Positions 1 to 64,000 of a DNA stretch of 64,000 bases are shown here, piece by piece. The translations under genes were made by a program, and so were the position numbers. Positions within the stretch are counted from its first letter, which is position 1, and every line of letters starts with the position of its first letter. Under the pieces are notes generated by a model. It worked only from the letters and a program-made list of their open reading frames with translations. It was not told where the DNA came from and made no database searches. The stretch is from Octopus sinensis (lineage: Eukaryota), in NCBI RefSeq assembly GCF_006345805.1, contig NC_043007.1:58032001-58096000 (forward strand). The letters run 5' to 3'.

Positions 1-160
1 ACATAATGTAATCTAGTAGAATTGGTTTGTCAGATAAATTCATTTGTTTGTGTTTATTCTTTGTTTTATTCACACCTATTTTAACCCCTTTCAATGTTAT
101 TGAATTAACGGGAAAACTATTTTTATCGTAGTGTTTTATGGAGGGGGCGAGTGGTACACT

Positions 161-403
161 CTTTTACTCTTTTACTTGTTTCAGTCATTTGACCTTGGCC
201 ATGGTGGAGCAACGCCTTTAGTTGAGCAAATCGACCCCAGGACTTATTCTTTGTAAGCCTATTTGTAAGCTTATTCTATCGGTCTCTTTTGCCGAACCGC
301 TAAGTTACGGGGACGTAAACACACCAACATCGGTTGTCAAGCTATGTGGGGGGGGACAAACAGACACACAAACACACACACATACACACACACACACACA
401 CAT

Positions 404-438
<35 letters not shown>

Positions 439-610
439 CATATATACGACAGACTTCTTTCAGATTCCGTCTACCAAATCCATTCACAAGGCTATGGTCG
501 GCCCGAGGCTATAGTAGAATACACTTGCCCAAGGTTCCACGCTGTGAGACTGAACCCGGAACCGTGTGGTTCGTAAGCAAGCTACTTACCATACAGCCAC
601 TCCTACGCCT
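161..610 (-). mobile_element. tRNA-derived SINE, family A, near full length
   Basis: On the minus strand: head aggcgtaggagtggctgtatggtaag (A-box-like) then ggttcagtctc (B-box-like), internal (TA)/(CA) tract, tail gtaaaagagtaaaagag. The same body recurs at 1690, 4611, 9244, 16641, 35879 and 38817. Confidence 0.9.
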
Positions 611-1689
611 ATGTCTATTATTCCTCTAAAACTTTTGTTAATTGATATTGAAATTTGAAATTTATTTCACACTTCATCATCTTACGTCTTTCAAACTATA
701 TCACGACGGAGTGCAAAAAAAAAAAAACTAAGAACGAACAAATTTACCTGAGAATTCAATCAAAATGCTGACTGCTATTTTCAGCAATCAGACAACTACG
801 TGGATGGATCCTTTTAATCGATTGCCTTGTGCTTCCGCTGGAACTTACTGTTATCACCATCACCATCATTATCATCATCATCATCATCATCATTATTCTC
901 CACAATCCTCCTCTCCCCCCCACTCTGATGTACTCCTTCCTACCCCAACCTTATATACCCGACCGCCACCGTCTACCACGGTTCATTACATGTTTTATTG
1001 CCGATCAAAACTTCCGAAAGTCTGTCTTTGCTGCCCCTTTACCCACCCCTCCCCTCGACTCCCACCCCTTTCCAGCCACCCTTCCTGCCCGTTCGGACAT
1101 CAGTCAGCATCTCATTTCGGATTTCCTCAGTCAGCACCAGCCACCAACTCTTCGATGTCCGTATGGCGGATGGCGGGTGTTTGATGTTGGAATTGGGGTA
1201 GGGGTGGTCGAAGGAGGAGAGAGGCGCGCCTGTCTGTCAATAAATGTATGCATGGATGTGTGTGGGTGTGCGTACGTATGTATGTATGTATGCATGTATG
1301 TATGCATGTATGTCTGAGTCGATGTGCGTGTGCGTGTGTCGGTCTGTTTGCGTGTGTGAGTTTGTTCGCGTGTAGACGCATGAAGTAAGATTATGGAGTA
1401 CGCTTGTTCATATTGCATTATAAGCAATAAGTATGTAAGGAGTATAAGTGCTTCAATGTAAAGAGTACATGCACATACATACGCGTGTGCGCACGCGCAC
1501 ACACACACATGCGTCCGCGCTCACATACACACGCACACACACACACATACACACACATGTATGTACGTCTGTGTACGTGTGTCCGGCAATTGTTTGTGGA
1601 AAGAGTAGATGTCAACACAAGAATATGAACGTGTAAGCATACACGTGAATTTTTCAGATTAATCATCGCAAAATAACAAGTTCCTTAAT

Positions 1690-1948
1690 ATATCTTGTAC
1701 TTGCTTCAATTACTGGGTTGCGGCCATGCTGGAGCATAGCTTTCAAGGGTTATTTGGTCTAACAAATCAATTTGAGTACCTTTTTTTTAAGTCTGGTACT
1801 TATTCTATTGTTCTCTCTTATACCGAACCCATGTGTTACGGGGACGTAAACAAACCAACCAAGTGGTAGTGGAAAACAAATACAAGTAAAAAGATACACA
1901 CTCATTCACACACATATATACACACATACGCACACACATATATGCATA

Positions 1949-1985
<37 letters not shown>

Positions 1986-2096
1986 ATCACGTGACCGACC
2001 AGACCATCAGATGTTGTTACACATCGCTGGTCACAATGCTTTCACATTGCTTTAGCCTTCGAATGACGCCACCCCGCTGGCTAAGCGAGCAGGCCA

Positions 2097-2128
<32 letters not shown>

Positions 2129-2270
2129 ATATATGTATACACTCACAAAGCTTTGGTTCATCCGGGAATATAGTAGAAGACACTTCCCCAAGGTGTCATC
2201 AAGTGGGACTGAACCCGAAACCATGTGACTTGGAAACCAGCCTTCTGACCACACAGCCAAGCTTGTGCCT
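1690..2270 (-). mobile_element. Diverged SINE family A copy interrupted by a short insert in its (TA)n tract
   Basis: cggccatgctggagca...gaacc...ttacggggacgtaaac at 1720-1855 and tagtagaagacact...gtgggactgaacccgaaaccatgtg at 2170-2230 align with the 161-610 copy. Confidence 0.8.
1979..2098. repeat. Short unclassified (TA)n-flanked module with a 16-bp palindromic end
   Basis: About 120 bp of non-simple, GC-richer sequence flanked on both sides by (TA)n; starts with the perfect palindrome tcacgtgatcacgtga (1979-1994). Confidence 0.5.
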
Positions 2271-2583
2271 ATCTACAACATTTAAATGTTTCCCAAGCAC
2301 TACATATTTCACGTTCTCTCGAACTTTTTAAATTCTTCTGACATCAACAACATAATTTCCGCTAAGAATAGTTTCTAAAATGGATGGAGAAGTTCGAAAG
2401 ATTGCTTTGCTCCAGTGGTAGAGGGTCTGTCATGTTTAGGGAATATATTGGTTCGAGTCCAACTTTTAACTTTCGACTTTTAGAGTACCAAGAGATTTTT
2501 AACCCAATGTTTATATGCTGCTACTTATAACTTTATTTGCATCAATTGTCACCATTCCCCAAAAGTATATATACATACATATA

Positions 2584-2653
<70 letters not shown>

Positions 2654-2655
<2 letters not shown>

Positions 2656-3081
2656 TGAAAGTGTTGGTATGCGGAAGCACGTGGTTGGATGCATAAAAGA
2701 CAAAATAGTATCCAGTTCCACTAGTTTCCAGCTCATTATTATCTACCTTGGTCTCAGGTCCACCAAGGGGCTGATTTTCAAGAGTAAAGTCCCCCAGACC
2801 GGAATTTCTCAAACCATTAACGTACAGTGCACTCAAGCAGTCTGAGATGCATTGGTTCCACGGCGGAACACATTCATAAGCAACACGAATTCTTGATTTA
2901 TCCATGGGTTCACAAAAATTGATTTACAAGAGAAAACTTACAATATAATCAGACACCATGAAAAGTGATGAGGTAACTCTTCAATGTTGTAAATCAAAGA
3001 ATTGTCAGGATAAAACAGAGCTAATGACTGTCAAACTTGGTGCAAAAGAAAATCGGACATTTCATTCTTAATGACCTGATA
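2654..3081 (-). mobile_element. Mariner transposon 5' fragment (TIR plus transposase N-terminus, frameshifted)
   Basis: Minus-strand translation with frameshifts: MDKSRIRV..(YE)FRRGTNASQTA..TVR*WFEKFRSGDFTLENQP.G.PETKVDNNEL (mariner HTH region; ATG at 2905). Terminus TA-tcaggtc at 3081-3073. Truncated at a (TA)n array. Confidence 0.8.
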
Positions 3082-4333
3082 TGTGTGTGTGTTGTTTATA
3101 TATGTGTGTGTGTGTGTGTTATTTAGCCGCAGATCAGTTCTGTTTAAACAGATTCATAGTCAAAGGCGTTCTAGCAGTGACCATGTCGTCTCAGTTTCAA
3201 AAATAGCATACCAAACCAATACACATCAGTATTAACCGATAACTTTCTTTTTAAGTACTAAGTGACTGATTACGGAAAGGCATGCTCATGTATATGTGTG
3301 TTTGTGCATGTGTCTGTTAACATATACGAGCGAGCGTGTGTGCGTATGTCTCTATGCTTGTGTATGTTTCAGAGTTTCACATGTATAAACATTACGAGAA
3401 CACGTACAACACGCAATATGAACGACCTCGTAATACACATGTGCGTTGATATTTTAGTAATTTTAAGATCAATTTCCCCGGCTGAATATTAGTGCTTTTA
3501 ATACATTATGAGAATCGCCGACAACCACAATCACACGCACGCATACACATTCACTCTCTCTCTCTCACACACACAGAGTCACACATGCGCACGCGCACTC
3601 AAACAGTCACGCAAACACACGTACATATACACTGTAGCAAACAAAATATATGCAAATCATGCCTCTCTTTTTCTCTCGTTCCATATTGCAAGCGCGAACT
3701 GCAATGTTAGTATTAACATAAATGACAGCTTTAAGGCCTAGTAACACGTCTCGCTCTTAATTGTTTTGTCCCAGGACGTCATAAAAGACCGAGGTTAAGT
3801 TGTCAGTTGTGTATTTGCATCTTCACTAAGGATGTTTTTGTTCTTTGTTTTTGTAGTTGCCCAATCCCAGGTCAGCTCCGAGCAGCCATCATATCAATGA
3901 CAAATTCATCCGTGACTGCCTTGTCTTTGTGTGTGGTGGGAGGGAGAGAGTGATATGGGACATAATTACCGAATGCATTCGCTATTAGAGACGCAAGAAG
4001 TATTAGTTTAAAACAGCATTCTGTATATCTTACTTAGCGTGCATATACTGTTGGAAGCCACAATACTGCGATACTCATCTCGAGAAAACATCTTGTAAAG
4101 AAACATAGCACTAAAAAGCACAGAAACATATCAGTAACAGACGAAAAGCGTCCAGCAGCGGTCATGGAAATATAACATCCAGATTTCTACTTTTTGAGCG
4201 TCCTGAGTAGCAAGTGTCCTCCTGCAACCGAATGCTTGGAGAAATTTTGCCTCTACTGACAGAGGAAAAATGTTATTAACAAATCATTACTGCTACAAAT
4301 AGCTGGCAGGCCGGATTAGAATTCGTTATTATT

Positions 4334-4550
4334 AACGGCGAGCTTGCAGAATCGTTAGCACGCCGGGCAATATGTTTTGGGGCATTTCGTCTGCTGCTAC
4401 ATCCTGATTTCAAATCCCACTGAGGTCGACTTTGACTTTCATCTTTTTGGCGTCGATAAATTAAACACCAGTGAAACACTGGGGCAGATGTGATCGACTT
4501 ACTCTCTCGCCCCAAATTTCAGGCCTTGTACGTATACTAGAAAGGCTATT
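4334..4550 (+). mobile_element. tRNA-derived SINE, family B
   Basis: ggcgagcttgcagaatcgttagcacgccggg...gatttcaaatcc...gaggtcgactttgactttcatc...gtcgataaattaa, homologous to copies at 18839, 26045, 27306, 28588 and 49141. Confidence 0.85.
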
Positions 4551-4610
4551 AGCGATGAAAGCTGTATTAGTTTAAAATAGCAATTTGTATGTGGTTATAT
4601 TTCCAACCAC

Positions 4611-4998
4611 TTTTCTTTTACTTGCTTTTTACTTGTTTCAGTCATTTGCCATGCTGGGGCACTGTCCTAAAGAATTCTTAGTCGAATGAATCGACCCAAG
4701 TGCTCTTTTTTTTTTGAAGCCTAGTACTTATTCTATCGGCCTCTTTAACCGAACCACTAATTTATGCACACCAACACCGACTGTCATGTGGTAGTGGGGG
4801 ACAAACACAGACAGAAAGAAACACACACATAGATATAGATATGCATATATATATACACGACGGGCCTCTTTCTGTTTCTTCTACCAAATCCACTCACAAG
4901 GCTATAGCAGAAGACTCTTTCCCAATGTATCCTGCAGTGGGACTGAAACCGGAACCATGTGAGTGGGAAATAGTTTCTTACCACACAGCCACGCCTGT
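4611..4998 (-). mobile_element. SINE family A
   Basis: Aligns to 161-610 (tttacttgtttcagtcatt...ctaccaaatccactcacaaggc...gtgggactgaaaccggaaccatgtg...accacacagccac). Confidence 0.85.
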
Positions 4999-5516
4999 GT
5001 ATACTCTATATATTGTAGATTATGTACAGGAGATGCTTTTCCGATACGAATACCACAGTTTTCTAACTTTTTACAGTAAGTTCACGTTAAGCTATACAGA
5101 ATGTTAATTATCGAATGCATCCTTCATTTGTTTTGTTTGATTTGAGCGAGATTTGGCTCAGCAAACCCCTCGACAAAAGCATTCCAACCATGACTGCCTA
5201 ATATATCATGCCTTTTAAGAAGAAATGGTACGATTAACGAGAGATTTTTGCAATCAAGCAGAGAAACCCTCTCACTTGGTGTTTGATATAGTCGTCAAGG
5301 TTATCGTTGTCGTTGTTGCTGTCATTGTCGGTGATGTTGTTGTTGTTTTTCTTCAGCCCCATGTCAACTCTGACCAAGCAGAGCTGTAATCAAATGGCAT
5401 TCAAGCCACGACACAGTATCTTTTTTTTTATCTTTTATTTCAGATTCATTGTATCTTGAAATTCATTAACCAGTGTGTTCTTTTTACACTTGTAAATCAA
5501 GCGACCACGTAAAGCA

Positions 5517-5570
5517 GTGTTTCTCAAAGTGGGCGGTGCTGCCCCTTCAGGTGGTGGAACATTTTATATA
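5517..5570 (+). mobile_element. Possible hAT (Charlie-like) MITE terminus
   Basis: cagtgtttctcaaagtgggcggtgctgcccc resembles CAGTG(G/T)TTC(T/C)CAAA-type hAT termini. No matching opposite end found. Confidence 0.3.
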
Positions 5571-5629
5571 AGTACAGGGGACAAAGGGATAGTAGTGGTG
5601 ACTGATGTACCTGTACAGTTGTTTTAGTC

Positions 5630-6540
5630 TATGGCTGTTTTCCCTGCCGATACTTCACTAGACCTTATCGATTATACATTTATCGCCAATTCCAGTGTGC
5701 TATGGCTTAGTTTGATAGCGACTGCGCTTGTTAACCATTACCTAACTAATTCACTAATCCCGACTCTATATGCTTTGCGCATCGGAAGTGACGGGTTCAG
5801 TTTCCAACAAGCGAATACCTGCCTATGAGTTCTATCTCCATATTACTCATGGGAAGATCCCTCTCAGCCAGCCTAATAAATACCCTACTTAGATACGATC
5901 TGGATGACTCGAGGCTGTTGCTCCATATCCTTGTTAGCTCGTCCAGGAAATCCAGTAAGTCCCTGTCCGGAGAGTCGGCGCTAGGAAATGCGGGGCCCAA
6001 TTAGGTAATTATCAGTGGGGCCCTCTACTCTGCAAAAGCTGAAGATTGATGGTTTATGCTTAGGACAGTACATCAGTCCCAGTCAAAACACCTTGAAAGC
6101 TTGAAATTCCACCATTAGCTCGAGCGTGTGCGCAAGGCCCAGTTTGAACAAATCTGCCTGATTGGCTTAAAACTGGCCCAGCTTTTCATACTTTCCAACT
6201 CCCTAATTGGTGAGGCTTTTGCATTCTGATCACCTGTCGGCTACTCCCACACATTCCAGAGTGCGATTTAAAAATGTCATTTCAATTTTCCACAAGCATT
6301 CTAGAATTTTCTAAGAAATCTTCTAACACCTGGAAAAAACCCGCCACATCGCCCCTGTTGGAGCATAAAAGTCTAGTATGAAGGCATGATTTACATTCGT
6401 GATCACGTCCAACATGACCAGGTTACCTTCTGGGTCCCGGAAGACGATCCAAAGTATGAAATCCAGACATTTCTAAAATACTGTTACTCCTTCCCCTGAT
6501 CCAGGATAACGTAGAGATGTGTACACGTCGTAGCCATAGA
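5630..6540 (+). pseudogene. Highly degenerate ORF1-like remnant, possibly related to the 39165-41360 element
   Basis: Stop- and frameshift-ridden blocks PYY-MGR..IPT*IRSG*LEAV (about 5840-5920) and MIYIRDHVQHDQVTFWVPEDDPKYEIQTFLKYC (about 6387-6485). These resemble ..STY..RL..IGGLPPGIEPEWI and ..VPGDANSELDYFL of the intact element. Confidence 0.3.
5970..6181. mobile_element. Degenerate hAT (Tip100-like) MITE
   Basis: Ends gagagtcggcgctagg and ggcttaaaactggcccag resemble CAGGGCCGGC/GCCGGCCCTG TIRs; internal repeated ggggccc motifs. No TSD recognisable. Confidence 0.3.
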
Positions 6541-6880
6541 AAACCGGCACGCCATATACATTTGCGCTAGAGTAAAGTAACTTGGAAAGGTGAAATTGTG
6601 AGGTTACATTGTTTGTGTGAAAGATGGGTAATTGTGAATATGTCCCCTAGCAAAGTTTTTAATTAACTATACCTCAGATATGCACCCCCACCACACACAC
6701 ACACACACACACACGCACACACACACACACACACATTCACAACACACAGGCACAGATCTTTCGGGAAATGTCTTTTGCAAAAACTATAGATATTATACAT
6801 AGTTTTTAAGATGAGTATGTGTGGTAGTATGATGTGGCATTGTCTTATGAAAAGCTTGTCTGTTTGTTCACTTAAATAGC

Positions 6881-6958
6881 CTTCTTCTTCTTCTTCTTCT
6901 TCTTCTTCTTCTTCTTCTTCTTCTTCTTCTTCTTCTTCTTCTTCTTCTTCTTCTTCTT
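6881..6958. repeat. (CTT)n microsatellite
   Basis: Uninterrupted ctt run; source of the poly-E/K/R ORFs. Confidence 0.95.
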
Positions 6959-7549
6959 GTATACATATACATGTTTGTGTGTGTGTGCGTGTGTGCGTGT
7001 GAGTGTGCGTGTGCACGTGCGCATGTGTGTTTTTGTATGTGATCGCATTGCCATTGACCTGGTCGCAGTTCCACCGATGAAAATTTTAACACCATATAAC
7101 AAGTTATAGATGTTTAAATGAAGTTAACAGTCTTTGTGTGTTTTCGTATGGCTAACATGTCTTCCACGCTCCAATCCTATATATATATATATATATATAT
7201 AAAAGCAATAAATAGTTCCCCAAATATATCGGGAATATTTGCGTACGAAGTTTACCAAATTGATCCATGAACGTGAACACAATATTGATTTTATGTCATA
7301 TTCAGAACAACTATTATAATAATAAAATACAAAGTAATGTACGCGTGAAAATAAATCAAGGCATACATATTATAGCAAATCGTCAACTGCCTAATATAAC
7401 ACGTTTTCAGTAACGAACAAATGAAAGGTGAGAATGTGGACAGTTTAGCTATATTCCCTAGTTTTAGTTTTGTCGTTACGACCAGAGTGTATAAACGGCT
7501 AATTTTCTGATATTATTGTCTATGAGCTTGGAACGAATATAGGTATATA

Positions 7550-7587
<38 letters not shown>

Positions 7588-7660
7588 GACACACAAACAC
7601 ACGTTTATGAATTTGTGTTGCAAGGCTCTTGATGCGAATGAAATCGTGTGTTGAAACAGA

Positions 7661-8741
7661 TATTGCTGTATTTCGGGATGGTCATTTTTTTCTTGCCTTT
7701 TTCTTTTCTTTTCCTTTTTTTCTTTGCCAAATAAACTCAAGGAGCTAAACATAGAGGGGACAAACAAGGACAGACAAAGGGATTAAGTCGATTGCATCGA
7801 TCTTCACTCGTTTATTACTGTTCTTATTCTAACTCATGTCTATTGTCCGGAAATCTTTTGTCACACATCTGTGACCTCTTCAGTGACACTTTTCATTTTC
7901 GTCTGGGCTCTTGCTCCACTTACTCCATCCTGCTTTTCTATGATGCGTATACTTATGTGCGCATGCGTTTGCATTCGTGTTTGTGTGTGCGTGTGTATGT
8001 GTGTGTATGCGTGTGTGTGTGTATGCTTGTATGTGTGTCATTACAGTTAGCAGCAGTAGGGCCTTCCCCTCAGCCCCTTCCGCTCACCACGTTGTGCTGC
8101 TGCTGTCCTAGGACCCAAAAATATGGTACAGTTCCTGTATCCCTCTGTGTTTGTGTCTTTGCCCACGGTGTTGCCATCATGATAGTTGTTGTTGTTGTTG
8201 TTATTGACCATCGTTGTCATCGCCGCTGCTGCTGTCGTTGATAGTTGTGTTGTTGATACTGTTGCGGCCATCTGTGAAGTTATTGTGTGTGTATTTGTGT
8301 ATATGGGTTCGCTTTTATGTTGTTTGTATCCATGCCCTTTATATAGATTTATTTATTTATTTTTAAAATTTTCTTATCTATCTCTATTCCTTATATTTAT
8401 CACAGGTATGTGACAAATATATTTATTTATTTTTTATTTATCTCTCTTTATTTCTTATATGTATCACAGATATTTGCATATATGTCTATTGTGTGTGAAT
8501 TACTCTGTTTGTGTCATTGTTTTATTTATTATCATTTCCTCCCTCATCTCCTCTCTTTTGTTTCTAGTCATGGGGTGTGGTGGGGAGTGATATTGTTCCA
8601 TTTGTGTTTTTTATTCAGGCTCGGACTGTCTACTGCTATGTGTGTAGTCTCTGTGATCTAAGTGTCGTGACAGTTTTATGCGTCGATAATACTTAAACAT
8701 CTGGCAAAAAAAAAAAAATGACCATCCCGAAATACAACAAT
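7661..8741. mobile_element. Pair of inverted termini about 1.08 kb apart (MITE-like or non-autonomous DNA element)
   Basis: 7661-7697 tattgctgtatttcgggatggtcatttttttcttgcc is the near reverse complement of 8703-8741 ggcaaaaaaaaaaaaatgaccatcccgaaatacaacaat. Confidence 0.45.
7738..7800 (-). mobile_element. SINE family B 3' fragment
   Basis: gctaaacatagaggggacaaacaaggacagacaaagggattaagtcgattgcatcga matches 27152-27209. Confidence 0.8.
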
Positions 8742-8742
8742 G

Positions 8743-8774
<32 letters not shown>

Positions 8775-8841
8775 TGTATGTATGTATGTATGTATGTTTA
8801 TACATGTATATATATATATACATGAATATATAAATACATAA

Positions 8842-8874
<33 letters not shown>

Positions 8875-9131
8875 TGTATACATGAATCTATATATATATA
8901 TATATATTATTGAAGTAGATAAATGAATTATCTTATTACGGATAATTCAAATGATAACCGATATATACAATTTAAAACACATTTTGACGTCTATATCTAG
9001 CATATTGACTGTCCACTTTTAGTGGTCAGTCCTTTAAATTTTGTATGTAAAAATATTTTAATCTTCGGATTTTTTTTTAATATGCTAGGCCACTGGTTTT
9101 AATGGATTAATATCAATTTCTACCCTTATTC

Positions 9132-9171
<40 letters not shown>

Positions 9172-9205
9172 TATATATATAGATATATATATATATATAT
9201 GTATG

Positions 9206-9243
<38 letters not shown>

Positions 9244-9246
<3 letters not shown>

Positions 9247-9610
9247 TCTTTTATACTTTATTTGTTTCAGTCATACTGGAGCACCGCCTTAGTCGAGCAA
9301 ATCGACCCCATGACTTATTCTTTGGCAGCCTAGTATTTATTCTATCGGTTTTTTTGCCGAACCGCTAGTTAGGGTGACGTAAACACACCATCATCAGTTG
9401 TCAAGCGATGGGGGGGAGGACAAACACATACACATATACACACACACATATACAACGGGCTTCTTTCAGTTTCCATCTACCAAATCTACTCACTTTGGTC
9501 GGGCCGTGGCCATAGTAGAAGACATTTGCCCAAGGTGGATCACAGTGGGACTGTAGCCAGAACCATGTGGATGGTAAGCAAGCTACTTACCACACAGCCA
9601 CTCCTGCGCT

Positions 9611-9611
<1 letters not shown>
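9244..9611 (-). mobile_element. SINE family A
   Basis: Colinear with 161-610, including the head ttaccacacagccactcctgcgc. Confidence 0.9.
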
Positions 9612-9644
<33 letters not shown>

Positions 9645-10065
9645 GTGTAGGAAGAAATGGATATATATTCTTTTATGTACATATATGTATATGTATGTAT
9701 GTATGAATATATACACGTTTTTATGACCGAGGAATTTTAAAGCTTATATACATATATTGTTTTAATATGTGCCTTTATGATTCATAACACATATACAATA
9801 TATAAACATATGCACGCAGACGCACATACATAAATGTACATAATTTATCAACGATATTATGATATTAGTACATATTTCATTGACGTACGTAGGGTAAAGC
9901 AGTCAGTTCAAACCCACCGGTATTTTGATGGATTCAGAATCTCAAATGAATACATCATGCTACTAAATAGTCATATGAAATAACCTCCTATTATAGGACA
10001 GTTCAAAGCCAAATACAGCCCCTAAAACATCATATTTATATACATACATGTGTGTGTAGATATAT

Positions 10066-10087
10066 ACAGACAGACAGACAGACAGAC

Positions 10088-10168
<81 letters not shown>

Positions 10169-10190
10169 TAGATAGATAGATATTGATAGA
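10066..10190. repeat. (GACA)n(GATA)n compound tetranucleotide microsatellite
   Basis: Visible directly. Similar GATA arrays at 21194, 23400, 30405, 41440, 42300, 55600 and 61720. Confidence 0.95.
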
Positions 10191-10443
10191 TACATACGTG
10201 TGTGTGTATGTACTGCTTATAATGTATTTTCTATTCTATATAGCATCAATGAATACAAAATATAGGCATACGGACACGCGCATACGCATATATATATATA
10301 TATATATATTCACACACACATACGCACATATATATGTATGTATATGTGAATGCTGGTGTATTTTTGTATATATATATATCAATTATTTTACCTTCTATAC
10401 ATATTCATATATCCTCACTGCTAGTTTTATATACACATTTAGA

Positions 10444-10770
10444 GGGAGCACTCCGTCGGTTACGACGACGAGGGTCCCAGCTGATACGATCGACGAAACA
10501 CTTTGCTCGTGAAATTAACGTGTAAGTGACTGAGCACTCCACAGACATACGTGCACCCTTAACGTAGTTCTCAGGGTGACTCAGCGTGACACAGAGTCTG
10601 ACAAGGCTGACCCTTTGGAATACAGGTACTGCTCATTTTTGCCAGCTGAGAGGACTGGAGAAACGTGAAATAAAGTGTCTTGCTCAAGAACACAACGCGT
10701 CGCCAGGAATTGAACTCGTGACCTTACGATCATGAGCCGAATGCCCTAACCACTAAGCCACGCACCTTCA
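10444..10770 (-). mobile_element. tRNA-derived SINE, family C
   Basis: Minus strand: gtggcttagtggttaggg (A box), gagttcaattcc (B box), then tgtgttcttgagcaagacactttatttcacg core shared with 48710, 55983 and 63740. Confidence 0.85.
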
Positions 10771-10930
10771 TATTATTATATACACATAATCTATATGAAT
10801 GTAAATTATTACGTGTGAATGTATGTGAGCCAGTAGACATACATGCATAGCATATTTATAAACATATGTAATGTATGTATATATACATATATGCTTACAT
10901 ACACATGCACACACATATTAATATATATAT

Positions 10931-10979
<49 letters not shown>

Positions 10980-11735
10980 GTCTGTGTGTGTAATACAAAC
11001 ATATGTGAATACGTACACACTCACATGCACTTTCATGCATACACATGTGCATACATACATGTAAGCATAAACACATTCATATACACACATACAAATAAGA
11101 ATACATACACACATATATACTTACATACATACATCCGTACATACATACACACACACGCACACACACAGACACACACACACACACACACACACATACACAT
11201 ATATATTCATCACACTTTATGGCAGCATTTCCCTTAAAAGCGAAAAGACTCATAGGTGGACGGGCGGAATGATCAAGTCTTTGAATCCAGCTATAGAAAA
11301 CCAATTAACACCCAATGACAGCATACTCCTCTATGCCACTTTGCCTGATGGTTCTGCCAATAGAACCTATAAAGTTTGCCGTCAGGTGGCGCTCTACCAG
11401 CTAATTTGTTTTTCTTGTTTGGATTTTGCACTTTTTTTTTGTTAATATATTTTCTTCTTATTTTGTCAGTGTTTATTTCTATTTGGAATTGCTTTATATA
11501 TTTATTTACATCTCGTATTCTTTTTTTATGATTTGTTATATGTCTGCTTCACATAAGAAGATGTAATTGTTGATGTTCTCGTTGTTGTTGTCGATGCTTC
11601 TGTTGCATTTTCTTGACGTGGTCGTCGTCGTTGTTGTTGATGTTGTTGTTGTTGCTGCTGCTGCTGCTGCTTCTATTGTTGTTGTTTTCGTAGATGCTGC
11701 TCTTGCTTTTGTTGCTGCTCTTACTTTTGAATGGC

Positions 11736-11769
<34 letters not shown>

Positions 11770-12202
11770 TGTGTGATCGTGTGTCTGCTTGTGTGCGTGA
11801 GTATGGAGTGGATTTAAGTATTAAACAGTTAAGAGCGTAAAAGTGAGGGACAGAGATAGAAGCTGAGAACAGAGAAAGAAAGAACGACACTGAGTAACAA
11901 AGATGGACAGAGAGAAGACAGAAAAAAATTAATTTGCGAGAATGAGAGTGAGCAAAACAGAGAAAAGGAGTATGAGAAAAACTGTGAATAGAAAATGGAG
12001 GAGACGACAGATAAATAATTATTGAAGGACTCTAAAGACGAGACAACGGTGATGGGACTGAACACGCTGCATAAAAATGGCTGCAGTACGTTGAAGATCA
12101 GATGAATAGTTAACAACTTGGAAACAGACAGAGAGAGAGAGGGGGTAGGGGGAGAGGGGGAGAGAGAGAACGAAAAACAACACACACATTCACATATGTA
12201 TG

Positions 12203-12250
<48 letters not shown>

Positions 12251-14677
12251 TATATTATATATACATACACATACATAAATACAGACACAAGCATATATAC
12301 GTATGTGTATAGATGAATATGCATGAATATATATATATATATATACATATATCGAAAGAGAGAGAAGAGAGACTGAGAATCAGACCCTGAAACAGTCATG
12401 GAGAGTAAAAAGTAATGTAAGAGTAGAGAGACGGAATAGAGGAGGGTGACATAAACATAATTATTTAAAGACTTTAGAAGGGGTAGATTGGAGTATGGAG
12501 ATGGAACTGGAGAAAGTGTGCAAAAGAAGACAAAAATGACAGCAGTATTTTGAATATCGGAAATAACACACTTACACACACACACACACCACCACCACCA
12601 CCACCACTACCACCAACTACAACAACAACAACGACTACAACAGCATCAACAATAACTGTAGCAACAGCAAAAAGCATAGTAAATCAATAACAACAATGAC
12701 AACAGCTAGAAGAATTATCCACAGCAAGAATCGCCGGAGTAACAATGGCGAGGACAAAATGGAGTAACCATGCAGAGAGACGAGAAAAAATGACGATGAA
12801 GTGCCTGGGATAAAATTGCTCTGAAGAGAGTGAATTTGATTGAATTATAACGGTTTGTTATTCATTTGTGAGATCCACGATTTGATTTGAGAAGAGAATT
12901 GAGATTAAGTGAGGTTCATGCCTTTTACAAGGGTATTATTTTACGTTAATGAATTGGTTTTAATCTGCAATTGATATCGGCATTGCAAGGTCGACACAGT
13001 AATATAGCTTGTCGCTTATGCTACGTCCCTTGCCTGTTTGGTTAAACAATGAGGATTTCTAACTTAGTCACATCAGCCCTTTTTAAAGAGGAGAAGGTGA
13101 ATAGAGTGACTGAAATGTTGATTAAAATTATAGTCAGTAGTAATTAGGTCCCTATTTAATAAAATCCGATGTAGAACGAAACTGACCTTGACTGCATTTG
13201 AAACATAATATTGAATAATGGTTATATCGACAATATTTTATGATGATGATCATTATCATGATCATCATCATCGTTGTCGTCGTCATCGACATTATTGTTA
13301 TAAAGAGTACTTTTTACACTATTTACAATACATTATTTTGTATGAGGTGAAGCCGGTAGGTGACAAAAATTGCTGGTCACAGAACTAAAAAAAAAGTCTT
13401 GGCAGCTTTTAGATTCTGAATTCAAATACCGAAATAAGTAACAGCCAAGTGCCGGAGCTGGTTTAATTAACATATCTTAAGTGCACCCCTGTTTCTGTTT
13501 TAGAAACCATTATTCTGAAAGGAATCATTATAGTCGATTGAATGAATTACTGAAAAATGGCGATAGTTAGGCTAGTAGACAAACAGACGTCAGTTGAGTT
13601 TTGTACGCTACTAATAGCAAGGCATTCTATCTGTAGCCAAAAATATTTTAGTCTCAAAAGGACCAGTCAACTAAATTGTGAATATATACAATTCAGTAAG
13701 TACCAGCATGGTTGGAAGGCCTTTGATCATAATTCTGCTCAGTCACGGCTGACTTAGGCCTATACACTGAAACTAGAATGAAATCTATAATTTAATATGA
13801 CTATCTCTCCCCAGCAGTTAGTTTCGTTGCTCCTGCTTAAGAAATCAATATCTAAAACATCGATACGTAGTTAAGTGAAGAGCGGGGATTGACGTACTTA
13901 ATGTAATGAATCACAAAATTGTTTAATCAATTACAAGGACAACCGCTGTGAAAGACAAATTCATTAACATTAATGATTCTTGTCAAGAAAGTAAAGGGAA
14001 ATTACTCTGAAATGCAAATGCAAATTAAACGGAGGAATACAGTGGAGAGATGTGAGTGTGAATATTTTAATGAGTGTGACAGACTTCACTCATCTTCCAG
14101 TTGAGTGCTTTTAGAGGATAGAGGAATCCACTTTATTGTAAGCATTTGAGTAAGGCTTCCGATTTGGTGATACCTTCCTCCCATCAGTATCATAGGTTCT
14201 GTAAAGGGTCAGAGGTACTATCCCTCCCTCCTCTTTAAAAGATTAAAAAAACCCAGATTAATTGATTAAAATTTATTTGAGGAGGAATGAGCTCACTAAA
14301 TTAACACGCTATACTCCAATTAACTATTTGTTTTTCATGCACGAGGCATCCTTTAGAAATTTTTCTATGTCGTTAAGAAATCACTGAACTCTCTTACATT
14401 TCTACTTTTATACAGTTATAGATTTCCTTTATCTTGTACATTCAGATACGTTCTGTATATTTGGGTTTATTGTTTGGATGGAAAGATTCGAGGTGAAATG
14501 GTTATGTCGTTCGCTTCATGAACAATCTTCGTAAAAACGGTATTCATGACTGTTCTCCATAGATGTGTTCTTTCACAGCTTAAGTCCTGTTAGTGCGTTG
14601 ACAGTATTCCTTGAAAAGGTATGTTTTCTTTCTGTCGGTCTCTCTTTCCTCCTTCCCCCACTCTCTCTCTCATATAC

Positions 14678-14714
<37 letters not shown>

Positions 14715-15068
14715 CATGTATGCATGTATATAGATAGATAGATAGATATGTACACACACACTCACTCATACAACACACAGACATGTATATATATATATAC
14801 ACATATATACATAGATATATATAAGTGTACATGTATATACATATACATACATAAATACACACACATATATATATATATATATATAAAATATTTTCTTTCT
14901 TTGTACTATTGTATAAATGCATCAATAACAGCGACAGTAGGAGTGAAATTGTGCTGACAATAAAAATAACAACAACAACGACAAAAGTAATACCAAGAAA
15001 TCCAGTACCAACTTTAACAACAGCAAGACCAACAAATAACAAAAGCAACCACAACCACAACAACATCA

Positions 15069-15109
<41 letters not shown>

Positions 15110-15228
15110 CATAGTAGCAGCAACGACGAAGGAAAATGGAAATGTAAAGTAGATGAATCTGATGGAATAATGTTGAGACATTCAAATGCAACAAAAACAA
15201 TGGGAAGAACAACGCCAAGAACTATTGC

Positions 15229-15269
<41 letters not shown>

Positions 15270-15291
15270 CGGTGGTGGTGGTGGTAGTAGC

Positions 15292-15322
<31 letters not shown>

Positions 15323-16318
15323 ATGGTGGTGGTGGTGGTGGTGGTGGTAGCAGCAGCAGCAGAATGGGAAGGTCTGCGAGGGAGAGAGAGCTGATTGTGT
15401 CAGAGAGAAGGAAGCTAAAGAGTAAAATAGATTGATTTCTTGGAATAACGGAAAAGTCTTTCTGTTTAACCTGCAGTGGTCATAGGTCATAATTCATAGG
15501 TCAGAGGTGAAGGAGATAGAATGTGAGATATCCTTGCTTTACCATATGACATTAGCAACAAATTAAAAAGATAACATATACAATAAAACATGGACGATGA
15601 TATTTTCTACATAATCATTCGGCCTGCTAGAAATAACAGCAGAATTATTCTTAAAGTACACATTTTAACTTTTAAAAAGGAAGGAGATGTTGGAAAATGT
15701 AGTTATGGGAAAATATGGTTGGGAAAAAATAGATGGCATAATCACAGTTGGAATGCTTTTCATTATAGATCTGTTAACTGGGGTTAAACGATATTAACCA
15801 TAAACAACAAGGTAAGAATACAAAACAACAATAACGACAGCAAATGACAGCAAGAATAAAATACATTGCAACAAAAACAACAACTAAAAAGATAACGTAA
15901 AAAAAATGTAGTGACAAGAGTAGCAGCACGTTTGCGCCAACGAGAGAATAAGAAGGATGACAACAGCAGCAACAACAACAACAGTGACAACAACAAATAA
16001 TAAAGACCAGAAAACAACAAATTCCATAACAACAACCGAAGCAAAAAAAAAAAAAGCAAAAAAGTACCGAAAAAGCAAAATAAAAGCAGCTACAGGACAA
16101 AAACAACTGCAGCAAGAGCATCAACAGCAACAACAACAGTTGCTGCAACAGCCTCAGTAGGTTTTCTCCAGTTAGCACATGCAACTCTCTCAGCCATAAC
16201 AATGGTACACAATGAATGGCCAGTATTAGAGCTGCCAAATCGATTTGGAAGCTGCAAAAGGAACCGTGTAAGAGTATTGCGGTAGACATTGACACACACA
16301 CAAACACATATAGATACA

Positions 16319-16373
<55 letters not shown>

Positions 16374-16578
16374 CTCGCTCGCCCCCCACACATGTGCGCG
16401 CGCATATACTTGCATACATATGTACATGAAATACATATTGCACATGTATATATACACACGTCTATACATACGTGTTTATTCAAATATATGTTCTCATACA
16501 CGACTGCTATCTAGAGTCACATACAACCATATGCTCATATTCGCAGACCGAAGCAGTTAAATATACAGATAGTTGTGA

Positions 16579-16614
<36 letters not shown>

Positions 16615-16640
16615 TCATACACATATGTACATAGATACAT

Positions 16641-16844
16641 TCCTTTATTCTTTCGGTCATATGACATTGGCCATGCTGGGGCACTACCTTTAGTCGAACA
16701 AATCGACCCCAGGACTTATTCTTTGCAAGCCTAGTACTTACTCTATTGGTTCCATTTGCCGAACCGCTAATGAGGGGGACGTAAACACACCAACATCGGT
16801 TGTCAAGCGATAGTGGGGGTATAAAGTCGGACACAAATAACAAA

Positions 16845-16910
<66 letters not shown>

Positions 16911-17075
16911 AAAATATATACGACGGGCTCCTTTCAGTTTCCGTCTACCAAATACACTCACAAGACATTGGTCGGTTCGAGGCTATAGTAGAAGATACTT
17001 GCCCAAGGTGTCATACAGAGGGACTGAACATACAGAGGGAACCATGTGGCTTGGAAGCAAGCGTCTTACCACACA
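16641..17075 (-). mobile_element. SINE family A
   Basis: Colinear with 161-610. Confidence 0.9.
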
Positions 17076-17091
17076 TTATATATATATATAT

Positions 17092-17330
17092 AAGGGTTAG
17101 CCACCCTTATATATATATATAAGGGTTAGCCACATTTAGGTGGCAAATATACTTCATGATGTCACGCAGCTACTGTTTATACCTCGCTCAGAGATTTATT
17201 ATTGCTTGTTTCCACTTTTTCGAGATCACTGACTTTTCCAGAAGTTTCCAGAATTTTCTTTTTTCTTCTCAATTGAAGTTCATCTCTGTTGTTAATAATT
17301 GTGCAGAAAAGTAGATCTATTACGTTTTTG
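17092..17330. repeat. Unclassified interspersed repeat with a second partial copy at 57128-57252
   Basis: agggttagccac..gtggcaaatatac.tca.ga matches 57213-57252, and tactgtttatacctcgctcagagatttat matches 57135-57162 in inverted orientation. Confidence 0.5.
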
Positions 17331-17971
17331 AACAGTTCATAAAGAGATGGGAGGGAGGTATCTGTTTGAGAACTTGTGATTTCGGAAAATCCTAATTTCT
17401 TTTAAAGAAAAGATGAATCTACCAAAAAAATAATAATAATAATGTGTGATGCAGACGAATGCGATAAAGTGAGAGAGAGAGAATACCTGAACAAAGGAGA
17501 GAAGGTAGCAGTGGTCTCTGAAAAGGTGTTGCATCTATAGTAACAAGAATTCTTAGCTTTGCTGCTCAAGTTGTGTATCTTTGCATTAAAGCCGTCGAGT
17601 GCACAGAAAAAAGAGTAAACCCATAATTTGCTACAAACAACAACACTAAGTTTGATAATAATGGGTCGAGCAACAGGTAGTCGCTAGCGAGGACAAAGCA
17701 GCAACAAAGTGCACTCATAGAAAAGATTAATAAATAACGTCTACATCACTATGATAACGATTCGGTTGGTAGTTAGCGGAGCATTGTAAAGCCAAACAAC
17801 CACCACCATCACTACCATCAGTAACATTATTACCACCAATGCCATCACAAGCATCAAAAACATCACTGCCACTTTTATCACCGCCGGTATCGCATTTCCA
17901 ACAAAGAGCTGCGTACGCGCATGCATCAGTCCGCAGCCTCCCACTTTATAGCTATCCGTCGCATGCGCTGT

Positions 17972-18189
17972 TACGTGACAGGCCCTGTACCAGATGACTG
18001 GACCTGGTTGGGGAAGATCTCCAGAGGCTCAATGTCATCTTGGAGGATGCAGAGAACTTGCACGGGACCGCCAGCGTTAGAGAGCAGTGGTGGAGCTGGT
18101 CGGATCTACGTATAATGACACCTCTGGGACCACTAACTTGGGATGGACCCAGCCGCATCAAGCAAGAGCATAAAGCAAAGCAAGCAAGC
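17972..18189 (+). mobile_element. RTE-clade LINE 3' end
   Basis: With stops and one frameshift: RPCTR*LDLVGEDLQRLNVILEDAENL(A)RDRQR*RAVVELVGST, matching the RTE C-terminal RPxxRWxD...A.DR..WR motif; followed by a (CAAG)-like tail. Confidence 0.7.
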
Positions 18190-18838
18190 CATCGCTTTCA
18201 CCAAGACCAGCAGTGACGGCAGCAAAAGAAGCTATAATATGAACATCAACAGTTGCACCAAAGGAGCTGCAACAATCCTACATACACACGTTCTGTGTCC
18301 GTGCATTGCCGACTTGTGAGCTTACGTTAAACAGTTGCCCTTACGTATAGGAAAATTTTGACTATCAGCCAGCTCTATTATCAAGATTAATCCATTACCA
18401 TTTTGCTTAACCTGATGATTATGGCAAAGTGCTTGCATGGCGGACGCTGTTAAATGGCATGAGAAAGTTTTCCCTCTCTGGTTCATCCTTCAGTTTTTCA
18501 GGAATCACTTTCGGTGGAAGGCTTGGATGGAAAAGTTCTTTGCTTTCTTTTTCTTGCTGAAGATAGAAGAGAGTGGCGAGAATGCTGAGGTTAACTGGAC
18601 CTATTCTCTGTTTTTCTAAACAGGAGAAAAGCCGATGAGAGGAGACTTTAAGGCCATTAACGAAAGACGACCGTAACCTTTATATGTTATCCTATGTGCA
18701 ATAGATTCCCTGTTGTTGATATTCTATAACTATTTATTGTTTCGTTTTTGCTTATTGTATCTTATATATGGTTTTACTTAATTTTATTCGCCATCCCAGA
18801 ATCTTGGGCCATTGTAGCCAATTATCGTTATTATTATT

Positions 18839-19060
18839 AAGGCGGTGACATCGCAGGGTCGTCAGTACGTCGGGAAAATGCTTTCTGGCATTTTTTCCGA
18901 CGTTTTATTTTTAGCATGAGATGAAATCGAGGTAAAATTTGCCTTTCATCCTTTTGGAGGTCGATAAAGTAAGCACCAATCGAGCACTGGGGTCGATATA
19001 ATCGATTAACTCCACCTCTCCCTATAATTGCTGGACTTGTGCCAAAGTTAGAAAGAGTTA
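18839..19060 (+). mobile_element. SINE family B (diverged)
   Basis: aaggcggtga...tttgcctttcatccttttggaggtcgataaagtaagcacca...ctggggtcgatataatcga. Confidence 0.8.
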
Positions 19061-19138
19061 TTGTTGTTGCTGTTCGCTTTCGATGTTTTTAGAAATCACC
19101 ATTATGCATGAAATCATTATTTCTGCACAAGGAATACC

Positions 19139-19230
<92 letters not shown>

Positions 19231-19282
19231 TATATTATTATTATTATTATTATTATCGTCGTCGTCGTTGTCGTTGTCGTCG

Positions 19283-19325
<43 letters not shown>

Positions 19326-19360
19326 TATCATCATCATCATCATCATCATCATCATTATTA

Positions 19361-19434
<74 letters not shown>

Positions 19435-19436
19435 AT
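19139..19436. repeat. Compound trinucleotide array (ATT)n(GTC)n(CAT)n(ATT)n(GAT)n
   Basis: Visible directly; source of the poly-I/L/H/D ORFs. Confidence 0.95.
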
Positions 19437-20559
19437 TAATTTAATAATCGTTTCTACCATATAATAATGATGTTGCCATGTCATGGTATTTGTCATCATA
19501 TTCACTATGCTTTCCTTCTTTTCCATTTCTTCTACTTTCCTGAATGAATTTATTCAATTTGCTGTTCTCATTTCGCCCAAGACTGTTCTTTGCTTAAATA
19601 GCGATAAACTGCTCCAATCTGTCTCTCATATAGCGTTTTCTTTTGTGTAGATGTCTCTTAGACATTTTCCTTGCATTCGCTCTTGCTCACTACCTCTCTT
19701 CTTTTCTCTCCACCAATCTATCTATCTATCTCTCTACCTAGTTATCTGTATATCTGTCTGTCTAACTATCTGTTTGTCTGTCTATCTATCTTTCTATGTA
19801 TCTATCTATCTAATTGTGTTGACATCCACCGCTTCCTTCGCCAGTTTCTCCACCCATTGTCCATTTCTGCACTACATCGATTTCTCTCATCCTTTCCTAT
19901 TATAAAATTCTATACCAATGTTCATCTTGATATTCAGAATTTTAACCATCATTAACTTGGTGGAACACGTCATTTTCTTCCGATGGCAGCATCATTTCTA
20001 TAAATCACAAGATATTGCCATTGTGAGATTCGTTGCTGGTCCGGTCGATAGATCATCAGATAATCAGCTAAAGTTCAGTGGCTCACGTTCTGTTAACAAT
20101 GTAACATACTGCCCAGGGCCAAGATATTTTACTATCTCGTGTTTTTCAAGTCTACTTAATTATAATGAGACAATTCAAAGTCAGTTATATAACTAACTTT
20201 TTAAACAGAGCGACTGGATTATTGATGAGTGGCCTATTAGCTTTCAGGTTTCAATTCGACTTGCCCTTCTTTTCCACTTCATTGTGGAAGAGGTCATTGT
20301 TATTTAACCACAACTCAGACCTGATTGAGCTTACCTATGGTCAAAATTCTTCTAGCCATAATCATCACGCTTTTTGGGGTTTGTTTGTTTTTAGTATTCA
20401 TGTCTGACACGATTCTATCCAATATGTCCTACTTTTTAATGCCCATCATGCAGTAGAGCAATACAGCTGATGTGGGTTACTTCTGAATGAGGTGCAAGTC
20501 TATAAGGAGTGAATAAATAGAAACAGTCTTAATTGATACTTCTTTCCAACGCACACACT

Positions 20560-20600
<41 letters not shown>

Positions 20601-20647
20601 CACACACACATAATATATATATAGAGAGAGAGAGGGAAGGGAGAGAG

Positions 20648-21219
20648 AAACTGGAATAGGATACAAAGAGTTTATGACAAAGCAAACCGAGTGAACACGT
20701 GGTACAAGACCGACAAATATCAATGAGTGATGTTTGTAGAAACCACAGCCCATGGATAACTATCCTGAAGATTTAGAAAAGCTCTGAAGGAGGCCAAACT
20801 CAACATTAAGATCGTTGAAAAGCCAGGAATCTCCATCAGATCTTATCTATGTAGGACGTACCACTTTCAGAATACCACATGCATCAATGATAACTGCATG
20901 GTTTGTAAGATTAACCCTGGCATAAGGTGCATTTGAGACAAAGACCAACATGGAAGCACACGGGGGTCAAGGTGACATCCGCATTTTATCCAAGTACCCG
21001 AAGGACCCAGCACTCAGACAAATAGACTACGTCCTCATAAATGTACCAAATAGGAAATATACGTAGAAGGTAGTCATACTCTTATACCTACAGTTTATAT
21101 ATACAGAGGTATAGTTGTTACTAGGCTGCTATGTAGACGTATATATATGTGTATGTGTGTATGTGTTTGTGTGTGTGTGTATGTGGGTAAATGGATAGAT
21201 AGATAGATAGATAGATAGG

Positions 21220-21315
<96 letters not shown>

Positions 21316-21619
21316 AGGACAGGTGATACAGACAGACAAGCACACATACACAAATGAAGACTGAAACGTGACCATATACACATGCACATACTCTCACAGC
21401 CTTTACACACACACACTACAAACTCACACATACGTACAAATACCCAAACATGAACACACTCATGAATATGCAGAATACATACATTCAAACGTACACACAC
21501 GGATAGATATATATATATATATGTGCATACACACACATAAATGCGTACACATACATACATACATGCATACATACGTGCATACATACATACATACATACAT
21601 ACATACATACATACATACA

Positions 21620-21652
<33 letters not shown>

Positions 21653-22154
21653 GTATACTCATACATACTGACGCACACACATGCGCTCAGACTAACAACC
21701 AAGAAGAACGCAGCTCTGATAACGGACAAAGTCAACAACTATTGAAGATGTTGCAAGAAGCAACGAACATTTTAGAAAAAATAAATAAGTAAATGAGTGG
21801 AAATCAAACCGGTGAGTGTGTTAAGTAATAAGTCACTAAAAGAGAATGACTCTCACCAGACACAATTATATACATACATATATATATATATATGTATGTA
21901 CCATACCTTCGAAACACGCATTGAGTCGAAACAGGGGCAGCTGAAGAAGGGGAATGTTCCTTGTGTTGTATGTCTTGTGCTCTGTTCTTTCGTTGTTAAA
22001 AAAAAGTCCGTTTCCTTGTTTTGTTTTTATGTTTTCATTCTCGTTGTGTTCTACGTTTTTTGTGGTGTCCTGTACCCATATATGCATATATATATACATA
22101 TAGATGTAGGTATGTACGTATATGTATGTATGTATGCATATGTTTTATTTATTA
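20648..22154 (+). mobile_element. Penelope-like element (Cys-linker, Neptune/Naiad-like), 5'-truncated and internally deleted, with long 3' terminal repeat
   Basis: NWNRIQRVYDKANRVNTWYKTDKYQ*VMFVET..FRKALKEAKLNIKIVEKPGISIRSYLCRTY..TCINDNCMVCKINPGIRC matches the 53296-53934 ORFs. Downstream noncoding sequence matches 52578-53050 (reverse complement) and 54093-54645. Confidence 0.8.
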
Positions 22155-22840
22155 AATTGTTATATATATATATATATAAAGAGAGGGAGAGAGAAAAGGA
22201 GAGATATATACATACTTATATGTATGCATGTATCTACGAATTTTATTTACAATAATACGTTTGCTAAGGGCTTCCTATGACGCATGCGCAATGATATACC
22301 GGCCGGAGTTAGCTGAAGCTTACCTACACATACGTATCCGAACGAATTTCTTTCCTCATAACTTGAAGAAACATGGATATTTTTTAATGAAATTTTGTAC
22401 AAAAACTCTTCGGATTATCATCACTACTACTATCACCACCACTACCACCGTCCCTACCATCACCATAGCCACCACCACTAACACCACCGTTACAACAACC
22501 ACTGCCATCTCCATCACTTCGATCATGACCACAGCCTCCTCTACCACTATTGCCGTTACTACCACTACTACAATCATCAACATCACCACTACAACGATCA
22601 TTACCACCACTGCGACTACTGCCGCTACCACCACTACTACCATGACTGCTAGTACTACAGCAGCCATCCCACCACCACCACCATTACTACTACCATCATG
22701 CACCACCAACAACTACTAATACCATCAACATCACATCCTCCACCACCATCACTACAGCAATTACAACAAATCTCAATACTACTGCTACTACTAACGCCGC
22801 TGACAACACTAGCTCCACCACCAGCATCACCACGACGACG

Positions 22841-22893
<53 letters not shown>

Positions 22894-23082
22894 CACTACT
22901 ACTACCACTACTACTACTGTTTCAGTACGTGGGACATACAGCAAATGTTACAGAATGGTCAATGAGGCTTGAAACAAATAGCTTCATTTTTAATGTATCA
23001 CTATTAGCAGTTTGGACCACCTACTGTAGTTGTTGTTGGTGGTGGTGGTGGTGGTAGTTGTGGTGGTGGTGGTGGTGATGGT

Positions 23083-23114
<32 letters not shown>

Positions 23115-23416
23115 TAGTGGTGATGTGATACTATACACAGTGAGGTTATTGTCTCTACAGATATTGCGTCTCTTGTTCTTGTAGCAGTGGTTCTGGTTTT
23201 GGCGGCAACGGAGTAACTGTGCCCGTCAGCGATATTATATGCATACATGCATACATACATACAAACAAATATATTCATATAAATATGAATATACATATAA
23301 GCATATATACACACATATATACCTATTATCTATTTACACGCATATACATACAAAATGTTCTCGTATTATGACAGAAGGACAGACAGACAGACAGACAGAC
23401 AGATAGACAGATAGAC

Positions 23417-23489
<73 letters not shown>

Positions 23490-23780
23490 TGTATATAGTA
23501 TAATTCGGGTGAAAACCTCGTAACATGCATTTAAGTGCTTTTATGTCGTTGACTACTGCATGATATCCTGCAGTAGGGTATATTCCAGGGCTGAATACAC
23601 AAGCGGAACTCCTTTTTGCATAAGATTAATACAAGAAGGATATGATATGAGGATGAGGGATGTCACTGCTCACCAGCTTTCAGTTGTTGAGTCTATATTC
23701 ATATACTATTATAGATCATTCTTGATAATTATTATATAGTAGAATATTTTTCAGCCACAGCAGTGTTTAGGCGCTTCATT

Positions 23781-23870
23781 GGGTGGAATATATCTTTTAT
23801 TCTTTTACTTGTTTCAGTCAGTTGACTGCGGCCATGCTGGAGCACTGCCTTAAAGGGTTTCTTAGTAGAA
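23781..23870 (-). mobile_element. SINE family A 3' tail fragment
   Basis: cttttattcttttacttgtttcagtcagttgactgcggccatgctggagcactgcc. Confidence 0.8.
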
Positions 23871-26044
23871 GACATAAAAAATGGTATTTTATACTTGTAT
23901 AGATAGGGGTAAATCTTACACAAAATTATTAATTTCCGTAATATTTATATAGATAAGCCGTATGATTTGATGTGTGTATAATATAGTCATTGAGGGTTTC
24001 TTAGGTTTAGCATTTTCTATATATATCGGTATTGTAATTTTAAGTGTTTAATTGTTTTTATTTTTTAATTTCTTTAAAAATATATTTGTAATTTATATAT
24101 TTTTATTATATTTTTATTTTATTATAATTGTATTCATATTCTTATTTTTCTATTTGATATGACATGAATTTTTAACTGTGATCCGTTAATAATAATAACA
24201 ATAAGATAAATAGCCTAGGGACGCACTGGTTGATTTATGTATTAGGCATAGCCTTTATAAACTCCACACCAGCACAGAAACCCGTGTAGCATTAATTAAA
24301 AATATCTTCTTTCCCCACAGACTAATAGCAGGCAAGTTATATAGATTTTTTCAAATATTTTTTCAAATAATTTTATTTTATAGTAGGTTTTTAAATGCTT
24401 ATATTATTTTATTGGATATAACTTTCTATGAGTATTCCATATAATAGGGTTATCCTGAAATAGGAGTTGCAGTTCTATTGGTAAAATCCCAAATTTGTAA
24501 TAATATTATGTATGTATATATGAATAAATAAATACATATATATATATGTAAGTATGTATGTATGTTCGCATATGAATATGCATATACATAGATATACACA
24601 TATGTACTTTGGTTGACAGTGACTTCGAAGTAATAGTATGAGGTAAAAATTAACGAGTTATCACATAATGTGCGAAGCAGATTTGGGAGCTGTGCAGTGC
24701 AGTTGATTCGTGATATTCAGGAAGTCAATGTCATTCCTTTCAAAGATAGTAAGTACAACATGACAAATTCAAAATTCTTGGTCAACCAACATTCACCACA
24801 CCGACTTCAAATAAATATTCTTCGGTTTTACACCCGAAAAATCTTTATCTTATTTTCCAGTTCTTTTAGCCAGAATTCCTTTTCAATTTATGTTTCCAAA
24901 CAACTTTCGCCATCTATTATTCACTGCGTTATCTTTTACTTGGCTTCATTTACCCCTTCACAGAGTGTGGCTTTATGTAATTTCACATTTCTGTTTCCTC
25001 AGTTATGACCGAAAACATGTAAAGACGATTGTACTTTCAGGTCGTTTCCGGACATTTCCAGACGATTCACAAAGAAGACTCATTTCATCGTCTTCATCTT
25101 TTGCTTTATTCATTTTGCTGATGTATTCACTGTATGACTATATAGTTCGAGTATTTGTGTGCTGGTAAGTAACCTGATGCAGAATGCAATGAGTTTATGG
25201 GTGTGTTTATGCAAATGCATATATATCTATGCATGCGAGTAAACGTGCGTATATGCAACTACATATATGTGCGTGTGTATTACAAATTTAAAGTGTCTCA
25301 TTTATGTATTTGTGTTTATATATATGTGTGTGTGTATGCATGTATGCAAACATATATATACACACACATATAATATATATATATATATGTATCAATTACA
25401 TATATATATATATACAAATGTATATACATACACACACATATACACATGTTTGTGTACGCGTGCGCATGTGCGTATGTATGTTTTTGTATTTGTGTATTAG
25501 TATCTTCGTATGTCAGTATCTATGTATGTTAAGTGCCATAGAGTAAATGATAGGAATATTCGGCATGGTTTCAAGTCCTCCACTCGTACCACTTTCACAT
25601 TCATTTTCGTTACTAATGCTTTTGCGAATAAAAGCAACTTTGTAATTCACATTTCTCAATAACACTATTGATATCAATCTTGTTTTACATGCATTGATTG
25701 ACAATTCTTATCCAACAAAGTGAAACGGTTGATACCCTCACAGTAACACATGGATTATATAGATGTATAAACATTTATTTCTCATGGATATATTGTGCAT
25801 GTATATGTCTTCTAAGCTTTTATGTAGTTGCAAGATATTCAGTGACAAAAACGAAATAGTTCAGCATTTAGTTTTGTCTTCAGTTCTTTCAACTTTGCAC
25901 TTCTTTTTTTTTCTTTTTAGGAATCAACAAAGTAAGCACGAGTCACGCATAGCAATTAATTCAATCTAATGTATCCTCTTATAAAATTTTTTATCGTGTG
26001 TCATTATTAGAAAACATTATTATTATTATCATTATTATTATTTT

Positions 26045-26238
26045 AAGGCGGTGAGCTGGCAGACTTGTTAGCACGCTGGACGAAGTGATTAGCAGTATTT
26101 CGCCCGTCGCTACGTCCTGAGTTCAAATTCCACCGAGGATCGACTTTGGTTTCCATCCATTCGGAGGCGATAAATTGTGTACCAGTTACGCACTGAGATC
26201 GATATAATCGACTGTCCCCATTTCCCGAATTACAAGCT
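26045..26238 (+). mobile_element. SINE family B
   Basis: aaggcggtgagctggcag...gagttcaaattcc..gatcgactttgg.ttccatcc.ttcggaggcgataaatt..taccagttacgcactg. Confidence 0.85.
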
Positions 26239-26240
26239 TT

Positions 26241-26490
26241 ATGAAGAAGAGAGAGGATGGGGCCAATAAACTGTCCACAGTCTGTCTACCCTATGTGAAA
26301 GGCCTCTCCGAAAAGATACAAAAGATATGCGACCCATATGACATCAGGACAGTATTCAAGAATAATACACTTCGCAAATATCTCCTTCGAGTAAAACCAC
26401 CAAGACACCTGATGAAGGCTAGCCGAAACGATGTGTTAGCAGCAAACAAGATGAGGAAAAATATGCGTCAAATGTAAATAATGTAAATAA
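26241..26490 (+). mobile_element. Penelope-like element fragment (Poseidon-type RT C-terminal motif) joined to a hammerhead-bearing tail
   Basis: VCLPYVKGLSEKIQKICDPYDIRTVFKNNTLRKYLLRVKP fits the PLE LPY.xG.SE.I...I.x.FK...L motif. Immediately followed by caagacacctgatgaagg...aaacaagatgagg..aatgtaaataat, which matches 38638-38735. Confidence 0.75.
26404..26437 (+). ncRNA. Minimal type I hammerhead ribozyme-like motif (probably inactive copy)
   Basis: GACAC-CUGAUGA-A-GGC(UA)GCC-GAAA-C-GAU-GUGUU. Stem I (GACAC/GUGUU), the CUGAUGA and GAAA core boxes and a short stem II are present; the cleavage triplet is GAU instead of NUH. Confidence 0.6.
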
Positions 26491-26494
26491 TGGC

Positions 26495-28410
26495 TGTGTG
26501 CCTTTGTGTGCGTAGGATGTGTGCAGTGCCTAGTAGTGCTATTTTCTGTAGGTTATATATATTCGTAAGTCCTGGTATTTTGATTATGCGTTTGTCTGAA
26601 TGTTTTTTTATCATACATAATGCGCCTATTATTATAGGGATTGTTTCTGTTTTTAAGCTCCACATTCGATTTATCTCTATTTCCAGGTCTTTGTATTGTG
26701 AAAGTTTCTCCGTTTCTTTTAGCGATACACTGTCATCTGTCGTGATTAATACATCGATTAGAAGGCATTTTTTCTTAATGATCTCTGACAGCTACATCCG
26801 GTCTATTAGCTTTGGTTTCTCTATCTGCGTGTATTGGCATATCCCATAGTATGGTTGCTTTGTCATTTTCCGAAATCTTTTGGGTGTGTTTCTATACCAT
26901 CTTTTGTTTATTGTTATTCCATAGAGCAGACATAGCTTCCACTGTATATAGGCCTCGGGTCTGTCATGTCTGTGGGTATACTCCATCTTAGCCAGGACTG
27001 GGCAGCTAGAGGCAATATGATTTATTGTTTCTTCTCCATCACCACATATTTTGCGGTTACTTGTATATTTCTTCATTATGTGTTTTTGTTGGTTTCTGGT
27101 GGCGAGGCTTTGATCTTGTGCTGCAATTATATTTCTTTACTACCCACAAGGGGCTAAACGCAGAGGGGACAAACAAGGACAGACAAAGGGAGTAAGTCGA
27201 TTACATCGACCCCAGTGCGTAACTGGTACTTAATTTATCGACCTCGAAAGGATGAAAGGCAAAGTCGACCTCGGCGGAATTTGAACTCAGAACGTAACGA
27301 AGTTGAAATTCCGCCGAGGTCGACTTTGCCTTTCATCCTTTCGAGGTCGATAAATTAAGTACCAGTTACGCACTGGGGTCGATGTAATCGACTTACTCCC
27401 TTTGTCTGTCCTTGTTTGTCCCCTCTGCGTTTAGCCCCTTGTGGGTAGTAAAGAAATATAATTGCAGCACATTGTGCTGCAATTAAAAATCTTTCAGTCT
27501 CTGCTTTGAGTCCTGAGCTTCATAACCATTGTTGGTAATTTACTTTGTCTATTTCTTTTCTGTTTAGTTTATCCCAGTATATGCCATGTAAGGGCTTTTC
27601 TTGCCCTCATTTTTTCATGGTATTTGTAGTTCCAGTTTCAGTTTGGATTTCAATTGTTTTACAGCTTTTGCTGTTTCCTCTCTTTCCTCATAGTTTTCAG
27701 GTACTATGACTTCTTTCTTGTGTATATTTCAACTTCTTTAAAGACAGAAAACGGTTTTTTTTTTGTTTTGCTTGTGTTTTATGGCTATTGGTATTAGTTT
27801 TCCTTGCTACTGAATTTGATATTTCTGCAATCCTATGGTAGTTATTTTATAATAGGTTTCTACGTTTATATGACTTTTATCGCCCTCAGTTCGTTGTATA
27901 TATAATCTTTCTACGTCAGATATTGGGTGGTACATCCTATATTCTGTCATTATTTTTCTCGTTTTCCTGTCTAGTTTGGTTAGCTCATTTAGAGTCCAAT
28001 TAAGAATATTGTAACTGTAACTAATAATTGGGACAGCTAGAGTGTTGATATATATTAACTCGTTTTCCGCATTGAGCTCTGTTTTAAGTATTAATCTAAC
28101 TCGTCTATAGTATTCCTTCCTTATCTTCTCTATTATTTGTGTGTGTTGTACCGTATCTAGCTCATTGACTCCAAAGTATTTGTATGCCTGACATTGGTCT
28201 AATTCCTTTACTTCATTTGATTTATCTAGTGTGATATTGTTACTCTTAACTAGTTTTCCTCTTTTCAAGGTTGCTTTGGGACATTTTTCTAAACCGAATT
28301 TCATGTTTATTTCTTTGGTAAATCCATGCACTGTCTGTAGTAATGTTTCTAGTTGTTTATTATTTGCAGCATACAGATTTTGATCATCCATATACAAGAG
28401 ATGGTTGATA
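26495..28410 (-). mobile_element. R4/Dong-clade non-LTR retrotransposon, 5'-truncated and decayed (RT C-half, CCHC finger, REL endonuclease)
   Basis: INHLLYMDD..MKFGLEKC..YKY.G..IRKEYYRRVRLILKTELN (ORF 27807-28583); WL*SSGLKAETERFLIAAQDQSLATRN (across the SINE insert); ICGDGEETINHIASSCPVLAKMEYTHRHD; NRPD..IDV..KETEKLSQYKDLEIE..IIGAL..LQKIALLGTAHILR. Confidence 0.9.
27130..27471. mobile_element. Fold-back (palindromic) SINE family B insertion with 14-bp TSD
   Basis: 27117-27282 is the exact reverse complement of 27306-27471. TSD ttgtgctgcaatta at 27116-27129 and 27472-27485. Removing the insert restores the LINE reading frame FLIAAQDQSL. Confidence 0.9.
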
Positions 28411-28411
28411 T

Positions 28412-28456
<45 letters not shown>

Positions 28457-28516
28457 ACAACACCACCACCACTACCACCACCACCACCACCATTATCATT
28501 ATTATTATTGTTGTTG

Positions 28517-28565
<49 letters not shown>

Positions 28566-28587
28566 CATCATCATAGTTATCATCTTC

Positions 28588-28800
28588 AGGGTGGTGAGCG
28601 AACAGAATCTTTAGCCCACCGGGTAAAATACTTAGCCGCATTTCGTCCGTCTTTACATTCTGAGTTCTACTGAAATCGAATTTGCCTTTCATCCTTTCAA
28701 GGTCGATAAAATACGTACTAGGTCAGCACTGGGGCAGTTCTAATCGAATTAGTCTCTGCCCAGCAATTTCTTGCCTTGGGGCAAAATTTGAAACCATTAA
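28588..28800 (+). mobile_element. SINE family B (diverged)
   Basis: ggtggtgagc..cagaatc.ttagc..accgggtaaaatacttagc..tgagttc..tttgcctttcatcctttcaaggtcgataaaata.gtac. Confidence 0.8.
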
Positions 28801-28838
28801 CATCATTATCAACATTATAAGTAGTAGTAGTAGTAGTA

Positions 28839-28872
<34 letters not shown>

Positions 28873-30402
28873 TAGTAGTAGTATAGTGCAGAATCCTTAG
28901 AACGTCGCAAAAAATGCTTTGCATGTCTATGCTTGTACTATACTAACTGTAATAAATTTCGTCTTTCACGAAAATTGTAATCTTTTTCTACATAAAACGC
29001 AATATTCACAAATCACATACATGCATACATACACACACGAGTGTGTGTGTCTGCGTATGCATATGTATATATACATGTGGATATGTGTGTGTATTTAGGT
29101 ACATATATTTATTCGCATATACATGTATATATATATATATATATTATTTATACACACACTCACACACATACACACGCACACACGCACACACTCGCACACA
29201 CACATATATATGTGTATATATATACTATTTATATACGCACCTATAATACTTATTTTTTCATATGATAGGCTGTTTTTTCTGTGTATTGGGTGTTATTTTT
29301 AGCAGCTTGAGCTACCAAGTATCAACCGCTTGTTCAACAAAATTCTCTGAAAATGCAAAATAGTCCTCCATGCTTCTCCATCATTTTTTCACATCTTTCA
29401 CTTTCTTTTCCCTCTTCATAGTTCGAATTTCATACCTTCAAAGTAAGTGACTGAACTAACGAATTCACGACTTCAGCAAAATGATTGACAATAGAGGATG
29501 TAGGAATTTTGATTTACTTAAGTGAAAGGAAAGCAATGTTTTTCTGCCGCGTGTTTACATGTCGCCACATAAACCTCAGTATAATGCGCTCAACGTTAAT
29601 GAGCAATCCCTGTGACTCTATTCACATGCACTGCGGGATTATTTAGTTTTCGGGAAAGAATATACAGGTAAGAACACGTGTTTCCTCGGGGACAGCTATA
29701 GTAAGGGAGACCATCGATTCCGGCGAGGTAGGAATTTCGAATCTTCAAACGAAATAAAAAGATAGTTTTCAGTTGACTGCACTCGGGTACATTTTTATCA
29801 GAAATTATTTTATAGACTGAATACTGAAAATGAATTAAAGGGAAAGAGAAAGAAGAAATGATGCCAGGATTAATAAGTGTTTCATTAATCAAACCCTACG
29901 ATGGTGATCTCGGAAGGATTTGAATTCAAAATATATTGAGCCGAAGCAAATACCGTAAGGCATTTTATCCCAAACTCTAACGATTCGACCATTTTGTCTT
30001 TGCAGCCATTACTTGCTGTTATCTTAGTCGTCATAGTCAAACGAATAAGAGCAGACATAGACATCAACCCACAGCCCCACAATTATTGAGCCAACGGAAC
30101 ATTGAGGACGTGACAGTCAGAGCGAGAGAGAGAGAGAGAGAGAGAGAGATGAGGAAGCACTCTGCTACTGCTAAGTTGTTTACTGCTTGAAGACTAGAGC
30201 GAAGTAGCATGAAGTACTTTACCTAAAGGCACAACATACCTATCGAGACCTCATCCATAAATCGTAAGCCAAACACTCTAACCACTAGGTTACGAAGGCC
30301 CAGTTGTATATATTTAAATGGTCAATATATGTATGTGTGTGCTTGCGCGCGCATGCGAGTGTGTAGATAGATACACAGACAGACAGATAGATACATACAT
30401 AA

Positions 30403-30496
<94 letters not shown>

Positions 30497-31060
30497 TGCT
30501 ACGCGATTTTCTTTTCTAAATAGTGTACAGTCAATAAAGAAACCAACAATGATTTAAATACATGGTTATAGCGCAATATACAACGTCGTTGAAGCAAAGA
30601 GAAAATAATCTTCGCCTGGATAGGAAACTAGCCTGTAGGAGGTTTACTTCCAAGCAGATGATATAGCGTTTGATAAAATAAGAGCCAGACAGAAGTAAAT
30701 TTTGGGGTAGATATGACAGATTAAGCCGCTGAAAGCATTGCCCCAGCATGAATTGTATAAAACGTTTAAGTGAGAAACTCGGATTGGTTTCTACATCGTG
30801 ATTTGAGTTCACGTTTTTCCTACGTTTAAACTGCTAAACAAGAGCATGCATATGCGGTTACACACAAACAGACAGACAGACACACACACACAAATACACA
30901 CACGCACACATACACACATATATATTATACATACATATGTATATGTGTATCTGTTGAATTTTCTTTCACTCTCTCTTTTATGCTCTCCCCCTCCCTCTCT
31001 CCTCATTCCCTGTATACATATATATATATATGTATTTCTTTCTCTCTCTCTCTCTCTCCC

Positions 31061-31103
<43 letters not shown>

Positions 31104-31271
31104 ATGCATACACACACACACACATATGTATTATATATAGGCATGTATACAGGTATGTATATACAAATACATGCATTCATACATACACATCTGTGTGTAT
31201 ATGTGTTTATGTTTGTGTGCTTGTGTGTGCATGCAGTGAATGTGTACGTATGCATGCGTGTGTTCGCTTGA

Positions 31272-31307
<36 letters not shown>

Positions 31308-32042
31308 CTGTGTAATCATACACATTTTAACGAGATGTACGCTAAACTCGCGCTTTAATTGAAATGACTGACTCACAAGCGTTTTCGTTGTGTCACTTTG
31401 AAAGGAAGAAGCCATTTTAAAATGAAGCGACACCAAACGCTATCTTCCGTACTAATTACTGTGTAATTAATATGGCCATTTCTCTTTCCCGCCACTTTCT
31501 CAACAGATCAGATTCTTATCCCTCTCTCTTTTACCGCACTCCTCCTTACTTTCTCTTTCATACACACTTTTCTTCTACCTCGCTGAATGCATGCACATTT
31601 TCACATTCTGTCACAATCTGATTCTGACACACATACACACAAACACACCAACATATTCACACATAATACACACCCGCACATACAAGCAGATATACGCATA
31701 CACTATACATACAAGTACACGAATTTTTATCTCTTTCTCTTTCACATTTGTACGCATTCCTTCATTCGTCTCGAATAGTTTCATTTTTTTCCCGAATAGT
31801 TTGCTTCTGACTCCCCTTTCTCTTCCTTTACGACCGTCTCTCTATTTCCTCTCTACATTTGTTCCCTCTCTCACTCTTTCTCTCTGTCGCTGTATACACA
31901 CGCACACAAACATTTACATACGTAAATGCGTATGTCTGAATATATATACAGCGTATGTGTTTATATATATATTATATGTATATGTGTGTGTCTGTATGTC
32001 TGTCTGTTTGTCTGTCTGTATGTACGTATGTATGTATGTATG

Positions 32043-32075
<33 letters not shown>

Positions 32076-32603
32076 GTATGTGTGTGTGTATATATATATT
32101 ATACATATGCACACAACTATGCCTACCTGCACATATCTCTATATGTGCATGTCTCTAATTTCATGACTTTTGCTTCATTTTCCCGTTTATTTCTCGCGTA
32201 AAGACGCATTCTACACAGATAAGCTTTCGTTATTTTTCAGACTCTTTCAATAATCTCCTCACAGAAAAAACATGCGCGCGCACGCACTTATTCCCAAACC
32301 CTTCGTCCCCTTTTTAACTCAGTTCCTTCCATCCGCTTTGCCACTCTGTCCCTGTTCTCTCTTTCGCGCCTTCCTTCTCCACAAATAATCTCACTTCTTC
32401 GCATTCATTACTTTATCCGAAATGTGCAACAGGCAGTTTAACTGTAATCATCGTACAAACGCACAAATAGAGAAACTCAGAAGCACACATGCACACACAT
32501 ACACAGGCATACACATATGCACACACACACTCACGCAAGCACACACAGATGGACATAAATACAACACACACACTGGTATATTTACATATATATATATTAT
32601 ATA

Positions 32604-32658
<55 letters not shown>

Positions 32659-32853
32659 GTCATGTACAACTTACAAGCACATCACAACATACATCACCAC
32701 ATTTGATCACCACATATCCAGATACATACACACACGCACACATAGACATGTACAGCACACTACATTGATTACACGACGCACAAACCCGACATCATGTTAC
32801 TACCACCAATGCTCTAAGACCCACGCACACACGCACACACACAACACCACACA

Positions 32854-32884
<31 letters not shown>

Positions 32885-33486
32885 CACTACGCACACGTTC
32901 ATGGCCTATCACATAAAACGAACGATGACATAGTCACACAGAACAGCTCTAAAGGCCACGTACAACTACAAAAAGTCTTTAGGAAATCACATCTCCAGAC
33001 CAAATTCTCTAAATACGCCATATAACATGTAAAATTGCACACAAGGCATACCCTACCACCACCTCCACCACCACTCCCACCACCACCACCATGATGACCA
33101 CCGCCAGCATTATACCTTATTCATCGCATGACGCATTAAAGCTACATCACAGTACACACATTAAACATACTACACCATGAAAAACATGCCATACTCCATC
33201 GTATCTTAGAATGCATACTACACTGCACACCTTAAAACGCTTCATATAAACACGGCATAGACACCAACTCTAGCATATGCAACACAACTTTCACTACACA
33301 CAACACACACACACACACACAATATACATATATAACGATATATATTATATGTATATTATATATATATATATCTTATAATATATATATATATACACACACA
33401 CGCAGAAGCACACATGCGTAAGCATATATATATGTGTGCATATATATTTATATGTTATATATATATATAGTATATATATATATATA

Positions 33487-33541
<55 letters not shown>

Positions 33542-34102
33542 TATACATACATACATACATGCATCTAAATATATATGCACATACAAGCATATATACGTAT
33601 GTATGTGTATATTTATATATATATATATACATACATACATAACGTATAAATACACACAAATAATCACGTGCACACGTACACACACACATACACATACACA
33701 CCACGCGCAGACACCACACACTCACATGCATCAAACACTATTAACAATGACAACCATGCTCCGAGAAATACACTTTTCGTAGTTCGCTGCCATTTTACAT
33801 TGAGGCGATCTAGTCTGTCACTGACGACCAATCGCTAACGTCTTCAATAGAAGGAAGCCATTGAAAAATGCTGCGCTATTCAAATTGTTAGACAGCAGGC
33901 GAAAGCCAACACAATGACAGCCGTTTCATCGTCGTCGTCATTGCCGTCGTCTTCATCATCATCGTCGTTGTCGTCGTCGTCACCGTCATTATCGTTCACA
34001 TCGTCATTATTAAAGTTGGTGAAGTTGAAGCTGTTCTCTGGGCTGTCTTGTGGCTGTCGCTATTTTTTCATTCCTCGTTCTCCTCCTTGTTCTTCTTCAT
34101 TC

Positions 34103-34133
<31 letters not shown>

Positions 34134-35349
34134 GTTGTTGTTCTTCTTCTTCTTCTTCTTCTTCTTCTTCTTCTTCTTCTTCTTCCACATTTTCCTTCAT
34201 TCTTTTCCCTTGTTCTCATTTCTTCGTTCTCCTTCCTCGTTCCTCTTCTTTCCCATTCTTATTTCTCATTCCTTTCTTCCTCATTTTCTTCACTCTCCTG
34301 CTCCTCCTCTTCGACCTCCTCCTACTCATCCTTATTTGTCTTCTTCAACTCCAGCTTCCTTCTTTTTTTTTTGCTTCTTCTTGAATATCCTTTTAGTTAT
34401 CTCCTCAACCCTCGATCGTTTTAATTCATCTTTTTCTCCTTGCTTTATTCCTAATTCTTTATTTGCTCTCGTTTTCTTCTTCCTCTATCTATTCCCCAAC
34501 TTCTGCAAGGACGTTGCCGTCGACACATTAGCCTTAATGACAACCTATTTCTTGCTGCAGGCCTTAAATGTTACTTAGCCCCATAAACATTTATATTGAC
34601 CTTAAACTTAAACAACCTAAACGCCAATTGAAATACCAAAATAGCTTATACCTCAGCGTCAGCTTAATATCTAAGCATCATCATCCACCAAATTATTAAC
34701 TTTCATCTAAACATTTAAATATTTGTAGCTCATTCGCCAAGAACAAGATATATTTCAACGTTACAGTTAACGGCACTGTGAACGCAATACGAATGACATA
34801 TGAACGCAGTATAGACGCCATTTTGAATGGTAATAATTAATATCAACATCAATATTAGCATAAAAATAATGTCCATTATATATGGTATCCATGAAACTTA
34901 ATTAGCTGAATTACTTTAAACAGCTGTCAACCTTACATAAACGGCAATTTGTATGGTATCGTAATGTAGACGCCAATGAGCAAACGTCGGACAATCTAAA
35001 CGCCAGCAGACAGTCAAGCAACAACAGTGAAACTCATGTCACGCTAAACGCCACACGGTAAACTACACGCCAGTTAATGCAAACGGCAACAGCCTGTAAA
35101 GCGTCGAAGGAATAAAGGTGCCAATGCCAACCTAAACACCAAATTGTGAGCCTAAAAGTCAGTCAGTCTAAAAGTCAAACACCCGGTTAAACGTCGACAG
35201 TAGAGTCATCTTTATTTTTAATTATATTTGTGTTCATGTAACATCTTTATAAATGATTTGATGCCATATATTACTAACTCTCAGTTTTTTATCATTTTGA
35301 TATATGTATGTATGTGTATATGTATATACATACGTACATACACACATAT

Positions 35350-35389
<40 letters not shown>

Positions 35390-35820
35390 ATATATATATA
35401 TAATACATAAATGCATACATATATACATACATATATATAGCTACGTTCTATGACTGAAACGAATGAAAGAATAATATATATAATAATATATATATATATA
35501 TATATATACATACATATATATATATATGTATGTATACACACACATATAGATAAATAAATATACAAACATATATATAAATATAATTCACTTTTAACAGTGC
35601 AACTCGAAGTAGATAAAGCGATAAATAATATCGTGTAATTAGATAGTCTTAGAATAAATACCGGGATCGAATTGTTCGATAAAACTTTTGAAGGTGGTGC
35701 CCCAGCATGGCTGCTACCTAATAACTGAAACATATAAAAAATAAAAACAAATAAAAAATGCATATACACACATACACATGCATACATGCATACATACATG
35801 CATACACACACACACACACA

Positions 35821-35878
<58 letters not shown>

Positions 35879-35882
<4 letters not shown>

Positions 35883-36288
35883 AGTGGCTGTGTGATAATT
35901 AGCTTGCTTACCAACCACATGGTTCCGGGTTCAGTCCCACTGTGTGACATCTTGGGCACGTGTCTTCTACTATAGCCTCGGGCCGACCAAAGCCTTGTGA
36001 GTAAATTTGCTGGACGGAAACTGAAAGAACACGTCGTATATATATATATGTTTATATGTATGTGTGTGAGTGTGATTGTGTGTCTGTGTTTGTCTCCTCG
36101 ACATCGGTTGACAACCGATTTCGGTGTGTTTACCTCTCCGTAACATAGCAGTTCGGCAAAATAGACTTATAGAATAAGTACTAGGCTTACAATGAATAAG
36201 TCCTGGGGTCGATTTGCTTAACTAAAAGGCGGTGCTCCAGTATGGCCGCAGTGAAATGACTGAAGTAAAAGAATAAAAGAATAAGAAT
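35879..36288 (+). mobile_element. SINE family A, full length, plus strand
   Basis: ggagtggctgtgtgataat (A-box-like), ggttcagtcccac (B-box-like), tail ggcggtgctccagtatggccgcag..tgactgaagtaaaagaataaaagaat. Confidence 0.9.
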
Positions 36289-37193
36289 ATATATATTCTC
36301 TCTTACCTGTCTCAATCATAAGACTTCAGCCAAGCTGGAGCACCGATTTGATGGGTTTTAATCGAACAAATCCGGTACAATATACTACATGACGCTGCAC
36401 TATAATAGTAAAAGAATAAAATACATTCCCTCAAGCTATACAAACATTTTATACCAAATTGTATCAAACCAATAATCTTCACTGCAGTTCCTGAAATCCG
36501 TCATGCTATATTTTAGAGGACATTATTTCATGAAAAACTGTTTACATCAACAATCGACTATAATAACAGCGGCAGTAGCAACGGCAGAGAAAACAACAGC
36601 AAGAAAACAATTAAAAATAAAAGACAATGAATAACGAATGTTATTGTGAAATTACTATAAACCACTTAAAATAAACAAAGCGGAGAGTGAGTTAGAAGAA
36701 AAGCGTAAGACAGACAGCAAGAAACAATAGTAAAAGAAGCACCAGGTATCTTCGGTCGATAGCGCTTAATACTAATGCAACACAACAATTAAATAGAACA
36801 CACAGAAGTAAAATACGGAAACACAACGCATACATACCATTTCTACGAACGAAATTCTTAAAAATGAAACGTCAGTGTACATAGCTTTCTGTCTGGCATG
36901 GCTGTAGCCAAATAGCGCCACTATAATGTAGCCACTAGCTACGGAATCGGTACAAACAAAGTTAATGATAATGATGAATGATGTAGGTGGTTAGTAATTG
37001 CACTGAAATTTAGTAGGCTTCGAAGACTGTTCCGCTTGATGTTATTATTGTGATACTCAATTGCAGTGATAGCGGCACTGAGACATTTCATTATATCTAC
37101 ATATACGCACATACATATATACATACACATACATTCACATATATATACATACATACACAAACAATTATGCATGCACAAACGCGTATTCACATA

Positions 37194-37248
<55 letters not shown>

Positions 37249-37301
37249 TTTATTTTTATTTATTTTATATTATTATTATTATTATTATATTATTTTATTT
37301 T

Positions 37302-37335
<34 letters not shown>

Positions 37336-37381
37336 ATTATTAGTGTTGGGGTTGTTGTTTGTTATTATTATTATTATTATA

Positions 37382-37416
<35 letters not shown>

Positions 37417-37457
37417 GTTGTTGTTGTTTGTTGTTGTTGTTATTATTATTATTATTA

Positions 37458-37491
<34 letters not shown>

Positions 37492-37513
37492 GTTGTTGTT
37501 GTTGTTGTTGTTG

Positions 37514-37552
<39 letters not shown>

Positions 37553-37565
37553 TTTCGCTTAAGAA

Positions 37566-38357
37566 TGCGAGGGTAGGCTGAAAAGTTCATAGGCTGACTA
37601 TGAAGGAGTGATGTTAGAGCTGTGAAATCTTGCATGCATTAATTTCAACACATCTAATTAATAACTGTATTGTTTCTTTTTAGGTAAACTGACATTACGC
37701 TAATCAAAGAAGACTTCAAAAGTCACTATTAGCGACTTCTCTAGAAAATGGACAAAAATTGGCATCGTGGTGTTATCAAGTAACTATATAACAATAGTTT
37801 AACCTCCGAGGTCATTCGTGCTGACATGGTATCTACATTGAGGGATGACGCTCCAGCTTAATCAAGAGCTACAAAAGAGGGTGACTGAATTTGGAAGGGG
37901 AATGAAGAGTCTTCAAGAAGACTCAAGGTCTGGACGTCCTGCAGCTTCCACCGCCGAGGAAAACATTGATCGTGTTCACCACATGGTGATGGATGACAGG
38001 TGATTGACTACAAATCAAATAACCAATATTATTAACATATTCTGTGAGAGAGTTGAGAATATTATGCACAATGAACTTGATATGTTGAAGGTTTCTACTC
38101 GGGGTCAGTCACCTGATCAAAAGCGCACCTGGCTTATCACATCACAGGAAAATCTGACATTGTTTCAGGCTGGTCCAGCTGGTTTCCTTAAACGGTTCCT
38201 ACCCCAGGATGAGTGTTGGTTTCGTCACTTTGAGCGTGAGACAAAGACACAAATCATACACTGAAAACATTCCTCCTCATCTGCTCCGAAAAAAGGCTTA
38301 GGCCATTTCATCTGCAAGGAAGGTAATGGCCTCAGATTTTTGGACCAAACGGTGTGA
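37566..38357 (+). mobile_element. Mariner transposon, left TIR plus N-terminal two-thirds of a defective transposase
   Basis: Terminus cgagggtaggctgaaaagttcatagg; ATG at 37748. MDK..HRGVIK..EDSRSGRP..NIDRVHHMVMDDR*LT..ELDMLKVS..QDECWFRHFERETK..KVMASDFW covers the mariner HTH, first catalytic D block and KVM..VFW block. Truncated at 38357. Confidence 0.9.
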
Positions 38358-38482
38358 TGCCCAATGGCATATGGCGTAGTGGTTAAGAGCGCGGGGTAGT
38401 AATCTCAAGATTCCCAGTTCGATTCTTGGCAATGACCTGAATAATAATAATAATAATAATGATGATAATAATAATAATAAGG

Positions 38483-38570
<88 letters not shown>

Positions 38571-38774
38571 CAACAGCAACAACAATAATGACATCGAAAA
38601 ATACTCTAGGAATGAGAACCCAGGTTCGAAATTTCCCCAAGACACCTGATAAGGCTGGAGGATGTATCAGCGGCAACGTTGCGTTAACAAAAAACAAGAT
38701 AAGGAGAAATATCCCGTAAAATGTAAATAATGTATATAATGAACATAATTCCTTATCTCTTAAATATAGAGCTG

Positions 38775-38776
<2 letters not shown>
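38358..38776 (+). mobile_element. tRNA-like head, (AAT)n tract and PLE-type tail with degenerate hammerhead
   Basis: tggcgtagtggttaagagcgcggg (A box) and cagttcgattc (B box) at 38372-38425; (AAT)n at 38441-38567; gacacctgataaggctg..cagcggcaacgttgcgtt at 38641-38685; the tail matches 26401-26490. Confidence 0.75.
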
Positions 38777-38815
<39 letters not shown>

Positions 38816-39164
38816 TACTCCTTCCTTGTTTCAATCATTTGACTGCGGTTGTGCTGGAGCACAGCTTTTCGTCGAACAAATCGACCCCAGGACTTATTCT
38901 TTGTAAGCCTCGTACTTATTCTATCGGTGTCTTTTGCCGAACCGCTAAGTTACGGAGACGTAAACACACCAGCATCGGTTGTCAATCGACACACAAACAC
39001 GTATATATACATATACGTATATACGACGGGCTTCTTTCAGTTTCCGTCTACCAAATCTACTCACAAGGCTTTGGTCAACCCGAGGCTAGAGTAGAAGACA
39101 CTTGCCCAAGGTGCCACGCAGCGGGACTCAACCCGAAACCATGTGGTTGGTAAGCAAGCTACTT

Positions 39165-41360
39165 TATTTCATAACATTTGCCATAAAGGCAGTACATAGA
39201 GTAAGTTAGCTTTGCGGGCTGGACGAGGACATTAATGAAGTGAATGATAATGAAAGAAAGATGATGGGGATGGGAGAAGACAAAAAGCGCCCGCCGACTT
39301 CTGCTTCTCTAAAACATTGTTCTTTTAAAAACAAACACAAAACAAGGTATTAAACCTCTTACAATTTTTTCAATTTTGGACTTAGCAGTCCATTACTAAT
39401 AACAACATAGTCAATAATTACATTATAAATACAATACACAAAGCCCCTCCTCCCAGACCTGGCTTACACTTCCTTAGGAATGCGCCAGCTCTAGGTCGGG
39501 CCCCTCAAGTCGTATCACAATTTGACTCGTCCTCGAAATAACTGTGCCCGCGCCCTCCACCATCCCCAACGCCTCCCTCAGAAAGTAATCGAGTTCCGAG
39601 TTAGCGTCGCCCGGGACCAAGCTATAATCCTCATTGAGCTCCTTCTGCCCAAGTGTCACGTCGAACGCCACGGCCTCCACAGCTACCTGCGGAGGCCATT
39701 CGGGGTCCTGTGTGAAGGCTAAAGGTGCTCCCTTGTGGTGCTTTTCCATCACCTTTTCAATCTCTCCGCCTCTATAGAAGAGGATCAATACCTCGTTTTT
39801 GCTCGGGTGCGGGATATTCAATTCTTTCGTTGGCGGCACAGTTCCCGCCAACGGTATTTATTCTCCTGTCGGTGGCACAACCCCAACCGACGTAGTTCCG
39901 GGACATTCCGGTGCTATGTCACCGACAGCCGGTAATGTCCCGTTTCTCTTCCTCTTTTTTCTTTTTTTTCTTTTCAACGTGGCCGGAAGATTCGCCTTTC
40001 CCTCCTCATCCCTAGTATCCTTTGGTGAGCACCCATTGTTGCTCACCTTCCTCTTTCGGCCTCTGTTTGAGGAGTCCTCTGCTTCCTCGGCCGTTATCAT
40101 TCCCTCTTCTACAGGGGTTTCACTTAACTGTTCCGGGATCCTATTTTGTTCCCGGGACAGTTCTTCTTTATATGGCCGGACTCCAAGCACGATGACACTT
40201 AGTGGGGGGCGACCCTCAAGCATCACCGGGTACCTGCACCCGGCCATTTCAAAAAATCTGGAAGAACCAGATTGGCTGATTGGGTCCAAAGGGTCTCAAA
40301 ATTGCTTTTGACCCAACCCAAGCAGCCGCAGGAAGAACTTTTACATTAGGAGCTTAGTTTCGCTGCTACCCAGACCCGGCGGATAGTCTCCTCTATCCAC
40401 TCGGGTTCTATCCCGGGTGGCAGCCCGCCAATCCAAGCTTTCGTCAGTCTCTTTTTTGGTACGTGGACAGGAATAAAATTTCCTTACCTCCAGAGGTTAC
40501 TAGCAAATTTGCAAGCCTCTTCAGGGGTGTCAAATAGCAACCACACCGTGCATATTTGACACCCTGGAAATGAATTTAATTGTTGGCAAATACTCTGCCA
40601 ACTCCTTTCAATTGCCGTCTTTTCGAACAGGGCGATGGTGTCGAGTGCCTGGAGTAGGTTCTCAACACCACCGTTCCTATCTTCACGGTCTTTTAACCAC
40701 TTTAGGCGGTATGATCTCCCATTCCAAAACTTTGTCATTTTCATTGCCATGTTTTTTTTTCTTTTAATATATTCAAAATAAAACTTAAAAAGCGAGGAGA
40801 GAAAAAGAAATCAGAAGAAAGTCACAATGAACAAAAAAAAGGGAAAGTCAAATAAAGTTAAAAAGAAAGTCAATACCACAGCAAAAACCTTCTGGCCATT
40901 CGGTACTCCCGGCCTAAATTGACCCCGGAACGCCGCAACTGGAACACAACTTCCACAAAAATGGGTGTAAAATTGGTAAAATTGTTCAAACTTCGGAGGC
41001 AAAAACTCCCTATATAACAGTTCTCACATTCTTAAAGTTCTTCACAGCACATACAATTCTCATAATTAGGTGAGAAGATATTCACTCAATTATCGAAGAC
41101 GAATACGCCCCCAAAAATTCTCACAATTCAGCGAGAAAAATATATTTGCCCGATGTCGGCAGAATCAGAATTCTGAATCCAGTAGGACTTCCTGCCTGTA
41201 AAAAACAATTTTCAACAAAAACTCCCACTGGACCCAGAAAACAGAATCTTACCTTACAATGGGGCTTCAAAAATTTTCAATTCAAGACGGCTCCAAAAGC
41301 ACGTCTTCACCGCTTCAGTGCCAAACACAACACTGACTCGCACATGCGCAGAAGCAACCT
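39165..41360 (-). mobile_element. Complete non-autonomous ORF1-only (half-L1-like) L1/Tx1-type retroelement
   Basis: Perfect 15-bp TSD gtaagcaagctactt (39150-39164 and 41361-41375); about 610-bp 5' UTR starting aggttgcttctgcgcatgtg; one ORF1-like reading path 40750-39474; about 310-bp 3' UTR ending ttatgaaataaa. No APE or RT motifs and no room for ORF2. Confidence 0.75.
39474..40750 (-). pseudogene. Disrupted LINE ORF1-like protein (RRM-like region, CCHC knuckle, low-complexity linker, unknown C-terminal domain)
   Basis: MAMKMTKFWNGRSYRLK..; RLTKAWIGGLPPGIEPEWI; YPVMLEGRPP followed by frameshifted C-H-(R)-CLESGHIKKNCP (40197-40157); RGRKRK and KRKKRKKRKR basic linker; in-frame stop at 39858. 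Confidence 0.65.
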
Positions 41361-41440
41361 GTAAGCAAGCTACTTATCACACAGCCACTTCTGCGCCTAT
41401 ATATATAATATATTATATAGATATATATATATATATATAT

Positions 41441-41520
<80 letters not shown>

Positions 41521-41522
<2 letters not shown>

Positions 41523-41901
41523 TAATAGTTATCGCCTAGCTAATATGACAGTCCATAAATATAGGACGAGTGCTGCCGTTGATTAGCTCCAAGAGACCAT
41601 CTCCTCTAGCTAGCTGTGTGCATTATTACCTTTGAACAGGGGAGGTCAGCCGCTTCCCCTTGCTGTTCAGGCATCTGGGTTCAGCTACTCTGCATTCATA
41701 AAGGGGAAATACCCTGAAACTAGTCTGCAGATGCCTGACCAGCAAGGGGAAGCGGCTGACCTCCCTTGTTCGAAGGTGATAACAGACACAAGTTCGTTTG
41801 TCACATAACTAGCTAGAGGCGATGGCCTCTTGGAGCTAATCAACGCCAGCACTCATCCTATATTTATAGACTGCCATATTAGCTTGGCGATAACTATTAA
41901 T
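41521..41901. mobile_element. Fold-back MITE with long imperfect TIRs
   Basis: attaatagttatcgcctagctaatatgacagtccataaatatagga..gttgattagctccaagag at the left end is mirrored by ctcttggagctaatcaac..tcctatatttatagactgccatattagcttggcgataactattaat at the right. Inner arms gggaggtcagccgcttccccttgctg / cagcaaggggaagcggctgacctccc. Confidence 0.9.
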
Positions 41902-42297
41902 ATCCAGTACCGCTGCTATAGTCTCCTTTAGAGAGACTTACAAATAATAATAATGATGATAATAATAATAATAATAACAATAATAATAAAAAATGATAAT
42001 AATAATAATAATAATGTGTGTATGCATGTATGTATGTATACGTATATATATGTATATATATATACATATATATACACCATTCATAGATATGTGTGCACAT
42101 ATATGTATGCATGTATGTGTGTGTATATATATGTATATATATACATATATAGGTATGTATGTATGTATATATATTTATATATATATATTTATATAATGTA
42201 CGGTTCCCTGATGGTAGATCAACTAAAGGAGTGGTCCATCTGGTATGTATATGTATATATATATCTATATATCTATATATATAATATATATATATAT

Positions 42298-42368
<71 letters not shown>

Positions 42369-42412
42369 TAGATAGATATAGATATGATAATATATACATA
42401 TATATATATATT

Positions 42413-42457
<45 letters not shown>

Positions 42458-42515
42458 ATATATAGTATATATATGAATATATATATATATATTAATATAT
42501 TATATATATTATATA

Positions 42516-42553
<38 letters not shown>

Positions 42554-42998
42554 GCAGTAAGGCTTGTATTAAGGCTTCGGCATCTAGAATAATAATCGAT
42601 CAGCTGAGAGAGTAAATATAATGTTGTGATAGAAAACAGAAGTGTAGCAGCCGAGATTTTAGTAGCTGAAACACTTAAGACGTTTACCAAAGAACGCTCG
42701 TAAGAAAAGACAGAAAGAAAAGCACAGGGGAGATAACCAACGTTACAACAGATGATGTTCATAAACAAAGATATTTTCGGTGTTTCCGCTGACCTGTGTT
42801 TTAATGTATTTGCTAAGATGTATTTGTTAAACCGCGGACAAAATGAATAAAATCCCGTGCCTGGAATTTACATAGCCGTTGGAGTTTCTTAAGCTCAAAT
42901 CCTCTTGTTCGCAACTTGAAAAATAGCGAAATAATGTTTCGGCCACGAAACCCTTGGTAGCTGTAATTAAGAAAACTTCTATTTATATATATATACAT

Positions 42999-43038
<40 letters not shown>

Positions 43039-43764
43039 CAAATAAAATCAAAAACAGAGCACAATGGATATCGCGGTACACGTCTCTCAAGCTTTATAAA
43101 CTACCCGTTCTTATATCAGTGTATAATTGATATAAAAAATGGTTTAAAGCTCTCTTCGGCCGCAAACATTGTTATTCCAAAGCGTTACATCACACTATAA
43201 AAAATATGAGAAGTACATGTAGTATTACCCATTGTAATAGGTATATCATATCTCCCTGAGAAAGTGTATTTGTAAAATTTTGTAACTGTAAAAATGTATA
43301 AAGATTCATTGGATTTCGAAAATCTGCCCATACTGTATCACCAGTCAAATTTATATATACATACATAGAACACACACACACAGCACATACACACACAAAT
43401 ATATATGTATGTAAATGTACGTCACAATATATGGTTTCAGCTAATCCGGCTGTACTCATTCTACAAAAATATAGAATGTAAAGTACGATACAAGGGAAAA
43501 CTAGAAGGACTGTATAAAGTTATTTATAACCTTCCTCTCCCTTTCTTAGGAAATTGTTTTATTAGTTTACATTAATTTATTATTATTGTCTTCCATATAC
43601 AATAACGTTCTGTTTAAATATTGACATTGCGTTCTTTGAACATTACGTGAAGACTTTAATATGTAACGGAGATCTTTCTCTCTCTTGATGAAGTAGCTTC
43701 ATTTCTGCATTGATTTAAGAGATTGTTTGATTTAATACAGATATTTATGATTGAAATATATATA

Positions 43765-44200
43765 TATGCCATAATATACATCTGGAAGATCCTAGAAGGA
43801 CTTATCCCAAACTTTGGCACCGAGAGTTACACAAATGCCAGAACTGGACGCCACTGCATAGTGCCAAGGACCCAGACTTGCCATCAAGTTGTAGGACAAG
43901 ATACTGTGATAGCCTGGGCTTCAGAGGCCTACAGCTCTTTAATATCCTACCGAAGAACCTAAGAGACCTGCATGGGGTGGATGCAGATGTATTTAAAATG
44001 AAACTGGATCTCTTCTTGTCAGGTGTCCCAGATGAACCAACTTCACGGCAGGAGGTGCAGATGAGGGCAGCTGCATCGAACTCTCATGCACCAGATGGCA
44101 TTCGCTAAAAAGCATTCGTGAAGTAAAATCATGTAGTAACACCAAATGGCGGTACCCCAGCATGGCCACAGCTTGTGAGCTGAAACTAAATAAAAAAATA
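43765..44200 (+). mobile_element. CR1-group LINE 3' end
   Basis: YAIIYIWKILEGLIPN..RTGRHC..DSLGFRGLQLFNILPKNLRDL..FKMKLDLFLSGVPDEP..AAASNS, typical CR1-type ORF2 C-terminus; short 3' UTR ending ctgaaactaaataaaa. Confidence 0.85.
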
Positions 44201-44245
44201 TATATATATATACTTTATTTAAAAGCAGCAGAAATTTAACAAAAG

Positions 44246-44283
44246 CTGTTACTCGGGGTTTCACGTTCCTGTTCGTCGGACAG
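44246..44283 (-). ncRNA. Second minimal hammerhead-like motif (variant core)
   Basis: Minus strand CUGU-CCGACGA-ACA(GGAA)CGU-GAAA-CCCCGA-GUA-ACAG: 4-bp stem I, GNRA-capped stem II, GAAA box and GUA triplet; U4 is replaced by C. Confidence 0.45.
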
Positions 44284-44310
44284 TTTCGTTATGTGTTTAC
44301 TCCGGTATAT

Positions 44311-44356
<46 letters not shown>

Positions 44357-44549
44357 GAACATTAACAAAAAAAGATTGACAGTCACGTCTAAGTTTTGAC
44401 GTGGTGGTCATCATGAAGAGAGTCAGAAGACGGAAACCAAAACTTCGAACTGTCAAACTTTTCTTTTCACAAGTTAACAAAAAGTATTGAAGAATCCTCA
44501 AGTTTAATGGCCAATTGTTTTTATACATAACAAAAAATACAACCGTTCT

Positions 44550-44630
<81 letters not shown>

Positions 44631-44716
44631 ATGTATGTATGTATGTATATATATATACATACATGCATATATATGTGTGCTTGTGTGTATACATCTATAC
44701 ATACATATATATGTGT

Positions 44717-44785
<69 letters not shown>

Positions 44786-44951
44786 TATAGTATATGCACA
44801 CACAAACGTTACTTGTATGTATTTATGTACCTACAATTTCTCTCCCGCTCATTCCCAGGCATGCTCTGTCTATTTCCTTTTCTGTACGCAAACACTCACA
44901 CAACACACACACGCGCGCGCGCCCACTCGCATGCACACACATACACACACA

Positions 44952-45007
<56 letters not shown>

Positions 45008-45539
45008 AACATATGTGTGTGTGTGCGCGTGCACGCAAGCGTGCGTATGTTTGTGTGCCTGTGTGTATACATGTACATATACATTTACATATACATGCAT
45101 GCATGCACGTCTGTGAAAGCGTCTATGCGTGTGCAGCGTACGTTCGTGTGCAAGTGCCCATGTATATATATTTGTAACTGAACGTTAGTGTATGTATTAA
45201 GCCGAGTGAAGTGGTGATCTGCTCAGAGGTATAAAAACAAGGTGAGACAGTAAGTGTAATTACTCTTATTAGATACATTAACATTCAGTGTCACCGTTTT
45301 ATTGGTCGATCGTCGGAGCCCTTAGCAAGGTATTTGTAGTTGCGCCAACTTGAACAAACTCACCAAACACCAAAATGCTAGCGCCTGCCCAACCTCTCAC
45401 CCTCGATTTTCGTTCTCTTTTACACACCCGTACCTTCTTCTATAACTTGCCGGTATCTTGATAATGTTTCAGCATTCTATCAGAAAAAGAAATTACACCA
45501 AACACACACACGCAGATACATAATTATATGTGAGTGTAT

Positions 45540-45618
<79 letters not shown>

Positions 45619-45798
45619 TAAACACATGTACATATGTATATATATATATACACACACACACACATTATATATATATGCATATATTGTGTCCGTGAGTGCC
45701 TGTGCAATTGTGACTGCACAAGCAGATTTGTATTATGTATGTATGTATGCATGCATGTATGTATGTATGTATGTATGTATGTATGTATGTATGTATTA

Positions 45799-45832
<34 letters not shown>

Positions 45833-46717
45833 CAAACACACTCACACACACACGTGCACACACATATATTTATATATACTTGTGTGTATATATATGAATG
45901 TAGTTACATACTGTATGTGTTCAGAGTATAGGTGTGCGCAAAAAGATGGTGAGAAACAAAAAAGTGTCGAGGACTCAATTTCAGTGTTGAGTATGAGAAT
46001 GATTGTAGTGATGCTGGATGTGGAAGGAGATGAGTCTTTGTTAGCAATGTTCGGAAAGTATACCTCCATACGTATACTTAAACACACACGCACAAGCACT
46101 CAAACCCAAACGCACACATGAGCTCACACAGACCAATTCATATGCATTCATATACGCTCAAACACACACGGCCAGACACACACAAACTCCAACACACACA
46201 TACGAAAACTCACTCACATACACATATGTTTGTATGTGTGTGTGTATATATATATGTGTGTGTGTGTGTCTGTGTGTACATATGCGTGTGTGTGCGTGTA
46301 TATATATATATATATACTATATATACATGAGTATAAATATATACATAATCATGTGGACACATGTTCATATATATATATACATATAAAACATATATATGCA
46401 TTATTATACAGATATGTGTGTGGGCTTGTGTGTTTGTATATAAGTATATATAAACCAATATACGTCCACACACACTCACGTGAGTGTGTCTGGGGGGGGA
46501 GGAGCGTGCGTGTATTTATGAGTGTGTTTATATATGAGCCCGTGTTCGATAGGAAGTATGTGATTGTACGAAAATTTATAACAAAATAACAAATTTTAAA
46601 ACAAAATGAAATAAACAAATAATATAATAGTAACAAAGAATGTGATACAAAGAAATGATTTAAAGTAAAAAATACTACAAAAAGAAAATATCAATAATGA
46701 TGAAACTATTAATAATA

Positions 46718-46784
<67 letters not shown>

Positions 46785-47816
46785 CAAAGGTAAATTAATA
46801 ACAGTAGTAATGCAACACAACCAACACACAGCTTACCAAAAGCAAAGGCGACCATATTTTCAACTATACCTACACACACACACATATAATGTATATATAC
46901 ACTATATTATATGTATGTATACACACACCATATATATATATATATACATATATATGTGTATCTATATATATGCATCTATATATATTATATATATATATAT
47001 ATTATATATCTATACATATATTATATACATACATATTATATATATCTATCTTTATATATCTTATATATAATTATATATATATATATATAGATATATATTA
47101 TATATATATCTATATATCATCAAGTAGTAACGTCAAATGACGGCAAAAAGATGTCCAAAAGATCTTAAAAGATGTTAAAAGGCGCTTTGCTAGGCCAATC
47201 ATAGATATCCTGTTATTAAATGGATAAAGAGAAAACAAGAAGACAAAAAATTACAAAACATAAAGAAAAAAAACGAAAATGGCGGGCAATGAAAAAGTTA
47301 TATAAATAAATAGATAAATAAATAAATAGCAGTGAAAAAGTAACAAAACAGAACTACATACAAAAACCAATAGATGCGAAAAAATAGGGAAAAGTGACAG
47401 TTAGTGTAGGGGGAAAAAGTAGGGTGTCCCAGTGTAGAAAGATGGGTGGTGTTCAATACCTTAGGTTATAGAGAAAGGGAAAAAAAATAGTATGTATAAA
47501 GTGTCCCAAAGAAAAAAATCTCACACCAAAATTTTGGAAGGCGGGAATCTCCATGTCTGTCGGTCTGTCTCAGTGTTTCTGCATGTATATACATACAAGC
47601 ACTTATACATACATACATACGTGCGCACACGCACATACACACACACAAACACACACGCACAAACACACGCGTGCATACATATATTTAAATATACACGTAT
47701 TTATGTAATGACGCGTGTGTATATATGTATAAAATATACATGTAAATATATCTATATATATATATATATATATATCATATATATATATATATATATATTA
47801 TGTATATGCATGTATG

Positions 47817-47853
<37 letters not shown>

Positions 47854-47937
47854 TATAGACGTGTGTGTGTGGTATTTTTTAACTTCTACAGATTGAAAAT
47901 AATATCTATCAATCGATCTATTCATCTATGTGTGTGC

Positions 47938-47995
<58 letters not shown>

Positions 47996-48051
47996 ATATA
48001 TTTGTATATATTATATATATATGCATGCATATATATATACAAATACACACA

Positions 48052-48101
<50 letters not shown>

Positions 48102-48266
48102 GCATATATACATATACACATAAGCAAATTTGTATGTGTGTGCGCGTGTTGAGCCAAATTGATTAAGCTGGATACATACATATAATTATGTGTGTGAATA
48201 TGTATAAGCTTATCGTGTGCGTATACACACACACACATACACATATATGATGATAAGAAGAAAATG

Positions 48267-48299
<33 letters not shown>

Positions 48300-48709
48300 A
48301 TTACGATGATGATGATGAGGAGGAGGAGAGGAGGAAGATGATGATTGAAGGCTACGGTGCCTAATGCAATCCTCTGTATATGAAAACACGAACTGGTTGA
48401 CCAAGATCAGAATATCTCCGATAAAGAGTATGTCAACACTTTTAGGGATGACCGGTCTCACAACGTTTCTAACAGTAACAACCACCATATAACAACAAGC
48501 TATTTGTTTAACGTTGTACATTATTTCTGCATAAACAACGACAAACAGCATTCTTTAAATCATAGATATATCATAGAATATCAACGAGCTAAAAGTACAC
48601 CTCTATGTTGTAGTTCGAACTTTTTAAAAATAGCAACAAATCTCTTTGAAATTGCATTTTACTGTCTACTAAAAAGGAATGACTCGGTGATGACACAGCT
48701 GTGGAAACA

Positions 48710-49046
48710 TTAAAACCCCGCTTCGGTCATGAATGATCATGGGATTGCACCTAGAAAGTTCCCCTCCTAGGCACAAGTCCGGTCAAGGTTGTTTATGGAA
48801 GATCAGCAGTCGTCCGTGCATACCAGCCTCCCCTCTTAACGCCATCGGTGTTAACCAGGGGAAAGGCAATGAATGATACAATTTGGCAGCAGTGACGTCA
48901 CAACTCATTTCTACAGCTGAGTGAACTGGGGCAACGTGAAATGAAGTGTCTTGCTCAAGAACACATCACACAGCCTGGTCCAGGGACCGAACTCACTACC
49001 TCATCATTGCGATCCCGACGCTCTTACTACTGAACCATGTGCTTTC
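48710..49046 (-). mobile_element. SINE family C variant with a different 3' part
   Basis: gagcaagacacttcatttcacgttgccccagttcactcagctgtagaaatgag core on the minus strand; degenerate tRNA head at 48985-49046. Confidence 0.75.
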
Positions 49047-49140
49047 TTGAATAAAAGATCAGTTGGTCACAACTTGACCGTTTTTGACGATCAAATTGCG
49101 ACCTTTTCATCTTTCATGTGCCTACAAGACTAGGTCTGAC

Positions 49141-49350
49141 TCGGTGCTTGGCACAAGGCCAGCAATTTCAGTGAAAGGTTTAAGTCGATTACACCGACCC
49201 CAGTATTCAAATAGTACTTAGTTTATTGACCTCGAAATGATAAAAGGCAAAGTCGACCACAGCGGGATTTGAACTCAGAACGTAAAGACAGACGAAATGG
49301 CGCTAAGCATTTCGTCCGGTCTGCTAATGATTCTGCCAACTCGCCGCCTT
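49141..49350 (-). mobile_element. SINE family B, full length
   Basis: Minus strand aaggcggcgagttggcagaatcattagc..gttctgagttcaaatccc..gtcgactttgccttttatc. Confidence 0.85.
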
Positions 49351-49368
49351 AAAGCCACTAGTAATAAT

Positions 49369-49500
49369 CCTTTCAACTGAAGGCACACGGCTTTGAAATT
49401 TTAAGGGAAGGGGACTAGTCGATTACATCGACCCCAGTGTTTCTCTGGTACTTCATTTATCTACCCCGAAAGGATGAAAGACGAAGTCGACCTCGGTGGA
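49369..49500 (-). mobile_element. 5'-truncated SINE family B with 18-bp TSD
   Basis: Flanked by aaagccactagtaataat (49351-49368) and aaagtcactagtaataat (49501-49518), 17/18 identical. Confidence 0.8.
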
Positions 49501-50849
49501 AAAGTCACTAGTAATAATGGCAGATATTCTGTGTGCTGTTGAAAATGCTAAAAATAGCAACCAAATTTCTGCCTCCTCACTTATGAAGCGGCACATTGAA
49601 CAATGTTGACCTCAAGAAAAAATAATAGTCCGGTCATCGCAGCAATAGCCTTTGACATTATGCTTGTCTGTTCCATGAAGGTTGACTTAGGGTTTAAACA
49701 ACGATATTAACTATGTTATATATTAATATAATGTAGTTCTGCATAGACTAAATCTGAATAAAAGATGGGGTAGATATCGTATGCCTTCTGAGAAGTAACA
49801 CGAGGCTCAATGGTGACAATAACAATGATAATGAACAACATTCAATTAGAGAATGTATACAAGCAACTGTGTTAACAAAACAACTCAATATTAGCCAATG
49901 ACAATAACAATGATATCAAGACTAACAACAACAATAATTCTAACGAAACCCACTACAATTTGATGAAGGCATCAAGAAACAAAAAAGAAAAACAAATATG
50001 AAGCCTTCAACCAATGTATAAAGAACTGGTGGAAGACATTTCAGTAGAAAGCCAAAATACAAAAAGAAAAAAAAGAAAAGAAAACGGTGGCATTCACCTA
50101 AAGATGAAGCCTATCGTAATCAAACGTTTTGGGGAAGACATAGGGCAGAGTTAACTTCTTAAATTTTCCTTTCTCACTTAGCTGGCTTTTCGTACATGTA
50201 GCTGCACGCACAATCAGTGTGTCTGTAGTATATTTTTCTCTGTCCCTCTCCTGCCCCTCTCTCTGAATCCCCCCGCTCCCTCTCTCTGTCTTTCTCTCTC
50301 TTTCTCTTTTTCTCTCTCTCTCTCTCTCTCTAATATATATGTGTGTGTGTGTGTGTATGTGTTTGTGTGTGTGTATGTATGTATAATATGTGTGCGTATG
50401 ATATATCTACGTTTCTAATGTATACGTGATGCTCAATATATATATTTTATTCATCTAGATATGTATGTGTATGCTAAGATAAGCATTAGCTGCTTTTTGT
50501 TTCATGCACGATTCTGTGTAACTGTGTGTGTGTGTGTGTGTATGTATTCTCAAATACAAACACATGTGTGTTTGCATTTATATCAATATATAGATGTCAT
50601 TGTACATTTGTTGGACCTCCTGCTTTTATCTTTTTTAGTTAAGGGTGAGTTAATGCTCTAAAACCTGAAGCCTAACCCGAATGCTTGCTACAAAGCAGAC
50701 TCCGATAAAGGATTGCCAGGTGATAATTTTAAATCCGTGTAAGCCATCGTGGAATTTGAACTCGGAACGCAGAATGCAGTAACAAATACAGCAGAACATC
50801 TAGTCCGATTTTCTTACATTTACGCCAGTCCACCGCCTTGGATCGGTAC

Positions 50850-52550
50850 AATTTTTCGTAATCCTATCAGAAAAAAAAGCAAAATTAGCATCAGCAGGTT
50901 GCGAAGGAAAGCATCTTGTTTTGTTCATCATCCTTTAAATCTTAAGAAGTTCTTCCAGATTTTTACAATCCTAGATAGTGTGGTCATTTGTAGTGTGCGA
51001 ATTAAAGAGTTGCGTTCTCTCCCCAAGACCCTAAATTCAGCCATATTTTGTTCGAGACCAGTAACAATAGGTATGAAGCTGGAAGTGTCGTATCACTGCA
51101 TTTTCATACACCTGATCAATGATGCATAGATGTCCTCTTTCTCTTGTAATTTTCTAACTACATTGGTGCTCAGAGGGCAGCTGATTTCTAGGACAAACCG
51201 TATCTTTTCTTGCGGTCCCACACACAGCATTTGACATGTGTTTTAACTTGATGGTTGTTTTAATTTTTAAGTTCCACCAATATCATTTTGACCCATCGGT
51301 TTCAATATAGTCAACATAGTCTGTAGCTGTTTCCTGTTGTGCTATCCTATTCCAGACTGTTCTGCCCTCTGTATCATACTTCATGGGAAAATATTATCTG
51401 GATGACATTCTCTTGCAGTTGGCAATAATGTCGTTGATGTCTTCAGTCTACATTTGTCAACTTTTTTCTATCTTTTATGCTGCAGGTAATTGGTGGGGAT
51501 CTTTTGTTTTTTAACTGCATGACAGGGTCCTTCGAAGTGGGATGTCATAAACTTGTCGGTACTCCATGCCAAGCTTTGAACATGATCAATTCCTTCTATG
51601 GTTTGTTTTTCGAGATCCGGTCCATTTCTTATTTTTTCTTTTAGCAAATATTTTACCAATGATCCTTGGGGAGACAACTGTATCAGCTCTTATTTCATGC
51701 CTCTCCGCAAGTTCATTAGCTATCCTAATTATGTCGTTGATTTCATGGTCACAAACTTAGGCGAGATAACTACTAGTCTCTTTCCTCTACTGAAGGTGTG
51801 GTTTCAGTGTTACAATAGGTGCTTAATATGACATTAATATCGACTTGAGACCACGGCCAACATCCTTGCGAGGGAAGTATAGCAAGTCTTCATCTCCATT
51901 GATGTTGAAGTTTTCTGTAACAATGAGTAGCTTGCAAGTTTGGACATTCATCTTATTGTATTCTTGTAGTGGCCATTTCCAAAAAGCCAATCGTAGACGT
52001 GAGGAAGGACACAGCAAAGGTGTTATGAGCAATATGCTTGTTGCATACTGGGAGTTGAGACGACCATATTTTCCTTACTCTCCTGAGATATTCATTCCTA
52101 GGCCTCTTCTTATTTGTGGGCCCATCGTATTTGATACTTTCATCCTGTCCAAGATAGCTACAATTGTCAATCTCCAACTATAATTGTCACCTGGCTGTAG
52201 AGGGTGCCCCGTCAAGCCGCTAGTTTTTAGATTTTTCAAGGGAGGGTACAACTTTTCCACGTTTTATCGACAAAGAGATACATTAGGACTCTCCAAATTT
52301 TATTCCTATGTTTGTATAAAATTGGGGAATGGGGTCCAGTGGTTTTTATTTGGTTCATATTTTGCCTATACTGTTTCAGGACATTGACAAAGAAAAGATG
52401 GGAGATACTTTCTATGGCCACTGTGTTTTGTAAGCAGGTATAATAGATGGGTTTAATGCCACGACGATGAACAATACTGATAGCCTATCACCCTGAAAGA
52501 TACCTTTTTGGAAGTGAATGCTATGCTACTCAATTTGCTCCTTATCACTC
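50850..52550 (-). mobile_element. Second, older R4/Dong-type LINE fragment
   Basis: KGIFQGDRLS (RT domain 4), ISHLFFVNVLKQY (degraded YxDD block), YLGQDE..KYDG..NEYLRRVRKIWSSQL..AHNTFAV, LYFPRKDVGRGL, SHFEG..AVKKQKIPTNYLQ; many frameshifts. Confidence 0.75.
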
Positions 52551-52577
52551 TTTTGTGTGTGCATGTATGTATGTATG

Positions 52578-52595
52578 TAATAAATAAAATATATG

Positions 52596-52626
<31 letters not shown>

Positions 52627-54090
52627 GTACGTACCTACATCTACATGTATATATACATGCATATATAACCATATATACGTGAGTACAGGACACCACAAAT
52701 AGACGTAGAACTCAACGAGAACGAAAACGTAAAAACAAGCATGGAACGAACCTTTTTTTTACAAAGAAAAAACAGAGTACTAGACAAACTACACAAGGAA
52801 AAATCCCCTTCATTAGCTGTCCCAAGTTCAATTCCAGTTTGTGACTATGTACTGTGTCTGTATGTATGGATGTGAGTCTCCATATGTACCTATCCGTCTG
52901 TGAGTCTATCTGTTTACATTCATATTCATTTATCTACATACATGTGCATATACATATATATACACACCCACATACACACAAATACATACATCTATCTACA
53001 TAACAGCCCACTAACTATTCTACTCTACCTGTGTAAACTGTGGGTATGGGGCTATGATATCTATTATGTATATTTCCTATTTAATACTGGGGATGTTTCA
53101 TTTATGAGGACTTACTCCTGTATTTGTCTGAGCGTTGGGTCCTTTGGGTGCTTAGATAAAATGCAGGATGTCAAGTTAACCCAGGCTGCCTCCATATTGG
53201 TCCTTGGTATGCTGGTAGAGTATGGATGACTGTTTTCTGTCGTCATATTGTCTCAAATGTTCATTTCGTCCTTCCCCAATGCCCCTAGATATCTCTCATA
53301 TGTATGTCATGGTTATGTCTTTACAAGCACCTTCTATGAGCCTTATGCTGTAGATTACATTTCTAGTTTTACATTTAATGCTAGGGTTAATCCTACATAC
53401 CATGCAGTTATCATTGCTGCATATGGTATTCTCAAAGGAGTAAGTCCTACATAGCGGTGATCTGATAGAGTTCCCTGGCTTTTCAACGATCTTAATATTG
53501 AGTTTGCCCGTCTTCAGAGCTTTCCTAAATCTACTGGCTAGTTCTCCATCGGCTGTGGCCTCTACAAACATCACTCCTTGATATTTGTCGGTTTTGTATC
53601 ACGTGTTCACCCAGTTTGCTTTGTTGCAAGCTCTTTGTATTCTATTCCAGTTTTTACTTTTATAAGGGCAGGTACCACTGGTTTCATTGCATATAATGTT
53701 ATCAAACTTTTTTATAGCACCCCTGTATACCCGAACCCTATCTTTCTCATTATATCCAGAGAATTGCATGCGGTGCAAGAAGTTCTGTACATGTTTTTTC
53801 GTGTCATAGGGTTTACATAGTGAGGGCACGTTGTTCATTATTCTAACTAAGTCTGCTATCAGTATGTTAATTTTCCTGTTGTGTGACAAAACTGAGATCT
53901 TGTGAACAATATATTTCGAAGCTATTGGTTTCATGTAATAAAAGTGAAGTCTCTAACCAAAGTTCAGTATCAAGGACGGGGAGTCTATTGTTGAGGTGTC
54001 AAGTGGGGTAATCTATAGTTACCTTGATTTTTTGGTGGATGGAGTTAGCTACTCGCTGTATGCTCTCCATATGTTCCTCTCAATTTCTAC
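52578..54090 (-). mobile_element. Penelope-like element (Cys-linker type): RT C-terminal part, GIY-YIG endonuclease and 3' terminal repeat
   Basis: RVANSIHQKIKVTIDYP..RLPVLD..KPIAS..RMQFSGY..FVEATADGELA..CSNDNCMVC..CKTRNVIY..TYI*E.SR.IGE..EHL..DPTLRQI..LN (GIY-YIG blocks). The 3' noncoding part matches 21050-22154. Confidence 0.85.
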
Positions 54091-54092
54091 AT

Positions 54093-54645
54093 TACTGTTT
54101 ATATTTATATACAGGTAGACTAGTTTTGGGGCTGTTATGTAAGTGCAGGTATGTGTGTGTGTATGTATATGTACACATATATGTACATGCACATGTATGT
54201 AGGTAAATGGATATGAATGTAAACAGATAGACATACAGACGGATAGGTACATAGGTAATGTGAACAGACAAGCACACATACACACATACATACGCAAATG
54301 AAGACTGAAACAAATGACCATATACACACACACACTTCACTTCACACAAGGACACATATGGAGACACACATCCATACATATATACATACGCACACACACA
54401 CATACATGCACACACACACATGCATGCATACACACACATGCATACATACATACATACATACATACATACATACATACATACATACATACATACATACATA
54501 CATGTGTATGCGTACACACACTGACCCACATGCGCACAAACAAACAAGAAGAACGCAACTAGGATAACGGACGGAGTCAACGACTATTGAAAAGGTTGCA
54601 AGATGCAACGAAAATTTTAGGAAAACAATAAGTGAATGAGCGTGT
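54093..54645 (+). mobile_element. Inverted copy of the PLE terminal repeat at the 5' truncation point
   Basis: Reverse complement of 52850-53050 (tacctatccgtctgt..tctatctgtttacattcatat..acataacagccc) and homologous to 21085-21800. Confidence 0.8.
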
Positions 54646-54733
54646 AATCGCCAGACACAACAAAATATGTTTCAACACACGAATCCACACCACATAAAGA
54701 ATCTTGCAAAACAAATCCCAAAATGAGGTGTGG

Positions 54734-54772
<39 letters not shown>

Positions 54773-55440
54773 TATATTATATATATATTATATATATAGT
54801 GTGTGTTGTGTGTGTGTGTGTGTGTGTGTGTGGGTGTGTGTATGTGTATGTGTGTGTGTGTGTGTGTGTATGTATGCATGTATGTATGTATGTATGCATG
54901 CATGTGTACTTATATACATACATGCATATATATGTATATACACTCATATATATATATATATATATATATAAAGATATAGATATATATATACATACACACA
55001 CATAAGCATATACATACATGTACCAATACAGAAATGGGTCAACGTTGTTTCTACTCGCTTCTTAAATATACGAACAGTATAACTTTGAAATGTGATTGGA
55101 TGCCTGAAAAACTGAATAACAAAACGGAAAGAAAACAACATGATTGAAGAGTAATTTCTCCTGGAAGGAAAGACAACAACACAGTCGTCTTGGTGGTAAT
55201 AACATATAATTATGAAATCGTTGGAGGGAAATAACAAACAAACCAAAAAACGTAATTTAAGACAATTTAAATATGGACCGTTTAACACAAAAAATCGAAA
55301 GACAAATCATGCACCAACATTGTGTTTTCAGCTTAGAGATTGTATTTTAAAATAGTAAGTTACGGATAACTAGTTCACTGGGTTGCCTCAAATGGCCTGT
55401 TCTGCATACATTATCTGTCCCTCAGTGTTTCACTCACTTG

Positions 55441-55511
<71 letters not shown>

Positions 55512-55593
55512 TTCTCTCTCTCCCTCTCTTTATCTATCTGTCTGTCTATATCTTTATCTGTCTCTGTCTTTATCTCTCTCTCATTCTCTCTCT

Positions 55594-55599
<6 letters not shown>

Positions 55600-55666
<67 letters not shown>

Positions 55667-55674
55667 AATCTATC

Positions 55675-55749
<75 letters not shown>

Positions 55750-55760
55750 TTATCTATCTA
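55600..55760. repeat. (CTAT)n array within a (CT)n/(CTAT)n block
   Basis: Visible directly; source of the IYLS-repeat ORFs. Confidence 0.95.
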
Positions 55761-55982
55761 TTCTCTATCTTTATCTCTCTCATTCTGTCTGTCTCTCTCT
55801 GTTTCTCTCTCTTTCTGTATCTGTCATACTTACCCTTATCTTTAATTCATACGTGTGTGTGTGTGATACAGTGTGTGTGTGCGTGTGTTTGTGTGTGTAA
55901 GCGAAAGGGGTTTTCATAACCTTTACATGTATGAGAACACATGCCTAGAAAAGCGTGTTAAATGGCTCATAAATAGAAAGTG

Positions 55983-56236
55983 AAAGCCACATGGCTCAGT
56001 GGTTAGGGCGCTGGGCCTACAATCATGAGCCTGGGAAATTCCACACTGGGTTGTGTGTTGCAACCTTGAGCAAGTTACTATATTTCACGTTGCTCCAGTT
56101 CACTCAGCTTTAGAAATGAGTTGTGTTCTCACTGGTACCAAGTTCCGTCGTCAGCCTTGCCTTTCCCTAGAACAAAGGAGATTGACATGCATGGGCCATT
56201 GCCCAATGGTCATCGTAACCAATGGGGGAGTCTTTA
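55983..56236 (+). mobile_element. SINE family C variant, internally shortened
   Basis: atggctcagtggttagggcg (A box) and ccttgagcaagttactatatttcacgttgctccagttcactcagct core. Confidence 0.75.
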
Positions 56237-56300
<64 letters not shown>

Positions 56301-57094
56301 TGTACATTTAAACACAAAAGAGGTATCCATCTACCTGCACGCTAGAGAGGACAGTTAAATTCCAAATCACTATTGGGGATGAAATTTCGAATGGATTCAA
56401 AAGTAAAAACAATTACAATCTAACTCCTGGACCAATGGTTTCAGACATTTTTTAGCAAATAAAATAATTTGCTACGCGAAGTCTTCTTCAACAGGTATAT
56501 ATTATATGAATAATATATAGACTATTGACTAAATTTTTTACACGCTAGGCCACTGGTAATTGAAATTTCTAATATTTGAAATTACCCTATATATATATAT
56601 AATATATATACATACTAGCATAAACCTATCATCAAAACTGCGGACATTTCTATAAAAGTAGGGAGTTTATCTCCATCGTTCTACGATGAGGATTTAGTTA
56701 TCCAATAAGCTAAATTGTCAGCACGTGAAGTAATTGTATAGCGCCCAAGTATTCCACAAAAACTTAGACCATACCTTTTCTATTTCAAGTACAATCCAAT
56801 CCACCCACGAGTTTCTATATTGTTCTCATCGACTCACTTCCACTCATAAGATGGTCTATCTGTAGGTAATGACATTTGCCCAAGAGGCCACGCACGAATC
56901 CGAATCCAGACTCAGGTGTTTAGGTAGTAAAGTTCTTAACCATTCAGCCATACAGCATTTGCAGGACAGAAATTAAAGATTTCATGCAGTGAAATATACG
57001 AATACACACAAACACACGCACATATACATACATACACACACATACATATATACAAACATTACACGTAGGTAGATTAACTATATATCTATATATA

Positions 57095-57130
<36 letters not shown>

Positions 57131-57260
57131 TGATAAATCTCAGAGCGAGTTATAAACAGTAGCAGCAACACATGTGTCCTCCTGGGGCTACAAACTACAG
57201 TAGCATCCACCCTTAGGGGTTAGCCATATTCAAATGGCAAATATACGTCACGATATATAT

Positions 57261-57418
57261 ATATTCTTTTATTCTTTTATTCGTGTATCCACTCACAAGG
57301 CTTTGATCGGTCCGAGGCTATAGCAGAAGAAACCTGCCTAAGGTGCCAAGCAGTGGGACAGAACATGAAACCATGAGGTTGGTAAGCAAGCTACTATTCA
57401 TACAGCCACTTTTGCGTA
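57261..57418 (-). mobile_element. SINE family A with internal deletion (head joined to tail)
   Basis: ttcttttattcttttattc joined directly to atccactcacaaggctttg..ggtaagcaagctact..cagccac. Confidence 0.8.
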
Positions 57419-57954
57419 CATATATATATATATATATATCAACACACACATACTTACACACACACACACTTGTATATATATATATATATATATATATACA
57501 TACATATACATATATATATATGCTTGTGTATGTGTGTAGTTATGTTCATATGCCTATACATCTGTGAGTACGTAGGTGTGAGACTTGATAAAAAGAAACT
57601 AGTGTAGAAGTGTATCTAACTTACTCCTCCAAGCTGTAAGCCGGTGTCACAATATATATTTACATATTGTTTTGTTTTCTTTCTACACATGAAACTGTGC
57701 TGTAGTTTGGGGATGTTGAGAAATGGGTGTTAGAGGGGTGAAAGTGGCAATGACGTTTCTCGCGATTCGGTCGGTCTGGGCATGTATGGAGAGGTCTGTT
57801 CCATACTCGATTGATAAATAACAGCTGTTTGAAGTTATAGATATATAAAAAAAAAAAAAACAAAGGAAGACAATTTTTAATACCTTCGCTATTAAGAACT
57901 TATCGATAGGGATGGGTCTGAAAAACAAGTAGAGAAACAAATAATAGATAACTC

Positions 57955-57986
<32 letters not shown>

Positions 57987-58058
57987 TACACACATACACA
58001 CATACACACACACAGGTATACAGTCATATATACATTTACAAATATACGCATAGATGTG

Positions 58059-58154
<96 letters not shown>

Positions 58155-58287
58155 TGTATATGTATATATATACATATATACATATATATATATCTATATA
58201 TGTTTATGTATACATATGTATATATGTGTATATATATATATGTACATATACATATATATATATATGAATAATATATATATATAAATT

Positions 58288-58330
<43 letters not shown>

Positions 58331-59072
58331 TATATATATACATATTTATATGTGTGTATATATATGCATATATATGTGTATATATATACAAACTCATATA
58401 TATAAATTTACATATACTTACACATACATGCCTATATACGTAGATATATAAATATACATCTTTACATACACACACGCATTTATATCTGTGTGTGTGTGTC
58501 TCGGTGTATGTGTGCGTGTCTGTGTATGCGTGCGTGCGTATGCGTGTGTGTGTGCGTGCGTATGTGTGTGTGTGCGTGTGTGTGTGTGTGTGTGCGCGCG
58601 CGCGTGTGTGTGTATGTGTATGTGTGTGTGTGTGTGAGTGTGTGTCAGGTATGGGAAATAAAAAAAATAATATATATACAGACCGGAAGGCAATGGACAT
58701 GTAGATAAAACTAACACTCCACAACACCAATCAATATATCTGGTGGTCTAGCGGACATTTTTCGGTTTAAGGGGAAATAAGTCATATGTTTGTCATAAAT
58801 ATAACACTTGATCAGAAATTAGCCGCAATCTTTAAGATCTCAGTAACTCCACCAGCATGAATAGCGTCTAGCACCACTACCATCGCTATCACCGCTAACC
58901 ATCTATGCAAAAATCTTCCTATCCTTCATGCTTTCATTATATGTAACATATGCATGCATATACGTACACATGCGTGCAGATATATAGAGTTTAAGACTTA
59001 GGCATACGCGTACATCTGGCTATATGTTTGCCTGTATATGCGTGTGCGTGTGAATGAGATTATGTACACACA

Positions 59073-59130
<58 letters not shown>

Positions 59131-59452
59131 ACACACACCACACACACACACACACACACAATTCCTGAGCGTTATAGTAATACATCTGTTTGTTTTCTAC
59201 ACCACCTGTCTTCGTCTTTTGTTTTTTTTCGTGAATTCTCCCCCTACGTATGTATGTATGTATTTATATATATATATGTGTGTGTGTCTGTGTGTGTGTA
59301 TGTGTGTGTATGAGCGCGAGTATGTGTGAATGTATGCGTGTGTGTGTGCGTACATATATATGTATGTATGTACAAGAACACAAACACATATATACACACG
59401 TTTTTTACATAAAGGTAAATAGACAGATGAATACATAGATAGATGAACAGAA

Positions 59453-59483
<31 letters not shown>

Positions 59484-60754
59484 TTTAGATATACATGTAA
59501 AAGAAACACGTATACATAAATATGAAAATGTTTAGGTGCACAAAACTTTCTGCATGACACGCAAATATTGAAAGGTTTCGCGAGAAACATGCTCTGAAAA
59601 AGCCCAAAGGGTCACTTCGAATACCTCTGCTTCTCTATATCTGGCCCCTCCGGCTACCCATAATAGATGGTCCTTAACAACCTCCTTAACAGTTCGGTGT
59701 ATCGAATTTTTATTCTCGTTCATCAGTGTCGTCGCAACGGCTGTCGTTGGCATAGGTCGACGCGGAAGTTCATGGGGATGTTTGTAAATTTATTTTCCAA
59801 CGTCTCGGTTTGGTGATTTTAAAAGCGTGTAGTGTTTGTGCCAATATTTTTGGATGCCGGCAAGTATCAGAATTCATAGAGATGCTGTTCAAAATTTCTC
59901 ACAGCTTTACTTTTATTTTTGTTTTTATTTATTTATTTGAAGCAGCCTTACTTATAATTTCTTTTGTTGCTGTTGTTGATTCTGTAGTTGCTGTTTGCAG
60001 GTGAATGACGTCGTTTTGGAACTCGTCAGCTATTACTGATTTTGCTTGTTTGATAGTACTTTGGCTTTTCGTTGTACTATTGTGTTATTAAACTCACCAG
60101 CATTCTCTGAATCTAGTTGGCTTCGTAAAATTTCGAAAATATGGCGGACTTACGTGTGTAAAAATTTGAAAAATAGCGGCTTTTCAAATTTAAAAACCAA
60201 CAATACGGGTTCACAAATCTCGAGAATAGTTAGCTTTCCAATAGCCAAAACAACACAATTTTCCCACTACAACCTGTTAACGCTACAACAGGAATAACAA
60301 TAGCAATTTCAACAGTAACAAGAACAGCAACGTTGGCGAATATAACACATGAAAAGACATGTGAAAGCACCACTACCTCTACCACCACTACTCTCACCAC
60401 CACCAGTAGTACCGACCAAAACAAATCAATTATATCAACAACAATGAGCATGAGAAACAGAAAGGATGAAATTCAAACTGTCCATTCAACACACCTGAAA
60501 ATTCCACCTCCACTGCCACCGCCACTACACCAAAATAAAACGAAACAATTACACCGAGACCAGCAATTATAGCGTCGGCGGGTCTTCGGTACCGTACGCC
60601 AGGTAGAAGTATTATAATCATCACCTCGAGATTTTAAAAAAGAGAAAAGCATCCTAACAAGTTCTGCGTGGAAAGTGAAATTAAATAAACCACAATTCAT
60701 CGCACGAGAAACGAATTTCATAACTGTAGCTTATAAATCCATAGGACTAAATTG

Positions 60755-61280
60755 ATGGAAAACAGAGTAGGCTACTACACATCAGGTAATGGAAATGTGC
60801 CTCAGACCAACCGTACATTGCTAGGGGAAAATACAGCGCAGCAGAGGCGAGATCCCTAACAGAGAAATGAGTTGAGGGATCACTTCACAAAATCACTAAA
60901 GAGTGACTTACTGGCTCTCATTCCAATCTATCGTGAGCGTAGGGTATTAAGAATGAAAAGTCGATGTGTTACCCCAAAAGTAAACATCTACTGGTTGGAA
61001 GCAGCAGTCCTCTTCCACTTAGAGGACAAAACTAATATCGTACGGCTCCTGAGGCTTTAGCAAAAATTGGTCGAGTCATGGAATGGAAAGATGGATCCAA
61101 ACAAATGAAGGAAGTATAGAATTCATCCCGCACCTGATTAATTTTCCAGACACAAAACTGTATGTCGCCTTGAGAGTAAAAAGCCAAGAATTCACTTCTG
61201 TGGTGACACAAATCATATCAAGGTTTTCTGTCCATAGCAAAGAAGGTGAGACGGACGACAACGACATCCACCGGTAATTT
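60755..61280 (+). pseudogene. Degenerate LINE ORF1-like remnant with zinc knuckle
   Basis: LIPIYRERRVLRMKSRCVTPKVNIYWLEAAVL, IEFIPHLINFPDTKLYVAL and KPRIHFCGDTNHIKVFCP (61181-61234; CCHC with the first C lost) occur in the same order as the blocks in 40750-40157. Confidence 0.55.
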
Positions 61281-61394
61281 GATAAGATTATGTCATTTCG
61301 CCAAAGAATTGTGAAATCTTTCGAATCGATTTACTGAAACAACTGTATATTTTATAAAAATCAAACACGAATTATGTCTTCTGTGTTTCGTATT

Positions 61395-61448
<54 letters not shown>

Positions 61449-61716
61449 TGTGAATGTGAGTGTGTGTGTGTGTGTGTGTGTGTTTACATATATATGTATA
61501 CATGTGTAATATTTGTAACTCGTAAATTTATTTTGTACGGTATTTGGCATACCTTTCTTCGTTCTTGCACTCCGAATTCATGCTAGAGGTTAAAGGTGCA
61601 CACACATACACAAGCACACAAACACACACATACGCACACCACCACACCACACACACACGCATACCATCACTCTCAAATAAAGAGAGAGTAGAATAGATAG
61701 ATAGTGAGTAACAAAG

Positions 61717-61810
<94 letters not shown>

Positions 61811-62761
61811 TTGAGAAGAGATAAGGAAAGAAAGAAAGCCAAGCAGACGATCGAATTTCGTATGTCCTAAACGATGAAAGTTACATATTGTTGAGAATAT
61901 TGTTTGACACACACATGAACACATACATACACGCATACACACATACCACATAAAGCGAATATTGTTTAGTGTTTTCGAGGGTGAGCGCGAAATCAGATGA
62001 AATGAAAAGTTGCATGTATGCGTGTGCGCGTGTGTGAGAATGAATGAAAGGCAGAGAGAGGCAGACAGTCAGACAGCATGAGAGGGGGAGAATGAATATA
62101 ATGTATGTTTGAAATAGAATAAAATATAGCAAGAAGTGTAATAGAACAGGCAAAGGAGAAGGATTAGGTGGTGAACTGGTCGTAAATTATGCATACAGAC
62201 ATAAAGTTTTCGTTTTTTATATCCTGTAGATAAATGTTATTTACATTTAAGCTTTGCTTGAAAGTAACATTTAGAGCAAAGTGTTTTCAAATTTAAGACA
62301 TAAAATATTAGGCAAAAAATAATAATAATAATAAAGCGAGCAAATGTAACGATATCATTTGACTGCGAGCAAGGTCAATTATACTAGGGCGGGGGTATAC
62401 TTAATTATTGAGATCTTCATAAATGGGTCATTGGCTCCCGGCAAACGGAATCTTGTTGTGCTATTATATATCATTTACTCCTTCAAACTGCAATTATATT
62501 CAATAGCTTAAACAGAGCTTGGTTACCTTGAGTTGAACTAGGAGATCTTGACACACTACATGAAAATAAATCCAATCACCCATTTATCGTCAATTACCTC
62601 AGAACCAGTCGTATATCGGTGAATAATGCCTTAATTTATTTCATTCACGTGAAACGAAAGCAGCTGTTTCACAACGTAAAGGCGCAGTCGATCTTACTAC
62701 CTATTCATCCAGTTAGCTAACCAACCATTCACCAATGCCTTCATCCATCCGTTCATCACTA

Positions 62762-62866
<105 letters not shown>

Positions 62867-63313
62867 CCTCTTATCTTTCGATCCAGTCAGCCAATAGGAC
62901 GTTGTACCATATCGCTGAACAACCATTTATAAAACTATCTCAAATTCTTGTATATATATATATATATATACCACAGTTCAATTCATGCATTTATTGAACC
63001 ATCTCTGCTGGTATATTCCCTACCAAGTTGATCATCCACTCATCCATAAATCCGATTATATATCCATATTTCCAAGTACTGAAGACAGCTAGCCATCCAT
63101 TGAGCCAACCTCAGAATCTTCAATCTCCATCGTACACCAACCACTCATTCATTCATTTGTTCATTCATTCATTCATTCATTCAAACATATTCGCCAAACC
63201 AAACAACCATGGTTGTACAACAGAAGACAAGTGATTGTTGACTTGCATTATGCTTCCCCCTTCTTTCTTACTCATTCTTAACCTGGTCGCATGTTTATGC
63301 GTTTTCTTTCTTC

Positions 63314-63385
<72 letters not shown>

Positions 63386-63739
63386 CATTATTATTCATCT
63401 CTCGTTACCTTTATCTCTGTAAGTCTGTGGGCTTCGCTCTTTATCTCGGTATGTGTACGTACCTCACTCTCTCTCCCCTTCTTTCACCCTCTTTCTCCTC
63501 CTCTCTCTCTCGCCCCTCCCCCTTCTCTCCCTCTCCCTCACATCTCTCTCTGTATGTTTGACTCTCTCTTTATTTCTACGTGTATATGTCTCTCTCTTTC
63601 TCTTTAAGCATTTCTTCTATTTCAGTTGTCTACTTCTTATTAAAATTTTCTCTCCAATATCAGGGAAGTTCATACACTCTGGAGCGCTGACCAAAACGAA
63701 TTACAGTACATAAATTCGCTCGTCAACATACTGTGATGT

Positions 63740-63865
63740 TGCGTGACCTTGTGGTTAGCTGAGTCCATCCATTAGGTCACGGTTCGATTCCTTGACCGGT
63801 TGGTACCTAGTATCCTTGAGCAAGAATCATTTCATGTTGTTCCAGTCCATTCTGCTGAAAAGGAC
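63740..63865 (+). mobile_element. Diverged SINE family C-like head and core
   Basis: tgcgtgaccttgtggttag, ggttcgattcc (B box), tatccttgagcaag..atttcatgttgttccagtccattc.gctg. Confidence 0.6.
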
Positions 63866-64000
63866 TCTTATCAACTGTACCGTGGCACACTATAAGCATA
63901 TTAGCAGAAAAACTTCCATACACAAAATACTTAAATCCCTTGATGGCTTTGGGGTACTGAATGACCATCTACGCAGTGTTACGTTCACAACCTAGCAGGG

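What the first reader, a model, noticed from the sequence alone, without database searches (positions are those of the whole stretch)
27116..27485. Perfect fold-back SINE insertion that copied its own target-site overhang
Seen: the order is TSD (14 bp), SINE 3' part in antisense, 23-nt loop, exact inverted copy of the same SINE part, reverse complement of 13 of the 14 TSD bases, then TSD. Arms are 166 bp and 100% complementary; the empty site restores the Dong ORF. Ordinary twin priming inverts a non-overlapping upstream part and does not duplicate the 3' end or the target. Inference: TPRT cDNA primed at 27129 snapped back (aact/agtt microhomology in the loop), copied itself and stopped almost exactly where the single-stranded target overhang ended. 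That would be a fossil of the staggered-nick intermediate. If transcribed it is an ideal dsRNA (ADAR or siRNA) substrate.
Basis: partly seen in the sequence, partly recalled or inferred. Interest (0 to 1): 0.8.

Follow-up and report, generated by a model that had tools for sequence, protein, structure and literature searches.

The report
Fold-back SINE insertion from cDNA snap-back
A short retrotransposon (SINE) was inserted as a perfect 171-bp hairpin that also contains an inverted copy of its target site, most simply because the new DNA strand folded back and copied itself during insertion; this is a neat natural example of an error already seen in engineered systems.

Summary
It reads: 14-bp target-site duplication (TSD), 153 nt of a SINE 3' part in antisense, a 23-nt turn, an exact inverted copy, the reverse complement of 13 TSD bases, then the TSD again. 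Removing 27130-27485 restores a gap-free alignment of the host LINE to relatives, in protein and in DNA.

SINE homology runs from the left TSD through the loop, so the left arm is the RNA-templated cDNA. The right arm is the copy, and it carries the inverted TSD. All 356 inserted bases can be read as one nascent + strand with two template switches: RNA, then its own cDNA plus primer overhang, then the reciprocal overhang.

Twin priming, two insertions, a MITE-like element and post-insertion fold-back repair each fail on the inverted TSD or need two exact coincidences. A read-level fold-back artefact is unlikely because the flanks are not inverted, but no reads could be checked.

The novelty is overstated. 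cDNA snap-back is a documented junction class for R2-protein insertions, and hairpin-primed inverted duplications are documented at L1 breaks. No same-species DNA outside the window was available, so recurrence and polymorphism are untested.

The parts
27116..27129 (+). Left copy of the 14-bp target-site duplication (TTGTGCTGCAATTA). Its 3' end (27129) is the inferred primer for first-strand cDNA. On the - strand it encodes LIAAQ of the host LINE.
   Evidence: The single-copy state in LINE relatives is shown.
27130..27282 (-). SINE 3' part (153 nt; the SINE sense strand is the - strand). This is the RNA-templated first-strand cDNA and forms the left arm of the palindrome.
   Evidence: Homology to other SINE copies in the window. 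Tail homology to the copy at 7738-7815(-) runs to within 2 nt of the TSD.
27283..27305 (.). 23-nt turn-around. 27283-27300 is still SINE-homologous (reverse complement TCGTTACGTTCTGAGTTC). 27301-27304 (agtt) pairs with 27284-27287 (aact). G at 27305 lies opposite G at 27283 and is the only mismatch. The exact switch point is unresolved: after 27300, or after GAAAT at 27309.
27306..27458 (+). Exact inverted copy of 27130-27282 (SINE sense on the + strand). Inferred to be self-templated snap-back synthesis.
   Evidence: 166/166 complementarity when the TSD part is included.
27459..27471 (+). Reverse complement of 13 of the 14 TSD bases (TAATTGCAGCACA). Inferred copy of the single-stranded primer overhang.
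27472..27485 (+). Right copy of the TSD. Inferred fill-in or template jump across the reciprocal 3' overhang, then ligation to 27486.
26468..28410 (-). Host element: a decayed non-LTR retrotransposon ORF, from the C-terminal part of the reverse transcriptase to the CCHC / restriction-like endonuclease region. The fold-back lies between the RT and the zinc knuckle.
   Evidence: Weak Pfam RVT_1 and zf-RVT hits. 162 homologues, the best at 63% identity. A profile of the C-terminal region hits R2 proteins 9nl3 and 9dou at E about 1e-4. Several stops and a frame change are present.

Best explanation
This is a single aberrant target-primed reverse transcription (TPRT) event.

Proposed sequence of steps:
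1. A LINE endonuclease nicked the + strand between 27129 and the base that is now 27486.
2. The 3'-OH primed reverse transcription of a SINE RNA from its 3' end, making cDNA 27130 to about 27300-27309.
3. Synthesis left the RNA at or just inside the 3' flank of the SINE's anticodon-like stem.
4. The cDNA 3' end folded back on itself with 4-8 nt of pairing and was extended along its own cDNA.
5. Extension continued over the 13-14 nt of target that had become a single-stranded 3' overhang. This means the second strand had already been cut 14 bp away and the ends had separated.
6. Extension stopped where the flanking duplex begins.
7. The strand then crossed to the reciprocal 3' overhang, either by a template jump of the RT or by end-joining fill-in. 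It copied that overhang (27472-27485) and was ligated to 27486.
8. Second-strand synthesis through the hairpin completed the insertion.

What is shown: the anatomy, the real 14-bp duplication, the SINE 3' end at the left TSD, and the RNA-templated identity of the left arm and loop.

What is inferred: the order of the steps, which polymerase did the copying, the stall at RNA structure, and the mode of the final join.
For: - Exact anatomy.
- True duplication: the empty site is gap-free against protein homologues and against two independent LINE DNA copies. The alignment pieces overlap by exactly 14 nt on the filled site.
- SINE tail homology reaches the TSD.
- SINE homology runs through the loop on the left-arm side only. 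The base at 27283 matches the family (GTTCAAATT), while 27305 is the deviant one.
- The inverted TSD lies on the copy arm, next to the right TSD. This is where a 5'->3' continuous + strand synthesis would put it.
- The flanks beyond the TSD are not inverted.
- Precedent: snap-back of TPRT cDNA onto itself, 'or less frequently nearby rDNA', is a scored 5'-junction class for R2-protein insertions in human cells (PMC11371274). Self-annealed hairpins that prime inverted duplications at L1-induced ends, with the TSD preserved, have also been reported.
Against: - Only one locus in one assembly was available. No reads, no second individual and no other DNA of the same species could be examined.
- A perfect 171-bp palindrome with a 13-23 nt spacer is expected to be unstable in vivo. 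It must therefore be very young, or an artefact.
- The turn has a G:G mismatch directly after the proposed aact/agtt primer pairing.
- The copy covers 13 rather than 14 overhang bases.
- The partner LINE of the SINE, and therefore the enzyme involved, is unknown.
Confidence: 0.75

Rival explanations
1. Sequencing or assembly artefact: a fold-back chimera from library preparation, amplification or read consensus, with a plain SINE or an empty site in the real genome.
For: Palindromes are a known artefact class. The arms are suspiciously perfect. No reads were available to check.
Against: Read-level fold-back chimeras invert everything after the turn. Here complementarity ends exactly at 27116/27472, and the right flank continues in normal orientation, colinear with LINE relatives. 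The loop is SINE sequence, not adapter sequence. An artefact has no reason to end at a TSD boundary and then recreate the TSD.
Confidence: 0.08
2. Post-insertion remodelling. An ordinary antisense SINE insertion later suffered a break or a replication template switch inside the SINE. The 3' end folded back, copied the left part, and replaced the SINE 5' part.
For: Hairpin-primed inverted duplications at resected breaks are well documented. The microhomology at the turn fits this model equally well.
Against: It needs two independent exact coincidences. The copy must end within 1 nt of the outer TSD boundary, and the rejoin must fall exactly at the inner boundary of the right TSD. Resection tracts and deletions have no reason to respect either position. 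Both come for free in the TPRT model.
Confidence: 0.08
3. Insertion of a pre-existing palindromic mobile element: a MITE-like element with a TA duplication, or a retrotransposed hairpin master.
For: The window does contain a MITE-like hairpin element at 41521-41901. The fold-back is formally flanked by TA on both sides.
Against: Excising such an element would leave 25 extra bases (an inverted and a direct copy of the target) that no LINE relative has. The element would need to carry 13 nt identical to its target, with a chance of about 4^-13. No second copy of the arms or of the 13-mer exists in the window.
Confidence: 0.04
4. Two priming events: twin priming on one RNA, or TPRT from both overhangs on two SINE RNAs, joined head to head.
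For: Twin priming is the common source of inverted LINE and SINE segments. Both arms end in a SINE 3' tail next to target sequence.
Against: Twin priming inverts an upstream, non-overlapping segment, whereas here both arms are the same 153 nt. Double TPRT predicts arm-TSD directly, with no inverted TSD between them. It also predicts independent truncation points rather than mirror-identical ones.
Confidence: 0.03

Closest known systems
cDNA snap-back 5' junctions in R2-protein (PRINT) transgene insertions (PMC11371274)
   Same: [quoted passage not shown] This leaves antisense element sequence joined to the target.
   Different: Those events are engineered, somatic, rDNA-specific, read-level events in human cells. 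Here it is a natural, assembled SINE insertion. The copy-back ran the whole length of the cDNA and through the primer overhang, so the target site is recorded three times.
Twin priming 5' inversions of L1/Alu (Ostertag and Kazazian model; my own knowledge, and as cited)
   Same: An aberrant TPRT outcome that gives an inverted element segment between intact TSDs.
   Different: Twin priming uses the second overhang as a second primer on an internal RNA site. The two segments are therefore different parts of the RNA, and no target sequence is inverted.
Hairpin-primed inverted duplications and foldbacks at L1 ORF2p-induced breaks (bioRxiv 10.1101/2024.12.14.628481; PMC11702581)
   Same: A 3' overhang self-anneals with 2 bp or more of homology and primes synthesis. 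The result is an inverted duplication at the insertion site with the TSD feature preserved.
   Different: The reported cases duplicate genomic DNA, mostly on the reciprocal end after long resection, or they give chromosome-scale foldbacks. Here the primary RT end (cDNA plus a 13-nt overhang) is duplicated and the locus is otherwise intact.
Hairpin self-priming of second-strand cDNA by reverse transcriptases in vitro, and snap-back synthesis by group II intron-like RTs (PMC11761039; classical cDNA cloning, my own knowledge)
   Same: An RT or DNA polymerase extends a folded-back 3' end along its own product.
   Different: That is in vitro biochemistry or bacterial repair, not a retrotransposon insertion fixed in a genome.

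Membership tests
TPRT-mediated SINE insertion | Flanking direct target-site duplication that is single-copy in the empty site | tested here: met
   The 14/14 TSD is exact. LINE relatives carry one copy. The alignment pieces overlap by exactly 14 nt.
TPRT-mediated SINE insertion | The 3' end of the element abuts the TSD at the priming side, and the 5' end is variable or truncated | tested here: met
   Tail homology to the copy at 7738-7815(-) extends to AAAGAAA, 2 nt from the TSD. The tRNA-like head present in other copies is absent.
TPRT-mediated SINE insertion | An identified partner LINE that shares the SINE 3' tail | not tested
   Only one tail-sharing fragment lies in the window (7738-7815). 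No genome of this species was available.
cDNA snap-back junction class | Sequence next to the cDNA 3' end is the exact complement of the cDNA itself | tested here: met
   166/166, or 170/171.
cDNA snap-back junction class | One arm, not both, continues element homology into the turn, showing it to be the RNA-templated arm | tested here: met
   The left arm plus loop match the SINE family to at least 27300. The reverse reading does not.
cDNA snap-back junction class | Microhomology at the turn | tested here: inconclusive
   aact/agtt (4 nt) is followed by a G:G mismatch. Alternatively AAAT/ATTT (4 nt) applies if the switch came after GAAAT, which all four relatives have at the matching offset. 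The subfamily consensus is needed to decide.
Twin priming | The inverted segment derives from a different, upstream part of the RNA than the direct segment | tested here: not met
   Both arms are the same 153 nt of the SINE.
MITE / foldback DNA transposon | Short fixed-length TSD, a clean empty site after excision, and multiple copies | tested here: not met
   Excision with a TA duplication leaves 25 extra bases that are absent from relatives. There is no second copy in the window. Genome-wide copy number could not be tested.
tRNA-derived SINE with a conserved central core (Nin-DC-like) | A tRNA-like head with A and B boxes, plus a central domain shared across phyla | tested here: inconclusive
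   A B-box-like GAGTTCAAATTCC and a head are present in full copies. A core of about 50 nt recurs in 8 unrelated metagenome contigs. ARAGORN and Rfam call no tRNA. The Nin-DC name rests on memory, as no reference sequence was at hand.
   A C-terminal profile hits R2 proteins in the PDB at E about 1e-4, and zf-RVT is weak. This fits an RLE-type LINE. No phylogeny or Repbase comparison was possible.

The most novel reading that the evidence does not exclude
This would be the first natural, germline record of a complete TPRT snap-back that reads back through the primer overhang. As such it would give single-molecule evidence for two points. First, second-strand cleavage 13-14 bp away and separation of the ends came before completion of the first strand. 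Second, the 5' junction formed by a loss-free jump onto the reciprocal 3' overhang. If such fold-back SINEs recur genome-wide in this lineage, which looks cephalopod-like but was not identified, they would be a systematic source of perfect long hairpin dsRNA for ADAR or siRNA pathways.
Probability: 0.2. Interest if true: 0.65.

Novelty: new member of a known kind. Interest (0 to 1): 0.42.

Why it matters
How non-LTR retrotransposons cut the second strand and form the 5' junction is still debated (for example PMC13486585).

This locus records the target site three times. It therefore fixes three things for one natural event: the polarity of the overhangs (3'), their length (13-14 nt), and the fact that they were single-stranded while first-strand synthesis was still under way. 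It also shows that snap-back, known so far from engineered R2 and L1 systems, leaves heritable products in a wild genome.

In practical terms, it is a 171-bp perfect hairpin. Such a structure is likely to be unstable and polymorphic, and if transcribed it would be a strong dsRNA. A single locus cannot carry much weight. Its main value is as a search template for a genome-wide survey.

Tried and rejected
**Searches for more DNA of this species**
- Exact look-up of eight window ORFs in the protein collection found none.
- A protein search with the open antisense SINE frame found nothing.
- A viral-contig scan with the SINE core found nothing.
- A metagenome scan with the subfamily tail found nothing.
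- A metagenome scan with the core gave eight contigs that share only about 40-50 nt of core, so they are other taxa.
- A scan of bacterial and archaeal genomes found nothing.

As a result I could not determine the consensus of this SINE subfamily, the number of other fold-backs, or the allelic state.

**RNA family searches**
- The Rfam E-value search gave only sub-threshold miRNA-precursor hits (52 bits against a gathering score of 95). These reflect any long hairpin.
- The gathering-threshold search of the whole window found nothing.
- ARAGORN found no tRNA.

**Other checks**
- CpG content was tried as an age clock and dropped. Old SINE copies are not CpG-depleted here.
- A full-text search for the SINE core sequence hit only an unrelated primer.
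- Literature searches for a natural fold-back SINE or LINE with an inverted TSD found no direct precedent. The library misses most subscription papers.

**Explanations considered and rejected**
Twin priming, double TPRT, a MITE, RNA-level copy-back (the inverted target sequence shows that copying happened after joining to DNA), and read-level fold-back chimeras.

Full report
**Observation**

The + strand reads ...tttgatc | TTGTGCTGCAATTA (27116-27129) | tatttctttactaccc...ggcggaattt (27130-27282) | 23-nt turn (27283-27305) | aaattccgcc...gggtagtaaagaaata (27306-27458) | TAATTGCAGCACA (27459-27471) | TTGTGCTGCAATTA (27472-27485) | aaaatctttcag....

- The repeat finder reports arms 27117-27287 and 27301-27471, 171 nt at 99%.
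- A base-by-base check shows one mismatch (27283 G against 27305 G), 166 perfect pairs outside it, and no complementarity beyond 27116/27472.
- Allowing one mismatch, the 14-mer occurs only at the two TSD positions and at the inverted copy. Expected by chance: 0.05.
- The hairpin folds at -341 kcal/mol, z = -38.9 against shuffles.
- It is the only near-perfect long inverted repeat in the window. The others are microsatellite-based or 70-91% identical.

**What the arms are**

The arm sequence, read in sense on the - strand for the left arm, matches seven other diverged copies or fragments in the window at 76-92%. Aligned full copies show a tRNA-like head, a B-box-like GAGTTCAAATTCC, a conserved core (...GTCGACTTTGCCTTTCATCCTTTCGGGGTCGATAAA...) and variable tails.

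- The core alone recurs in eight unrelated JGI metagenome contigs. It is therefore a widely conserved SINE central domain. It resembles the Nin-DC domain, but that name rests on my memory and was not tested.
- ARAGORN and Rfam call nothing.
- The fold-back contains only the 3' 153-171 nt of the SINE.
- Its tail (CTTTGTCTGTCCTTGTTTGTCCCCTCTGCGTTTAGCCCCTTGTGGGTAGTAAAGAAATA) is shared with one other fragment at 7738-7815(-).
- Homology to that fragment runs to AAAGAAA, 2 nt from the TSD. The SINE 3' end therefore abuts the TSD, as expected for priming at 27129.

**The target**

The fold-back sits in a decayed non-LTR retrotransposon on the - strand, roughly 26468-28410.

- Pfam hits to RVT_1 and zf-RVT are weak. 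There are 162 protein homologues.
- A profile of the C-terminal region hits R2 proteins (9nl3, 9dou) at E about 1e-4. The element is therefore of the restriction-like-endonuclease type.
- Joining 27129 to 27486 gives ...GLKAETERFLIAAQDQSLATRN.... This aligns without a gap to the best homologues, and invariant columns span the junction.
- At DNA level, an 83%-identical copy from an independent data set (L010, Logan SRR7158634) and a 74% copy (L001) align colinearly over the empty site.
- Against the filled site, the two alignment pieces overlap by exactly the 14 TSD bases, L010 216-229. The 14 bp are therefore a true duplication.
- The LINE copy has other stops and a frame change, so 'restores the ORF' holds only locally.

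**Which arm is the original**

SINE homology continues from the left arm into the loop. The reverse complement of 27288-27300 is TCGTTACGTTCTG, against TCTTTACGTTCTG in the best-preserved copy c49288 (TCGCTACGTCCTG in c26107). The base at 27283 gives the family's GTTCAAATT, whereas 27305 deviates.

The left arm plus loop is therefore RNA-templated. The right arm is the copy, and the inverted TSD lies at the far end of the copy.

Read 5'->3' on the + strand, all 356 inserted bases can be one nascent strand starting from the nick at 27129|27486:
- RNA-templated: 27130 to about 27300-27309.
- Self-templated: to 27471, which includes the primer's 13 nt.
- Templated by the reciprocal 3' overhang: 27472-27485.
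- Then ligated to 27486.

The copy stops within 1 nt of the boundary between overhang and flanking duplex. This implies that the second strand had already been cut and the ends separated, and that the polymerase did not displace the flanking duplex. These steps are inference.

**Details that stay open**

*(a) The switch point.* There are two readings.
- Reading 1: the cDNA ended at about 27300, and agtt (27301-4) pairs with aact (27284-7). The next base is then a G:G mismatch, which would be a misincorporation or a later substitution.
- Reading 2: all four full-length relatives have GAAAT five bases beyond the ...GA/GC that corresponds to 27299-27300. The locus has GAAAT four bases beyond, at 27305-27309, and 8 of 10 bases match the start of the copy arm.
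  - The cDNA may thus have been RNA-templated to 27309 and switched on AAAT/ATTT.
  - The mismatch then needs no explanation, and the subfamily would natively carry ATTTcAACT...AGTTcAAAT.
- The coincidence required is of similar size under each reading (about 0.003-0.004). The subfamily consensus would decide.

*(b) 13 of 14.* The structure could be a 14-nt stagger with the copy one base short. It could equally be a 13-nt stagger copied fully, plus one untemplated t at 27472 that happens to match 27116 (chance 1/4).

*(c) Where the RT left the RNA.* The turn lies at or just inside the 3' flank of an anticodon-like stem-loop, which in the best-preserved relative folds at -16 kcal/mol. Stalling of the RT there is a suggestion only.

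**Rival explanations**

- Twin priming fails because both arms are the same segment.
- Priming from both overhangs on two RNAs predicts no inverted TSD and independent truncation points.
- A MITE-like element with a TA duplication would leave 25 extra bases that no relative has, and it would need 13 nt of chance identity with its target. An unrelated MITE-like hairpin does exist at 41521-41901.
- Post-insertion fold-back repair needs the copy to end at the outer TSD edge and the rejoin to fall at the inner edge of the other TSD. These are two unrelated exact coincidences.
- RNA-level copy-back is excluded, because target DNA sequence lies inside the palindrome.
- A read-level fold-back chimera would invert the flank as well, and here the flank is normal. 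Other artefacts cannot be excluded without reads.

**Comparison with what is known**

- Snap-back of TPRT cDNA is an explicit 5'-junction category in R2-protein PRINT insertions. [quoted passage not shown]
- L1 work describes self-annealed hairpins that prime inverted duplications with the TSD preserved, as well as foldbacks containing TPRT insertions (PMC11702581 and its 2026 version).
- I found no description of a natural SINE or LINE insertion with an inverted TSD inside the TSDs. The searchable library is incomplete.
- I therefore file this as a new, natural member of a known class of aberrant TPRT products, not as a new mechanism.

**Limits**

- The organism was not identified. The composition (about 36% GC), the microsatellite load and the SINE and LINE types are compatible with a cephalopod. 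Dong and RTE LINEs are reported in octopus (PMC9115989). This remains unverified.
- No DNA of the same species outside the window could be obtained. Recurrence, polymorphism, age and transcription are therefore untested.
- The arms differ at no more than one position in 171, and the TSDs differ at none. This points to a young event, and so does the expected instability of such a palindrome.

**Verdict**

Novelty is modest, and interest is 0.42.

Noticed in passing
window 41521-41901: A MITE-like element of about 380 bp that is almost entirely one imperfect hairpin. The arms 41521-41620 and 41802-41901 are 91% complementary, with further pairing inside. The termini read TAATAGTTATCGCC...GGCGATAACTATTA, and it lies next to a (TAGA)n array. 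It is unrelated to the SINE.
   Followed up: partly
window 7738-7815 (- strand): This fragment shares only the last 80 nt or so (the tail) with the fold-back SINE. It continues into a long A-rich tail, and its upstream sequence is unrelated. It may be the 3' end of the partner LINE, or another SINE family using the same tail.
   Followed up: partly
window 49181-49501 (- strand); also 4398-4507, 18928-19013, 26107-26213, 28650-28757: Other copies of the SINE family with a different tail that ends in GAAAG(G)ATTATTA/(ATT)n. Two of them lie head to tail at 49181-49501. Several are preceded by (ATT)n, which suggests insertion into earlier tails or a TAA/ATT target preference.
   Followed up: no
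L002-L009 (JGI metagenome contigs): The 40-50 nt SINE core (...GACTTTGCCTTTCATCCTTTCNNGGTCGATAAA...) occurs at 88-97% identity in eight contigs from unrelated metagenomes. It is therefore a deeply conserved SINE central domain.
   Followed up: partly
window 28412-28565 and 28820-28887: Trinucleotide arrays (TAC, CAC, ATT, AGT) have expanded inside and next to the reverse-transcriptase remnant. They produce long poly-I/T/V/S runs in the 258-aa ORF.
   Followed up: no
window 27305-27314 versus SINE relatives: The start of the copy arm (GAAATTCCGC) matches 8 of 10 bases of what the cDNA would have read had it continued on the SINE RNA (GAAATGNNGC in four relatives). This may be chance, or it may be the homology that guided the template switch.
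   Followed up: partly
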